A stretch of 64,000 bases of DNA from Leptolyngbyaceae cyanobacterium. Lineage in GTDB: Bacteria; Cyanobacteriota; Cyanobacteriia; Phormidesmidales; Phormidesmidaceae. Under the pieces are notes generated by a model that did not search any database, had not been told where the DNA came from, and saw nothing but the letters and a program-made list of their open reading frames with translations. The stretch lies in the NCBI GenBank assembly GCA_965263355.1, contig CBDHHL010000032.1:2080001-2144000 (forward strand), read 5' to 3'. The translations under genes and the position numbers were made by a program. Shown piece after piece: positions 1 through 64,000 of the stretch; within the stretch, counting starts at the first letter, position 1; every line of letters begins with the position of its first letter.

Positions 1-159
1 ATTTTTAGACACTTTCTGAGAGCAATACACCCCTTTGTACAGTTCTGCTAAAACCATGGTGGGAATGTAGCATTCGACTCCCTTTTCCTCAAACTGAGCA
101 ACAGCATTAGGATGCTCCTGAAGTAACGCAATACAAATATTAGTGTCCAGCAGATACAT
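1..159 (-). CDS. vapC: PIN-domain (VapC-like) toxin, N-terminal part; runs off the window start
   Basis: Manual translation from ATG at 159: MYLLDTNICIALLQEHPNAVAQFEEKGVECYIPTMVLAELYKG; the LLDTN and xAELxxG motifs are typical of PIN domains. Absent from the ORF track. Confidence 0.85.
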   Translation of the reverse strand, partial: MYLLDTNICIALLQEHPNAVAQFEEKGVECYIPTMVLAELYKGVYCSQKVSKN

Positions 160-179
160 ACAAATAGTAAGACCCCAGC

Positions 180-479
180 CTATTCATCAAAAGCAGCCAA
201 AGACCTACCTTGATAAGCATGGCGTTCTTTTGCTATCTCACTAAAAATATCCGTAATTTCTGAATCATCTTTCCACCCACCAAGAGCTGCCCGAATCTTA
301 GAAACTCGCTGATCTTGGCTCAAACCGCTCAACGGATGAGGAGCAATCGTGACATTAGCCCTCACCGCATCAACCAGAACGATAACCTCAACGGTACTAC
401 CCACAGGCAACTCAGTTGACCGTAACTCAACAATGCCCCCCGGCTGAACAATAGCCGTTTGGCGAATGCCATTGATCAT
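180..479 (-). CDS. Probable antitoxin partner of the PIN toxin
   Basis: 99 aa immediately upstream of vapC; N-terminal IVQPGGIVELRSTELPVGSTVEVIVL and C-terminal LGGWKDD resemble cyanobacterial antitoxins. Confidence 0.6.
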   Translation of the reverse strand: MINGIRQTAIVQPGGIVELRSTELPVGSTVEVIVLVDAVRANVTIAPHPLSGLSQDQRVSKIRAALGGWKDDSEITDIFSEIAKERHAYQGRSLAAFDE

Positions 480-544
480 AGTGATTCCTCCTGACTAAAG
501 ATATCAACCGAATCAAACTCTAACTACAATAATTTTAAGTACCA

Positions 545-799
545 CAAATCCCCCCTCGTAGGGTGGGTAAACACCCCACCAACCCCTTTACCATCTCGCC
601 AGACTATAACCTTACCCACCGTTCACCCAAATTCGAATATGACCAAATCCCTATGAGCCAAATCCCCCCTCGTAGGGTGGGTAAACACCCCACCAACCCC
701 TTTACCATCTCGCCAGACTATAACCTTACCCACCGTTCACCCAAATTCGAATATGACCAAATCCCTATGAGCCAAATCCCCCCTCGTAGGGTGGGTAAC
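545..799. repeat. 114-bp tandem repeat (2 identical copies plus the start of a third), each carrying a GTAG-GGTGGGTAA...TTACCCACC REP-like stem
   Basis: Units start at 545, 659 and 773 (caaatcccccctcgtagggtgggtaa); period 114 bp. Confidence 0.9.
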
Positions 800-888
800 T
801 CCCCCCAAACCATTGTTGGTATTGACCAAAACCCTCATTTACCCACCGTTTCCATAACGGTAAACCAGTTAAACCCTGCGATCGCACC
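785..888. repeat. 104-bp direct repeat, copy 1 (REP-like stem, ends near a HIP1 site)
   Basis: cgtagggtgggtaactccccccaaacc...aaaccctgcgatcgcacc matches 1808-1911 with one mismatch. Confidence 0.9.
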
Positions 889-906
889 ATTCCCATAAAG
901 TCCAGT

Positions 907-1335
907 TCAGAACCCTGGCGGATGCTCATCCGAGTCATACAGAATCCTACGAAGATTAACCAATCCAACCCGATTCAGCCGAAGCTTTTCAACCGTAGCC
1001 CGCCCAACAGAGGTTAAACCCAATACTGCACTACAATCCTCGTTCCAAGCAAAATGCTTAATCCAGGTCTGCTGACGCGGATGATAAAGCGTCACCATCT
1101 TTTGCGTAACAGGATCTCTTACCTCGACGTAGTTGTACTTGCGGTTATTGCAACCCTGACAAGCAAACGCCAAATTAGATAACTCACTGGAGCCCCCTTT
1201 AGAAATTGGGATGATATGTTCCACAGAAAAAGAATCTGGAGAATAACGCTCCTGAGCGCGACAATACTCACAACATCGCCGGGCTCGCTCAGCAACAGTT
1301 ATACGAGTAGTAGAAGAAATCTTTGGTCTAGCCAT
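907..1335 (-). CDS. HNH endonuclease
   Basis: CEYC...VEHIIPISKGG...NLAFACQGCNNRK HNH/zinc motif; LYHPRQQTWIKHFAW. Confidence 0.9.
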   Translation of the reverse strand: MARPKISSTTRITVAERARRCCEYCRAQERYSPDSFSVEHIIPISKGGSSELSNLAFACQGCNNRKYNYVEVRDPVTQKMVTLYHPRQQTWIKHFAWNEDCSAVLGLTSVGRATVEKLRLNRVGLVNLRRILYDSDEHPPGF

Positions 1336-1756
1336 AAACCAAAGGCTTTAGATCTAGCTCAACCATCAAACTATCAAGCGTGATTTGCCGTAGGTTTGCC
1401 AAGTCTGCAACTGCTTGCATACGAGCAACATTTGCTATTTCTAGCCGATCAGAAAAGGTAGTCAGCTCTTCTTGCTCATCCAAGGTCAACGTTTCAGCCT
1501 GACGCTTTACTATAAGTGCGTGATACTGCTCATAATCAATATCTGGCAAGCTCTGATTAATAACCTGCAACAGGTCAGCTTCCTCTTTAGAAAGTCGTGT
1601 ACCCGTAGACATTTGGGAAGTTTCAGGTCGCAGAGTCTGATGCAGTAACTGCAAAACATAGGTATCTGGAGCTAACCCTGCTTTTTTTGCTGCTTGCCTG
1701 AGCTGCTGCTCAAGTTCTGGCGTCATCTCAATAGTGAGCGTCATCAAGGACTCCAT
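1328..1756 (-). CDS. Conserved hypothetical partner of the HNH gene (putative antitoxin)
   Basis: Overlaps the HNH start by 8 bp; RHH-like N-terminus (LTIEMTPELEQQLRQAA); LLQVINQSLP...KRQAETLTLDEQEEL segment recalled from cyanobacterial HNH partners. Confidence 0.65.
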   Translation of the reverse strand: MESLMTLTIEMTPELEQQLRQAAKKAGLAPDTYVLQLLHQTLRPETSQMSTGTRLSKEEADLLQVINQSLPDIDYEQYHALIVKRQAETLTLDEQEELTTFSDRLEIANVARMQAVADLANLRQITLDSLMVELDLKPLVYG

Positions 1757-1807
1757 GAATAAATTGAAACATCGGTATTATTGTAGATATCCCACATTAC
1801 CAGAGCA

Positions 1808-1911
1808 CGTAGGGTGGGTAACTCCCCCCAAACCATTGTTGGTATTGACCAAAACCCTCATTTATCCACCGTTTCCATAACGGTAAACCAGTTAAACCCT
1901 GCGATCGCACC
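1808..1911. repeat. 104-bp direct repeat, copy 2
   Basis: Matches 785-888 except tttatccacc vs tttacccacc. Confidence 0.9.
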
Positions 1912-2985
1912 CCATCCCAAACCAACCAACCAAAAATCCCCAAATAAAAAATTTAATCGCCATCTACGTAAAAAAACGTACCCTCTCACAAACCATTAAA
2001 ACCCCTTCAAATCCTTCATAAACCAATTACAAAACTGTCCAAATATAAGGATAAAGCTTACAAAAATTTGTCTAAAATAAAACCAACGGCACACCGAGCA
2101 ACTTGGCTAAGACAAATTGCTTGAGGGAGTCGCTGCTCCCTGAGATGAACCGAATTTAAAGAAACCGATACGCACAGAAGCACCCAGACTACCTCAGTGT
2201 AATCACCTGTGTTTTTATCAATGCGTAGGTCTCTAATCAGCCTATTGCTAATCAGCAGGATGGATCAATCTAAATCTCGCGGCAGTTGCCAAGACATTTA
2301 GACTAAGCACTCCAGAGATTAGCAAAACGGCACAACAACAATCCGAATCATCTCTCGAACCAGCAGGTCCGGCAGGTCTTATCGCCCTGACATAACCTCC
2401 CTCAGACAATTTAGGCATTTTCTCGACAAGGCTATATCGGTTGAAAGCCCTCCCTTTTTGTGGAACTATCCACACTATCCCCAATCGGCATACTGGGGTT
2501 TCCCAATGCTGGAGGAAAAGGAGTAAACTCCCATGCTTGGAGGTTTGGGCTTCAACAGACGTGGTGCTGCCTGCCTACCATTCACCCACACAAGTCCATG
2601 TCCCCTACCCTACTTTTTGCACTCCCCGTTCTATTCCGCTGTTCCGCCTTCTACTACTGCTTACTCAAAGGCATGGCTCCCACCCTGCCCACCCTATGGC
2701 CTCTTAGGGTGAAGCCACATAGTGTGGTTGTTGGATAGCAAACATATATATGAATACCCTGTTCTACACCAGCCACTATAAAAACAATTGCCCTCCTCGC
2801 CCAAAAGCCAGGAGGGCTAACTTTTAGCCCTTAGGCAGAGACATCAATTGAACCATCCTGTAGGGGCACTCCCTTATGGATGCCCTGCGATACCGAGCTA
2901 TATCAGTCAAGATTTTGTAGTCGTTTGCGAGCAGTTGTTCATCCGTAGGATGTTTCGGAACCCATAGAGCTGGGTGTCTTCTATC

Positions 2986-3778
2986 ATGCCTCTACTACAA
3001 AACTACAAACGTAAGCAAGTCCAACGGGTTGATCTACCTAAACTGGTTGATCTCCTGGCCGCCTGTGAGGCTGTTGATCATCTAGAAACCAATCGTTCCC
3101 TGGCAGAACTGCAGCGCGGGTTTGACAATCGCCCCCCCAATACCATCAGACATTATTACCTTTGGGAAACCCCCGATGGTCAGACCATTGCCTATGCCAT
3201 CTATGGTATTCGCGAGGTACCCACAGACCCAGATGCCTACCCTAGCGTTAAGGTTCATCCCGACTATCGCGAAGGTAACCTCGAAGCCGAAATTCTCAGC
3301 TGGTGTGAGCAAGAGATTCATAAACTGCGCCCCGATGCTACCCTGTGGGTCAGTGCCCGTCTGGAATTTTCACCCCACCACCCTCGAAAATCGTCGTCAC
3401 CAGGTCCTACGTCCTACGTACCAGGCAGACCTAGACTGGATTGCCATTGCCCCTGACGGCACCTTTGCCGCCTTTTGTGATGCCCACATTTTCCACGAAC
3501 GCAATACCCGCACCGGTCGCAAAGAAGGTTGGATCACCGGCTTAGGCACCCGTCGTGGGTTTCGTCGCCAGGGCCTAGGGCGGGCCATGTTGTTGTTAGG
3601 CCTGCAACAACTCCAACAAGCAGGCATGGAAACCGCCCTACTCGGCGTTGATGCCGAAAATTCTAATCAAGCCCAAACTCTCTATAAATCCGTAGGTTTT
3701 GCCCAAACTCTCTATAAATCCGTAGGTTTTGAAACAGTAGAAACCTCAGTTTCTTATACCAAAAGGGTGTCAACGTAA
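2986..3778 (+). pseudogene. Tandem-GNAT acetyltransferase with probable internal deletion and frameshift
   Basis: The N-terminal GNAT frame (VHPDYREGNLEAEILSW) switches near 3360 to a frame carrying WNFHP...GWITGLGTRRGFRRQGLGRAML; a 30-bp tandem duplication also lies near the 3' end. Confidence 0.75.
3671..3730. repeat. Perfect 30-bp tandem duplication (AQTLYKSVGF x2)
   Basis: gcccaaactctctataaatccgtaggtttt at 3671 and 3701. Confidence 0.95.
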
Positions 3779-3906
3779 GCCAGAAAATCTTGGCTAGTTC
3801 GATTTATAAAGATTTTAACCCATTCCTCCATCGATTCTTAATAATTAACGTTCGCTGGCCAGGAACTCCTCTGGTTAGATAGAGGAGTCCTTTCCGTTGG
3901 CCCACC

Positions 3907-4206
3907 ATGACTCCCAACCAAGCAGCCGTTACTCATGCCATCGCCGTTCTCCTATCCACCACCCCAGAAACTCGCCTGGGCCAGTTGCTCAAAGTATGTC
4001 TGGCCGCCAAAGTAGATGGCGACGTCGATGCCAAAGCCCAGGAGCTTTTCCAAGATACTGACAACCTGGCCCACTGGGTCCAAGCAGTCATCGGTGATGA
4101 TGGCCAATACACCCCTGACGAATGGCAAGCCCTGGGGGAAATGGATCTCCTAGAGAATGTTGAAAAATTTGTTGAGGGACTACTGGCCGAAGTCGAAGCA
4201 CTGTAG
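3907..4206 (+). CDS. Hypothetical protein
   Basis: 99-aa ATG ORF, acidic and helical, with host-like codon usage. Confidence 0.7.
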   Translation: MTPNQAAVTHAIAVLLSTTPETRLGQLLKVCLAAKVDGDVDAKAQELFQDTDNLAHWVQAVIGDDGQYTPDEWQALGEMDLLENVEKFVEGLLAEVEAL

Positions 4207-4275
4207 CCTTAAAGGCATTGGCTTAAGTTGTCATAGTCATAAGGCTAAGCCAACGTTGTGATCCAGGGTGTGTTT

Positions 4276-4686
4276 ATGTCTCTTTTTTCATTTTCGGGTA
4301 AGCGTCCTGACAATCTAGGCGTTAACCAAGGCAAGCTGTTGGCCTGTCCGGGTACGCCCAACTGTGTCAGCAGTCAGGCCGATGCCAGTGACAAGCAGCA
4401 TTTTATTGAGGCGATTACTACGGATAAAGCCCCTAAGGATGCGATCGCATCCCTTAAAGCCATCATTGAAGCCATGGAACGCTCCACCATCAATGAAGTG
4501 ACCGACAACTACCTCTATGCCGAATTTGCCAGTAAGCTGATGGGATTTGTCGATGACATCGAATTCTATGCTGAGCCATCTGGCGTTATCCATGTCCGTT
4601 CAGCTGCTCGTTTGGGTAAATCAGACCTGGGCGTCAATCGTAAACGAGTCGATGCCATTCGAGAAAAATTTCAAGCAAACGGTTAA
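4276..4686 (+). CDS. DUF1499 family protein
   Basis: CPGTPNCVSSQ, GFVDDIEF and IHVRSAARLGKSDLGVNRKRV motifs. Confidence 0.9.
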   Translation: MSLFSFSGKRPDNLGVNQGKLLACPGTPNCVSSQADASDKQHFIEAITTDKAPKDAIASLKAIIEAMERSTINEVTDNYLYAEFASKLMGFVDDIEFYAEPSGVIHVRSAARLGKSDLGVNRKRVDAIREKFQANG

Positions 4687-4963
4687 ACCACCATAAAGGA
4701 CAGTCACCTATATGCAAATGTCTGTATCTGTCTGAATACAGATATTTTGTCTTAAAACAAGATTATATTTTCTCAAAAATAGACTCACTGTAACCTTTAT
4801 AGTCTCAACTTGAGATTAAGATTGTCTGCTTCTATGCACGCAGATTGCAATCGGCTAGAAAGCGCCCTAAGGAGTGTCTCAACAAAAGATAAAATAGCTT
4901 CACTTTGAGACTCAATAAAAGACAAAATTGTCTTGCCTTAAGACTTTACTTTTACTACGAACT

Positions 4964-5776
4964 ATGCCAAATCAGTGGGATAACCTTTTCAAAAATGAAG
5001 GCATCTGGAAAGGGCACTTTACCAGGCTAACGCCTGACGGGACTGAGGTTAGCGATGTGCCTTCTCGCTTAACCCTGGAGCGCACCAGTGCTGCAAGTGC
5101 CCGATTTCAAGTGACCCGCTATCCCACAGGGCAACCGCCACAAGAAACTAAAACAGAATTTGCCAGCATCAATCGCAGCAGTCTGTTTTGTGAGGATGGT
5201 TCGTTTACCAAAGGGTCCATGCAGTGGAGCCCCATTTCTAAGTTTGGGACAGAATTTGGTTTGACGTTGCCAAATGTCCGGCTCAGGCTAGTTCAGCTGT
5301 TTGAACCGGGCGGGCAGCTTGCCGAACTGGTTTTGATTCGAGAAACCCGTGAAGGTCACACAGGTGCTGTTCGTCCTCAACTTTCTGTAGACCAAATTTT
5401 GGGCACATGGCGGGGGCAAGCGATTACCTACCGTCCAGATTGGTCAGTGTCAAAACCTATTGCCACTGAGTTAACGGTCTCCCAGTCATCCGTTAATACA
5501 ATTCTGCAAACATGGCGTGCAGATGGGGTTAGCGGTCAGTCTCAAGCCAGACTAGAAGGCAACCGTTTGCTGTTTGAGCAAACAGGGTATCAGCTGTTGT
5601 GTTTACCCAATGGTGGTTCATCACTTTGCCCACAAACGATTCAACGCCAAACAGCATTTCGATGTGAAATTGGTTGGTTAATTGAGCCAACCATACGACT
5701 AAGACTGACCCGTGAGTATCAGGCCGATGGTAGCTGGGTGCAGCAAACCTGGATTAAGGAAGAGAAGATGGCCTAG
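4964..5776 (+). CDS. DUF3598 family protein
   Basis: QWDNLFKNEGIWKGHFTRL N-terminus; two beta-barrel halves (LVLIRETR; LGTWRGQA). Confidence 0.8.
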   Translation: MPNQWDNLFKNEGIWKGHFTRLTPDGTEVSDVPSRLTLERTSAASARFQVTRYPTGQPPQETKTEFASINRSSLFCEDGSFTKGSMQWSPISKFGTEFGLTLPNVRLRLVQLFEPGGQLAELVLIRETREGHTGAVRPQLSVDQILGTWRGQAITYRPDWSVSKPIATELTVSQSSVNTILQTWRADGVSGQSQARLEGNRLLFEQTGYQLLCLPNGGSSLCPQTIQRQTAFRCEIGWLIEPTIRLRLTREYQADGSWVQQTWIKEEKMA

Positions 5777-5780
5777 ACGA

Positions 5781-6110
5781 TTAATAATATCGCTGTTCAA
5801 GCCATGTTCGTGCCTCAGTTTCAGATAGCCCGTCCACCTGTTGTTGTGTGACCGGATCATAGATACTATAGAACGTTTGACCTTTACTGTTGCATCGTTT
5901 CTCAACAACAGGTTCAGAAGACCCCGTCGCCAACGTCAAAACAGAATCCCAGAAAGACTTTGACGACAGGCCCTTAGTAACACGCTGCCAACAGTTTTCA
6001 ACCCAAGACGTTTTATCTTCAGGGCAACAACCATCCAGAATAATGACCTGGGGTTCAGATACCCGACGCCGAAATTTCATTGGCCCTACCTCTATATAAA
6101 CCTGGTCCAC
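5781..6110 (-). CDS. Conserved cyanobacterial hypothetical protein divergent from the MocR regulator (start uncertain)
   Basis: C-terminal EPVVEKR...YDPVTQ...SETEARTWLEQRYY resembles a recurrent small cyanobacterial family. Confidence 0.65.
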   Translation of the reverse strand: MDQVYIEVGPMKFRRRVSEPQVIILDGCCPEDKTSWVENCWQRVTKGLSSKSFWDSVLTLATGSSEPVVEKRCNSKGQTFYSIYDPVTQQQVDGLSETEARTWLEQRYY

Positions 6111-6227
6111 GTCCAGAACCGTAGTTATGCCGTATGGGAAACTCCAAGTTTGGACGTGGTTTACATGGCTCTATCTTTGCTAAAAAAATATGACCAGAAC
6201 AGAGGCAATTCAGGTAAATTGATATGG

Positions 6228-6280
6228 GTACAGTTAAGCAGTCTAAAACTGTACTGGTTTGTTTTTGCTCAATTGTACAG
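6228..6280. promoter_or_regulatory. Candidate MocR-family operator
   Basis: Inverted repeat GTACAGTT-N11-AACTGTAC (6228-6254) plus TGTACAG (6274-6280) between the divergent genes. Confidence 0.5.
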
Positions 6281-6310
6281 GTACCCTTTCTGGATGAGGC
6301 TGGATCAACC

Positions 6311-7804
6311 ATGGCTAACCCAATAGCTGCTCAGCTTTCCCCGCTGGCAATCACCACAGACCAAAATCTATATGAGCAGGTGGCAGATCGCATCCAGGCA
6401 TTGATCCGAGAGGGCACCCTGGCACCAGGGGATCGCCTCCCGTCTGTGCGCAAACTGAAGCAACAGCTATCGGTCAGCATGTCCACCGTGCTAGAAGCCT
6501 ATCGCTTGTTAGAAGATCGAGGGTTTATTGTGGCCCGTCCCCAGTCAGGGTATTACGTTAAAACGACGGCCTTAACGGCCCTACCAGATGAGCCCTCCCA
6601 GTCCAAACCTCCATCCCAGGTGCGCCCCGTTGATATTTCCCTCATGCTGCGGCTATTGCGGATGGATCTTTCCCCTGAGACGATTCACCTAGGGGCGGCA
6701 GTACCGGGGGTAGAACATTTTCCACTCAACACCCTAAATCGATTGATGGGGCAAGTTATGCGGGCTGATCCGATGGCCGTTCATTCCTACAGTACGGTAC
6801 CCGGCTGTGAACCCTTGAGGCGAGAAGTGGCTAAACGCATGCTCAATGCAGGCTGTTCCATTGCGCCAGACCAGATTGTTGCCACGGCTGGCACTACCGA
6901 GGCCTATTATCTGGCCCTACGCACCGTGACTCAGCCAGGGGCTACCGTTGTGATTGAGTCACCGGCCTACTATGCCGTCCTAGAAGCGATGAATTCTCTG
7001 GGGTTAAATGCCCTGGAGCTGCCCACGCACCCCCAGGATGGTATCTCGTTGAGTGCCTTGGAAGGGGCGTTAGACAATCAATCTGTAGCGGCGTGCATTT
7101 TGGTGTCAAATTTTAGTAATCCCCTTGGTAGTTGCATGGGCGATCGCAAAAAAAAGGCCCTCGTTGAACTGCTCAATCAGCACGACGTTCCCCTAATTGA
7201 AGACGATATCTACGGCGAGCTAAACTTTGACGGCAATCGCCCCAAGGCGATCAAAGCGTTTGATACCGAAGGACGAGTGATTTACTGTTCATCGGTGAGT
7301 AAAACCCTTTCGCCTGGGTTACGGGTGGGTTGGTGTATTCCGGGACGATATCAACAACAGGTGGAACATATGAAAGTTGTTGTCAGCCATATGACGGCCA
7401 CAGCGCCCCAACTGGCGGTGGCAGCATTCTTTGCCAATGGTGGTTACGACCGTCATCTGCGCACATTACGTCGGGCCTATCAACAACAGATGAGCCGGAT
7501 GCACCAGGCAATTTTGGATTATTTCCCGGCTGAGACACGGGTCACTCGTCCGAAGGGAGGCCATGTGCTTTGGGTGGAAATTACAGGTGGATTTGATGCC
7601 CTAGAACTGTTTGAAGAGGCTGTGCATCACCACATTAGTATTGCCCCTGGCCCCATGTTTTCAGCCTCCAATGGATACCAGAATTGTTTTCGTTTAAATA
7701 CGGGATTACCCTGGTCAGAAGAGATCGAACAAGCTATGAAAACGTTAGGGTATTTAGCAAAAAAGCAATTGGCCCATAAGATATTGGCAAATGTGCATGA
7801 TTAA
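6311..7804 (+). CDS. GntR/MocR-family PLP-dependent transcriptional regulator
   Basis: GntR HTH (LYEQVADRI...GDRLPSVR) fused to an aminotransferase-like domain (IEDDIYGEL, SVSKTLSPGLRVGW). Confidence 0.95.
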   Translation: MANPIAAQLSPLAITTDQNLYEQVADRIQALIREGTLAPGDRLPSVRKLKQQLSVSMSTVLEAYRLLEDRGFIVARPQSGYYVKTTALTALPDEPSQSKPPSQVRPVDISLMLRLLRMDLSPETIHLGAAVPGVEHFPLNTLNRLMGQVMRADPMAVHSYSTVPGCEPLRREVAKRMLNAGCSIAPDQIVATAGTTEAYYLALRTVTQPGATVVIESPAYYAVLEAMNSLGLNALELPTHPQDGISLSALEGALDNQSVAACILVSNFSNPLGSCMGDRKKKALVELLNQHDVPLIEDDIYGELNFDGNRPKAIKAFDTEGRVIYCSSVSKTLSPGLRVGWCIPGRYQQQVEHMKVVVSHMTATAPQLAVAAFFANGGYDRHLRTLRRAYQQQMSRMHQAILDYFPAETRVTRPKGGHVLWVEITGGFDALELFEEAVHHHISIAPGPMFSASNGYQNCFRLNTGLPWSEEIEQAMKTLGYLAKKQLAHKILANVHD

Positions 7805-8191
7805 CGCACCGATGACACGCTTAAAAATGCCCCCAAACCCCAAATGCTGCGGGCTTCAGAGATAGAACTTAGCGGGAAATACTCAGAGGGGGTCTCGGTT
7901 CTGATAGCCACTTAAGTACCTGTACAGTTAGCTTATGGAGCAGAAACAAAATTTAAGCGTAATCACGTAAGCAAGTTGTCATAGATCTAGTTATTTTTTC
8001 TGAACCAAACGTCCGGACAAACAGATTATCTTATCTAAAGAACCAATAAATAACGTCAGGTTAATGCATCTACTTTTTCTTCTAACTGTAGCTATAGTTA
8101 ATGAAATTGACCTATGTGAACAATAGGGAACATAAGTTTTTGCCATTCCCCACAGTTTGTTCTAATTTCTTAGTTCAAAAATAAAAACTCT

Positions 8192-11100
8192 CTACCAGGG
8201 GCTACCCACCAACGTATAAGTAGCCCAGTAAAAAGGATGTTCAAAATTCCACCACCCGTGGTATTCCAGCTCTGGGAAGTGGGCTAATGACCTCTCATCA
8301 TAGCCATATAGGATGCCATTAGCAAAGGTCAGTTCGCCCCGCAGCATAGCTAATTGAGCCTGCTGTAACGCATTAGCTCGAACAGGCTGTCGCTGCAAGT
8401 TCTCGTAAAAGTAGGTCATCAACCCCAGGGTTCCTTCGTCACTAATGGGCCAAAGGCTGGCAATAGACGTTTGTACCCCAGCATTGACCGCCAGTCCAGC
8501 AAAGCCATATTCCGCTTCGCGATCGCCTAGGGCCGTATTACAGGCACTTAATACCATTAGGGCAATATTGGCATCTTGTAGCCCCAGACTGTGCACCTGA
8601 TCGAGCTGGAGGGGCTGATCCCACAGTTGAATATACGAATTCCGGGGTGCCCCCGGCTCAAATACCCCATGGCTGGCTAAGTGTACAACCCCGAATTTAT
8701 TGCGGGCAATTTGGTTCTGTAAATTGGTTAAAGTAAAATTTTCATTCAAAAACACTTCACTTTCATTAAACACTTTGGTGACGATTTCCAGTTCTTCTGG
8801 GACAGCTGGCAAGAGACTTTGGGAAGGGAATTGAGACGCTCCCATGGCCAGCATTTGCGTGTTTTCTAGTTCAGAGTACAGAAAATTTTCAGCATTAAAG
8901 TCAGTCAAACTAAAGCTGGGAATCACCCCCAGACTGTAGCGCTCCACTAAATACTCGTCACCATTGTGGAGCGCCGCCATTGGTAATGTACGCAACCCCG
9001 TATCCATGGCCAGGGCTAAACTTTGAATTCCTTGCTGTTGTAACTCATTTTCAATCGGGGTAATAAACCAATCATAGAGCTGCTGGGCAGGGGGTAAATA
9101 TTGCGATGACGACGATATGGAGTTGGTCACCTGGGCGTAAAATGTTTCAGTCACAGCCATCACCTGGCTACGGGTAACGCCATTCACTTTTTTGCGAATA
9201 GCTTGACCTGAATGGGTTAACAGCAACAGACCCAGTTCATCATTGGCCTGTAGGTCATTGCCATGAAACTCAGTAGAGTCTTTTGGGTCAGATGGCAAAA
9301 AATAGACATATAAAACACCCGGCTTTATCCCCGTCAAGACTTCAACATCCCCCAGGGTCTCTTGGGCTGCGGTTAAACTTGGCGACGCTACACTCACCCG
9401 ATCATATAAATTTAGGTGAGACTTAAACTGATCTGAAAATGAGTTTTCAAGATGCTCAAATAATGCACTGTTAGACCGCCTAACATCCGTAGCACTGACC
9501 GAGTCATCTAACGGATTCGTGCGATTTCTCAATAGAGGAGAGTTTGGGATAAAAGGATCAGTTGCTGTGGGTGTAATAATTGTGGGACGGGATGGGATAG
9601 TCACTGGGGGCTCTACCACAGACTGAGGAAGCGCTTGGGTCAAAATAGCTATATTACCTAAGGTGTAGCTATTTAGGAAAGAGTTGCCAGGGTCAATTTT
9701 AAAGTCTCCGCTTGTAAGCGCAGCATGGTTACCTAAAAGACTCCCATCACCGACATTAAAGGCAGTAGCCCCATTGCCTGCGTGGCGAATAGTGATCGCC
9801 CCCGTGCCGTTGACTGCAGCGGTCGAGATACTGGCAGTGGTACCATCAAGGGCAGTAAAGCTGTCTGTTGCCCGGAAAAATTCATGGGTGGTAATATCTA
9901 CGTTCCCTCCCGCCATGTTACCTTCTGCTCGAATTGAGGCAACTTCAATAGCTTCAACCGAGCTGAGGGTAACATTCCCGCCAATGCCATTTAACCCCGT
10001 GGTATCAATCTGTTGAATAGTAATCGTATTATCCGCGTTGACGAGAACATCTCCCCCATCGAGGTTATTAGACGTAACAATGGTTTGAGTATTCACAACG
10101 TCTCCACCGATAAGGGTGACACCATTGACTGCTGTGAGATTAGCCGCAGTGATATCCTGGGCAGCGATTACTGTTAACTCAGGCGCAGATAGATCAAATC
10201 CCTGGGTATCTATGGAGCCATTGTCATGGGGGGATTGGATAGTTGCGGAGGCTGGTAATGTTACATCTGCCCCGAGGGTAATCGTGCCGGTGCCTTCTGG
10301 ATGACCGATGGTGATAGCGGTAAAACCGTTTTTTATAGCTGAGAGTTCTACGGTTGATATTGCTAGGTCAGGGGTTAAACCTGTCCCCCCCAGGTGAATA
10401 TCTCTGGCAGGTGAGGCGGGTTGAAGACTAAGTTCATCAGCTCCTTTGATTGCTGTGCCAACATTAATGGTATCTCCGCTGAGGGTTAGTGCCCCATCAC
10501 CACCATCCAGTACACCGGTAAATTGAGCCCCCTCAGCGAGAAAATTTATTTGGTCTGCTTGATTACCTGCTGTCAGATTTTGGATATTGGCAAAGCTTGC
10601 TACGCCAGGGCCATTGCCGGTGTTGACAGCCGTTAGGTTCCAAACGCTAGCTGTATTGTTGCCGACCAGGGTGTTGTCACCAGCGCCGCCGTCTAAGCTA
10701 CCCGTGAGGATGCCGGTGATGGCAATCTGATCATCGCCATCACCGGCATCGATATTTTCAATATTTGAGAAGGTGACAGTGCCCAGGGTACCGGTATTAT
10801 CAGCGGTGATTGCGATCGCATCGTCATCGTTGGTTCCTCGCAGTGTATCCTCACCACTGCTGCCTTGAAAGTTTTCTATATTGGTAAAGGCAGTTACATT
10901 ATCAACAGTTTGGGTGGCAAGATCAATGGTGACCCCGTTGGTAGTGGCACTATAGTCCAGGGTATTGTTACCGTCCCCCCCATCAATAGAACCAGATAGG
11001 GCAGCCACTCCATTGGCAAAGATAACAGTGTCGTCACCGCCAGCACCGCGAATATTGTGAATACCGTCAAAGTCAATACCCTTAAAGGTTCCACTATTTT

Positions 11101-13294
11101 CACCTAATAAGGTAATCGTGTCGTTCCCCTCGGTCCCCTGGAGTATGTCACTGGTGTTGTTGCTAGCAACAATTGAGCTAACGTCCTCAAAGCTTAAACC
11201 GTTACTGAAAATGGTGTCCAGATTGCCCTGGTTGTTGCCAGTTATGGTCCAAGTGGTTACCTGTTCGGGACCCTGTAGAGTCTCTGCTCCGAGAATAGTG
11301 ACTGGGTCTTTAAATGCAGCGGAGCCCCCATCTGCTACGGAATCATGTAGTGTAATCGTCCCCGTATGGTCAGTGCGACCGATGGAAATATTGGTAAATC
11401 CATCTTGGATGGCTAAAAGATCTGTTTCTAAAAGGTCTAATGCTGGGCTACCTACGGATGAGCCAATTTCAATAGCTTGATTTTGGCTCCAAGGCTGTAA
11501 AGATAATGTGTTGCCCTTAACAGAATCATTCCCCCCCTGCAACGAAATGGCATCTCCTTGGAGGATGATATTATCAGCAGTTAAGGTGCCTCGAACTAGT
11601 GTCCAATATTGGGCGCTCAGATTAACATCTCCAGCTTCCATAGCTGCGCGTGTATCAAGCAGCTGAATATCAATAATATTGCCAGAAATAGTGATATCTC
11701 GCCCTGAGGTATCGATTAAATCACCGGCTTTTTCTACTAAGAATTGTCCTGCACCATTATTGTCGGCATCAGCGATAAAGCTGATAGAGCCAGAGCCTGG
11801 CTGAAATGTAAGGGCATCGTCTCCGCCTAAATTTCGAATGATAATATTGTTATTGGCCTGTAGAACAATATTGGAGTCGCCATCCCAGGTTTCTAAGGTA
11901 TTTTCAGTGATAGTAAACCAGCCACTGTCTCCATCCTCTGCAATGACTGTGCCAGAATTGAGCAATAATTCTGCATCGCCGTTCGCAGTACCCGCACCAT
12001 CAACGACTTGAATATTGTCTGGATCAAAAAGAATACTGCCAAACTCTCCTTGGGGAGCACTAACAGAAAACTGTCCGGTGAACCCTAGGTTTGATTTACC
12101 AGAGATTTCAATAAAGCCACCATTGCCGGCTAATTCACCCCCCTGGGCTTGGACATTTCCTGCAAAAGAAGTCGCCTGATCAGCCCAAACAATAATCTCA
12201 CCCCCATTTCCATGTGCTAGGGCATTGGCACTGAGTTGAGTATTTTGATCAACTCGGGTATGGGTGGCATTGGGCAAAGGGCCTGCTCCTTGATAACTAC
12301 CACCAATGGAAATCTCTCCCCCCTGGTGAATCCCATCCGCATTGATGTCGGCATCTATTAAAGAGACTTGGTTACCTAAAATGGCAATTTGTCCACCATA
12401 GTCTCCGGTCGTCTGAACGGTACCAGATATGCTGGCTGTTCCGGGCTCGAGCGCAGGGATATGTTGGGTCAGTAGCGGGGTGCCATCGGCTGCGATCGCA
12501 AGGGTGTCGGCATGGTCAGCCCCCTGACCGGTCAGAAGAGCGGGTAGCTGGGTCGGCGTGATGTCGAGGGATGCCTCCGCGTCAGACCAGGGTTCAATTT
12601 CTAACGCAAGGAGTTGTCCCGTTTGACTAAGATTGACACGATTGGTATTGCTGACAGCAGTTATAGTAATGTTGCCACCTGGAGCACTCAAGGTACCGGT
12701 GTTAACAACGCCGCCCCCCAGTAACCGTAGATTGCGTCCAGGGGCTACTTCTAGAGTCCCCAGATTAATAATATAGTTAGGGTTAGATACAAAGGCAAAG
12801 CTTTGGGGAGGACCTGCTAAAGCCTGGTAGTCGGTTCCGTCAGCGAACCAGCCTTGTTCAAAGCCAATGGCATCGGCTGTCGCTGCAGTAAAATCTCCCT
12901 GTAAATTGAGATGGGCATTGGGTCCAAAAAAGAGACCGGCGGGATTCAGCAACCATAGATTAGCGCTATTAGATACGGCTAAGCCTCCATGGATGATGGA
13001 GGCTTGTCCCCCTGTAATTCGGCCTAGGACATTTTCAACCGACTCTGGGGCGATAAAGGTAACGGTTTGGTCCGGCAATATATGAAAAGTTTCAAACTGG
13101 TGGAAGAGATTAGCCCCATCTGTTGACTGAACACCCCCAATCACCTGAATTTGATAACCATCGGTGGTGGTGAATGTCGCTCCTGTGGATAGGATTTGTC
13201 CCCAAACAGGAGAATCACCTAGCGTAAAAATACTCAACCAGCCCACTATTTGTAAGGCACACCGATTGAACTGATGCCATTTTGAATGGCTCAT
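8192..13294 (-). CDS. Filamentous-hemagglutinin N-terminal domain protein with RTX-like repeats and a C-terminal CHAT (caspase-like) domain
   Basis: NLFHQF...LLNPAGLFFGPNA haemagglutination-activity domain; GGDGNNTL-type repeats; CHAT dyad VHLASHG and VLSACNT; HPFYWA terminus. Confidence 0.9.
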   Translation of the reverse strand: MSHSKWHQFNRCALQIVGWLSIFTLGDSPVWGQILSTGATFTTTDGYQIQVIGGVQSTDGANLFHQFETFHILPDQTVTFIAPESVENVLGRITGGQASIIHGGLAVSNSANLWLLNPAGLFFGPNAHLNLQGDFTAATADAIGFEQGWFADGTDYQALAGPPQSFAFVSNPNYIINLGTLEVAPGRNLRLLGGGVVNTGTLSAPGGNITITAVSNTNRVNLSQTGQLLALEIEPWSDAEASLDITPTQLPALLTGQGADHADTLAIAADGTPLLTQHIPALEPGTASISGTVQTTGDYGGQIAILGNQVSLIDADINADGIHQGGEISIGGSYQGAGPLPNATHTRVDQNTQLSANALAHGNGGEIIVWADQATSFAGNVQAQGGELAGNGGFIEISGKSNLGFTGQFSVSAPQGEFGSILFDPDNIQVVDGAGTANGDAELLLNSGTVIAEDGDSGWFTITENTLETWDGDSNIVLQANNNIIIRNLGGDDALTFQPGSGSISFIADADNNGAGQFLVEKAGDLIDTSGRDITISGNIIDIQLLDTRAAMEAGDVNLSAQYWTLVRGTLTADNIILQGDAISLQGGNDSVKGNTLSLQPWSQNQAIEIGSSVGSPALDLLETDLLAIQDGFTNISIGRTDHTGTITLHDSVADGGSAAFKDPVTILGAETLQGPEQVTTWTITGNNQGNLDTIFSNGLSFEDVSSIVASNNTSDILQGTEGNDTITLLGENSGTFKGIDFDGIHNIRGAGGDDTVIFANGVAALSGSIDGGDGNNTLDYSATTNGVTIDLATQTVDNVTAFTNIENFQGSSGEDTLRGTNDDDAIAITADNTGTLGTVTFSNIENIDAGDGDDQIAITGILTGSLDGGAGDNTLVGNNTASVWNLTAVNTGNGPGVASFANIQNLTAGNQADQINFLAEGAQFTGVLDGGDGALTLSGDTINVGTAIKGADELSLQPASPARDIHLGGTGLTPDLAISTVELSAIKNGFTAITIGHPEGTGTITLGADVTLPASATIQSPHDNGSIDTQGFDLSAPELTVIAAQDITAANLTAVNGVTLIGGDVVNTQTIVTSNNLDGGDVLVNADNTITIQQIDTTGLNGIGGNVTLSSVEAIEVASIRAEGNMAGGNVDITTHEFFRATDSFTALDGTTASISTAAVNGTGAITIRHAGNGATAFNVGDGSLLGNHAALTSGDFKIDPGNSFLNSYTLGNIAILTQALPQSVVEPPVTIPSRPTIITPTATDPFIPNSPLLRNRTNPLDDSVSATDVRRSNSALFEHLENSFSDQFKSHLNLYDRVSVASPSLTAAQETLGDVEVLTGIKPGVLYVYFLPSDPKDSTEFHGNDLQANDELGLLLLTHSGQAIRKKVNGVTRSQVMAVTETFYAQVTNSISSSSQYLPPAQQLYDWFITPIENELQQQGIQSLALAMDTGLRTLPMAALHNGDEYLVERYSLGVIPSFSLTDFNAENFLYSELENTQMLAMGASQFPSQSLLPAVPEELEIVTKVFNESEVFLNENFTLTNLQNQIARNKFGVVHLASHGVFEPGAPRNSYIQLWDQPLQLDQVHSLGLQDANIALMVLSACNTALGDREAEYGFAGLAVNAGVQTSIASLWPISDEGTLGLMTYFYENLQRQPVRANALQQAQLAMLRGELTFANGILYGYDERSLAHFPELEYHGWWNFEHPFYWATYTLVGSPW

Positions 13295-13786
13295 AATCTT
13301 GATAATGCTGATATCTAACAAAGGAAAACGGCAATAACCAAAAGTTTCCTTTTTTAATCACAGCTAACTGGTAAATGAAATGTAACCAGAATGACACGGG
13401 TTTTTGGCAAATATCATCCCCATGACTGTGCTCGTGTAAATACTCAAAGCAGCAACAATATTTATAGGTTAGTAGATCAGTGAGCGTAACAGATTATCTG
13501 TATAGGCCATATCTTAAACAGATAAACCGAGGCTCAGGTTACGCTTATCTGTTCCTAATCTATTGAAAACTTTTTGATTGCCTTAGCTTACGGACTTAGG
13601 GATGTTTCTGTAACTGATCTAAAAGTTTTTTTCATTTCTTAGATCAGGTTCCTAACATGGCAGTAGGAGTGTCTAATGGCATCAGCTAAGCGGCCTAATA
13701 ATTATTTAATTATTGGAGATTTTGCGGCTGTTATTGGACCTTTGACTCGCACACCTACCTCATTAAACAGAGGGAATGGAGGTTCT

Positions 13787-14848
13787 ATGGTTGAAACTTA
13801 TCAACCATCCCACGAAGCCACGTTAGATCGTGACTCAATGACGCTGTCGCGCCATGTATTACAGCAACTTCAGAGCTTTGGTCCCGATGCTCAGGATCTC
13901 AGTGCTTTGATGAATCGTATTGCATTGGCAGGCAAGCTAATTGCTCGGCATCTATCACGGGCTGGTTTAGTCGAAGATGCTCTCGGCTTTACCGGTCGTG
14001 AAAATGTGCAGGGGGAATCAGTCAAGAAAATGGACGTCTATGCTAATGACGTCTTTATTTCTGTCTTTAAGCAAAGCGGTTTGGTCTGTCGCTTGGCCTC
14101 TGAAGAGATGGAAGCCCCATTTTATATTCCAGAAAACTGTCCCGTTGGACGATATACACTGCTATACGATCCCATTGACGGATCATCTAATGTAGATATC
14201 AATCTCAATGTTGGTTCGATTTTTGCCATTCGCCAACAGCGGGGAAATGATGAAGGACAAACGGGGACAGATTTGCTCCAGTCAGGTCGAGAGCAATTAG
14301 CGGCAGGTTATATTCTGTACGGTCCCAGTACGGTGCTGGTCTATACCATCGGTACGGGCGTTCATGCCTTTACCCTTGATCCCAGCCTGGGGGAATTCAT
14401 TCTTTCTGAAGAGAATATTATGATTCCTGCCCATGGTCCTGTTTATAGTGTAAATGAAGGTAACTTCTGGCAGTGGGATGACTCTATCCGAGACTACATT
14501 CGGTATGTGCATCGCCATGAGGGATACTCGGCTCGTTACAGTGGTGCTTTAGTGGGAGATTTTCATCGCATTTTGACCCAGGGTGGTGTGTTCTTGTACC
14601 CAGGAACCATTAAAAAACCGGAGGGTAAATTGCGTTTGTTATATGAATCAGCCCCATTAGCTTTTTTGGCAGAACAGGCTGGGGGACGTGCCTCCACAGG
14701 CAACCAGGAAATTTTAGAGGTATCTCCTGATCGGTTACACATGCGTACACCTTTAATACTGGGCAGTACGGAGGATGTGGCCTTAGTGGAATCGTTTATT
14801 CAGGATCGGCTTCGCGAGCGTGAAGCCGCTGTGTCTGTCGCTGGTTAA
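13787..14848 (+). CDS. fbp: Class 1 fructose-1,6-bisphosphatase
   Basis: [26 protein letters not shown] and GKLRLLYE motifs; GGAGG RBS before ATG 13787. Confidence 0.97.
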
Positions 14849-14944
14849 GCTTAATTGTTAAAACCTTTCTAGCGAAAGACGAAAGTTTTCTGGACAGATA
14901 GTATTTTCGAACAACCAAGATAACCTAAATAGGATACTCACCCC

Positions 14945-16084
14945 ATGACTACAGTCAATGACAGCCCAATTCTGCATTTGCAGGATCACGGGCAAAGTGT
15001 ATGGATGGATAATCTTAGTCGAGATCTGCTGGTTTCAGGTGAGCTGAGCCAGCTGATCGATAGCCGAGCTGTCCATGGGATCACCTCTAATCCAGCGATC
15101 TTTGAGAAAGCGATCGCAGGTAATGAGATTTACGATAGTGAAATTGAGGCGGGTGTTCGCGCAGGTAAGTCCGTCGAGCAAATCTATGAGACTTTAGTAT
15201 TTGATGACATTCGTCGGGCCTGTGATGTGCTTAAGCCGATCTATGAATCCACCCAGGGTCTGGATGGCTATGTCAGCTTAGAGGTGCCCCCCAACCTGGC
15301 CCATGATGCAGCGGGCACCCTGGCTGAGGCTCGGCGATATGCAGTGGCGATTGAGCGTCCTAATCTAATGATTAAGATTCCAGGTACACCTGAGGGTCTC
15401 AAGGCTGTTGAGCAGACCATCCGTGATGGGATCAACGTTAACGTTACTCTATTGTTCTCGGTACAGAGCTATATCGATACGGCTTGGGCCTATATTCGGG
15501 GCTTAGAAGGCCGCTTGGCTGATGGCCATGACATTAGTTCAATGGCATCGGTGGCTAGTTTCTTTTTGAGCCGCATCGATACTAAGGTGGACGATACCCT
15601 TGATCAGCTGGCTGAAGCCGATGAGAGCAAGCGTGAGCAGATTGCTGGGCTGAAGGGTAAGGTTGCGATCGCCAACGCAAAGCTGGCGTATCAAGAGTAC
15701 AAAAAGATTATCCAAAGCGACCGCTGGCAGGCATTGGTGGCTAAGGGTGCCAAGGTACAGCGTTTACTATGGGCCAGTACCAGCACCAAGAACCCTGACT
15801 ACAGTGATGTTATGTACGTCGATGAGCTGATCGGTCCTGACACTGTTAACACGCTACCCCCCAAGACTATCGAAGCTTGCGCTGACCACTGCGACGTGAG
15901 CAGCCGCATCGAAAGTGATGTAGAGCAAGCCTATACCGTAATCGAAACGCTGCCTGAAGTTGGCATTGACCTCGATCAGGTAATGGACGAGCTACTAGCT
16001 GAAGGGATCGACAAATTTGTTAAGCCCTTTGATAAGCTAATGGCTTCGTTGGTGATGAAGGTTAAGCAGTTGTCACCTGCTTAA
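14945..16084 (+). CDS. tal: Transaldolase
   Basis: GQSVWMDN, GITSNPAIF, NLMIKIPGT and RLLWASTSTK motifs. Confidence 0.97.
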   Translation: MTTVNDSPILHLQDHGQSVWMDNLSRDLLVSGELSQLIDSRAVHGITSNPAIFEKAIAGNEIYDSEIEAGVRAGKSVEQIYETLVFDDIRRACDVLKPIYESTQGLDGYVSLEVPPNLAHDAAGTLAEARRYAVAIERPNLMIKIPGTPEGLKAVEQTIRDGINVNVTLLFSVQSYIDTAWAYIRGLEGRLADGHDISSMASVASFFLSRIDTKVDDTLDQLAEADESKREQIAGLKGKVAIANAKLAYQEYKKIIQSDRWQALVAKGAKVQRLLWASTSTKNPDYSDVMYVDELIGPDTVNTLPPKTIEACADHCDVSSRIESDVEQAYTVIETLPEVGIDLDQVMDELLAEGIDKFVKPFDKLMASLVMKVKQLSPA

Positions 16085-16089
16085 GTAGG

Positions 16090-16234
16090 CAAAGGGTAAA
16101 GGGTAAAAGGGTCAAGGACAAAGGATTTCAAATACAGACCCTTTACTCTTGACCCTGCCCCCACTGTCCCCTGCCCCCACTGTCCCCTGCTTCACTATTT
16201 CACTGCTTCCCCTGCTCCTTTTCCCCATTCCCCT
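16090..16234. repeat. STRR-like short repeats in the tal-zwf spacer
   Basis: aaagggt-type heptamers facing complementary ccctttac/ttgaccc units; cccactgtcccctgc x2. Confidence 0.6.
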
Positions 16235-17764
16235 ATGGTTTCTCTCCTTGAAAATCCCCTCCGCGTTGGCCTACAACAAGATCGTATTCCAGAGCCTCAG
16301 ATTTTAGTTATTTTTGGTGCATCAGGAGATTTGACCCAGCGTAAACTGGTGCCATCTCTGTATACAATGCGTCAAGAGCGTCGACTGCCGCCAGAGCTAA
16401 CAATTGTGGGGGTATCTCGGCGGGAGTGGAGCCACGAGTTCTTCCGCGAGCACTTAAAGAAAGGTATTGAAGATTACGGCGGTGGTATCCATAACCAGAT
16501 GCTGTGGGAGAACTTTGCCCAAGGGTTGTTCTATTGCCCTGGCAATATTGATAAGCCTGAAAGCTACCAAAAGCTCAAAGCCTTTTTAGCTGAGCTGGAT
16601 GAGACACGATATACCCGAGGCAATCGACTGTTTTATCTGTCGGTAGCTCCCCGCTTTTTTGCTGAAGCCACCCAGCAGTTAGGAACAGCGGGGATGCTGG
16701 CAGACCCTGCTAAGCAGCGTTTAATTATTGAGAAACCCTTTGGTCGTGACCTGGCCTCGGCCCAAGCCTTAAACCAAAAGGTGAGGGCAGCGGTACCTGA
16801 AGAACAGGTTTATCGCATTGACCACTACCTGGGTAAAGAAACGGTTCAGAACCTATTGGTGTTCCGGTTTGCCAATGCCATCTTTGAGCCCCTGTGGAAT
16901 CGACAGTTTGTTGACCACGTGCAGATTACGGTGGCTGAGACGGTGGGTCTAGAAGGTCGTGCTGGATACTATGAGACCGCCGGTGCGCTGCGGGACATGG
17001 TACAAAACCACCTGATGCAGCTATTTTGTCTGACGGCGATGGAGCCGCCCAACTCTCTGGCTGCTTCCAGCATACGAGACGAAAAAGTTAAGGTACTGCA
17101 AGCAACCCGATTAGCCGATCCCCTCAACTTGGATCGCTGTGCGATTCGGGGTCAGTACACCAATGGCTGGATGAAAGGCAAGCAAGTACCCGGATATCGA
17201 GAAGAAGAAGGCGCACCGGTTGATTCCACCACACATACGTTTGCTGCCATTGAGATGCGAGTAGACAATTGGCGCTGGCAAGGGGTGCCCTTCTATCTGC
17301 GTACGGGTAAGCGGATGCCGAAAAAAGTGTCTGAAATCTCAATTCACTTTAAGCAGGTACCTCACCTGATGTTCCAGTCGGCGGCCCAACAGATGAATGA
17401 CAATATTCTGGCCCTGCGAATTCAGCCAGATGAAGGGATTTCGATGCGATTTGAGGTGAAGACACCGGGAAGCTCCCTACGCACCCGTCCGGTGGATATG
17501 GACTTCCGTTATGATGCGGCCTTTGGTAAGCCCAGTACCGATGCCTATGCTCGATTGTTAGTGGATGCCATGCTTGGGGATCAAACATTGTTTACCCGAG
17601 GGGATGAGGTGGAAGAATCCTGGCGGGTGGTAACACCGATTCTAGAGGCCTGGGATGGTCCCGTGGATCCTGCCCAGATTCCTCTCTATGAGGCAGGTAC
17701 TTGGGAACCGGTGGAAGCTGAATTCTTGCTGAATAAGGTCGGTCGTCGTTGGCGACGGCTCTAA
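16235..17764 (+). CDS. zwf: Glucose-6-phosphate 1-dehydrogenase
   Basis: [20 protein letters not shown] and [13 protein letters not shown] motifs. Confidence 0.98.
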
Positions 17765-17765
17765 A

Positions 17766-17824
17766 CCACGTCCAAGTTGAAACCTGTAGTTTCCCCTACG
17801 GCAACACTACAGGTCTGGACGTGG
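17766..17824. other. Intergenic RNA hairpin between zwf and opcA
   Basis: CCACGTCCA/TGGACGTGG and ACCTGTAGT/ACTACAGGT nested stems. Confidence 0.6.
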
Positions 17825-17880
17825 ACGAGGTTTAATTCAAAACGTTTTCTAACTCTTATCCAATTGCGCTCTTTAAAACC

Positions 17881-19221
17881 ATGGTGACCTCTCTAGTTAC
17901 GTTACAAAAACCTAAGGACATTTCCGTTGACGATATCGAAGCTGAACTGCGGGAGATATGGCATAACTATGCCGTGGATAGTTCCGATGGTGTAGCAACC
18001 CGAGCGACTACGTTTAATGTAATTATCTATGAGCCAGAGGAGATTCAACAGCTGCTTGCGGCCCTTGGGTTTTACACTAATCCCATTGATGGTGAACATG
18101 GGCCAGCGACTAGGAGCGCGATCGCAGCTGCGCAGCAAACCTATGGCTTACCCATTACTAACCGGGTTGATCAAGCTACCCTAAAGCGTCTGCGCACCGA
18201 GTTTCGGGCGCTGTCTCCGGAACAGCGCCGTTATAACAACGCTGACCTACGTGGCTTTAATCTCAACGAAGCATTGGCAGCTCAAAATCCTTGTCGGGTG
18301 ATTACCCTTTGTCCCACCTTTGATGATGAGGATACGGGGGTAACTGCCCAGGTATCGGCCTACTGCCCAGTGCAAAAAAGCAGTGGTAGTCGGTTGGTAT
18401 GCTGTGAGTACATCACGCTACGGGGTACCAAGCAAGCTCTGGACCGAGTGGATAACCTAGTCAAATCTTTAGTCATCGACGATCTACCCAAATTTGTCTG
18501 GTGGAAAGCCACCCCAAATCCTGAGCAGCTTCTCTTTCAGTCCATGGCTGATGTAAGTAACTGTATTATTCTCGACTCCAGTTACTATGGCGATCCCGAA
18601 TCAGAGCTATTAAAAATTCATCAATTGGTGGCCAACGGTACCAAAGTTGCCGACCTTAATTGGTATCGTTTGGCCCCCTGGCAAGAACTGTCGGCAGCAT
18701 CGTTTGATCCGCCTGAACGACGGATGGCACTGCTAGAGATGGATCAGCTTGGGATTGACTATGAGAAGGGTAATGCAGCTCAGGCATTGCTCTATCTGGG
18801 TTGGCTAGCCAGTCGCCTGGATTGGCAGCCGGATGAATACAAGCTGGAAGGTGGCGATTACGACCTGCGGCGTATTACCCTCAAAGGCAATCATGGACGG
18901 GCCATTGATGTGGAGCTAGCGGCTATTCCTGTGGCTGATGTGGGCGAAGTACTCGGTGACTTGACCGGATTACGGATGTCATCGACCAACTTGGAGGCCA
19001 ACTGCTGTACTATTCTTTGCTCTGAAACAGCGGGCTGTATGCGCATGGAATCTGGCGGTGGTGCCCAGTCTTGCTACATCCAGGAAGTTACGGCAATTTC
19101 TGACCAGCGGTCTGATTTGTTACTAGAACAGCAGCTTCAGCGTTGGGGCGAAGATATACTGTTTGAGGAAAGTTTAGGGGTTACGGCCCACATTTTGAAA
19201 TTGCTAGAACAGCGCGAATAA
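17881..19221 (+). CDS. opcA: G6PDH assembly protein OpcA with peptidoglycan-binding insert
   Basis: Follows zwf; NPCRVITLCP, VSAYCP, CCEYITLRG, LPKFVWWK and DLNWYRL motifs. Confidence 0.95.
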   Translation: MVTSLVTLQKPKDISVDDIEAELREIWHNYAVDSSDGVATRATTFNVIIYEPEEIQQLLAALGFYTNPIDGEHGPATRSAIAAAQQTYGLPITNRVDQATLKRLRTEFRALSPEQRRYNNADLRGFNLNEALAAQNPCRVITLCPTFDDEDTGVTAQVSAYCPVQKSSGSRLVCCEYITLRGTKQALDRVDNLVKSLVIDDLPKFVWWKATPNPEQLLFQSMADVSNCIILDSSYYGDPESELLKIHQLVANGTKVADLNWYRLAPWQELSAASFDPPERRMALLEMDQLGIDYEKGNAAQALLYLGWLASRLDWQPDEYKLEGGDYDLRRITLKGNHGRAIDVELAAIPVADVGEVLGDLTGLRMSSTNLEANCCTILCSETAGCMRMESGGGAQSCYIQEVTAISDQRSDLLLEQQLQRWGEDILFEESLGVTAHILKLLEQRE

Positions 19222-19272
19222 AACTCAAAAACGTTAACGCCAGTTGACAGCCCCTGTTCCTTGGTCAATCGT

Positions 19273-19316
19273 TAGATTAGCCCCCCTAATCACCTAAGGT
19301 TAGTGGGGCTAATCTA
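19273..19316. terminator. Hairpin downstream of the fbp-tal-zwf-opcA operon
   Basis: TAGATTAGCCCC / GGGGCTAATCTA 12-bp perfect stem. Confidence 0.6.
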
Positions 19317-19579
19317 CAGTTCTGATAAAAGATTGAATTAGCCTATCTAGCTATCCTTATCCTGTTTACCTGTAGATAACGGTCGAGTATACTCATAGGG
19401 TCTTTAAGCAAATTGCCTTAAAGGCTTCATAGAATGGTTATCCCTGTACCCGGTTTCAACGCCTTATCGTATAGACTTTTTGTACAAATTTTTGGAGTAT
19501 TTTGGCAGCATACCTCAATATGTAGGTGGCTGAGTACAGTGTCGGCTTTACTGCTAAGACCTTCTCCCAACGCAGATTT

Positions 19580-20442
19580 ATGAAGAGTTTTCTAGAAACC
19601 TATGCTATAGATAACAAGATCGATACTCGCCTTAAGCTGAGTCTAAAAAGAGAATTTTTAGCCGCTAAGTTTAACCGATTTTTGCCAGCCAGCAGAAAGC
19701 GTTGTTTCCATGCTTATTGTGTTGGCACCCCTAGAAGTGGTACCCATTCCATTGTCAACATGCTGCAGCAGAACTATGCTGCCGCCCATGAACCCCGAAG
19801 CTATTACGCTATCTATCACTTACTCAAGTGGAGCACACAAGAGTATACCCGTAACGATATTCAGAATATTCTCCAGTGGCGCGACAAAAAGCTGGCGTTA
19901 GATCTGGAGGCAGCTCACTATTTACACCATGTCGTTGACATACTAGCGAACAGCTTTCCAAAAGCGAAGTTTATTTTAACTGTAAGAGATCCCCTGAGCT
20001 GGTTAGAGTCTGAGATAGACCGTAACTATGGTACTCGCAATAAATTGTTTTGGAGAGCCTTAGAAGACTATCGCTATGGTCGTTATGGCCATCGGTTCAC
20101 CCAACAGGACGTCGCCCTGGAACAAATGGGACTTTATCCGATAGCCAGCTATCTTTCTTACTGGAACGACCACAATCAGTTTGTCCTAAATTCGGTAGCT
20201 CAAGAGCAGCTACTAGTGCTGGATACCGAGAAATTCAGTCAAATATGCAACAAGTTGCTGATTTCCTGAATATAAATATCGACACTATCAACCGCCAAAA
20301 AAGCCACGCCAATAAAAGAAATAAACGCTTTAAGCTCACTGAACTCGTTGATCAGAGTTATCTACGTCAGCAACTAGAAGCGATTTGTGTAGATTTTATT
20401 GATCGACAGCTACCTCTACTAAAATCCAGCTGCTTCAGTTAA
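19580..20442 (+). pseudogene. Sulfotransferase-family protein split by a frameshift near 20226
   Basis: PAPS-binding motifs VGTPRSGTHS and FPKAKFILTVRDPLSWLES; ...LLVLDT continues as REIQSNMQQVADFLNI only in another frame. May be a sequencing error. Confidence 0.75.
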
Positions 20443-20488
20443 TTCCTGCAATATGTGGTGATTTTTTATCCCATTACCCCAAAACCCT

Positions 20489-21376
20489 ATGAGTTCTTCA
20501 ATATCCCCACTTTCAAGTCAAGCGCTAACCTCTGTTTCCAATGCAGACGAACAGAGCACGTTTTTTAGGGAGAATGGCTATACTCCCCCCTTCTCTCTTG
20601 CTAATCCTAGAAATATAGAAATGCTGTCCAAGGCGATTAGACGATTTGGGCAACGTAAAAAACCAATCAAGTTTTCCATCCTATCTCCGCCCTATGGCGA
20701 TAGAAAGGCCCATGTCTTTTCAAAGTTAGTATTTGAATTAGCCACGGATACAGCGATTTTGGACGCCTTATTCAACTGTCTGGGTGAGGATATTTTAATT
20801 TGGCTGGGTCAAGTGATTACCCGAAAACCCAAAAGTAAAGGACAGGCCTGGCATATTGATCAAATCAACTGGGAGGTAGACGGTGTTCATGCGTCTATTG
20901 CTATCACCGATATGACGTTAGAGAATGGATGTCTTCAGGTCATTCCTAAAACCCATCTCTATAATCTCAGCCAAGCAGATCTCGAAACAAACGCCAAACT
21001 AGCCAATGCTAACCTGTGGGATGGTGAAGCTATGGTGGCCCTGGCCGATCAGCTACACCCTGAAAATGCTCCCCATCAATTAGTGTCCCTGGAGGTAAAC
21101 GCTGGACAATCTTTTTTGACTAAAGGAGGGCTCTGGCATGGAGTGCCGCGAAGTACATCAGACCAGCCCCGTGGAGCTTTGGTTGCACGCTATATGCGAC
21201 CTGATATTGCGGGTAAAGAGGCTGGACGCCCGCTACCCTGCGTTTTAATTGCGGGGACAGATACTGAACAAAAAAATACTCTCTATCATCCGCCGCAATC
21301 ATGGTTTAAGCAAGATGTTCTCTTGAATTATCGGTTTAACAAGCTCTTAGGTAAACTGGCAAAGCTTATTGATTAA
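20489..21376 (+). CDS. Phytanoyl-CoA dioxygenase (PhyH)-family Fe(II)/2OG oxygenase
   Basis: FFRENGY, WHID (HxD), ENGCLQVIPKTH and WHG...R motifs. Confidence 0.88.
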   Translation: MSSSISPLSSQALTSVSNADEQSTFFRENGYTPPFSLANPRNIEMLSKAIRRFGQRKKPIKFSILSPPYGDRKAHVFSKLVFELATDTAILDALFNCLGEDILIWLGQVITRKPKSKGQAWHIDQINWEVDGVHASIAITDMTLENGCLQVIPKTHLYNLSQADLETNAKLANANLWDGEAMVALADQLHPENAPHQLVSLEVNAGQSFLTKGGLWHGVPRSTSDQPRGALVARYMRPDIAGKEAGRPLPCVLIAGTDTEQKNTLYHPPQSWFKQDVLLNYRFNKLLGKLAKLID

Positions 21377-21490
21377 GCCCCCTTATGGGTTTGCCTCTAA
21401 ATAAAACACTCCCCCTGCCACCTGTAACCTGGGACTTTATTTTTGTGCAGCCCCCCTTATGCCCAGAGATAAATGGACAACAGAATAATG

Positions 21491-21533
21491 GATTGACAAA
21501 ATAGTAGATTGACAAAATAGTAGATTGACAAAA
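21491..21533. repeat. 16-bp tandem repeat (about 2.7 copies), each containing TTGACA, upstream of 21541
   Basis: gattgacaaaatagta at 21491 and 21507; partial copy at 21523. Confidence 0.85.
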
Positions 21534-21540
21534 AATAATC

Positions 21541-22581
21541 ATGCAAGATTTTGGAATTTATACCCTGGCCAATGATGTCGTCTATGATCAGCTCGTTGCC
21601 TTGTTGAATAGCATTGAGGTCAACGTTGGTGCCAGCATTCCTGTATGCATTATTCCCTTTGATCATTGTCTACAGCGAGTCAAAGAAGAAGTTAGGGTAC
21701 GCCCTAACGTAACTCTATTTCAGGATCAGGGGTCCATCCAACGTTGGGAAGCATTTGCTCGTAAGTTTGCCAGTGCCCATCCCCAGGCTAAAAAAACTAA
21801 ATACACCCATCCTCGATGGTATGCAGGGAAATTACACCGTAAGTTTGCCGCCTTTGATGGTCCGTTTGAGCGGTTTGTTTTTTTTGATGGTGACAGTCTG
21901 GCAATGAAGCCAGTTGAGGATGTCATCACTCGCCTAGAAACCTATGATTTTGTTTTTGATGATTGGGAACATGCCAAAGCTAACGATGAAGCAGCCCTAG
22001 ATATTCCACTAATTGAGTCGACCGGCACATTTGTGGAAGCAGATATTCGTCCTAAGTTACACTGCTCAAGCTTTTTTGGATCAAAGCGAGGTCTTTTTGG
22101 CACAGCCGAGCTAGCTGAACTCCAGGAACGGCTTACAGAGCAAGGAGAAGCTGCTTGGATTAATGGTCAGGGGTGGTGGGACGATGCGTTTCTATTTAAC
22201 TACATGACCCTGCGATCTGAGCGGCCATTGTTTAACATGACCCTCAGTGCTGACGGGCAGGACCGAACCGGGAACTGTGCTAACGCCGATCCATTTGTCG
22301 AAATCGATCAGGTTCTGTATAACCAGGAAGGGTTGAAGCCTATACACCGTATACATTACATGGGCTATTCATCCACTGATTTCGGACGCTTATGCCAGGG
22401 AGAAGACGTTGATATTCGGTATCGGCAAATCTTTTTGCATTATCGTTTTCTCAAACAACCAGACCAAAAGCCGATGGTCTTAAAAGTACCCAGTGTATTG
22501 ACTAGAACCCAGCGATTATGGCAGAGGGCCACTCAGAAACATGGACTCAGCAACTTGCGTAACTTAGGAGCTGTGCGGTAA
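21541..22581 (+). CDS. Npun_R2821/R2822-family putative glycosyltransferase
   Basis: GIYTLANDVVYDQLVALLNSIE N-terminus; AFDGPFERFVFFDGD (DxD motif). Confidence 0.8.
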   Translation: MQDFGIYTLANDVVYDQLVALLNSIEVNVGASIPVCIIPFDHCLQRVKEEVRVRPNVTLFQDQGSIQRWEAFARKFASAHPQAKKTKYTHPRWYAGKLHRKFAAFDGPFERFVFFDGDSLAMKPVEDVITRLETYDFVFDDWEHAKANDEAALDIPLIESTGTFVEADIRPKLHCSSFFGSKRGLFGTAELAELQERLTEQGEAAWINGQGWWDDAFLFNYMTLRSERPLFNMTLSADGQDRTGNCANADPFVEIDQVLYNQEGLKPIHRIHYMGYSSTDFGRLCQGEDVDIRYRQIFLHYRFLKQPDQKPMVLKVPSVLTRTQRLWQRATQKHGLSNLRNLGAVR

Positions 22582-22713
22582 ACGCGTAACTTTAATCGGT
22601 AGAGTCATCGGGAAAACAGTTTCAGCCACTTATTTCGGTATATAACAATTAAGCGTCTCAACTGTTACATTTGAGCGCGTCTGTGTGTTGCAACCTTCTA
22701 GAGCCTGCTGCCG

Positions 22714-25700
22714 ATGTCCCATGATTTAATGCCTATTGGACAGCAACCGCCGCCGCGTCGACCCTATTTGGCGTTATTGCTTAAGGTTGGGGTTGGCTTA
22801 GGGGCTGTTGTAGTGTTGGGGGGGATAGCGACAGCGATTTGGGGCAAGCGTATTATCAATGGCAAGGTCTTGCCGTTGGTTGAGGCTCAGGTTGAGGATA
22901 TTATTGACCGTCCCATTGATTTGGGTGAGTTAGAACACCTGTCTCTGTCCAGTATCCAGCTGGGTAAAACCACTATTCCATCGACAGAGACAGATCGCTC
23001 ATCGGTGACGGTGGATCGGATTGCGGTTGATTTTGATGTGCGATCGCTCCTATTCCAGAAAACCCTAAAACCTAATATTGTCCTGGTTCGACCCAATCTT
23101 TCCTTGGTGCAAGATAAAGATGGTCAATGGGTTGAGCTATCCCTACCAGAAGCCTCGGATGAAGAGCCACCAATTACAACAGAAATCCAAACAATTAAGC
23201 TGCAAGATGCCCAACTGAGCGTATCAACGGTAGATCAAGATCCTCAGGCGTTGGTACCGCAGGCTCCTGTGGAGGTTACTGACGCAGATATTACCGCTAA
23301 GTTTTCTGGGGAAGCGTCTAAACAGGTCTACTTTGACCTAACTGGCAATGTGGAGGCTGGCCAATTTGACATTAAAGGTGAGGGAGATTTAGCCAATCAG
23401 GCGGTAAAGGCCAATGTACGGGTAAGTGACCTGCCGACTACGGGGGTAAATTTACTATTGCCATCCCTGGTGGGACTAAAGTCAGGCACTCTAAACACCA
23501 ATTTAACCCTGGCCGCAGCCCTAACGGATGAGGGGAATCTCGACCCGGCGTCTGTGGATGTCCAGGGAACGGCCCAATTTCGCGCGGGTCAAGTACTGGT
23601 CAAGGATTTGCCTGAACCCGTTGATGTTCGTAGTCAGCTCAGGTTTAGGGGGCAACAAGTCACCCTGGAAAATACGGTACTACAGGTAGCTGACATCGAG
23701 CTACTGGCCACAGGCTCCGTGGATTGGGAGACTGGCTATAACCTCAGCGCTCAGATTCCGGCAGTTAGTCTGGCCAATGTGAGACAGCTGACTGAGTTGC
23801 CTGAAGATTTGCCCATTGATGAGACCGTGGCCTTTGGGTTAACCACTCAGGTTACAGGTGATCTTACCGATCCTCAGATCCAGGGACAGTTTGCCAATTT
23901 AGAACCGTTTCAGGTAGATCAGCTAACCCTGGCAACGGTGGCGGCGGATTTTGACCTGGCCCTATCGGACTTTGAACCCACCGCGTTGGACCTGACAGAA
24001 CTGCGGATTTTACCGGCATCAGGGGGGGAAATTGTAGCCGAAGGACAGGCTGATCTAAAAGATTTAGACAATCCCGAGTTTGAACTCACCGCCCAGGCCG
24101 ATGTCCCCGTGGATGAGGTGGTTCAGCTCTATGGAGTGAGCTTGCCTACCGATACGGTTATCGGTTCGCTAAACGCTAATCTCGAATTAACTGGAAACCT
24201 GGAGGCTCAAACGGCCATTGCCCAGTGGCAGCTATCGGAGTCTAGCTTTCCGGGGCAGGGGGAGATTACCTTTGCAGATAATCAGTTAGCGATTCGCAAT
24301 ACCCGGATCCAGCCGGAAGCAGGTGGGGTAATCGTGGCGGCGGGGGGGATTAATTTAGCCGATTTAGACAATCCTCAGTTTGAGCTAACGGCCCAGGCAG
24401 ACTTACCGGTGGATGCCCTGGCCCAATCCTATGGGGTGGTATTGCCCAGTACGTTACCACCGGATACGGTACTGGGTCTACTGACGGCTAATGTGGCAGC
24501 AAGCGGTACTCTAAAATCTCCGAGCGCTAATGCCCGATGGCAACTATCAGAGTCTAGCTTTCCAGGGCAGGGAGAACTTACCTTTGCGAATAATCAGCTA
24601 GTGGTGGACAATACCCAACTGCAGGTGGCCGGGGGGTGGGTCACTGCTGCTGCGACAGCTCAGTTAGATAGCGGTAATTGGCAGGCGGCCTTAACCACTG
24701 ACCAGGTAGCGATTGAGCAATTTACCCCCCAGGCCCAGGGATTATTAACGTCTAACCTGCAAGCTACGGGGAATTTGTATGATTTAGACCTGGCTAAGAT
24801 TCAGGCGGAGGGGGGGGCTGCGATCGCAAACGCCCAGATCAATTTACCAGCTAACCAAGCAGATACCCTAGCCGGTACCCAGACGCCCTTACTAACTCCA
24901 GGAAATTGGGCCACCCAGTTTGTCTGGCAAAGCGATCGCATCGCAATCGATTACTTCACGGCCCCTGGTATCAAAGCGGACGGGACTATCGGTGTTGACC
25001 TGAGTCAGCCCATACCCATCAGTGACCTGGCCCTCAACGTTGCCCTTGAGCAAATCGACCTGGCCCCTTTTAATCGTCTGGCCCCAGCCAATGTTCAAAC
25101 CTATGGCCAGTTAGCAGGTTTTACCAGCTTCGAAGGACAGCTAACTGGCACCTTAGTCAACCCCCAGCTAACCGGCAACGCCAAACTCGATGGCCTGGTT
25201 CTCAACGAAATTACCTTTGAACCATTAGCAGGTCCCATTGTCTTTTCCCTACAGGATGGCGGTACCGTAGATCTTAGAGGGCAGCAGCAGGATCGGCTGC
25301 AATTATCCCTCAACAATCAGCTCTGGCCCGTGGCCTTTGAAGTTCGCAACCGATATGTGGTCACGAATCAAGAGACTGACCAGGCAAACGGTCCAGACAC
25401 CATTACTTACCAGGAATTTAGTCTCATCGGTCGTGGCGATAACAACAACCAGTTGAATGTAGAAATCACCCAGTTTCCCCTAGATAAATTAGACATTCAA
25501 CCCGCCACACCCTATGGCTTTGGCACCGTAGTCGGTCTCGTCAATGGGAATGCCACCATCAACCTGACAGATTTAGCTAACCCCAGTGCCATGGGCAGTC
25601 TCACCATTGATCAACCTTCCCTAAGCCCGATTGATGCCCAGAAGATTGTTGCCAACTTTAGTTACGCAGATGGTGTCGCTAACCTCAGCCGGGGAGAACT

Positions 25701-28242
25701 GGCCATCAAAGATAGCCGCTATGCCCTGTCTGGCAGTGTCATCCTCACCCCCGAAATAGCCTATGACGGCACCCTAACGGTGGAACAAGGCCGGATTGAA
25801 GATATCATCGCCCTGCTAGACGACATAGATCTCAGTAGATTTGGTTTTCAACCATTGCCGACACCAGGCGCTACTGCCACTGACCTGGCGGTAGCGCCAG
25901 CGGCGCTTCCCCCTGACGACTCATCTGAAAACTCTTTCCTCAAGCAGCTACAGGCTTTTAACGCATTTCTGCAAGACCGTCCCCAACCGGAAACTACTAC
26001 CGGTTCCAATCTCCCATCCCTATCTGATTTGGCCGGTGAATTTACCGGCACCATTGCCGTAGCCGGTCGTTCCCTATCCTTCAATGAGGTGACTGTCGAT
26101 GTAGATATAGCGGGAGATAGCTGGCAGTGGGGAGAGGAAACGCCCGCTAATAATTTTGTCATCAACGGCAGTTTTATTAGTGGCGTCAGCAACAACAAAC
26201 AACAGCTAGCTGTTGATGTAGAACAGATTGAAGTCAATGCAGGCGAGACCCAGCTAGCTCTTTCAGGCAATGGCACATCCCAAAAATTAAAAGGACAGCT
26301 AACCGTCAACAACCTGCCTTTAGAACTTGCAACCTGGCTTTATCCAGCCTTACCCGTGGCTCCAGCAGGAGATTTAGAAATATCCACACAGTTTAACGGC
26401 AGCCTAGACAATCCAAAAATTAAAGGCACGGCCAGAGTAGACAACCCACAGATTAACGACCACACCCTGGAACAGGTAGCCACGACCTTTGAGTACCGCA
26501 ATGCTAGCCTGACAGTCAATAGTGCCGTAGCCCTGGATGCTACCGATACACCGACTACATTGGATGGCACTATTCCCTATGCCCTGCCTTTTATGGCCGT
26601 AACCCCTCGCACCAATCAACTAGCACTAAAGGCCATCGTCCCCAGTGACAACTTTGATATCGTCAATACCTTAACCCAGGACCAAGTACGGTGGGAAGAC
26701 GGCAGCGGCGAAATTGTTGTTCAAATAGGTGGAACTCTTGCACAACCTTCTGTTGACGGTAATGTACGGTTGCGACAAGGGGTAATCGGCAGCGAATTCT
26801 TAGAGGATCCGATTACTGATCTGACCGGAGACATTCAGTTTGACCTGGAGCTCTTAGAAAGACAATTTTCCCTTGGAGATTCCAACATTCCCCTAGTAAC
26901 GGGTGGATTCACTATTCCACAACTTCAAGCCCAACTGCAGGACGGACAGCTACGGGTAGATGGAGAATTGCCACTTTCGCCATTCGATCAGCCCGCGGAT
27001 GGGATCACGATTACCTTAGACGAATTACCCATTCAGTCCACGGGGGGAGTTAAATCCGTATTCGACGGAAGAATAATCATTGATGGCTCAGCCGTAACGC
27101 CCTATATAGGGGGCAACCTGGCAATTGGAGCTGGGAAAATTAGTACATTTAAGCTAGTCAACCAGTTTCGGGGAGCTGCTAACGCTGCTGCGGAGACCGC
27201 TCCAGGCACCGATACAGAACCCTCAGAAAATGATGCGAAGAACGAACCTAACAATCCCATTCGCAACCAAATAGTCAATGCTGTCGCCCTATATCGAGAG
27301 AAAGCATTTGGTGAAGAATTCTCAGCAACTGAGTCTGAGGATTTGCCACTAGGCCTTGTTGGTCAACTAGTTACGTTTAATAACTTCGAGATTCAGCTGA
27401 GTGACCGTTTACTGATTGAAGGACAACCCTTTTTTAATCTGAGGGCAGCGGGGGATATTGTTGTTAACGGTTCCCTTGGTAAACCACTACCTCAAGGGGA
27501 GATTGAACTTGAATCTGGTTGGATTAATCTCTTTTCAACCCAGTTTCGGTTAGATACAAGTGAAAAAAATAAAGCTACCTTTATCCCTAACAATGGCATT
27601 TATCCCATTCTCAATGTCGTTATGAGAACCAGGGTACAGGAAACCAATACCCCCCGAGTTCCTGCCATATCTGAATCAGGCATTGTCTCATCTGAGGTAA
27701 ATGACGATCAAACGATCGATTCATTGGGGGGGGTGCAATACATCAACATCAAGGCCAGGGTCAATAATCTGAATGTAAGAGAGATTGCCCAAGGGTCCAC
27801 TGAAGATACTCAGGAAAAGATAAATCAAGTTGTCATCCTGGAAAGTGATCCATCCCGTAACCAGCGCACACTCATCGCTCTCCTGGGTAATAATGTGATT
27901 AGTGGTATAACCAGTGCTGGATTAACTCAGCTGGCTGGTTTTGTCGGGGCGGGTAACGTTGTTAGCTTTCTCAATAACCTGGCAGATACCCTTGGCTTTC
28001 AATCTTTTAGTGTATTTCCTACCACCGACACTGCGACCGATAGCACCGCCGGTATTGGCATTGGTGTAGAGGCCATCTTTAAGGTTACCGACGATATTAA
28101 CGTCAGTGTTCTGGAAATTCTCAATAACGGCAATGCCCCTCAGTTTGGCCTACAGTACGAGTTGACCGAGGAATTAAGACTGCGGGGCTCTTCTAATCTG
28201 GACGATACAGAAGTCAGGCTAGAATATCGACTTGAATTTTAG
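22714..28242 (+). CDS. tamB: TamB/AsmA-like translocation and assembly module protein
   Basis: N-terminal TM, long beta-rich body and C-terminal DUF490-like region (GWINLFSTQFRL...RLEYRLEF). Confidence 0.85.
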   Translation: MSHDLMPIGQQPPPRRPYLALLLKVGVGLGAVVVLGGIATAIWGKRIINGKVLPLVEAQVEDIIDRPIDLGELEHLSLSSIQLGKTTIPSTETDRSSVTVDRIAVDFDVRSLLFQKTLKPNIVLVRPNLSLVQDKDGQWVELSLPEASDEEPPITTEIQTIKLQDAQLSVSTVDQDPQALVPQAPVEVTDADITAKFSGEASKQVYFDLTGNVEAGQFDIKGEGDLANQAVKANVRVSDLPTTGVNLLLPSLVGLKSGTLNTNLTLAAALTDEGNLDPASVDVQGTAQFRAGQVLVKDLPEPVDVRSQLRFRGQQVTLENTVLQVADIELLATGSVDWETGYNLSAQIPAVSLANVRQLTELPEDLPIDETVAFGLTTQVTGDLTDPQIQGQFANLEPFQVDQLTLATVAADFDLALSDFEPTALDLTELRILPASGGEIVAEGQADLKDLDNPEFELTAQADVPVDEVVQLYGVSLPTDTVIGSLNANLELTGNLEAQTAIAQWQLSESSFPGQGEITFADNQLAIRNTRIQPEAGGVIVAAGGINLADLDNPQFELTAQADLPVDALAQSYGVVLPSTLPPDTVLGLLTANVAASGTLKSPSANARWQLSESSFPGQGELTFANNQLVVDNTQLQVAGGWVTAAATAQLDSGNWQAALTTDQVAIEQFTPQAQGLLTSNLQATGNLYDLDLAKIQAEGGAAIANAQINLPANQADTLAGTQTPLLTPGNWATQFVWQSDRIAIDYFTAPGIKADGTIGVDLSQPIPISDLALNVALEQIDLAPFNRLAPANVQTYGQLAGFTSFEGQLTGTLVNPQLTGNAKLDGLVLNEITFEPLAGPIVFSLQDGGTVDLRGQQQDRLQLSLNNQLWPVAFEVRNRYVVTNQETDQANGPDTITYQEFSLIGRGDNNNQLNVEITQFPLDKLDIQPATPYGFGTVVGLVNGNATINLTDLANPSAMGSLTIDQPSLSPIDAQKIVANFSYADGVANLSRGELAIKDSRYALSGSVILTPEIAYDGTLTVEQGRIEDIIALLDDIDLSRFGFQPLPTPGATATDLAVAPAALPPDDSSENSFLKQLQAFNAFLQDRPQPETTTGSNLPSLSDLAGEFTGTIAVAGRSLSFNEVTVDVDIAGDSWQWGEETPANNFVINGSFISGVSNNKQQLAVDVEQIEVNAGETQLALSGNGTSQKLKGQLTVNNLPLELATWLYPALPVAPAGDLEISTQFNGSLDNPKIKGTARVDNPQINDHTLEQVATTFEYRNASLTVNSAVALDATDTPTTLDGTIPYALPFMAVTPRTNQLALKAIVPSDNFDIVNTLTQDQVRWEDGSGEIVVQIGGTLAQPSVDGNVRLRQGVIGSEFLEDPITDLTGDIQFDLELLERQFSLGDSNIPLVTGGFTIPQLQAQLQDGQLRVDGELPLSPFDQPADGITITLDELPIQSTGGVKSVFDGRIIIDGSAVTPYIGGNLAIGAGKISTFKLVNQFRGAANAAAETAPGTDTEPSENDAKNEPNNPIRNQIVNAVALYREKAFGEEFSATESEDLPLGLVGQLVTFNNFEIQLSDRLLIEGQPFFNLRAAGDIVVNGSLGKPLPQGEIELESGWINLFSTQFRLDTSEKNKATFIPNNGIYPILNVVMRTRVQETNTPRVPAISESGIVSSEVNDDQTIDSLGGVQYINIKARVNNLNVREIAQGSTEDTQEKINQVVILESDPSRNQRTLIALLGNNVISGITSAGLTQLAGFVGAGNVVSFLNNLADTLGFQSFSVFPTTDTATDSTAGIGIGVEAIFKVTDDINVSVLEILNNGNAPQFGLQYELTEELRLRGSSNLDDTEVRLEYRLEF

Positions 28243-28407
28243 GAGTTGTCAATTAGTCTTGAGTCATACCCCTAACTTGTAGGGTTATCTGTAGGGTTAT
28301 CCTGACTTTTCAATTCTTGAAGACATCGCAAACTATGGAAAAGGGGATAGACCAAGTTTGTCTATGGCCTTTTCCCCTTTTTGTCTGTTGAGTTGAGAAC
28401 ACATTCT

Positions 28408-29595
28408 ATGGGTCAGATCAGGAACTACGCATTAGTTATTTCCTTAAGCGTAGCATTAACATTGTCTTCACTGAGACTCTTTCCTCAGTGGATAATTCCC
28501 CCCAGCGTGGCTGAGGTCAGTCCGCCACCAGCAGCACAGCTAGTACAAGCTGCAAGAGTTCCAGACAGTCCCCACAACTTTGTTGCAACGGCAGTTGATC
28601 GGGTGGGTCCAGCGGTTGTCCGAGTAGATACGGAACGTACGGTTGCTTCCAGTACGTCTGAGCCGTTTTTTGATGATCCGTTTTTCCGTCGTTTTTTTGG
28701 TGATGATGCTTTTCCCCAAGTGCCCCAAGAGTTTCGTCAACAGGGTCAGGGGTCGGGATTTATTGTTGACCGCAGTGGTTTGGTCCTGACCAATGCCCAT
28801 GTGGTCAGCGGTGCAGATAAAGTGACCATTACATTACGAGACGGTCGCACGTTTGACGGAGAAGTCAAGGGTACGGATGAGCCGTCTGATTTAGCGGTGG
28901 TTAAGATTAAGGGTGATAATTTACCGGTGGCGGCTGAAGGAGATTCGAGCCAGCTAGAGGTGGGGGACTGGGCAATTGCCGTGGGTAACCCTCTGGGTTT
29001 AGATAATACAGTCACCCTAGGGATTATTAGTACCCTGAATCGTTCTAGCTCCCAGGTGGGTATCCCAGACAAGCGTCTGGACTTTGTACAGACCGATGCA
29101 GCCATTAATCCAGGTAACTCCGGTGGTCCTTTGGTCAATGAGGAAGGCGAGGTGATTGGTATTAATACGGCGATTCGGGCCGATGCAGAAGGGATTGGTT
29201 TCGCGATTCCCATCAATAAGGCCAAGGAAATTCAGTCCTTTCTGGCTCAGGGTAAGCGGGTCCCCCATCCGTTTATTGGCATTCAGATGACCAATCTGAC
29301 GGTGGAACAGGCAAAGCAATTCAATGAAGATCCGAATTCGGTGCTAACGGTACCTGAGACGGAAGGTGTCTTGATTGTACAGGTGGTGCCGGATAGTCCT
29401 GCGGCCAAAGGCGGTTTGCGACGCGGTGATGTAATTGTCAAGATCGATGGTGAAGCCGTTCCGAATGCGGAACAGCTGCAGGATATTGTGGAAGGCAGCA
29501 AGATTGGTCAGGGTCTTCGCTTTGAAGTGATTCGGGGTGATCAGACTGAGAGTCTAACAGTGCGGCCTGGTGAGTTGCAAGATGCTGGTCAGTAA
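28408..29595 (+). CDS. hhoA: HtrA/DegP-family serine protease with PDZ domain (HhoA-like)
   Basis: GSGFI, TNAHVV, DLAV and QTDAAINPGNSGGPL motifs; C-terminal PDZ domain. Confidence 0.9.
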   Translation: MGQIRNYALVISLSVALTLSSLRLFPQWIIPPSVAEVSPPPAAQLVQAARVPDSPHNFVATAVDRVGPAVVRVDTERTVASSTSEPFFDDPFFRRFFGDDAFPQVPQEFRQQGQGSGFIVDRSGLVLTNAHVVSGADKVTITLRDGRTFDGEVKGTDEPSDLAVVKIKGDNLPVAAEGDSSQLEVGDWAIAVGNPLGLDNTVTLGIISTLNRSSSQVGIPDKRLDFVQTDAAINPGNSGGPLVNEEGEVIGINTAIRADAEGIGFAIPINKAKEIQSFLAQGKRVPHPFIGIQMTNLTVEQAKQFNEDPNSVLTVPETEGVLIVQVVPDSPAAKGGLRRGDVIVKIDGEAVPNAEQLQDIVEGSKIGQGLRFEVIRGDQTESLTVRPGELQDAGQ

Positions 29596-29602
29596 ATGGA
29601 AT

Positions 29603-29709
29603 TTAATCGGGGTTAATGGACTCGGATTTGTATGATTCAGGCCCTCAAACCCCCCAATTTTGGGGGCTTATGAAGTTATATCAAGTCCGATTTTAGTAAC
29701 CCCAATTAA
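29603..29709. repeat. ~107-bp MITE-like palindromic element
   Basis: Terminal TTAATCGGGGTTA / TAACCCCAATTAA (1 mismatch), internal TCGGATTTG / CAAGTCCGA and a central CCCCCAA-TTGGGGG hairpin. Confidence 0.55.
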
Positions 29710-29737
29710 AATAGAGTAATCTCGTAAGGGCTGTGTC

Positions 29738-30229
29738 TTGTACCAGCCTAGCGATGCTAATGCCCTAATCAGGATTTTGTATAGCCGTTTTGCAAGGAGT
29801 AATTACTTAATCACTATGCTGTTATGCCAACTTGAAATGCAAGCGTTGGATCCAGTTGCGCAAGAGCCGACTTATTATATTGTTGGTCGTTATGGGTTTG
29901 ATCCAGGTTTACAGGAACAGGAGGAGATCTGGATTAACTGGCAGATATGGGATAAGAAATTTGAGATTCAGTCCAGGGTGGTTGGACAGCGTAAAGAGGT
30001 CTATGTGGATGGTAAAAGTATTGCCCTGGGGATGAGTGAGGGTGAAAAAGAGAAGTTTTTAGCGATTTATCCGGATGGGATTGAGACGTTATCGAATGGG
30101 GCAAGTTTGTTTTTGTTGAGGATTTTTGTTGAGGCTGTGGATAAGGAACAGCTATTTGAGGTGCAAAAAGCCCTAGCTCAGGGTGAGCGCAGGCTTAGAC
30201 CCCAGGGACAGTTACCGAAAACAGAATAG
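29738..30229 (+). CDS. Hypothetical protein (start uncertain, possibly a fragment)
   Basis: 163-aa open frame; no recognisable motif. Confidence 0.45.
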   Translation: MYQPSDANALIRILYSRFARSNYLITMLLCQLEMQALDPVAQEPTYYIVGRYGFDPGLQEQEEIWINWQIWDKKFEIQSRVVGQRKEVYVDGKSIALGMSEGEKEKFLAIYPDGIETLSNGASLFLLRIFVEAVDKEQLFEVQKALAQGERRLRPQGQLPKTE

Positions 30230-30245
30230 TCGCGTCATTGAAATG

Positions 30246-31682
30246 TTAACGGGTAAAAATCAAGATGATGATTGATAGCAGCAAGATACTACATAGTAAA
30301 AGACTAAGGGTGAGCTGTTGCTTGAGTTGAGCGATGCGGTGGGTTGCGATCGCATCCACCTCGTCCATTATTTGTTCCTTCTCTCGTTTTCGAATTATCT
30401 CCTGTCTAGCGATTTCTCGTTCATAAATATAGGACTGGCTACTCATCAAAAACTGGTGATGTTCTTCACTTAAACTTTGACTACCTGCCCAAGTTCTAGC
30501 TTCTTGCAACGATTGTTTAGTGAGCAACCAGCGGTCATCGCACTTTGAGGATAGCCAATTATCCAACATCTTTTGGTAGGGACACAGGCAGGTTAATTGA
30601 CGTTCCACCCACCAGGGTCTAAAGATTTCGGCGTAGATTTGATTGGCAACTTTGAGATAGGCTCCTTCTTTGACAGCTAGCCCCGTCAGCTGTAGTTCGT
30701 TTTGTTCTGAGCTGCCGTCTAACAAGATAATGCGCGATTGTAATATGTCTCGATACACTTCTAACAGTCGCTGGGCACGGGAGCTATGGAGTAATCGGTC
30801 TTGAATAGTTTTGAGGTGTTCAGGGGTGTCTTGCTGTAGCCAGTCTTGGATGATTTTGCGTTCGACGAGTTTGTCGATATAGGGGGCTGGATAAGCCCGA
30901 GGTTCGATATCGGCCTCGCTGACAATGAGCTGGCATAGTTTTTGGGTTAAAAATGGCTGCCCACCGGTCCAGCGTAAAATGCTTTGAATCAGGCCTTCTG
31001 AATACTCTGATAAATGGGCAAGTCCGGCACTAAGGAGTTTGGCTTCATCTAGGGTGAAGCCTCTGAGTTGGATGGTGGTGCCGATGTTGAAAGGGGTGCG
31101 ATCTCGAGCTGAAATTAGCTCAGATGGGGTAGCTACACCAATCAGTGTGAAGGTCAGGCGACGATAGTCAGGCTGTTCGGCCCGTTCTTGGTAAAAGTAA
31201 CGGATGAGGGAAAAGAAGTCGTCGCTAAAGTCGAATTGAAACAGGCTATCGATTTCGTCAATAAAGATAACAATAGGCTGCTGGATTTCCTTGAGGAGAA
31301 CGTCCTCAATAAATTCGCTAAAGCGTTGAATAGGGGAGAGTCCGTCTCGTTCTTGCCACCAGGGAATAACTTTTAGTTTGATGCCCAGGCTACGGCTAAG
31401 CCGACGGATAACACCCAGGTACCAGGCGTCGGAAGTCATGCCGTGTTCGACGATGGCGGTGACTTCGATAACGCCGCAGGCGATGCCTTTTGCTTTGAGG
31501 CGTTGGGTGGTTTGTACCCGCAGGCTGGATTTGCCCATCTGACGGGCATTGAAAATATGGCAGTATTCGCTGGCCATCAGGGCCAGGAAAAGGTCTTCGT
31601 CGGCCTGGCGGGAGATGTAGGTGGGGGCATTCTGGCGTAGGGCTCCGCCGACAGTGTATTGATAGGCGGATGTTTCACTCAT
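30246..31682 (-). CDS. AAA_35-family STAND-like ATPase with C-terminal transmembrane helix
   Basis: YQYTVGGAL, Walker A NARQMGKSS, Walker [16 protein letters not shown] and WTGGQPFLTQKLC; hydrophobic C-terminus. Confidence 0.9.
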   Translation of the reverse strand: MSETSAYQYTVGGALRQNAPTYISRQADEDLFLALMASEYCHIFNARQMGKSSLRVQTTQRLKAKGIACGVIEVTAIVEHGMTSDAWYLGVIRRLSRSLGIKLKVIPWWQERDGLSPIQRFSEFIEDVLLKEIQQPIVIFIDEIDSLFQFDFSDDFFSLIRYFYQERAEQPDYRRLTFTLIGVATPSELISARDRTPFNIGTTIQLRGFTLDEAKLLSAGLAHLSEYSEGLIQSILRWTGGQPFLTQKLCQLIVSEADIEPRAYPAPYIDKLVERKIIQDWLQQDTPEHLKTIQDRLLHSSRAQRLLEVYRDILQSRIILLDGSSEQNELQLTGLAVKEGAYLKVANQIYAEIFRPWWVERQLTCLCPYQKMLDNWLSSKCDDRWLLTKQSLQEARTWAGSQSLSEEHHQFLMSSQSYIYEREIARQEIIRKREKEQIMDEVDAIATHRIAQLKQQLTLSLLLCSILLLSIIILIFTR

Positions 31683-31760
31683 GGAATGTTTATATTAACG
31701 ATTACACTCAATTGCATTCGGCTCTTTTCTCTTGAATAGCTAGTAAAGTCTTCTGTCTAC

Positions 31761-34700
31761 CTAGGATTGAGTTTCAGGACGGCAAAAAGAAAGTGCTTCT
31801 ATTGGATTGGTTTCCAAGTATTTAGTTAAATGCTTGCAGCCAAGAGCTAGCAGACTGTCTAAATCATACATTGGCCACACACGAATAGTCTGATCACGAC
31901 TGACCGTAAATATTTTTTGTCCATCAGAGCTAAAGTTAGCATTCCATACATCATCGGTATGCCCCCTTAGCTCAGCAATTTGGCTACCAGAAGTAGTATC
32001 CCAAACGCGAGCTGTATTATCTGCACTAGCGGTGACAATGTTTCGTCCATCAGGACTAAATCTTGCATTTCGGATAGCTTCAGTGTGACCTCTTAGATTA
32101 GCAATCTGCTCTCCAGAAACAGTGTCCCAAACTTTTACGGTGTTATCCTTTGTATTAGTAGCAAGAATATATTGGCCTTTAATAGGACTGAATACTATGT
32201 TCTTGAGGCTTTTGATACTGCCGTCCAATCTTGAAATAAGCTGACCAGAATTTGTATTCCAGATGAATATATTGTCATCACTGGCAGTTAAGACACTCTG
32301 TGGATCAGGACTAGGAATTATGTTCCAAATATCTTTGTTATGGCCATTAAACTCAGTTATGAGGCTGCCAGAGTCGACATCCCATACTTTCGCAAAATTA
32401 TTATCGGCAATAATAATTTGTTTTCCATCAAAGCTGAAATTTGCGGTGATGGTCCGAGCGCTATATTCTTCCAGTGAAAGAATGACATTACCAGAGTCTA
32501 CATCCCATACCCTGGTTGTTCCATTACTATCATGAGTAACAAGACGTCGTCCATTGGGACTAATAAATGCTTCAGTGCCAAAAACATCATCAATATTGAT
32601 AATGTTTTCTCCAGTGCGAGCGTTCCAAACACTAATGCTAAATATATCGTGGGTAAAAATCCGGCGTTCATCACTACTAAATTTCACGTCACGCACAGTA
32701 CCAGGATTTGGATTTCCAAGTTTAGATACAATGCGCCCGGAGTTTACATCCAATATCCAACCCGTTCTACTATCATCAACAGCAAGAAGACGTTGTCCAT
32801 CAACACTAATATCTATGACAGAGGCAAAATCTTTCTTAAGGTTTACAATGCGATGTCTTGGTTCTACATCCCATACTCGAGCGGTCTTATCTTCGCTCGC
32901 AGTGACAATATGTCGGCCATCGTGACTAAAATTTGCATCCCAGATATTACTTTCATGTCCCCATAGTCCACCTACTAGGCGACCAGATTCAACGTCCCAT
33001 ACTCGAGCAGTCTCATCGAAACTTGCGGTAACAATACGTTGACTATCAGAGCTAAAATTTGCATTTCTGATTTGTGCGGTATGCCCTCTCAGTTCTGTAA
33101 GCAATTCACTAGATTCAACATCCCACACTTGAGCAGTCGCCCCTCTAGTGGTTAATAGACGTCGTCCATCAGGACTAAAATCCACATCAAAATCATAGAA
33201 AAAGTTCCTGAATTGGGCTGTGATTTTACCGGACTTGATATTCAGTATTTGTGCAGTATTGTTTTCACTCACAGTAACAACCTGCTCCCCATCAGGACTA
33301 AAGAAAGCACTGTTGATTTTGTTGGTATCTTCTTTGAACTCGAAAACCAAAGAATCAGAATCAATTTCTAGTATCTGGACTGTGCCAGCATTACTGCCAA
33401 TCACAATCTGTTCCCCATCAGGACTAAAATTATGATTGTCTATCTTGCCAATATGGCTATTAAGCTCAATAACCTTTTCCCCAGAATCAACCTCCCAGAT
33501 CTGAACATTTCCATCTAAGCTTGCGGTAACAATACGCTTTCCATTAGAAATAAAGAAAGCGTTAATAGTCTGGTCGCTCAGACCTTCGATATGAGTAATG
33601 AGTTCGCCAGATTCCATGCTCCAGATTTTAGCAGTGTTATCAAAACTAGCCGTAACAATACGTTGGCTATCTGGATCAAAGTTTGCACTTAGGATACTGC
33701 TTGTGTGGCCTTTCAGCTCATGAACAAGTCTACCTGAATCGGCATCCCATACTCTAGATGTCTTATCACGACTAGCCGTAACAATGCGCCGACCATCGGG
33801 ACTAAAGTTCGCATCAATGACACCATCTGTATGTCTCGATAGATGATGAATTGCGGGAAGGTGATCTCTAAGAGCTATATCTAGAGCTAGTATTGGATTA
33901 AAAGCTGGAGAGGCTTCACCATTCCCTAATTGTTGCATACTCTTACTCAGCTTTTGAGCAGTTTTCATTGCTATCAACAATGATTCTACATTTGGAAACC
34001 GTTGCCATTGCTGTATAGCAATGGTTCCATCTCGCTCTAACTGTACTCCTTCTCTTGCTAGACCTAATTTTGCTACTGCTTCGTCTTGCTGTGCTTGGGC
34101 ATTGCGTAACTTCTCTTCTGCATCTTCAGTTAATTGTTCAGCATTATTCAGTTCCTGCTGTGCAGCCTCTATCGCTGCTTGGGCCGTCTGAACATCTTGC
34201 AAGGCCACCTGTTCTTTCTGCTGTGTCTCTAACAAATTTTCATTAGCCTGCTGAGCCTCTTCCTTAAATTCCTCAGCTTCTCCCTGAAACTTCTTGGCAG
34301 CTTTTTCAGCGTTCTTGACATCCTTTTCAGCACTCTTGGCAGCTTTCTCTAGAGTTTGCCTGTCTTTTTCTAAGGCTTGATTGTCTACCAATAATTGATC
34401 ATATTGAGTAACAGCTTTTTGAGCCCTTATATCAGCATCTTCTGCTGCAATTAAGCGATTAGCCGCAGTACCAACTGCAATCACAGCACCAATAATGATG
34501 CTCGCTAGCAAATATCCCCCCCACCGCAACCGCTGCCCCGTCTTCCTTAGCTCTCCTTTTTGTTCCTGCAACTGCTGTTCCTTTTCATGCAGTTCTTCAT
34601 CCGCTTTTTTTAGTCGCGCTTCAGCTTTCTCATTAGCTTCCGCCAAAATCGCCTTCGCCTGCTGCTCTGCCGTTAAAACCTCTCGCAGCTCCCGCCGCCC

Positions 34701-35956
34701 CAGTTCCTGGCTAGCATCCAAAAACAACCGATCATCATCACTTAGCCGTTTCCCAGTCGCCCAACCCCGCGCCTGTTGTAACGCATCCCCCTGCAACAAT
34801 AAAGACTCATCCTGTCGCCCAGAAGCCACCCACGCTGCAATCGTCGTCCCATAGGGCCGCAACTTCAACAACCCAGCATCAATCCATTCCTGGTCAAATA
34901 CCGCCTTATAAATTGGGTTTGCCACCCGCAAATAGTTCTGTTCTTCCCGTATCAGACCCGATAATCGCAATTCAATCTGTTCATCGTTGCTATCTGCTAC
35001 GATTTCCTCCACCTGCAACACCCGTTGATACAGCCCCAACAGCCGACCAGTTCTCTCCTCATCCGCCAGAATCCGGTCCCGAATCGTTTTCAAATGCACC
35101 GACACATCCTGAGCTTCCCAGTCATCAATCACCCGCGACTGCACCAACTGTGCCACCAGCTCCGCTTCACTGCCAGCAGCAATAGTAAACTGCGAAGTAG
35201 CAATCAACTCACACAGTCGCTGGGTCAAAACGGCTGTCCCTTGGTCCAGTGCAAAATCTCATGCAGCACCGCCACCGGATTCTCAGCCAACCCTGCCACC
35301 CCTGCCGCCAGAGGGCTAATTTCCGTAGCCTGAAACCCCTTCAGATCAATCAGCCGACCCCCAATATTAAACGACGTGCGCGTCTTATCCCGAATCAAAT
35401 CATTCGGTGTCGCCACCCCTAACAGCACAAAACTCAGCCGATCAAATGCATTTAAATCTGACCGCTCCTGATAAAACGACCGAATCAGGGCAAAAAAGTC
35501 GTCATTAAAGTCAAACTTAAACAGACTGTCGATTTCATCGATAAAAATAACAATCGGCCCAGACAGTTCGTTCAGCAACACATCCTCAACAAACTCACTA
35601 AACCGCTGTACCGGCGACAACCCATCCCGCTCTCGCCACCAGGGCAACACCTTCATCGACAGCCCCAAACTCCGGCTCAGCCTGCGGATCAAACCCAAGT
35701 ACCACTCCGCCGATGTAGCCCCCTCACCAACAATGCTATTCACCTCCACCACACCACAGGCCACACCATCCGCTTTCAGCCGCTGCATCACCTGCACCCG
35801 CAGGCTCGACTTACCCATCTGCCGCGAGTTAAACACATAGCAATACTCCCCAGCCTTCAGAGCATCGTATAGCTCTCGATCCGCCTCGCGAGTCACATAG
35901 GTAGGCGCATCTTGCCTGAGAGCACCACCCACCGTGTACTGATATGCTGCAGCCAT
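31761..35956 (-). CDS. AAA_35 ATPase-TM-coiled coil-WD40 (16 repeats) protein; one gene split by a 1-nt frameshift at ~35226
   Basis: ORF 35225-35956 ends GQPF* and ORF 31761-35228 begins LTQRLC; one extra T restores GQPFLTQ as in the paralog. Walker [35 protein letters not shown]; 16 WD40 repeats counted. Confidence 0.88.
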
Positions 35957-35959
35957 GGT

Positions 35960-36000
35960 TTACCCCTCCAAATGCTCCCGAAAATACTCTCGATACATCT
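35960..36000. repeat. 41-bp direct repeat, a copy of the 3' end of the CHAT-TIR-ATPase gene
   Basis: ttacccctccaaatgctcccgaaaatactctcgatacatct vs 37796-37836, 3 mismatches. Confidence 0.9.
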
Positions 36001-36011
36001 TATGACGACAC

Positions 36012-36305
36012 TTACCCAATCCCTAACTGATTCAGAAGTGCTTCATGGGAAATAGTCTCCTGACGATTCCGCTGACGCTTCTCTTTCTTTCCGTCCAATG
36101 GAATATCTACTAAGGACAATACTGGTAATAATGTAGCCGCCTTAAACGCCTCGATATCCTGAATTAACTCATCCAATGACTCTCCCCAAGGCTCCACAGC
36201 ATTGGCGGTACAGCTTAAAATTTCTCCCCGCTCACCGTAATAAACTTCTCTAATGATATGGTCACCATTTTCCTCTCGAAAAACTCGGTAATTCCAGCTC
36301 AGCAT
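36012..36305 (-). CDS. Hypothetical protein, candidate antitoxin downstream of RelE
   Basis: Coupled to relE (TAATG overlap at 36305); C-terminal ETISHEALLNQLG resembles RelB/ParD-type tails. Confidence 0.65.
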   Translation of the reverse strand: MLSWNYRVFREENGDHIIREVYYGERGEILSCTANAVEPWGESLDELIQDIEAFKAATLLPVLSLVDIPLDGKKEKRQRNRQETISHEALLNQLGIG

Positions 36306-36601
36306 TACAGATCCTCCTGTTTACCTCGAAAGAAAAATTCATGACTGCGCTTTTCAGCAATGCGCTGAATCTCTACAATCCGCACCTGATTGTCTACATC
36401 ATAAAGTATGCGAAACTTACTGATCCGCAATTCCCACTCAGCTATATCATTTGCCCGCATGCGCTTACGATTTCGAGTTTCCGTCGTTGGTTCATGACGC
36501 AGCTGAATCTCAATACCTTCCAGAATTTTGACCTGCTCATGTTTTTGAAAGTATGTCAGATCCTGGATCGCAGCTGAAGTGTAGTCAATGCTATACATCA
36601 A
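36305..36601 (-). CDS. RelE/ParE-family toxin
   Basis: YSIDYTSAAIQDL...WELRISKFRILYDVD...IVEIQRIAEK. Confidence 0.85.
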   Translation of the reverse strand: MMYSIDYTSAAIQDLTYFQKHEQVKILEGIEIQLRHEPTTETRNRKRMRANDIAEWELRISKFRILYDVDNQVRIVEIQRIAEKRSHEFFFRGKQEDL

Positions 36602-36794
36602 AGGGTGAGTGGAAACCTCTACAATTTAATATTTCTGACAAAATTATACGCCACACCCATCGTTTATCTTAGAGAAGCATCGGAAAACTATGTTTATTCC
36701 CAGCAGGGTATCTTGTCTAATGAAGTTGAAAAAGGTCGAACCGCCACCCCTAAAGAATCCATAAACATCGTGAAGTTTTCTGGAGACGCTGAAC

Positions 36795-37304
36795 ATGTCA
36801 CCCACAGAGTATAAGCAATTATTCAACCAAGCTTATCAGACATACCATGCCAGTCCGGCGTTTGATACTGACGCCTACTTTGACCCTAATACGCCTGAAA
36901 GCGATATCCCAGAAATTCCAGAGATTCCTCTATGCGATGATCTGGCTTTAGAGATGCTAAAGGCAAAGGTACCCTACTGGGAGCACTATAGTTGGATAAA
37001 AGCGTGTGATGGTGCCCTTTGCAGCCTTGTTTTTAACGCTAACTATGACCTGGCCAACGAGTTGGCTGCATGGCTGATGGCAAATGCGCCTAAAGGCGTT
37101 GCTGAGCAGTATCCCGACCTCGTAAACTATGCCGCTGGTGACTTTCCGGTAGAGCAGGTTGATCGTCAGCATGAAATGCTGTCTTACATCAAAGAACAGA
37201 AATGGCGTAATGAACCCCGACGAGAGATCGAAATTCCACAAGGGTCTCCTGATGTTCCTCCTTGGCGGTTAGCCAAGCAGACAATGCCTCAAACATCCGC
37301 ATAA
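36795..37304 (+). CDS. Hypothetical protein within the insert
   Basis: 169-aa ATG ORF, acidic; no recognisable motif. Confidence 0.6.
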   Translation: MSPTEYKQLFNQAYQTYHASPAFDTDAYFDPNTPESDIPEIPEIPLCDDLALEMLKAKVPYWEHYSWIKACDGALCSLVFNANYDLANELAAWLMANAPKGVAEQYPDLVNYAAGDFPVEQVDRQHEMLSYIKEQKWRNEPRREIEIPQGSPDVPPWRLAKQTMPQTSA

Positions 37305-37624
37305 GTTCTTAGAAGTTGTTAATAAACAACCTCATAATTTAAATTCTACATGTTGAAACTTTTGCAAAAATCGATCCAGAACATAGATAATCGTCCCTGC
37401 CGTAACCCCAAACTTAATGCTATTAGGGATAGCTCAGTACGGTGGGTTGCAGGGCGGCGTTCCGGCCCTGTCCAGGGGGGTTGGGGAACACGGAAGGACC
37501 CCAAGCAACACCTTTAATGCCACACCAACCGCCAGAGTTACCACCTGAAACCATAAGCTTTTTTTAACAGGTCCTTACGGTTTTTACATTCATAGGATCG
37601 AGGATTTTATAACATGCCAACTCA

Positions 37625-37712
37625 CCCCTCCTGGGAGGGGTGCCGCAGGTGGGGTGGGTTTCGAGCACTTGCGCCAACGACCAACCCACCCCGTTGCCCC
37701 TCCCAGGAGGGG
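37625..37712. repeat. Palindromic REP/MITE-like element
   Basis: CCCCTCCTGGGAGGGG / CCCCTCCCAGGAGGGG perfect 16-bp inverted repeat plus GGGGTGGGTT / AACCCACCCC. Confidence 0.8.
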
Positions 37713-37795
37713 AAATGGTATTCCGATTTACCTCAAGCAAACTATGGAAGTTATTAAATCCTCATTCCATAGCGTTTTGCTAAATTGTAGTTCCC

Positions 37796-40033
37796 TTACC
37801 CCTCCAAATGCTCCTGAAAATACTCGCGATAAATCTCACATAATGGCGATGCCTGATTCCCCGACAGCGTTACCAGCCCCATACTTTCCAACTTAAACGA
37901 AGACTCTGCATCAATATCCACCGGACGACGCTTTGTTACCACCTGCCGAAACGCTTCTGCCAGCTGCGGATAGTCCTGTAGTACATATAAATGCCGCCGC
38001 AGATGATCACTGTAAATGCCTGCTTCCGTCGCCGCTGTCTCAGTTAATGCATTTATGCCCATATCATCCCGCCGCAGATGATACAGCGCCTTTCTTATCA
38101 AATAGGGATGTCCCCCTACCAATTCCATCAACGCCTCCGTCTGACTCGCACTGGCCGACACCCCATACCGCTGGGCCAAATCCTGTACTTGCTCCGCCGA
38201 AAACTCTTCTAACTCCACATTTTTGCCTACATTAAATGGCGACTGGTTAATATTCAACGGCACATAGGCCTCGGTAGAATGCACCACCACCAGCCGCAGT
38301 TTCTCCCATAGCTCGCTACCAAAATCCCCATAGCGGGCCGACTCATACCAGGACCGCAACAACCCAAAGAAATCATCCGCTACAGTGGCATGGGGAAACA
38401 CCATATCCACCTCGTCCAACGCCAATATCAGCGGCGTTTCCAGCTCCTCTAGCAAACACTCTTCAAAATAGGCGATGCACTTATCCTTACTACCAAAGCC
38501 CATCCAATAGTCTTCCAGCTCCTTGAGCTTTTTCAACCTGCGCCCCACCTGGGTGCAAAGCCACTTCAGCAATAGATCTAAATCATGAAACAGCCGACTG
38601 TCCGCCCGCTGAAAACTTACGGGCACCGTTGCATAGCCCAGCTCTCGACCATGGTTTAAAATCCGGGCCATCAGCGATGTTTTGCCCATTTGCCGGGGCG
38701 CTTTGATACGAATTAACGACCCTGACTGCTCAATTTCAGCAAAGCAGTCAATTTCAATGGGGGGACGATCGACATATAGTCCTGACTTTAAGGGGACAGA
38801 TCCCCCTGGCTCTCGCTGTAGCTCCGGTTCTGCCACCGGTAAAGGGGGCCGGTCGATACTGTCGATGACTGGCCGAATGGGGAGAACAGGTTCACCTACC
38901 TCATCCGGAGGCACAACGATGGCTTTCCTTTGCTGGTTGGCTGATGTTTGCATCAGCGACATTAGCTCCTCAAGTAAAACTGGAGTATCTACCGCTGACT
39001 GCCATTGCCGCTGCTGAATCTGTTCTAAATAGCTGCGCAGTTCATAGTTGAGCGGATCATCCATGGGAAACTGCACCCGAATGGGCAAAATCATCGGGCG
39101 ATCGCACTGGTCCCGTAAACTGCGGGCACGCTTCACCTCTTCGGTCACCATTTCGCTAGTGGCGGAAAGTGGGGATAGCAATAGCAAAAAATAGTCGCAC
39201 TGGTGCAGTTCTGCGCTGATGCGTTTGCGCCAGTCCTCACCAAGCTTAATGCTTTCTGCTGCCATAAAAGGGGTATGACCAGCCTGCTCAAAGGCGGTAT
39301 AAAACTGCTGGGCTAGCTCCTTATCGGGAGCTTCATCGCGATAGCTAATAAAAATACGCTGGGTGGCAGTTCGACGGTCTGAAGCACTAGCTTTACTAAC
39401 AAACCGATCATCGATGACTTTGCCCGCACGCGTTCTTAGTACCGGAGTCGCCACTTCATTAGAAAAATCTTCCAAATCAATGGCAGTACGACCCATTTCA
39501 TAGGCGGCTTCGTAGGAACTGCTATGGCCCAGGGCTGTGTAAAACCCCCGCGAAAAGCTAATGGCCGCTACATCACCAATGGGCTGATTCATGCCAATGA
39601 CGCAGGATACAAACTGGCTAATGGCCTGGGCCTGACTATCGGAATAGCAGGCATTGAGTAGGACGCATTCTACATTGGATAAGTTCTGAAATAATCGCGC
39701 CAGTGCTCGCGTCGGTACCAGCTGACTACGGCCTCGGCTATCATCCAGCACCAGACCATGGTCACCGACACCATGGCCAATAAAGTGGACAATATGGGGC
39801 TGGTGGGACATCAACGCCTGGATCAGATCCTCAGTGCGTACAGCCCATTCTGAAACGATTTGAAACTGATCTCGTTCTTTAGATAGCTGAATACTGCGCT
39901 GAATACTACGTACTTCTTCATCCAAACTAAGTCTGGATGTGTCGCCAGGATTGGCCGCTAGTACTAGAATTTTGCGAACTGGCAACTTGGCATTTGTGGG
40001 CATAGATCCAGATATTTTGGCGATTGTCAACAA
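37796..40033 (-). CDS. CHAT (caspase-like)-TIR-AAA_35 ATPase fusion (likely ATG start at 40003)
   Basis: CHAT: KILVLAANP, VHFIGHG, LNACYS. TIR: RIFISYR...GEDW...SEMVTEEV. ATPase: APRQMGKTS, LALDEVD, SPFNVG, VGGHPYL. Confidence 0.92.
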   Translation of the reverse strand: MLTIAKISGSMPTNAKLPVRKILVLAANPGDTSRLSLDEEVRSIQRSIQLSKERDQFQIVSEWAVRTEDLIQALMSHQPHIVHFIGHGVGDHGLVLDDSRGRSQLVPTRALARLFQNLSNVECVLLNACYSDSQAQAISQFVSCVIGMNQPIGDVAAISFSRGFYTALGHSSSYEAAYEMGRTAIDLEDFSNEVATPVLRTRAGKVIDDRFVSKASASDRRTATQRIFISYRDEAPDKELAQQFYTAFEQAGHTPFMAAESIKLGEDWRKRISAELHQCDYFLLLLSPLSATSEMVTEEVKRARSLRDQCDRPMILPIRVQFPMDDPLNYELRSYLEQIQQRQWQSAVDTPVLLEELMSLMQTSANQQRKAIVVPPDEVGEPVLPIRPVIDSIDRPPLPVAEPELQREPGGSVPLKSGLYVDRPPIEIDCFAEIEQSGSLIRIKAPRQMGKTSLMARILNHGRELGYATVPVSFQRADSRLFHDLDLLLKWLCTQVGRRLKKLKELEDYWMGFGSKDKCIAYFEECLLEELETPLILALDEVDMVFPHATVADDFFGLLRSWYESARYGDFGSELWEKLRLVVVHSTEAYVPLNINQSPFNVGKNVELEEFSAEQVQDLAQRYGVSASASQTEALMELVGGHPYLIRKALYHLRRDDMGINALTETAATEAGIYSDHLRRHLYVLQDYPQLAEAFRQVVTKRRPVDIDAESSFKLESMGLVTLSGNQASPLCEIYREYFQEHLEG

Positions 40034-40288
40034 GGTTTGAACCCTTACTTAAAAATCTCACAAATTCTTATTGATGTCTTTAGAGCAAGATATGTGTTTA
40101 AGATAAACATTTTGGACACATCTTAACCCTAATTAAATCTTACTTTGCCATAGTCAACTGTCGTCGACAGTAGCATATCGATCTATCCGAAGTTGATATG
40201 TGATGAGGATGGACATCAGGGGGATTGCCGCTTTTTTATCGCTTGCTCTACGTTTTTTATGATCAAATTTCCCAGTGGATTGGAGGGA

Positions 40289-42103
40289 ATGGATTTCATT
40301 CCTCTCATTCCTAAGCTGCCCCCCTGTAAGTTGCATTGGCCCCACAAATCTTGGAATAACTATTTTCGTCGACTATCCATTGGGAAAAAAATTGGACTTG
40401 GGTATGCCACTGCGCTAGCAGTCGCGCTGGCGGGAACAATGAGCGGTATAACTTGGGCTCAATACCACCAGCGTTTGGCGACTGAATATGCCGACAATAT
40501 TCGGACACAAACAGAAACAATCCAACGGCTTCAGCTGGATGCTCTAGAATCTCAGCTAGAGTTGCGATCGCTAATCACGTACACCAGTCAACCTAACAAA
40601 TTCATTGCTACAAACTACAAGCTCCGCCGCAGCTTGAAAAAAATGAGCAACGATTTGCAGCAGTTAAAAGTGGAGCCAATGAATGATGATGACCAGTATC
40701 AAAAACACCTATCCACATTAATAGACAGCTACGCCTCAAGTTTTGACCAATATGAACAGCGTATTGATCAGCTTGTTTTTGATATTGACCAAAGCCTGTT
40801 TCAAAACAAAGGCCTAACCTCAACAGAAATTCAAAAGATCAATACTACGACAACTATTCTAAAGCGGTATTCAGAGGATCCGCTCATTCAAAAGTTTAAC
40901 CAGTTACCCCGCAGGCTTAGTCCCTTAGCAAAAGATGCTCAGGTCGCCCTAACGCTCTCTCAACAACAATTAACCAAAGTAGAACGTCGTAGTCATTGGG
41001 TAATTGTGTGGAGTTTTGCCCTATCCACCCTGTTAGCAGGGGCTATTGCTTATTTTATTAATAGGGCAGTCACCCAACCGATTCAACGTTTAACCGTTAC
41101 TGCTAGAGATAGCATCCAGTCCGCTAATTTTGATCTGCAAGTACCAGTCACTACAGAAGATGAAATTGGCATACTCACAGTTGCATTCAATGAATATATT
41201 CACGGTGTTAAACAACTATTACAGGAACGCCAAGAAACTGAGCGCCAGTTAATACAATCTGAAAAATTGTCGAGTCTTGGGCAATTGGTGGCAGGTATTG
41301 CCCATGAAATCAATAATCCCATTAACTTTATCTATGGTAATTTAGGGCACCTTGAAAGGTATAACCAAGACCTGTTTCACCTCATCTCTGCATTAGAACA
41401 AAAACTAAAAGTTTCTCCAGAGATTACGCTTGATGATATTGACAGGATTAAAGAAACTATCGAGTTTAATTTCATTAAGGACGATTTACCCAAGGTTTTA
41501 GGCTCCCTTGCCCTAGGGGCTGAACGCATTCAAACGATTGTTAAGGGGCTACGAACCTTTTCCCGTTTAAATGAAGTTGAAATGAAAACCGTCAACATTC
41601 ATGACGAAATCGAAAATACTTTGTTGATTTTGCAACATCGATCAAAAACGGTTCCTGGCTTACATATCAGGCGAGACTACGATAAATTTCCCTATGTTGA
41701 ATGTTATAGTGGTGAGTTAAACCAGGTATTTATGAACATACTGACCAATAGCATTGATGCCCTAGAAGGAGATCCGCCAGAGCACCCTCAAATTACTATT
41801 CAGACACGTCATATCCTGAGTAAGGATGCTGTTGTTATCTGTATCAAGGACAATGGGCCAGGAATTCCCGAAAACATTCAAAACAAAATTTTTAACCCAT
41901 TTTTTACCACTAAAGAAGTGGGTAAGGGCACAGGGTTAGGAATGTCCATTAGCCATCAAATCATTACCGAACGGCATCAGGGCACCCTAAACTGTCACTC
42001 CACCCTAGGAAAAGGTGCAGAGTTCATTATAGAAATTCCGGTTCGCCAATCATTATCGCCAATCTCACATCACTTGGGGGGAGAGGGTCGCCAGGTGCCA
42101 TGA
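40289..42103 (+). CDS. Membrane HAMP-domain sensor histidine kinase
   Basis: Two TMs, HAMP (DEIGILTVAFN), H-box AGIAHEINNP, N/G boxes (DNGPGI, FFTTKEVGKGTGLG). Confidence 0.95.
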   Translation: MDFIPLIPKLPPCKLHWPHKSWNNYFRRLSIGKKIGLGYATALAVALAGTMSGITWAQYHQRLATEYADNIRTQTETIQRLQLDALESQLELRSLITYTSQPNKFIATNYKLRRSLKKMSNDLQQLKVEPMNDDDQYQKHLSTLIDSYASSFDQYEQRIDQLVFDIDQSLFQNKGLTSTEIQKINTTTTILKRYSEDPLIQKFNQLPRRLSPLAKDAQVALTLSQQQLTKVERRSHWVIVWSFALSTLLAGAIAYFINRAVTQPIQRLTVTARDSIQSANFDLQVPVTTEDEIGILTVAFNEYIHGVKQLLQERQETERQLIQSEKLSSLGQLVAGIAHEINNPINFIYGNLGHLERYNQDLFHLISALEQKLKVSPEITLDDIDRIKETIEFNFIKDDLPKVLGSLALGAERIQTIVKGLRTFSRLNEVEMKTVNIHDEIENTLLILQHRSKTVPGLHIRRDYDKFPYVECYSGELNQVFMNILTNSIDALEGDPPEHPQITIQTRHILSKDAVVICIKDNGPGIPENIQNKIFNPFFTTKEVGKGTGLGMSISHQIITERHQGTLNCHSTLGKGAEFIIEIPVRQSLSPISHHLGGEGRQVP

Positions 42104-43515
42104 AATCCAAAGGGAATAATTTCTGGCAACTCCAATACACATACTGGACCTGCCTCTAGATTATCTGCCGACAAAATCTGGACAGTGCTCTGATCTCGAT
42201 TTCCATCAAAGACAATGGTAAGAATCCAGCCAGAATCCTGGGAATTTGGAGCATAGATGGGTTCAATAGGGTAACAGCCGTCTTTAAACTTCATCAGGTT
42301 AAATCGACCATTATCGGGGTTTAAACAGCCAATGCCATCAAACAATTCTTCGTTTATCGCTTGAGACTTATAACAAAGGAAGAGAGCATTATAGTGCCGT
42401 CCAGTATCTTGAGGAGATGTGATTGGGAACTCACAGTCCAGGTCAAATAGTGGCCCGTTGGATAGAACTTTAGCTGCAGCGACATCTATCCGCAATCGAT
42501 ATAATCGTGATGATACCTGGGTTGTTGGACAACCTGTCACAAATTCTTTAAGCCACTGATTTGTATCAAAATCGGCGTAACGCACATAGTCAATGACGAT
42601 TGACCCATCATCTGTTTGATAACCATTACTAAAGTGCCACTGAAACCAGGGATCGGTTTCAAATCGGGAGACTTCTGTTAATGTATGGCGATCAACAACA
42701 ATAATTTGCGTTCCATACTGGGGTCGCCATCGCATCGCATCACTGAAGCCTTGGGTGCCCAACACAATTGGTAGCAAAGATAGTACTACCGGTGGTACTA
42801 GAAAAACAAGATAGGGACCCGCCAGGACAAAATCATGGATCAATGAAATCCGGGGCAGCGGTACCTGGCCTTGTTGCTGGATCTGACCAGAGGCATTACT
42901 ACGATAAAGTTGAATATAATTTTTACGACCTAAAACAACGCCAAAGTTATACAAGTCTCCTGTCTGAGGATCTTGTTTAGGATGAGCTGCATAGGGTTGC
43001 CCTGGCTTAAGTGTGCCAAAATCTTCTAAACCCAGCGTTTCTAAGGTTTCTAGATCCAGGGCATGGGGATTCCCTGCTTCCCACAGTGCCAGTAGTTTAT
43101 TGGGTAGGGCTAGGACAGAGGTATTTGCCACATTTTTGGGTTTAGCCCCCCAGCGTTGCCAAAATGGGCCGGGGGCGATTCGACTATAGCCGCCGTACAG
43201 GTACTGGTTAACGGCTGCTTCTGTTTGGAATCCCTGGGTTTGGACATAGCGATACAGTCCCATTGCGCCCATATCAGAAAAGTGAACGGCCAGGATACCG
43301 CCATCGCCATCAAACCAGTGATCAACAGCCTGCCCCGCCCGCTGCAGACGTCCTGCTCCATTGCAATATAGGCTACCTCGCAAATCGGTTGGAATTTGCC
43401 CCGTCAGTATGGGTAGGGGGGTGGGACCAAATTCGACGGCGGGGGTTGCGATCGCACGAGACCAAAGCGGTTTTCCCTGACTAAACGCATCACGATCTTG
43501 AATAGCGGTGTGCAT
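42070..43515 (-). CDS. Carotenoid oxygenase (RPE65/CCD family)
   Basis: HWFDGDG, NVANTS, AHPK, IHDF, WHFSN and PFGFHGTW; four Fe-ligand His present. Confidence 0.93.
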   Translation of the reverse strand: MHTAIQDRDAFSQGKPLWSRAIATPAVEFGPTPLPILTGQIPTDLRGSLYCNGAGRLQRAGQAVDHWFDGDGGILAVHFSDMGAMGLYRYVQTQGFQTEAAVNQYLYGGYSRIAPGPFWQRWGAKPKNVANTSVLALPNKLLALWEAGNPHALDLETLETLGLEDFGTLKPGQPYAAHPKQDPQTGDLYNFGVVLGRKNYIQLYRSNASGQIQQQGQVPLPRISLIHDFVLAGPYLVFLVPPVVLSLLPIVLGTQGFSDAMRWRPQYGTQIIVVDRHTLTEVSRFETDPWFQWHFSNGYQTDDGSIVIDYVRYADFDTNQWLKEFVTGCPTTQVSSRLYRLRIDVAAAKVLSNGPLFDLDCEFPITSPQDTGRHYNALFLCYKSQAINEELFDGIGCLNPDNGRFNLMKFKDGCYPIEPIYAPNSQDSGWILTIVFDGNRDQSTVQILSADNLEAGPVCVLELPEIIPFGFHGTWRPSPPK

Positions 43516-43582
43516 TACATCCCTTTTTTTCTAGTTTATAGACGATTAAGCTAACCCACTTAGCCTTTTCTCTATGAGTACA

Positions 43583-44059
43583 TTATTTTCGTGTTGAGCC
43601 CCTATGGGGTGGCTGAGGATTGACAATTTCGTAGGGTGCACTCCATTCACTTAATGACAACTGCAGACCTGTAAGGGGCAACCGAATATCGCTGAGGGTA
43701 AGCTGGCCCAGGTGTTCCTGGTGCTGACGGGACTGCTGTTGGCGTTGGTGCCATCGTCGAGAGTTGTGATATGCACGATGGCATGAACCGCAGAGAACAA
43801 TGACGGGCTGTGGGGCTGACTTGTCTGTCACCGGGGTCTGAACGTTAGGGTTACGCTGGTAAAGCTTGGTCACATGGAGCATCCAGCGGCGGGGGTGGGC
43901 TGCGATCTCATCTACCTCGTTACCAATCCGCAGGGCAAAGTCTGCTAGTGATTCATCATGACGCCGACACTGCCGTCCACAGGCCCTACATTGCCAGTTC
44001 GCTGCTTGCTTAAGTGCGAGGGTATTTGAGAGTTTTGCATGGTTACTGGGCAATGGCAT
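43583..44059 (-). CDS. Degenerate HNH-like zinc-binding protein
   Basis: WQCRACGRQC and VLCGSCH cysteine pairs; the HNH core is poorly conserved. Confidence 0.55.
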   Translation of the reverse strand: MPLPSNHAKLSNTLALKQAANWQCRACGRQCRRHDESLADFALRIGNEVDEIAAHPRRWMLHVTKLYQRNPNVQTPVTDKSAPQPVIVLCGSCHRAYHNSRRWHQRQQQSRQHQEHLGQLTLSDIRLPLTGLQLSLSEWSAPYEIVNPQPPHRGSTRK

Positions 44060-44172
44060 CTAGATAGAAACACGCTGGTTTGGGCCATAGCATAGCGCTA
44101 AATGAGCGTTTTGCAAGGGGGGGAGTGTAATTTTTTTTATACGCTTGTATTATTGGGCGTTTTCTGACCAAA

Positions 44173-45723
44173 CTATCGGGGCTTCGTTACCCGCACAAAC
44201 GCTGAATCTACAATGCGGGGCTGACCATTGACCAGTTGGACCGTAAACGTTCGTTCTTCTTTTTGCACCGAACCATCATGATAAAAATAGGTGTTTTGTC
44301 CCAAAAACTCTATGCTTTCTGGGGTTTGGCTCTGCACCTGTAGATTTTCTACAGACACTTGTTGAAACTGTTGAAAGAAACTGGGGTTAAATTGCTGGGC
44401 TACCGTGCCACCGGTTTGAGCCAGGGCCTGGTCCCAGGCCTGATTTGACAGGTGTGCGTAAAATTTGCTGATAACGGTTTGGGCGGTGGCTGGGGTTAAG
44501 GCAACGGTCTCGGTTGGTGGGGGTGGCTGGGTAGTTACTGTACCATCGGAATTATTGGTTACTGTGCCATCGGGATTATTGAAATCAGCCGATGAGCAGG
44601 CGCGTCCGATCAACAGACCTGCGGCCAAAATGGCGATACCGACAATAATAGCGGGCAGTTTTCTGGATGCCGAGCCTGATGCTGGGCGCGATGGTCTGGG
44701 GACAACTTCCGTGGCTACTGCGCTTTTAGGGCTAGCGGTCACGCTACTAGGCATTGACGATGGTGCCATGGCAGCCACAGTCAGCTCAGTAGGATTGGGA
44801 CTAATCGTCTGGTTGACAGCGTTGGCGGATTTAGACTCAGGAGCAGACCCAGGCGTAGACATATACTGCACGAGGTCTTTAGGTAAGGACTTCAGGGCAC
44901 TCAGCGCTTCTTTGGCGGACCGATAGCGGGCGCGAAAGTCGTAGCGCACCATGGTATCTAAAACGGTAATCAGTTCCACGGGCAGATGGGGCACATGGGC
45001 ATGCCAGTCTAGCTCGCCGGTTTGGGCATGGGGCATAAGCTGTTTAGGCGGTTGGCCGGTGAGGGCCTGAATACCCATGATGCCGACGGCGTAGATATCG
45101 CTACTAAACTGGGGTTGACCGGCCAGTTGCTCGCTGGGCATATAGCCCTGGGTGCCAATGGAAATGGTATGACCGATGGCGGAACCGGCGGGTTGGGTAC
45201 CGGCTTGTTTGACTGCCCCAAAGTCGATTACCACAATACGGTTATCCTGACGTCTGCGAATCAGGTTTGAGGGTTTGAGATCCCGATGAATGACCTGATT
45301 GGCATGGACAAAGGCCAGGGTGTCGAGCACATCCCCCAGAAAGTTGATTACTTTGGGCACATCCCAGGGAACAGTTTCAAACTCATCGGCCATTCCATGG
45401 CCGTCAATCAGTTCCTGGGCCAGGTAAAATTCGTTATTTTCTTCAAAGTGGGCAAGTAGGTGAGGAATTTGGGGATGGGAGCCTACCTGATATAGGACGT
45501 TGGCTTCGGTATCGAAAAGGCGTCGGGCGATCTGCAAGCTTTCGGCGTCTTCGACCTGGGGTTTGAGTTGTTTGACGACACAGAGGGGATGCCCCGGCAA
45601 GTGAAGGTCCTGGGCTTTGAATGTTTGCCCAAAGCCGCCTTCTCCTAGCTTATCTACGATTTTGTAACGGCCTCCCAGGGGGTGGTCTGACCTGTTTTGG
45701 GAGCGGCGGAAGTTTAGGGCCAT
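44173..45723 (-). CDS. Membrane Ser/Thr protein kinase (Hanks type)
   Basis: LGEGGFG, VVKQL, IHRDLKPSN, IDFG and GTQGYMP motifs; TM and extracytoplasmic C-terminal domain. Confidence 0.95.
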   Translation of the reverse strand: MALNFRRSQNRSDHPLGGRYKIVDKLGEGGFGQTFKAQDLHLPGHPLCVVKQLKPQVEDAESLQIARRLFDTEANVLYQVGSHPQIPHLLAHFEENNEFYLAQELIDGHGMADEFETVPWDVPKVINFLGDVLDTLAFVHANQVIHRDLKPSNLIRRRQDNRIVVIDFGAVKQAGTQPAGSAIGHTISIGTQGYMPSEQLAGQPQFSSDIYAVGIMGIQALTGQPPKQLMPHAQTGELDWHAHVPHLPVELITVLDTMVRYDFRARYRSAKEALSALKSLPKDLVQYMSTPGSAPESKSANAVNQTISPNPTELTVAAMAPSSMPSSVTASPKSAVATEVVPRPSRPASGSASRKLPAIIVGIAILAAGLLIGRACSSADFNNPDGTVTNNSDGTVTTQPPPPTETVALTPATAQTVISKFYAHLSNQAWDQALAQTGGTVAQQFNPSFFQQFQQVSVENLQVQSQTPESIEFLGQNTYFYHDGSVQKEERTFTVQLVNGQPRIVDSAFVRVTKPR

Positions 45724-45900
45724 CGGAGTTTAGGAAGAGGGGGAGAGGGGGAGTAGATTTCGGTGGCGTCTTTGTCTGAGATTATAGGATTTGATGGGGC
45801 TCCCAAACGTTTCCCTAGGACAGCTGGTGAATCGTGATAAACCTCTATGGAAAATCAGTAAACGACAGTGGTTGGGTATTTATTGGTCGGGTGCGATCGC

Positions 45901-45936
45901 AAATAAAGAACCCCCAGTGGATGCACACCAGGGGTT
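45901..45936 (-). terminator. Rho-independent terminator 1
   Basis: Minus strand AACCCCTGGTG-TGCATC-CACTGGGGGTT followed by CTTTATTT. Confidence 0.65.
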
Positions 45937-46010
45937 GAGTATGTGTTTAGGAAGTTTCAGCTTGACCTTCTTAAAGTGCCTACTTGAGTAGGAAAACTAT
46001 CGAAATTAAT

Positions 46011-46039
46011 AAAAAACCCCAATGCATAAAGCATTGGGG
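46011..46039 (-). terminator. Rho-independent terminator 2
   Basis: Minus strand CCCCAATGC-TTTAT-GCATTGGGG followed by TTTTTT. Confidence 0.75.
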
Positions 46040-46400
46040 AAGGAACTTATGAAAAGATCAACCTAAGCGTTAACTTAGTGCCCTAACTACATCACTTTAT
46101 TTCTAGGGATTAAATACCTATTCAACGTCACACGCTAAAGGGTTGCATTAAAAATCAATGCCCAAGTGATGAGGGTCAGTCAATGAAGAGTACGATACTT
46201 TATTTCTGTTTGGGTTAGAACCAACTGGTCAATCGCTAGTACAAGGCGAGGTTGTTGTGGATGCAATCACAGCTCAGAATGAACAGGGTAGGGAATTTAC
46301 TGTCTATTTCAACCCAGCTGCTCATTTTGTCCGGTTAGAAAGCATTTTTTAGAATAGACAGAATATCTCCTGTAGGTGCCGTAGGGGCAACGGGTGAATC

Positions 46401-48404
46401 TTAATAAAACTGATAAAGGGCCTGACTATCTTCAAAGTCCTGACCTTCAGCAATGGCAACAATCAACCCCTTATGCAAAAGCCAATTGCCCACCATCATA
46501 GCCCCCGCATGGGTATAGTCCCGCTTTTGCTCCAGCCATTCCACAACGGCTGCTCCCGTAAAGTAAGTGGGTTCAACCAAGTCAGTATCCTCACTATTTA
46601 GCGGCTCTGGATGCACCTGCAGTTCAATACCCTGTGGCCCCTGCATCGCTGCAGCCAACGCCTCCAGGTCAAGATTCGTCAGCAGGTCAGGCAGGGGGGA
46701 TGGCTCAGTTTGCTCGACAGTCTCCTCAACAAGTGACTCAGCTGGCATAAGTGACGTTGATGGACTGGCCTGAGCATTATCCATGTCACCTACACCAGCA
46801 GACTGTTGTTTAAGGATGGTAATAATCTCATCTAGTTGGGGCGATTCTAAGTGCACATCCTGCTGCACAAACGGTACTTCAATACCATGGTGACGCAAAC
46901 TTGCTTCAATGGCATAGTTCAAATCACTTTTCACCCGAAATTGTTTGCGCGGTTCTCCCGTCCACACCATGATTTCAAAGTTCAAGGCGCTATCCCCAAA
47001 GCTTTGAAACCAGATTTCTGGCTCAGGTCGCAGCAACACCTCCGGATGCCGTTTAACCGCCTCTAGTAACGCAGTTTTTACCTGGGCAATATCAGAATTG
47101 TACGCAACGCTAACCGGAATTCGTAGACGGGATACTGGATCGCCGTGGCTCCAGTTAATCACCTCGCTCTCCAAAAACCGAGAATTTGGCACAATGATCG
47201 TCACCTTATCCAGGGTATTAATCTCGGTACTGCGGGCACCCACCTGTTTGACAATACCCACCAGGTCACCAATTTTAATAAAATCTCCCACCTGAATCGG
47301 ACGCTCCAGAGTAATGATAAATCCGCTAATAAAGTTGTTGGTAATATTCTGAACGCCAAAACCAATACCCACACCCAGTAAGCTAGCAAGGATCGCTAGA
47401 GAACTGGCATCAATTCCTAACAGCTGTAATAGAACAATGACACCTAGAAACAGCAGCACATATTGAACTAAAACGCTGAGAATATCCTGCAGTCGGGGGT
47501 CAACTCGGGCACTACGCAGCACATAATTGCGGAAGAGTTGAGCGATTAAACGGGCGGCAAACCAGAGGCCAATGGTCAAGGCCAGCAATAGCAACAGGCT
47601 AAAGGCAGAATATTGACTATCACCAATGGCAATGCTTTTAGCGGTGAGCAGGGTGACAATGATATGCCGCCAGCTGCGCAGCTGTGGAAACAGATCAGTG
47701 ATATAGATGGCAACGGTCAACCAAAGACCGACCTTTAAGCCGATTAACCCTAACCGCCAAAAGAACTTGATGGGTCTTTCCCAAACAGCTAAAGGCCCAC
47801 CTGCCACTGCAAATTGTTGCCTTAAGACGCGAAAACTGCGACGACCTAATATGCGTAGGAGTAAGTGGATTGCGATCGCACCCCCTAATCCCCCCAGACC
47901 ATAGAAAAACGCCTGACGTAAATAGGCTGGACTGCGCTCCTGTTTGCCATCGTAGAGAGCGGCTTCCAGGGCCTCGGCCCAATCTGTGGCTTGCTGCTCA
48001 AGCTGATAGCCCGCTTTAGTCAGATCCACCTCTGTAACCGTTGCTATGCGTATCCCACCATCCTGGCTTTGCAAGTAAACGGAACCATTTTCTTCATCAA
48101 CAATAACGTCGATCTTAGCTGGCTCAGCTTTCTGGACCTCTTCCTCCAGTCGGCTATTAATGTCACGGGCCCGTTTAGCTGCGGTGACCACGTCAGGCAC
48201 CCCACGGACTTCGAAAACTTTACGGCCATTGACCACTACGTTTGCGGTAGGATCCGTAGATGCCAGCTGTGATTGTGCCCCTGGCGAGACACCTAGCCAA
48301 ATCAACACAATCAGGGCCAGGCATAGCCAAGAAAGCCTGAAGCGATGCAACAACCGTTTGAATCTAAAGCGTTGTGGAAATCTCAAGGGCACCAATGGTT
48401 GCAT
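46401..48404 (-). CDS. MscS-family mechanosensitive channel with C-terminal DEP-like domain
   Basis: GIGFGVQNITNNFISG, IQVGDFI and IIVPNS motifs; C-terminal FTGAAVVEWL...GNWLLHKGLI...FEDSQALYQFY. Confidence 0.9.
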   Translation of the reverse strand: MQPLVPLRFPQRFRFKRLLHRFRLSWLCLALIVLIWLGVSPGAQSQLASTDPTANVVVNGRKVFEVRGVPDVVTAAKRARDINSRLEEEVQKAEPAKIDVIVDEENGSVYLQSQDGGIRIATVTEVDLTKAGYQLEQQATDWAEALEAALYDGKQERSPAYLRQAFFYGLGGLGGAIAIHLLLRILGRRSFRVLRQQFAVAGGPLAVWERPIKFFWRLGLIGLKVGLWLTVAIYITDLFPQLRSWRHIIVTLLTAKSIAIGDSQYSAFSLLLLLALTIGLWFAARLIAQLFRNYVLRSARVDPRLQDILSVLVQYVLLFLGVIVLLQLLGIDASSLAILASLLGVGIGFGVQNITNNFISGFIITLERPIQVGDFIKIGDLVGIVKQVGARSTEINTLDKVTIIVPNSRFLESEVINWSHGDPVSRLRIPVSVAYNSDIAQVKTALLEAVKRHPEVLLRPEPEIWFQSFGDSALNFEIMVWTGEPRKQFRVKSDLNYAIEASLRHHGIEVPFVQQDVHLESPQLDEIITILKQQSAGVGDMDNAQASPSTSLMPAESLVEETVEQTEPSPLPDLLTNLDLEALAAAMQGPQGIELQVHPEPLNSEDTDLVEPTYFTGAAVVEWLEQKRDYTHAGAMMVGNWLLHKGLIVAIAEGQDFEDSQALYQFY

Positions 48405-48972
48405 TGGGGGTCGTATTGGGAAGGATTAAGGACGATTCTGCGGGGTCAAGGTTGGGGCGGGCATTATTGAGCAATGCCTGGGCAGCAAACCACAGACCAA
48501 TACCCAGAAGTAGTAAGACCCCCCCTCCGAGCAGCCAGCCCAAGATAGCATTGGGCTCCGTCGGCATGTCACTACTTTTAGCCACATGGCTATACTCGCG
48601 ATTTAATTCGGTAGAGTTATCGTCCGCACTGTCAACAATCACAGCTGTTAACTTAAACGGCCCAATGCGGATAGTATCCTTTGGCGTAAATGTCTGGCCC
48701 GTTTGCTGGATTAACCGCCCATTGAGAAAGGTACCGTTAGCACTTTGGTCTGTAATGTGCAGCTGTCGATTCACCATAGAAATCAGCGCATGGTACCGGG
48801 ATACCTGCTGATGGCTCAGCTCTAGCTGGGATACCGATACGTGCTCTAGTTGGGATGGCATTTTGCTAGCTTCACGACCAATCGCCACCGGCAGTGAGCG
48901 CGATACATGCTGAGATTGTCCCGTCACCGGGTCTTCCCAATTAAGTTGAATAACGACCGGTTTACCTGACAT
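48364..48972 (-). CDS. FHA-domain membrane protein
   Basis: IGRE, VSRYHA and SANGTFLNG FHA motifs; C-terminal TM. Confidence 0.9.
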   Translation of the reverse strand: MSGKPVVIQLNWEDPVTGQSQHVSRSLPVAIGREASKMPSQLEHVSVSQLELSHQQVSRYHALISMVNRQLHITDQSANGTFLNGRLIQQTGQTFTPKDTIRIGPFKLTAVIVDSADDNSTELNREYSHVAKSSDMPTEPNAILGWLLGGGVLLLLGIGLWFAAQALLNNARPNLDPAESSLILPNTTPNATIGALEISTTL

Positions 48973-49520
48973 AGGTTGCCTATTTCGTAAGTTAAGCGCT
49001 TAGTTTGAGGACGATCTTATCGTAATGATTAGCAGGAAAAGGCATCCTTACGCGAAGAAATTTCCGTCGGCAAGTAAGGACAACTCAAGCCCATCAGAGG
49101 CAAGATCATTGAATCAGTCGAGCATTGTTACCCAACAATTGATGAAACGTTACAATTTGTGGGGTCAACGCCTCAATCAGGTGAGTCATCTAATGATTCT
49201 GAGAGCAAAGACAACTCGGATCATGGGGGTACTGACCATTGTTTTACTCAGCCTTTTGTTAGGATGCATCGATAGACCGTTCTGGCTACAGCGCAGTCAC
49301 CAGAGCTATTTGACGTCATGCCAAAAACTGCCAATGACAACTTTATGGCCTTAACTTTATGACCTTAATTTTAACAGTATAGATTGGTTCGCAATGGGAG
49401 AACAATATTGCCTCAAGTGGTTGCCGCACCGCGACAAGGGGTGTGCGATCGCAACTATTCTTTTGCTAGCATAGCCTGAAGTATGCAAAGCCACCTGACT
49501 TTAAACATAGGCGTTCTACC

Positions 49521-49772
49521 ATGAAACCTCAAGCAGAGCATTCAAAACCTCGTACCTTAGCGGACATAGGCTACTACTTCTTATGGGGGATCGTCTTTGG
49601 ATTAGTGCTAGCGCTGATTCCACTAGCAATCAGCACACCAGCTTTCACCCTTTGGAATATTTACGCTACAGGAGGGCTCGTATTGGTTTGTGGCACCCTG
49701 TCTGCACTGGTGGGAAAAAGATTTTTACATGCTCTGATGCGGCTTTTAGAATTTTTTCCCCCAGTAGCCTAG
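49521..49772 (+). CDS. Small two-TM hypothetical protein
   Basis: 83 aa with two hydrophobic segments. Confidence 0.65.
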   Translation: MKPQAEHSKPRTLADIGYYFLWGIVFGLVLALIPLAISTPAFTLWNIYATGGLVLVCGTLSALVGKRFLHALMRLLEFFPPVA

Positions 49773-49862
49773 AATACCGATTACCCAACCCTGCTGCCGC
49801 CATCGTAAGAACAGGTATTTCATCTATAATGCCCCAATACTGCTGCGGGAATCGACTCACGC

Positions 49863-50099
49863 ATGAATGCTAATACACGAAGAAATATAAAAAAAATATT
49901 AATTTTAGCTGCAAATCCTGAAAATGCATCACGATTCCGTTTGAGGAAAGAAGCCCGAGAGATTGAAAAAAGATTTGAGCAATCAAAAACTTGGGCTAAA
50001 TTTGATGTGCGATATGCTTGGGCAACACGTCCTAGGGACATTCGCCTAAACATGTTGGATTTTGCTCCCCATGTTGTGCATTTTTCAGGCCATGGTTAA
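49863..50099 (+). pseudogene. N-terminal half of a CHAT domain (truncated)
   Basis: KKILILAANP...PHVVHFSGHG*; similar to the CHAT start of 37796-40033 but lacks the catalytic Cys half. Confidence 0.7.
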
Positions 50100-51228
50100 A
50101 GAAAAACATAATCAGCCCCCTGATGAAAACATGGGATTAGAACCTAAGCTTGAAATTCCTTCGTCTGGTTCTCGTTTGCCTGAACCACCTCTTCAAGTTA
50201 GCCCCTATTTGGTTCTTAAGACAGACTCAGGTAAACGTCACCTATCATTGTTCGGTAATAGTTATTGGACTATTGGCCGCAGTGACGATAACAACTTTGT
50301 CTTGCCCGATCGCTGGATTTCTCGCAACCATGCCATGCTGCAGCTTATGGAAAGCGGAGAATTCTATTTAATCGATCTGGGCAGTCGCAATGGTTCATTT
50401 GTCAATGGTCGTAGGGTTAGCATCCCGGTCACTTTGTGTAATGGAGATGCGTTAACCTTTGGGCAAACTGAGTTACAGTTTTACTGTCCTACACAAAAAA
50501 CTGTTGCCAGCAGCCATACTTCTATTAACTCCCATGACTCTACAGCTACGGTCACTCTCCATGTGCGCCGTTTAATCTCAGTTATGGTAGTGGATATTCG
50601 AGACTTTACCGTCCTAACCCGACAGCTAGATGAGAAAGTTCTGTCTGAAGTTATTGGTACTTGGTTTCGCCATGCAGGCAATATCATTGGCGAGTACGGC
50701 AGTTGGGTTGATAAATATATTGGTGATGCGGTTATGGCCGTATGGATTCACGGCACCCAAGAAGTAAAAACCGAAGAGATGCTCCAGATCAGTCGGGCTA
50801 TCAGTGCGCTGAATGCCATGACTCAGCAACTTCATAAGCAGTTTCCTTTACCTTTCCCATTAAAGGTAGGGGCTGGCGTAAATACGGGCTATGCCATTGT
50901 TGGTAATACAGGTACTGGTGCTCGTCCTGACTACACAGCCCTAGGCGATACCGTTAATGCGGCATTTCGCTTCGAAAGCTCAACCAAACAGTTAGGGTTA
51001 GATATGGCCATTGGGGCAGAAACCTATAAGTATTTGAATAAGCTAGGGGCTAATGAGCAAACCTTCAAGCGCTATTCATCCTTACTTAAGGGCTATGACA
51101 AGCCTCTAACGACCTACACGTGTATGTTTTCAGACTTAGATCAATTTCTCATTAACTATGATCAAACAAATTCCTTGCTCTCATCAACGACTAAGAAAAA
51201 CAATATAAAGAAAACTACTTATCGCTAG
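50092..51228 (+). CDS. FHA-domain class III adenylate/guanylate cyclase
   Basis: FHA (IGRSDDN, ISRNHA, SRNGSFVNG) plus cyclase (VVDIRDFT, DKYIGDAVMA, GDTVNAAFRFE). Confidence 0.92.
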   Translation: MVKEKHNQPPDENMGLEPKLEIPSSGSRLPEPPLQVSPYLVLKTDSGKRHLSLFGNSYWTIGRSDDNNFVLPDRWISRNHAMLQLMESGEFYLIDLGSRNGSFVNGRRVSIPVTLCNGDALTFGQTELQFYCPTQKTVASSHTSINSHDSTATVTLHVRRLISVMVVDIRDFTVLTRQLDEKVLSEVIGTWFRHAGNIIGEYGSWVDKYIGDAVMAVWIHGTQEVKTEEMLQISRAISALNAMTQQLHKQFPLPFPLKVGAGVNTGYAIVGNTGTGARPDYTALGDTVNAAFRFESSTKQLGLDMAIGAETYKYLNKLGANEQTFKRYSSLLKGYDKPLTTYTCMFSDLDQFLINYDQTNSLLSSTTKKNNIKKTTYR

Positions 51229-51695
51229 ATACTATATTTAAAATTAAATGACTTTCGACCAGGTGTTATAAACAACATCAAAAGAATTTCAACATAATTT
51301 TATCCAATACTTTGATGTGATATTCCATTGCTCGTAGAACTTACACCAAAATTTTGCTGTATAACGCTATGAAAGTGAGGTAGTGTAAGGTACTTAAGTA
51401 CGTTAGCTATTAATAAATGATTTTGCCAAGCATTTCGGAAATTCTGTATATCTTTGTCGAAAATAAAAACGATCAGCATTAAGTACGTCTGGAATGTCAA
51501 TGGACCTCTATGCGATCGCAACCCCGGACTTTTGTCAGTTTAGTCACGGGGGATTCAAATTCCCCAGCTAACTGGTATTCAAAAAAATAATGGTTATACT
51601 TCTTTAAGCTTGCTTTTTTGAAGAGGATTAACGCATGTTTATTAAGTGCTCTGTACGATAACACGGGCATTATTAAATTATAGGCTTACCAGTGA

Positions 51696-52853
51696 TTGCT
51701 CGAAATTGTTTCAATAGGACCTCAAGTGAATCTACAAACACTCGTAAATAGTGACCATCGTGACGCCTATTTTACCCAGGCCGAGTACGCGAAAAAACTA
51801 AGGCCGTTGCTTCCTAAAGAAGCTTTTTTACCTAATTACAGTCGTGTCTGGATACTGTTGATCAATGCAGCAATTTTGCTTTTAGGTTGGGGGATTGCCA
51901 GTTATCTTGATCAGTGGAATTGGTACTTACTGTGGCTTTATCTCCCATTCTCTTTAGTAATGGGAAATAGCATCATTGTTTTATTGTTTAGCACCCATGA
52001 TATATTGCACAGCAAGACAATTAAGCATCCATTCATTCGATGGATTGTTAGTTTGATCGGGTTGACAATGTTGTGGACACCGCCCACGTTTTGGAAGGCT
52101 GTACATAATCGAGAGCACCACAACAAAACTAATTCTCTGCACGATCCAGACCGAAATTATTTATATGAGCAACCCAATAATTGGGGAAAGTGGATTCAAA
52201 ACCTTTTTGTTCCTTCATCAGAAGTTAACTCACTTTGGTTGTTCGTAGGTATGGGGCATGCATGGGGCATGCATACGTTCCGTAATTTAAGCTCTGTCCT
52301 GTTGTTTAACAATGCACTGACCCAGTATGCTCCAGCAGCTTTTAAGGTAAGTAACAAGGAAAGAAGAGCTATCTCATTTGAACTTCTGCTGATTATGGGA
52401 ATCCACCTTGCTATTTTATTTTTTCTGGGTCTTCATCCAGTCAAAATTATTCTTAGCTACTTTCTCCCCATTTGGATTGGCCATGCTGGTGCCATGTTCT
52501 ATATCTACACCAACCATATGTTATGTCGCATGACCAGCGTGAATGATCCACTTATTAATAGTGTGTCGCTTCGGGTACCTAAAGTCTTTGATTTGTTACA
52601 CTTAAACTTCTCATACCATACAGAACACCATGTCTTTCCAGGGGTCAACTCAGATTACTATCCACAGGTTCAGTCACTATTACAGGCCCACTATGGCGAT
52701 CGATTTAATTTGTTAGACGCTGGTGAGGCTTGGCGTTTAATGTTAAAAACACCTCGGCATTACAAGAATGAGAATACCTTTATAGACTGGACAGGAAAAA
52801 AGATTGTTACCTGCCCTCTTTCCTGTGAAGATGAGAATCAACTAGTACTCTAA
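51696..52853 (+). CDS. Membrane fatty-acid desaturase/hydroxylase family protein
   Basis: His boxes THDILH, HNREHH and YHTEHH. Confidence 0.9.
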   Translation: MLEIVSIGPQVNLQTLVNSDHRDAYFTQAEYAKKLRPLLPKEAFLPNYSRVWILLINAAILLLGWGIASYLDQWNWYLLWLYLPFSLVMGNSIIVLLFSTHDILHSKTIKHPFIRWIVSLIGLTMLWTPPTFWKAVHNREHHNKTNSLHDPDRNYLYEQPNNWGKWIQNLFVPSSEVNSLWLFVGMGHAWGMHTFRNLSSVLLFNNALTQYAPAAFKVSNKERRAISFELLLIMGIHLAILFFLGLHPVKIILSYFLPIWIGHAGAMFYIYTNHMLCRMTSVNDPLINSVSLRVPKVFDLLHLNFSYHTEHHVFPGVNSDYYPQVQSLLQAHYGDRFNLLDAGEAWRLMLKTPRHYKNENTFIDWTGKKIVTCPLSCEDENQLVL

Positions 52854-52924
52854 CTTTAGTTACGATCGCAGCCACGCCCTCCAGTCAGTTTAGTGGCATG
52901 GGTTTCAGGGGCAGTCAAGACATA

Positions 52925-52964
52925 AATGGCACGGTCAACTTGGTAAACAACTGACCGTGCCATT
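52925..52964. terminator. Hairpin between convergent genes
   Basis: AATGGCACGGTCA / TGACCGTGCCATT 13-bp perfect stem. Confidence 0.6.
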
Positions 52965-53017
52965 ACAACTTTGAGCTAATTTTATGTGAAAAGCATTTCC
53001 CACCAACTCATCTCAAC

Positions 53018-53434
53018 TCATGTAGGCAAAGCAATCACACCAAGCTGTTGAAACATAGCCAGCTGATCTAAAACTTCCCATTCCTCAATAATTTTCCCTG
53101 CCTTAAACCGACTGAGAATGGTTCCATGCACATTTATCGGTTTCCCAGTCGCCGGTATGCCCATTAGGTCTCCCTCATGGGTACCGGTTAACGTAAAACA
53201 GGTGACGATTTTGTTCTCTTCAGTCGTCAAGTCATCAATCTGTATCTTTAAGTCGGGAAACGCCGTACGAAACGTGCCAATAAACCCTTTCAGCCCATCT
53301 AGACCATGGATTTCTTCACTGGGACTACCAAAAATGTAGTCTGGATGAAATAGCTCATCAAAAACCAGGAAATTCCCCTTATTGATACCTTCTTCGATAT
53401 AACGACGGATGATTGTTTGATTATTGTTAGCCAT
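53018..53434 (-). CDS. SnoaL-like ester cyclase (NTF2 fold)
   Basis: AFPDL, GTHEGDLMGIPATGK and GKIIEEW motifs. Confidence 0.9.
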   Translation of the reverse strand: MANNNQTIIRRYIEEGINKGNFLVFDELFHPDYIFGSPSEEIHGLDGLKGFIGTFRTAFPDLKIQIDDLTTEENKIVTCFTLTGTHEGDLMGIPATGKPINVHGTILSRFKAGKIIEEWEVLDQLAMFQQLGVIALPT

Positions 53435-53475
53435 GGGTTCCTCCTAATTAGGTCAATCCTTTGCAAAACTCTATG

Positions 53476-53964
53476 TCAAAGACAAAGTGAAACCGTAAAC
53501 ATACCCGCTGATAAGAAAGCAGCCACTGTCCGCACATGGTTCCAAAATGTCCAGTCGGTCAAATATCGAGTCCATAGGGTTGCACCATCTGCACTCCCCG
53601 GTGCAACAACTGCCAGTGCATCATTTAGCGGAATGTTGCCAGCTACTGTTACCCCAATTGTGCCAATCAGATACAGTAAACTACCGACTACCCAATAGAG
53701 GGAACCCGGCTGTTCCCATTGTCGCAGTGCAGCAATCGTCAGTATCAGGCAAGCCACCCCTGGCCCAAAGAAAGCGGCCATAAACCACGGGTTGATGACT
53801 GTAATATTAATGGCTTGCATGGTTGCAATGCCTGATGCGTTGGGCTGTTGCCCCAGGGCCTGCATAACAAATGTGGAAAAGGCAAAGAAAATACCAGCAG
53901 TCAAAGCACTACCGATGGCAGCAAACAGAATTAAAGGTAAACGCAAGTTTTGAACAATAGCCAT
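53476..53964 (-). CDS. DUF1772 / anthrone oxygenase-family membrane protein
   Basis: GIFFAFSTFVMQAL, NIPLNDAL and WTFWNHVRT motifs. Confidence 0.88.
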   Translation of the reverse strand: MAIVQNLRLPLILFAAIGSALTAGIFFAFSTFVMQALGQQPNASGIATMQAINITVINPWFMAAFFGPGVACLILTIAALRQWEQPGSLYWVVGSLLYLIGTIGVTVAGNIPLNDALAVVAPGSADGATLWTRYLTDWTFWNHVRTVAAFLSAGMFTVSLCL

Positions 53965-54100
53965 GATGGTCTCCAGTAAATTGTTATGGTTTGAAATTGG
54001 TGTAATCGGTCCTTTTGACTTCACTCAAGGTCTGGTTGGTAATGAAGTGTCACACCGTTGGCTGAGCGTAGTGGACGTCAACGGTGCTTGTGGCCCGTTT

Positions 54101-54730
54101 TCAATAAGACAAACTCGGAGCCTGACGCAAATAAGCGTCATCAGATAGCTGTTTCAAAATAAAATCAGCCACATCGCCACGGGTAATCTTCAGTTTTGAT
54201 GTCTTATCAGTGCCAGGAAACCCATGGCGATACTGCCCTGTTCGGTCACCCTCAACCAATGCTCCCGGTCGCACAATGGTCCAATCCAGGTCACTTTGCT
54301 GCACATAACTCTCCTGCAGTTCATGGTCAGCAAACACATTCCGCAGAATAAAACCAAACATGATGTACTTCCAGAAAAAGTTCAGACTACCCCAGCTATC
54401 ACCAGCCCCTAGCGTTGTCTGACAGATAAACCGTCGTACACCCGTTTGCTCCATCGCACGGAGAATCTGTCGGGTACCTTCTGATCGAATCTTGCTTTTT
54501 AGTTGCTGACCGGCCCCGAGGATACACACCACCGCATCCTGACCCTGTACTGCCTGCGTCACCGATGACAGGTCCATGACATCCCCTTGAGATACCTTAA
54601 GGTGAGGATGCTGAATATCCAGCTTAGTAGGGGTGCGGACAAATGCCGTTACCCTATGTCCCTGTTCCAGGGCCTGATCCACCACATGACGACCGGTACC
54701 CCCTGTAGCTCCGAAAATGACTAGTTTCAT
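54101..54730 (-). CDS. NAD(P)-binding atypical SDR (flavin reductase/BLVRB-like)
   Basis: FGATGGTG, SDLDWTIVRPG and ITRGDVADF motifs. Confidence 0.9.
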   Translation of the reverse strand: MKLVIFGATGGTGRHVVDQALEQGHRVTAFVRTPTKLDIQHPHLKVSQGDVMDLSSVTQAVQGQDAVVCILGAGQQLKSKIRSEGTRQILRAMEQTGVRRFICQTTLGAGDSWGSLNFFWKYIMFGFILRNVFADHELQESYVQQSDLDWTIVRPGALVEGDRTGQYRHGFPGTDKTSKLKITRGDVADFILKQLSDDAYLRQAPSLSY

Positions 54731-54859
54731 GATGTTTGCTCCTCAGCAATGACATCCTTAGCCTATGGAAATGATTAATTCTGAGCTTTCTATTTCTTGC
54801 GATACTGTCATAATCTTGCGGGTAGTTATAATTAGACTCAGATGTAATGGGCTGGAACT

Positions 54860-55708
54860 GTGCAAGAACCTGCTATACAACTGGTTTCCTCACCCGATCA
54901 GGGCACGGCATCTATTCATGTCGAACAGCTGATAAATCCTGCTGGTGAATGCCATTTCCATTGCGAACATGGGCATACGCTGTTTATGTCCCTTGCTCCT
55001 CGTCCGATTCAATATTTGCAAGCGCAAGATGGTAAAACCCACACAGGGCTTTACAAAAGAGGTGACATCACTATTGTTCCGGCCAATACGCCGCTGTTTG
55101 TTCGGTGGGAAGGGGATGAACATGGCTTAGAAATTCAGCTGACAAATGAGTTTGTAAAACGTGTCGCCCAGGAAACGATTCAGCAGGATTGCGATCGCAT
55201 CCACCTACTCCCTCAATTTCAAACCAATAGTCCCCAGATTGAACCCATTGCCCTGATGCTCCTTAGCGAGCTAAACCAGGGTGCATCAGGCAACCGGCTA
55301 TATCTGGATTCACTGGCTAATGTGCTAGCTGTAAACTTACTCAGACAGCATGCCACCACTAAAACTTCGGTACCCACATACGAAGGTGGCCTACCCCAGC
55401 ATCACATACGGCGAGTTTTAGATTATATTGATGCTCATCTGGACCGCGAAATTAAGCTGGCAGACCTGGCACAGCTACTAGACATGAGCCAGTTTCACTT
55501 TAGCCGTTTATTTAAGCAGTCCATTGGCATCTCTCCCCACCAGTATTTAGTACAACAACGGGTGGAACGAGCTAAACAACTATTGAAACAAACTGATCGC
55601 CTAATTGTGGATATCGCTTTAGAGTGTGGATTTAGCAGCCATAGTCATCTGAGTAAACAGTTTCGTCAAGTGACTGGCATGAGCCCTAAAGCCTTTAGAG
55701 CCAGTTAA
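54860..55708 (+). CDS. AraC-family transcriptional regulator
   Basis: LADLAQ...SQFHFSRLFKQ...IALECGFSSHSHLSKQF; divergent from the SDR operon. Confidence 0.93.
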   Translation: MQEPAIQLVSSPDQGTASIHVEQLINPAGECHFHCEHGHTLFMSLAPRPIQYLQAQDGKTHTGLYKRGDITIVPANTPLFVRWEGDEHGLEIQLTNEFVKRVAQETIQQDCDRIHLLPQFQTNSPQIEPIALMLLSELNQGASGNRLYLDSLANVLAVNLLRQHATTKTSVPTYEGGLPQHHIRRVLDYIDAHLDREIKLADLAQLLDMSQFHFSRLFKQSIGISPHQYLVQQRVERAKQLLKQTDRLIVDIALECGFSSHSHLSKQFRQVTGMSPKAFRAS

Positions 55709-55847
55709 CTATTCTCCGTATCTAAAAACGCTAGTTTTCAACGTGAAAATTCCATTTCACCCTGCACCAATACAACCTAAATATCGTCCCCTTACCCTTA
55801 AATCATTTTTATTCAAAAATATGAAGGACTTTATCTCCGTGAAGTCT

Positions 55848-57227
55848 ATGAAACTGAAATCTGTTATACGATTGCTGATTATCGGCATGCTGGCATTAAG
55901 CCTTCTGAAGACGACGGCTCAAGCAAGCTACCTAGCCCCCCATGTCGACAACCCCTTTGTCGGGGCAATTCCCTATGTAAATCCTGACTATGGGGAAAAA
56001 GTGCAGAAACAAGCTACCCAAACTGCCGGGAGATTAGGCGAGAAAATGACTCAGGTCGCTACCTATCCGACCGCAGTCTGGATGGATCGGATTGGCGCGA
56101 TTACAGGCACATCCGCCGATGGCACCAAAATTGCTATGAGCTTACGCGAGCATTTAGATACTGCATTAGCACAAAAACTCCCTGACAAACCGATCACCTT
56201 TTTGATGTTGGTCTACAACTTGCCAAACCGGGATTGTCATGCCTTAGCCTCAAATGGCGAAATTCCCCATGGCGGCATTGAGCATTATAAAACCGAATAC
56301 ATTGATCCGATTGCAGAGATTTTCAGCGATCCGAAGTACGCAGATATCCGTATTGTTACGGTGATCGAACCGGATTCATTGCCTAACCTCGTCACCAACC
56401 TTTCGACGCCTGCCTGTGCTCTGGCAAAATCGAGTGGCGAATATGTCGAAGGGGTGCAATATGCCTTAGACACACTGCACCAAATCCCCAATGTCTATAC
56501 CTATGTTGACCTTGGTCATTCCGGGTGGTTAGGCTGGGACAGCGCGTTTGGTCCGGCGGTAACACTGATCGCTGATACGATTAAGGGCACAAAAGCTGGC
56601 GTGAACGCAGTGGATGGTTTTATTTCAAATACCTCCGGCAGCACCCCAGCAGTTGAGCCGTTTATGAAAGAATTTACCGGTAGTCAGCCGATCCGCTCCT
56701 CTGATTTCTACGATTGGAACCCATATATCGACGAAGTCAGCTTTATGGGGGCGATGTACGATGCTTTTGTGGCTGAAGGTCTGCCACCGACAATTGGTAT
56801 GTTAGTGGATACCAGCCGTAACGGATGGGGCGGTCCACATCGTCCGACCGCTGCCAGCATCTCTACAGATGTAAATACCTTTGTAGATGAGTCTCGCATT
56901 GATAGGCGACCCCATCGCGGTGGTTGGTGTAACCAGATCGGAATGGGTATTGGTGAACGCCCAGTCACAGAACCGTATGAGCATTTTGACGCGTTTGTAT
57001 GGGTTAAACCTCCGGGAGAATCTGATGGCGTCAGCGAAGCCAACATTATCGATCCCGATGATCCGGCTAAAGGGTTTGACAGGATGTGCGATCCCAATGC
57101 GCCCAATAGAGACAAACCACAATACTCGACCAATGCCATGGCGGGTGCCCCCCATGCCGGACGGTGGTTTGCGGAACAGTTTAAAGTGCTGGTCGAAAAT
57201 GCTTATCCGCCACTTTCATCAAGGTAA
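55848..57227 (+). CDS. Secreted glycoside hydrolase family 6 (cellobiohydrolase-like)
   Basis: Signal peptide; NPFVGA, YNLPNRDC, IEPDSLPNLVTN, HSGWLGW, DTSRNG, WCN, WVKPPGESDG and AGRWF motifs. Confidence 0.93.
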   Translation: MKLKSVIRLLIIGMLALSLLKTTAQASYLAPHVDNPFVGAIPYVNPDYGEKVQKQATQTAGRLGEKMTQVATYPTAVWMDRIGAITGTSADGTKIAMSLREHLDTALAQKLPDKPITFLMLVYNLPNRDCHALASNGEIPHGGIEHYKTEYIDPIAEIFSDPKYADIRIVTVIEPDSLPNLVTNLSTPACALAKSSGEYVEGVQYALDTLHQIPNVYTYVDLGHSGWLGWDSAFGPAVTLIADTIKGTKAGVNAVDGFISNTSGSTPAVEPFMKEFTGSQPIRSSDFYDWNPYIDEVSFMGAMYDAFVAEGLPPTIGMLVDTSRNGWGGPHRPTAASISTDVNTFVDESRIDRRPHRGGWCNQIGMGIGERPVTEPYEHFDAFVWVKPPGESDGVSEANIIDPDDPAKGFDRMCDPNAPNRDKPQYSTNAMAGAPHAGRWFAEQFKVLVENAYPPLSSR

Positions 57228-57260
57228 TTGCAATCGATTAAAAGTACTACTAGAGGTGCG

Positions 57261-57791
57261 CTATAGCCTTCGAACAAACAGTGAGTCCGGGCGATTTTCA
57301 AGCCCTAACGGCAGATACACGTGTTGCCATGGAGCATCAATAGCGTCGTCCATTTCCACATCGACATCACTCAACAACAACCGTAAACATTCTTCAGTTA
57401 ACGGTTGTATTACTTCAGCGCTATACCCATCACCATTAAAGACAAGGGAAATATTTTGGATCCCTTGATGGGGTAATGTTAGCAGCTTAGCCAGGAACCT
57501 CAGACCATTCGAATAACCTGCTTTATCATCTGGTGTAGCATCAATACAAACACGAAGTGAAGAATTATCCTTTGCCTGTGTAAATGACAACGATGTGTAA
57601 GTACCTGGCCAACCTGTTGGAATAGAATGATGCCATCGCACATCACCCATCTCACTGCCAAACCCATAGATACACTCAAATCCTGAAGGGGGTGTACTCA
57701 AATATGTTGTCATCGAGTCAGAAGAGAGACCTAAAATCTCCCATGACAAGCTAAATTCAATAAACTGGCCGCGCCATGAAAGCCATTTCAT
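57261..57791 (-). CDS. Hypothetical protein
   Basis: 176 aa, starts 1 bp after the GNAT stop codon. Confidence 0.6.
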   Translation of the reverse strand: MKWLSWRGQFIEFSLSWEILGLSSDSMTTYLSTPPSGFECIYGFGSEMGDVRWHHSIPTGWPGTYTSLSFTQAKDNSSLRVCIDATPDDKAGYSNGLRFLAKLLTLPHQGIQNISLVFNGDGYSAEVIQPLTEECLRLLLSDVDVEMDDAIDAPWQHVYLPLGLENRPDSLFVRRL

Positions 57792-57792
57792 T

Positions 57793-58254
57793 TTAGTTTT
57801 TAGCCGCTAAAACCTTACGATAAACAATCTTGTCAGCACCTATGTCATAAAAATCGCGTATTCGTGCTTCTTCACTGTAGCCACACTTACAATAAAACGC
57901 TCTGGTCCGGTCAAAACTTGCTAGCGTCTCCACTAGCAATAAGCGAGCATTCCGTTCTTTTAATAGTTGCTCCACATGGCGTATTAATACAGTTCCACGC
58001 CCTTGCCCCTGATACTCAGGTTGAATAGCGATAAAGAGTAAATTCCACGTGCCATTGGTCATCCGCTCTGGTGCGCAGTAAGCTACACCTACTGGTCCGT
58101 CATCATCATCGGTCAGCCAAACGTGCTCGCCGTTACCACTAAAGAAATCGGCCATCATTTCGCTCAAAACCCTACATTCACTCGGTTCAAAGCCAATTGC
58201 TTCAGCAATGGCCAGCAGGGCAGTTGTGTCATCAGGGATAGTAGGTCGAATCAT
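57793..58254 (-). CDS. GNAT-family N-acetyltransferase
   Basis: IAIQPEYQGQGRG and RAFYCKCGYSEEARIRDFY motifs. Confidence 0.92.
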   Translation of the reverse strand: MIRPTIPDDTTALLAIAEAIGFEPSECRVLSEMMADFFSGNGEHVWLTDDDDGPVGVAYCAPERMTNGTWNLLFIAIQPEYQGQGRGTVLIRHVEQLLKERNARLLLVETLASFDRTRAFYCKCGYSEEARIRDFYDIGADKIVYRKVLAAKN

Positions 58255-58418
58255 AGAATATCACAGGTAGATGGCATTGTTACTAGGGGTGTCATTGATT
58301 CTGAACAATTCTCTGCAAAACAGCAAAACTATCTTGTGCAGCAGCATATTAATGGTTTGCAGGGCATATCCTAACTGTCTTTGGCAGCGTTCAACAGAGA
58401 CTATACAAACTTATAACC

Positions 58419-60158
58419 TTAAAGGGCTCTTGCCTCAGTGACAGTAAAGTTACGAGTGACTATGCCCAATAAGTCTCTTTCGTGATTATTACTATCTTTT
58501 ACAGAATCTACTTTGACGGAATATAGTTTAAACCTAATAGTGTTTACACCATCCTTCAGAATATTATCTTGTTTTCTGTGGCCTTTGAGTTTCCCTGCGG
58601 TGTCCCCAAACAGACTATAGGGCTCATTGTTTTCAATCTTAGTATATTTACCGTTAAGGTTAAGATATATGCTGACTACTTTGTTGAAAAAGTAGCTGCT
58701 TTCGGGAATGGAGGCTGAAATTGTAATCTTCCGATTGGCAATGTCGTTAGCAGATACCTCGGCTCCATCCTCAAGGGTAGCAATCAATGGATTGGTCTCG
58801 GTCTCGGCTTCAAACAAGCCGACTTCAAGGTCATCAGTTGGCTCCGTTGAAGGCGTTTCTTCTTCATCGTCTGGTTGAGATGTCGTTCGGATCTTGAGCT
58901 TAACGGGTAGGTTTACGATCTTTTCGATGCAATCTATTGTGGCATCGGAAACTTGGATGCCAAGTCTTTCGGCTCGATGCTGGTCGAGTTCGATATAATC
59001 ATCAAGTTCCGAGTTTTTGTCTGAGTCTTCATCCAGGACAAGCTCTAACGCATCGGCAAATTCCAGGACGGAAAACACACGTTGACACTCGATTTGTTTG
59101 GTTAGTTCGGCAAGGGTTTCGGTATCTACAACACCTGGCTCACCTTGAGGACCTGGTTCACCCTGTATGCCTTGGAGGCCAGTCTCGCCCTGAGGGCCTT
59201 GCGCGCCTTGGGGGCCAATTTCTCCTTGCTCGCCCTGTAGACCTTGTTCACCTTGGGGGCCTGGTTCTCCTTGGGGGCCTGGTTCTCCTTGAGGACCTGG
59301 TTCACCCTGTATGCCCTGGGGACCAGTCTCGCCCTGTAGACCTTGTTCTCCTTGGGGACCTTGTTCTCCTTGGGGACCAGTTTCTCCTTGATGCCCTTGC
59401 TCGCCCTGCTCCCCCCGTAAGCCTTGGGTAGCATCTAGTATGGCGAGGGTGAATGTAGATTTAGAGGAGCCGTCAGTTATGCTGATCTGGTGGATGCCAA
59501 CAGAAAGTTGGTCTGATGAAATGCTGGTACCGGTGCCAATCAAACCATCGATGCTGGAGGTCCAGGTAGGTTCGGTGACTTCGGCGGGAATGGCGGAAAA
59601 TAAGACAGCGGTGCCTGCGGTTGCGATCGCTCCATCAGTGGGGCTGGTAATGCGGGGGCCGGTCATAAATGAGATATCATCCAGGACCAGGGTGGCCAAA
59701 TTGTTGTTGGGGTTTTGTATCAAAACGGAGGCGATGGGAATATCGCTGACAAAACCGATAAAGCCCTTGGCATTTGTGGCAGGAAAGTCATAGGTATCCT
59801 CGTTGAAGGTGGCCTGGGCCGCATCGCCAGTGGATTTGGGGGCTGAGTAGTCCACCCCCCAGGCTAGAACAGGTTTGGGAAACTGAATGCTGAGGGAGGC
59901 TTTGGGGTTACCATCAAGACCCAGATAGAGAGCGGTTGTGCCGTTAATGGTCTGGGAGTTGGTGCCTTCAATCAGGACCATACTGCCTGTTGCGCCAATG
60001 GGTTTTACGGTCTCAAGTTCAAGCTCACCAGCGGTATTGATATCGTTGTAGATCAATGTTCGGGGTAGCTCGGCATTAAAGGTTTCAGTCGTTAGCGGAT
60101 TATCGTTTACCGTGGCTTCCCAGGTTTCTCGGTCGAAAAAGGAGAGTGTAGTGCTCAT
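58419..60158 (-). CDS. Collagen-like multidomain protein (33 Gly-X-Y triplets, PKD/Ig-like segment)
   Basis: GXY run at 59127-59423; ITSPTDG...WTSSIDG...LSVGIHQI segment; C-terminal [11 protein letters not shown] module. Confidence 0.85.
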
Positions 60159-60205
60159 GGTGTAAGACTTATAGCAATCGTGATTAGTAAGATAAATTGG
60201 GTCCG

Positions 60206-61906
60206 TTACACGGCGACTAATTTATCCTGTGAGGATGGGGATTTATTTCTATGGGCTAATAATTCTTGAGCACCTTTGTGGTGAGGATCTTGGTTGAGAA
60301 CTTGCTGAAGTAAGGTTGTAGCTCGGTGTGGGCGTCCTAAGTGCTGACAGCACAGAGCCATGTTGAGCAAAGTCTGAATCTTTTGGCCATGGAGTTTATT
60401 AGACTGTTCAAAATAGTTCAGAGCAAGATCATAGTCCTGGAGTTTATAACAAAGATTAGCAATATTAGAGGCGAGATCGTTGTCTTCGCCAATGGGAAAG
60501 TAGCGTTGCCAAACCTGGTCAATGGCGGTTAGCACAGCTCTGTATTCCTGGGGGGTAACATTGGGGGCCAGCTGGTGCAGCCGAGGCAGGTAGCGACCAA
60601 ACTGGTGGCTATCGTAGTGACTGAGACGCAGGTAGGCAAGGATGTCGGCCACATCCATCTGGTTCAGGGTGTGTTGAACATGTTTGGTAATGCGGAAAAA
60701 GTCATCGGGGCCAAACGTTTGGACATAGCGATCGTAGGCTGCTTGCGTTTGGCGGTATCGTTCGGGTTGATGGCCCATGATTAGAGCAATGACACAGAGG
60801 CTTTGGGGGGGCGTAGTGGGTGTGAGGGCAATGCCACCTTGTTGTTCACAGAAGGTTTTGAATAGCCCATAATTGACGCTGAGGGAGAAACAACCGTGAT
60901 GGGTGACAAGTTTTGGAGAGTGATTATTCTGGAGTTGGCTGAGGTCGAGTTTGCCTTTGTCAGCGGAGAGTAGCAATAGGCCTTGCTGGGAAAATGCCTG
61001 TAAACGTTTAAGGCAGAGGAGTCCAGTGTTGGGGACCAGGAGGTGCGTGTCGGTGAGCTGCTGCTTGTAGTGGTGCAGGAGGGCTTGGAGTTGAGGATCC
61101 AGGTTGGTGAGGTCGGTGGGTTGGTAATCGTAGTGGAGATCGAGCTGATCTAGGAGTTCTCCAGGAGTTAGCTCTTTGGGTTTCTGGTGGCAGAAGAGAG
61201 AGACGAAACAGCTGTGAAGCTGACCGTTGTTAATGTAGTAAAGGTCTTGTGGAATACTGTCAAAGAGGTAGTTGGCGATGACAATTAAAGGACGATCAAG
61301 GGTCTGTGGCGTGAGGATTTGGCCACTTTGCTGGAGGCTGAGCTGGTTATCATAGCTGATATCAAAGCGTGCAGTATCAAGGATACCCTGCTGGAAAAAG
61401 GGACGAAACTGAAAATGGTGATGCCAGGCGTCAAGGTTGGCCTGAGCGAAGTCGGTGAGAATATAGCGGAAGTGGGTAAGAGAGACTTGGTTTTGCTGGC
61501 AGATCTGGGTAAGGTGGGAGAGAAAGTGGAATGCAAAGCGACCGGACCCAGCCCCCAGTTCGCACAGGTAAATGGGTTGGGCACTGGTGAGATGCTGGGT
61601 TTGGTCCTGCCAACAGGCAAAGGCTATTTCAGCATAGGCATGGGCAATAGTGGGATTGCTGGTAATGTAGTGGGGAACCTCACCCTGGGACCAGGCATTA
61701 AGCCCCCGCTGACTAAAGTAGTCCCGCTGTAGCGTCCATAACAGGGATTGGGAAAATGGCTGGGGCTTAGCAACACAGAATCCTCTATGGTCACGTTCAA
61801 TGCTGTCCAGGAAATTGGAGTTACCTGGTAGGTCTGGTCTGTGTGTGGTGGAGGTAGAATACTCCCCACAGATAAGCCTATGGTTTCTACTTTTCTTTTT
61901 TCCCAT
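60206..61906 (-). CDS. SAM-dependent methyltransferase (MidA/NDUFAF7-like) with C-terminal TPRs; start uncertain
   Basis: [15 protein letters not shown] motif I, YILTD and [13 protein letters not shown]-terminal TPR helices. Confidence 0.8.
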
Positions 61907-62157
61907 AAGTTGAATCGCGATCGCACTGTAAAGTAACAGGTAGAATGTCCAATTGAAGCACCAGTATTCTTGTCTTGACAGGATGTTGCCAGCAGATAAG
62001 GTTGAGGGGTAGAGATATGGCGATTCCTCCCCCCAACTGTCTCCTGGTGGAAGCATTGCAGATGTAGATCAGGTGGAATATTTAGTATTTTCCATTGAGA
62101 GAACTAGCACCAATGTATATTTCCTCCAAAGGAGAAGACTTAATAATATCCTGTTAT

Positions 62158-62192
62158 GGTTGTTGGGTTTCTTGTTTCAATCCACCCTACGA
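62158..62192 (-). repeat. GTAG REP-like element
   Basis: Minus strand CGTAGGGTGGATTGAAACAAGAAACCCAAC, related to the repeats at 545-1911. Confidence 0.45.
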
Positions 62193-62238
62193 TGAGAACG
62201 ATCTCACTATTTCATATGGTGAAGGAGCGACTTACTCG

Positions 62239-63600
62239 TTATGTCGGTGCCACATCCTTTTCCTCCTGCTTTTTCTCTTCTTTAGCATCAGCATCAGCTT
62301 TCGGGCCCGCGAAATCGTCTAAGTTCCCATAATACTTAGGTACAAACTCGGAAAACGGCTTATTCCTTTCAGCTATTAAACTTTGAGTAAAACTGGCCTT
62401 CTCTTGTAGGTTTTGTGGTTCATGATCCCGCAACGGCATAAACATGTCGCAGGAAAAACAGGCTGGGACTATAACTTTCCATCCTTGGGCAATGAGCTGC
62501 GTTATCTCTGCTCTCAGGCTTTCGGGTGTAGGAGAGTCTAGGTCGGGATGCCATATGTCTCGAACTTCTATCTGTAGGTCGGGGTTATCGCCAACTAGCT
62601 TCTCTGAACTAAGTAAATCTTGTGCATAGAACTCGACAGGGAAATGACGTTTTTGACCACCGCCTACCGTCAAAGCATCTGTAGCATGTAGGTAGGATAT
62701 ATTTCCGTCCTGATCCTTTACCATTCCCATTTGTTGCATATGCGAACCGCTTATTACCACAAACTTGTTATTTTCCTGAGGGTCTGTTTGATGTAGGGTT
62801 TCAACCAGTTCTCTCCATGCAGTATTTCCAGCTTGTGCTGGAGTTATGTATAGATCATGAACTTTTACGAACGGAACTGCCTCAAACACAAACTGATTCT
62901 GAAAGTCTTTCTCCACATTAAGTCTTTGTCTAATTTGGCTCTTGCTACCCGTTCCCAGATAATACATTTGCTCTGCCACGAGGGGTGACAACTCTTGGTC
63001 ATCATGATCATACAATCTTATTCCTTTGTTATATAATCGCTGTTTTAAGGGATTATTTTTATTCTTAAATTCCTGTAATCCTTTTGCAAATGCTTTCTTC
63101 ACACCTTTCTGGGTAGCTTTGACGATCTTGTCTTCTTCTTTTCGCCTGGACCTCAGGGTCCCTTGAAAATCTGGCTGGTTCAAGGGCGCTCCATGTTTGA
63201 GCATTTTAGAAAGCCTCATGGGTAATGGGTTACCGTAGTGGGTTAGATTTCCCTTTGTAACTTTGCCTTTCACTTTGCTCCAGTCTCGCGGTCCCTTGCT
63301 CCTCCTCACTGCCACATTTGTAGAGGCATCTGTTCCAGATCCATCGTCGACTTTAATCTCTTGTAGCTTGCTGTCCCCGTTATCACTGTCTCCAATATCG
63401 CTAACAGTGCTATCTCCAGGGGATAAATCTGAATCTAAAACAGAAACACTGGTCAAGTCAGCAATATCAGCTTCAGATCCTCTTCTTTTTCTTCGTTGTC
63501 TACTCTGGTTATTTTGATTCTTTAGCGCGTCATTAACGTTGCCTACGCTACGGCTGCGGCTTCTCTCTTTTTTCTTACCTTTCCCTGGACCTGAAAACAT
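62239..63600 (-). CDS. Effector-like hypothetical protein: basic disordered N-terminus, putative His/Cys protease C-terminal domain
   Basis: AAGGAG RBS; KGKKKERSRSRS and RQRRKRR leader; VVISGSH...FYAQD...VIVPACFS. Confidence 0.75.
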   Translation of the reverse strand: MFSGPGKGKKKERSRSRSVGNVNDALKNQNNQSRQRRKRRGSEADIADLTSVSVLDSDLSPGDSTVSDIGDSDNGDSKLQEIKVDDGSGTDASTNVAVRRSKGPRDWSKVKGKVTKGNLTHYGNPLPMRLSKMLKHGAPLNQPDFQGTLRSRRKEEDKIVKATQKGVKKAFAKGLQEFKNKNNPLKQRLYNKGIRLYDHDDQELSPLVAEQMYYLGTGSKSQIRQRLNVEKDFQNQFVFEAVPFVKVHDLYITPAQAGNTAWRELVETLHQTDPQENNKFVVISGSHMQQMGMVKDQDGNISYLHATDALTVGGGQKRHFPVEFYAQDLLSSEKLVGDNPDLQIEVRDIWHPDLDSPTPESLRAEITQLIAQGWKVIVPACFSCDMFMPLRDHEPQNLQEKASFTQSLIAERNKPFSEFVPKYYGNLDDFAGPKADADAKEEKKQEEKDVAPT

Positions 63601-63694
63601 GGCTTTCTCCTTTTTAATTCGGTAGTAATTAAATCAATTTACTCTTCACTCAAGTACTGCGTTAACTCCTAATTAAACAGCACTTGAACGTTTT

Positions 63695-63793
63695 CTATAC
63701 GATATCCCTATCACGCTCCAAAAACTTTTCTTTGGTCTTTGGCAATGCCGGTGCTCCCCCTATTCCTCGAATTGGTTCAGCTAATGTTGTCAT
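63695..63793 (-). CDS. Putative 32-aa small protein
   Basis: TAAGGAG RBS then MTTLAEPIRGIGGAPALPKTKEKFLERDRDIV*; below the ORF-track cutoff. Confidence 0.4.
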   Translation of the reverse strand: MTTLAEPIRGIGGAPALPKTKEKFLERDRDIV

Positions 63794-63877
63794 CTTTTTC
63801 TCCTTATACTGCTGCTATGAACGTTTGCTGTGGTGCCATCCAACGCCTGACGTACTAGCTTGGGTGGAGTCTCGATA

Positions 63878-64000
63878 TTACTGGCGATTCACCCTAGCAG
63901 GAAGCTGCTGGGCACGTTTGCTGCGGCGCAGTGCCATATCCGCTGCATCTTCTCTGAGGGCAGTGTGACGACGATGGTTACGCTGATGTTCATCCACAGC
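63878..64000 (-). CDS. 3' end of an upstream Arg-rich protein (partial)
   Basis: Open frame ...AVDEHQRNHRRHTALREDAADMALRRSKRAQQLPARVNRQ* reaching the window edge. Confidence 0.4.
   Translation of the reverse strand, partial: AVDEHQRNHRRHTALREDAADMALRRSKRAQQLPARVNRQ

Follow-up and report, generated by a model that had tools for sequence, protein, structure and literature searches.

Within the window, the whole stretch of 64,000 nucleotides that was analysed, the minus strand at positions 30246..40033 carries three genes for AAA_35 ATPases in the order gene 1, gene 2, gene 3 (Table 1). The best explanation of this locus, which appears evenly balanced between right and wrong, sees two coupled STAND ATPases and, as an accessory, a third copy. 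The product of gene 2 would cross the membrane and hold a swappable WD40 domain outside; ligand binding likely makes it nucleate an oligomer in which its ATPase is mixed with that of gene 1. Clustered in this oligomer, the TIR and CHAT domains of gene 1 would cut NAD+ and proteins, probably in a defence or regulated-death response. Gene 3, a fixed copy of gene 2 without a sensor, likely enters this oligomer as well, on the membrane, where it would set the threshold either as an extra scaffold or as a brake.

Table 1 Features of the three-ATPase locus and their positions in the window
Feature	Position	Strand	Basis
Gene 1, subtype A: CHAT - TIR_2 - AAA_35 STAND ATPase, no sensor domain	37796..40033	-	ORF, Pfam
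CHAT protease domain of gene 1 (predicted); His87 at 39773-39775, Cys129 at 39647-39649	39434..39979	-	Pfam CHAT
TIR domain of gene 1; Glu299 at 39137-39139	38939..39367	-	Pfam TIR_2, alignment
Subtype-A STAND ATPase of gene 1 (NBD, helical domain, winged helix)	37811..38809	-	Pfam, motifs, structure model
Insert flanked by direct copies (41 nt) of the gene 1 3' end	35960..37836		repeat copies 35960-36000 and 37796-37836
169-aa ORF, no family	36795..37304	+	Pfam scan
ParE/RelE-like ORF, 98 aa	36305..36601	-	Pfam ParE_toxin, E 3e-4, 21.7 bits (cut-off of 23 just missed)
97-aa ORF, no family, overlaps the ParE-like stop codon	36012..36305	-	Pfam scan
Gene 2, subtype B: AAA_35 - helical/coiled region - predicted TM - coiled coil - 16-blade WD40	31761..35956	-	ORFs, Pfam
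Predicted TM helix of gene 2, moderately hydrophobic, basic residues ahead	34461..34517	-	hydropathy
WD40 region of gene 2, 16 blades	31854..33848	-	repeat analysis
Gene 3, subtype B: AAA_35, C-terminal hydrophobic helix (30258-30314), no outer domain	30246..31682	-	Pfam, hydropathy

ATPase subtypes and the effector gene

All three products contain the Walker A motif RQMGK[ST]S and the Walker B motif hhhhDE[IV]D with the Lys, the Ser/Thr and the acidic residues intact, and a GxP motif in the helical domain (GHP or GQP) that is invariant or nearly so. Pfam matches to AAA_35 were obtained with E-values of 8e-135 for gene 1, 1e-26 for the N-terminal piece of gene 2 and 6e-35 for gene 3, and profile homology linked genes 2 and 3 to gene 1 with a probability of 99.9%. 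Judged from these motifs, from a structure model of gene 1 and, for genes 2 and 3, from the profile homology, all three are STAND NTPases with a P-loop NBD, a GxP helical domain and a winged helix. Two subtypes, A (gene 1) and B (genes 2 and 3), are about 25% identical. In genes 2 and 3, the first position of Walker A is Asn and not Gly/Ala, which is the norm for subtype B. Subtype B also has a nearly invariant Arg (RTPFNIG) where subtype A has Gln. No solved structure was matched by the subtype-B profile in a sequence-based search. Synechocystis Hat (slr0143), which we had presumed to be a subtype-B protein, was dropped as a lead.

Counted from a TTG codon, gene 1 specifies 745 aa, but translation more likely begins with the ATG at 40003. 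Its CHAT domain (E 1e-10) has the motifs HFIGHG (H87) and LNAC (C129); of 31 aligned homologues, 28 keep this His-Cys dyad and three have gaps there. The best PDB match is SAVED-CHAT 8TL0 (E 5.5e-15, rmsd 2.7-3.8 A), consistent with a caspase-hemoglobinase fold and a predicted protease. In the TIR domain (TIR_2, E 3e-19), Glu299 of SEMVTEE falls, in a weak alignment (E 0.015), on the TEYEL Glu of 7UXR, placing it at the alphaC-helix catalytic position of TIR NADases; the domain is thus a putative NADase. The preceding residue is Met in place of the usual Trp, and matches to solved TIR structures were weak. The Glu is kept in 26 of the 31 homologues (four gaps, one Val). For the ATPase part, a search with the structure model returned SSO1545 (2FNA), PAB2304 (2QEN) and RPP1, and in fold gene 1 comes closest to the SAVED-CHAT filament and to the TIR-NB-ARC tetramer of RPP1. 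Values of dN/dS were 0.02-0.07 in comparison with six orthologues with measurable dS, indicating that the effector domains evolve under purifying selection. An earlier sequence-only reading of the locus had described three co-directional AAA_35 ATPases with intact Walker motifs and a gene 1 with both dyad residues, the TIR Glu and no sensor; the Pfam and motif scans agree with it on these points.

Gene 2 and its coupling to gene 1

The window shows gene 2 split into two ORFs (35225-35956 and 31761-35228). An extra A at 35226 is present in the contigs of all three sequencing runs inspected (two samples from one study, possibly the source of the window itself), and the one-base break is therefore an assembly error. 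A pseudogene is ruled out by the same finding, and the true length is about 1398 aa. The sequence-only reading of gene 2 as ATPase, TM helix, coiled coil and 16 WD40 repeats was thus right for the domains, but the gene is not continuous in the window.

Gene 2 has a single hydrophobic stretch, with a Kyte-Doolittle peak of 2.05. This helix is rich in Ala and Gly and falls below the hydropathy threshold of 1.7 in six full-length orthologues (L007, L008, L012, L013, L025, L033). Lys and Arg are more frequent before the helix than after it in 25 of 26 subtype-B proteins. CHASE2 (L004, L068) and a periplasmic binding protein domain (L073) follow the helix in TM-bearing B proteins, while GAF, FHA and receiver domains were found on B proteins without TM. 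From this pattern, a membrane-spanning gene 2 product with WD40 outside is predicted. The blades are 34% identical in the median and 66% at most, and the best PDB match of the propeller is 2YMU (WRAP; E 4e-107).

For the coupling of the genes, 33 related loci were fetched, four of which were too short to be counted. Downstream of gene 1, a subtype-B gene was found in 27 of the 29 loci with sufficient DNA on that side and in seven of eight further loci. The coupling is direct in 18/33 loci; in the window, genes 1 and 2 are separated by an insert of about 1.8 kb that holds three small ORFs. The bracketing repeat copies are 93% identical, and the repeat of the gene 1 3' end also precedes gene 2 in L004, L005 and L084. 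A copy of the 169-aa ORF with 91% identity is contained in the L004 insert. Look-alikes of the 97-aa ORF are unnamed phage and bacterial proteins, which is a lead only. A scan for promoters and terminators gave results at or below chance.

Single-chain fusions of the two subtypes occur naturally, which supports their co-assembly. B-A fusions make up 16 of the 25 clusters listed; A-B (P0033, P0037) and B-B-TM chains (P0029, P0030) were also detected. Folding of a natural B-A fusion (pLDDT 75, pTM 0.47) gave no confident arrangement of the domains. An apparent fusion of gene 1 and gene 2 in L024 was discarded as an artefact of an N-gap, and L024 is still counted as a coupled locus. Distances among A and among B sequences correlate (rho 0.68, 0/2000 permutations, 30 paired loci), but this is no proof of contact because linked genes are inherited jointly.

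Among close relatives, the ATPases of gene 1 and gene 3 are 94-96% and 89-93% identical, and the outer part of gene 2 is WD40 (41% identical), CHAT, CHASE2 or lost. The CHAT domain after the helix in L001 is not an obvious sensor; its His was matched in the motif scan, the Cys was not. Near-identical effectors and third subunits are combined with four receptor states in these relatives, cultured strains among them, a natural experiment that makes the topology, the mixing of ATPases and what the sensor-less subunit does directly testable. CHAT-TIR matches were obtained in 9 of 201 genomes of the phylum at E 1e-60. Of 101 flanking proteins, eight had a PADLOC match at 1e-20, a count without control; as far as gene content indicates, the neighbourhood is not a defence island. 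A role in defence or cell death is plausible.

Gene 3 and alternative explanations

About 450 aa of gene 3 are collinear with gene 2, and the identity to gene 2 of L002 is 52%. Gene 3 is a real, conserved gene 2 paralogue in which only the outer domain is missing. Its C-terminal hydrophobic stretch reaches a Kyte-Doolittle peak of 2.95, and the description as an ATPase with a mere TM tail holds for the homologues as well. A quick tree without bootstrap puts gene 3 in a clade of its own (support 100), nested in the clade of gene 1 partners. Two fixed changes, His42 and Cys367, are missing from 76 other B proteins. Gene 3 was found in 8 of 150 genomes of the family and adjoins gene 1 in 4/33 related loci and 0/8 more distant ones. 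Being scarce beside gene 1, it is not required to connect genes 1 and 2, and gene distribution marks it as accessory and not as an obligatory adaptor. Of the proposed three-gene system with an adaptor, the linkage of genes 1 and 2 was therefore borne out generally, that of gene 3 in one lineage and not elsewhere.

The view of gene 3 as a truncated receptor in decay, without a role, is hardly credible. A B gene of L054 (516 aa), broken by an integrase-like insert, has reached the same architecture by accident, and two draft genomes (L084, L085) contain broken gene 3 copies, but dN/dS is 0.05-0.08 at dS 0.5-0.9 against five orthologues, which largely refutes decay. In addition, 10 of 11 homologue clusters measure 476-505 aa, and all eight homologues inspected stop at the helix or shortly beyond. 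Unlikely, though less so, is a role of gene 3 as an additional input of its own, which would receive a membrane-embedded or cytoplasmic cue via its helix or helical linker and activate gene 1 without gene 2. Locus L006 retains intact genes 1 and 3 with only a short gene 2 remnant between them; several parallel inputs per effector seem to be a habit of the family, since arrays of one A and two to four B genes are common (L036, L044, L054, L055, L056, L058); and gene 3 keeps its Walker motifs together with the two fixed residues. However, the TM helix is its least conserved portion (26-83% identity), which better suits an anchor than a binding site, and other B genes in the L006 genome could act in trans.

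Ordinary envelope-stress or developmental signalling by the same mixed-ATPase receptor, in which the cell is not killed, has a real but minor share of the probability. The system would then be an ATPase analogue of a two-component system, with CHAT cutting a regulator and TIR providing a nucleotide signal or a scaffold. Such a role would fit the 10-27 AAA_35 matches per genome (5/5 genomes counted), the inputs (GAF, CHASE2, periplasmic binding protein, receiver) and outputs (kinase, GGDEF, HTH) of the family, the neighbours in the window (TamB-like, DegP, histidine kinase, RPE65) and the result that PADLOC offers no model of these ATPases; the cyanobacterial CHAT protease HetF is also developmental. 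It fits less well with a gene 2 that is quickly exchanged and broken, with the patchy distribution, with toxin-antitoxin-like cargo at the gene 1-gene 2 junction and with a conserved TIR Glu and protease dyad sharing one chain. Improbable is the case in which the gene 2 stretch is not a membrane span, or faces the thylakoid lumen, so that the ligand recognised by the propeller would be cytoplasmic or luminal, in an APAF-1-like manner. Marginal hydrophobicity in several orthologues and the existence of B-WD40 proteins without TM (L057, L063) are in its favour, but CHASE2 and the periplasmic binding protein fill the same slot, and the positive-inside bias is nearly general. Beyond the preferred coupled pair with an accessory copy, a three-subunit transmembrane NLR is proposed tentatively and seems rather unlikely: a constant effector ATPase with protease and NADase, a constant membrane-anchored co-receptor ATPase and, between the genes of these two, an exchangeable slot for receptors sensing outside the cytoplasm, refilled by recombination at the repeated junction. 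If true, it would parallel paired NLRs at the cell surface and change its specificity in a cassette-like way, possibly for recognition of phage, predators or non-kin in filaments.

Comparison with known systems

The pair of genes 1 and 2 corresponds to an operon type already published for cyanobacteria, the WRAP-type coupled STAND operon (Npun_R6612 with a TIR-STAND partner; PMC9218822, citing Dunin-Horkawicz, Kopec and Lupas 2014), which was proposed as prokaryotic innate immunity. According to the part of PMC9218822 consulted, a STAND-WD40 gene is coupled there to a TIR-STAND gene with an optional N-terminal caspase-type domain, and propeller genes turn over rapidly; its account mentions no membrane span, third gene or domain exchange, which the 2014 paper itself may. 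The split sensor/effector STAND system of the sequence-only reading gains support from coupling, fusions and topology clues but is not new. The locus differs from the WRAP operon in its third, TM-only ATPase, the insert between genes 1 and 2, and a propeller that is diverged, not recently amplified and not the WRAP propeller; end-to-end similarity to 2YMU including the non-repeated first strand was found in another subtype-B protein, L057 (E 2e-203). Added by the locus, as read from sequence comparisons, are a conserved third ATPase, an exchangeable outer part of gene 2 and single-chain A/B fusions.

The Npun2340/2341 family of the MNS clade of STAND NTPases was reportedly described by Leipe, Koonin and Aravind in 2004; we take it to be identical with Pfam AAA_35 and to occur in gene pairs. 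The gene 1 ATPase fold is nearest to the archaeal SSO1545 and PAB2304. The name is used in the part of PMC8195603 consulted, in the context of NTPase-FGS, with another architecture. 'AAA_35' is missing from the main text and seven supplements of PMC13581612, three larger supplements of which may classify or test the clade, and literature searches found no functional test of the paired AAA_35 family.

In sensor-effector pairing, the NAIP-NLRC4 inflammasome and plant sensor/helper NLR pairs, in which a sensor ATPase nucleates the oligomer of an effector-bearing ATPase, offer a working analogy for the action of gene 2 on gene 1. They belong to another STAND clade and have cytoplasmic ligands, and there is no sign that the pairing shares an origin. 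With Avs and bNACHT proteins the locus shares the STAND switch, a repeat sensor and TIR or protease effectors, but no Avs model of PADLOC matched at the locus, and neither PADLOC nor NCBIfam has a model that covers the ATPases. As far as PMC10907252 was consulted, Avs and bNACHT proteins each consist of one chain and detect phage proteins in the cytoplasm, and the tested bacterial STAND receptors described there are likewise single-chain and cytoplasmic; here, sensor and effector reside on two different ATPases, and a membrane is predicted between ligand and switch. The AAA_35 family seems to divide sensor and effector across two ATPase subtypes, with the sensor across the membrane.

The locus and the junction between genes 1 and 2

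The sequence-only reading had described three AAA_35 ATPase genes on one strand, the first with a CHAT dyad and a TIR glutamate, the second with an ATPase, a helix and 16 WD40 blades, and all of this was borne out. The locus is genuine and well conserved. Structural matches to the gene 1 model (pLDDT 83) are the SAVED-CHAT filament 8TL0, the RPP1 TIR-NB-ARC core, and two archaeal ATPases, SSO1545 and PAB2304. One base is missing from gene 2 in the window, splitting its reading frame. Since the base is present in the contigs of all three runs checked (two samples of one study, possibly the window's own source), the split is an assembly error.

Neither this split nor a 1.8-kb insert setting genes 1 and 2 apart is stated in that reading. 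The insert contains a ParE-like ORF and two ORFs without family, and on both sides it is flanked by a 41-nt repeat of the end of gene 1. Ahead of gene 2, the final 40-47 nt of gene 1 recur in four loci, the window and the relatives L004, L005, and L084 (L numbers denote fetched relative loci). Left boundaries are similar and the cargo between repeat copies differs, consisting of ParE-like, VapC-like (toxin-antitoxin-like) or HTH genes; L004 has two additional junction copies and the stub of a former gene 2. These sequences suggest that recombination has taken place where genes 1 and 2 meet, and the repeat has the appearance of an insertion or exchange site that can be used repeatedly. Short dispersed repeats, with many copies across related genomes, were also seen in the insert.

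Features of the locus and of its relatives (A, gene 1-like ATPase; B, gene 2/3-like ATPase)
Feature	Locus	Coordinates	Strand	Remarks
Three AAA_35 genes	window	30246-40033	minus	
Gene 1, AAA_35	window	37796-40033	minus	CHAT-TIR_2-AAA_35; His87, Cys129, Glu299
Gene 2, AAA_35	window	31761-35956	minus	ATPase, moderately hydrophobic helix, coiled-coil-like stretch, 16 WD40 blades
Gene 3, AAA_35	window	30246-31682	minus	collinear with gene 2 as far as the helix, ends there
Junction repeat	window	35960-36000 and 37796-37836		
Junction repeat	L004	12614-12753 and 13210-13364		
Junction repeat	L005	11851-11998		
Junction repeat	L084	590-729		
Dispersed repeat	window	37388-37509		
Dispersed repeat	window	37625-37729		16-nt palindromic arms, 37625-37640 and 37697-37712
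B-A single chain	L062	3787-6042	minus	sequence without Ns
CHAT after gene 2 helix	L001	11021-14071		
CHAT after gene 2 helix	L030	12860-13984		separate ORF
Rpn-family nuclease gene	L082	3988-5040		directly upstream of gene 3 orthologue, at gene 2's expected place

Coupling and probable contact of two ATPase subtypes

AAA_35 divides into subtypes A and B with a mutual identity of about 25%, and 10 to 27 AAA_35 matches per genome were found in all five genomes. With gene 1's ATPase as query, 33 loci were retrieved, four of which stop too early to judge. A gene-2-type ATPase lies downstream in 27 and is lacking in two; direct coupling was seen in 18 of these 27, one being counted across an N gap. 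Seven of eight more distant loci also contain it. L027 harbors a broken gene 1 (ATPase 86% identical) without a partner gene on a contig binned as Actinomycetota, possibly through transfer or misbinning. Downstream of the pair, a second STAND module was noted, nSTAND1-WD40 in L007 and CHAT-nSTAND1 in L008 and L012, the latter two accompanied by DUF1822.

Arrays of one A and two to four B genes recur among 40 whole-genome loci (L036, L044, L054, L055, L056, L058), and three consecutive ATPases are therefore not special in themselves. The B genes of these arrays specify B-TM-WD40 receptors beside one short A gene, whose N-terminal ~110 aa matched nothing in Pfam or NCBIfam in the two cases scanned (L036, L042).

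Natural fusions are what best supports contact between the subtypes. B-A single chains account for 16 of the 25 protein clusters listed (P0013-P0025, P0028, P0031, P0036), A-B chains for P0033 and P0037, and B-B-TM chains for P0029 and P0030; the B-A form carries neither effector nor sensor. A nearly invariant arginine in subtype B (RTPFNIG in gene 3) stands where A has glutamine (QSPFNVG), and could serve as an arginine finger acting one way between the subtypes.

Gene 3 and the variable receptor slot

Gene 3 had been proposed as an adaptor. An ATPase with a helix tail it is, but an obligatory adaptor it is not: most gene 1 loci lack it (it adjoins gene 1 in four of 33, L001, L002, L004, and L006), which argues for an accessory subunit. 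In the protein collection, matches to its tail are confined to 11 clusters, those named being from Leptothoe or Leptolyngbyaceae; among family genomes, the tail matches 8 of 150. The gene 3 ATPase is under purifying selection (dN/dS 0.05-0.08) and, in a quick-method tree, gene 3 forms a long-stemmed clade within the partners of CHAT-TIR genes; it is thus an old gene 2 duplicate fixed in a new role. Helix-tailed B proteins not related to gene 3 occur in L059 and L060, and through breakage in L054.

Among the closest relatives, identity to the window is 94-96% for the gene 1 ATPase and 89-93% for that of gene 3. The outer part of gene 2, following the predicted helix, is a different WD40 region in L002 (41%), CHAT in L001, CHASE2 with further helices in L004, and only a remnant in L006.

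The propeller likely faces outward, into periplasm or thylakoid lumen. Basic residues are more frequent before the helix than after it in 25 of 26 B proteins. The post-helix slot of relatives holds CHASE2 in L004 and L068 and a periplasmic binding protein in L073, and helix-less B proteins bear GAF (L038), FHA (L061) or receiver domains (L063), all in small numbers. Against this orientation, the gene 2 helix is weak in six orthologues, CHAT fills the slot in L001, and GUN4 is found both before and after the helix. A motif scan did not find the CHAT Cys motif in the post-helix domains of L001 and L030, where a domain with a protease fold may be located outside the membrane.

Proposed mechanism and relation to known systems

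Extrapolating from STAND biology, a ligand bound outside would cluster gene 2, whose ATPase would switch and then draw in the ATPases of gene 1 to form a mixed oligomer; clustering of gene 1 would activate TIR and CHAT. Gene 3 would supply membrane-held B subunits setting the threshold. Our analysis gives this mixed-oligomer receptor, with gene 3 setting the threshold and with defence or death as output, about an even chance. Defence is favored indirectly, by the kind of effector, by turnover, and by a patchy distribution (9 of 201 genomes); the flanks are no defence island, with PADLOC matches in 8 of 101 proteins, a raw count without control set. That the same machine is used as general signalling appears rather unlikely, and that gene 3 is an independent sensor is less probable still.

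The core of the locus, the gene 1 and gene 2 pair, is already in print as a prediction. PMC9218822, citing Dunin-Horkawicz 2014, describes the coupling of a WRAP STAND-WD40 gene to a TIR-STAND gene that in some cases has a caspase domain; the WRAP gene, according to the same source, is conserved in cyanobacteria and has a fast turnover. PMC13581612 surveys 589 STAND clades; AAA_35 is not named in the text parts and seven supplements covered. The portions seen of PMC7159879, PMC5587647, PMC10907252, and bioRxiv 10.1101/723619 hold nothing on such loci except WRAP structure. Literature mostly outside subscription journals yielded neither a functional test nor a paper describing a third subunit. 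The additions to the known pair are a conserved sensor-less third ATPase, an exchangeable receptor slot, and the evidence from fusions.
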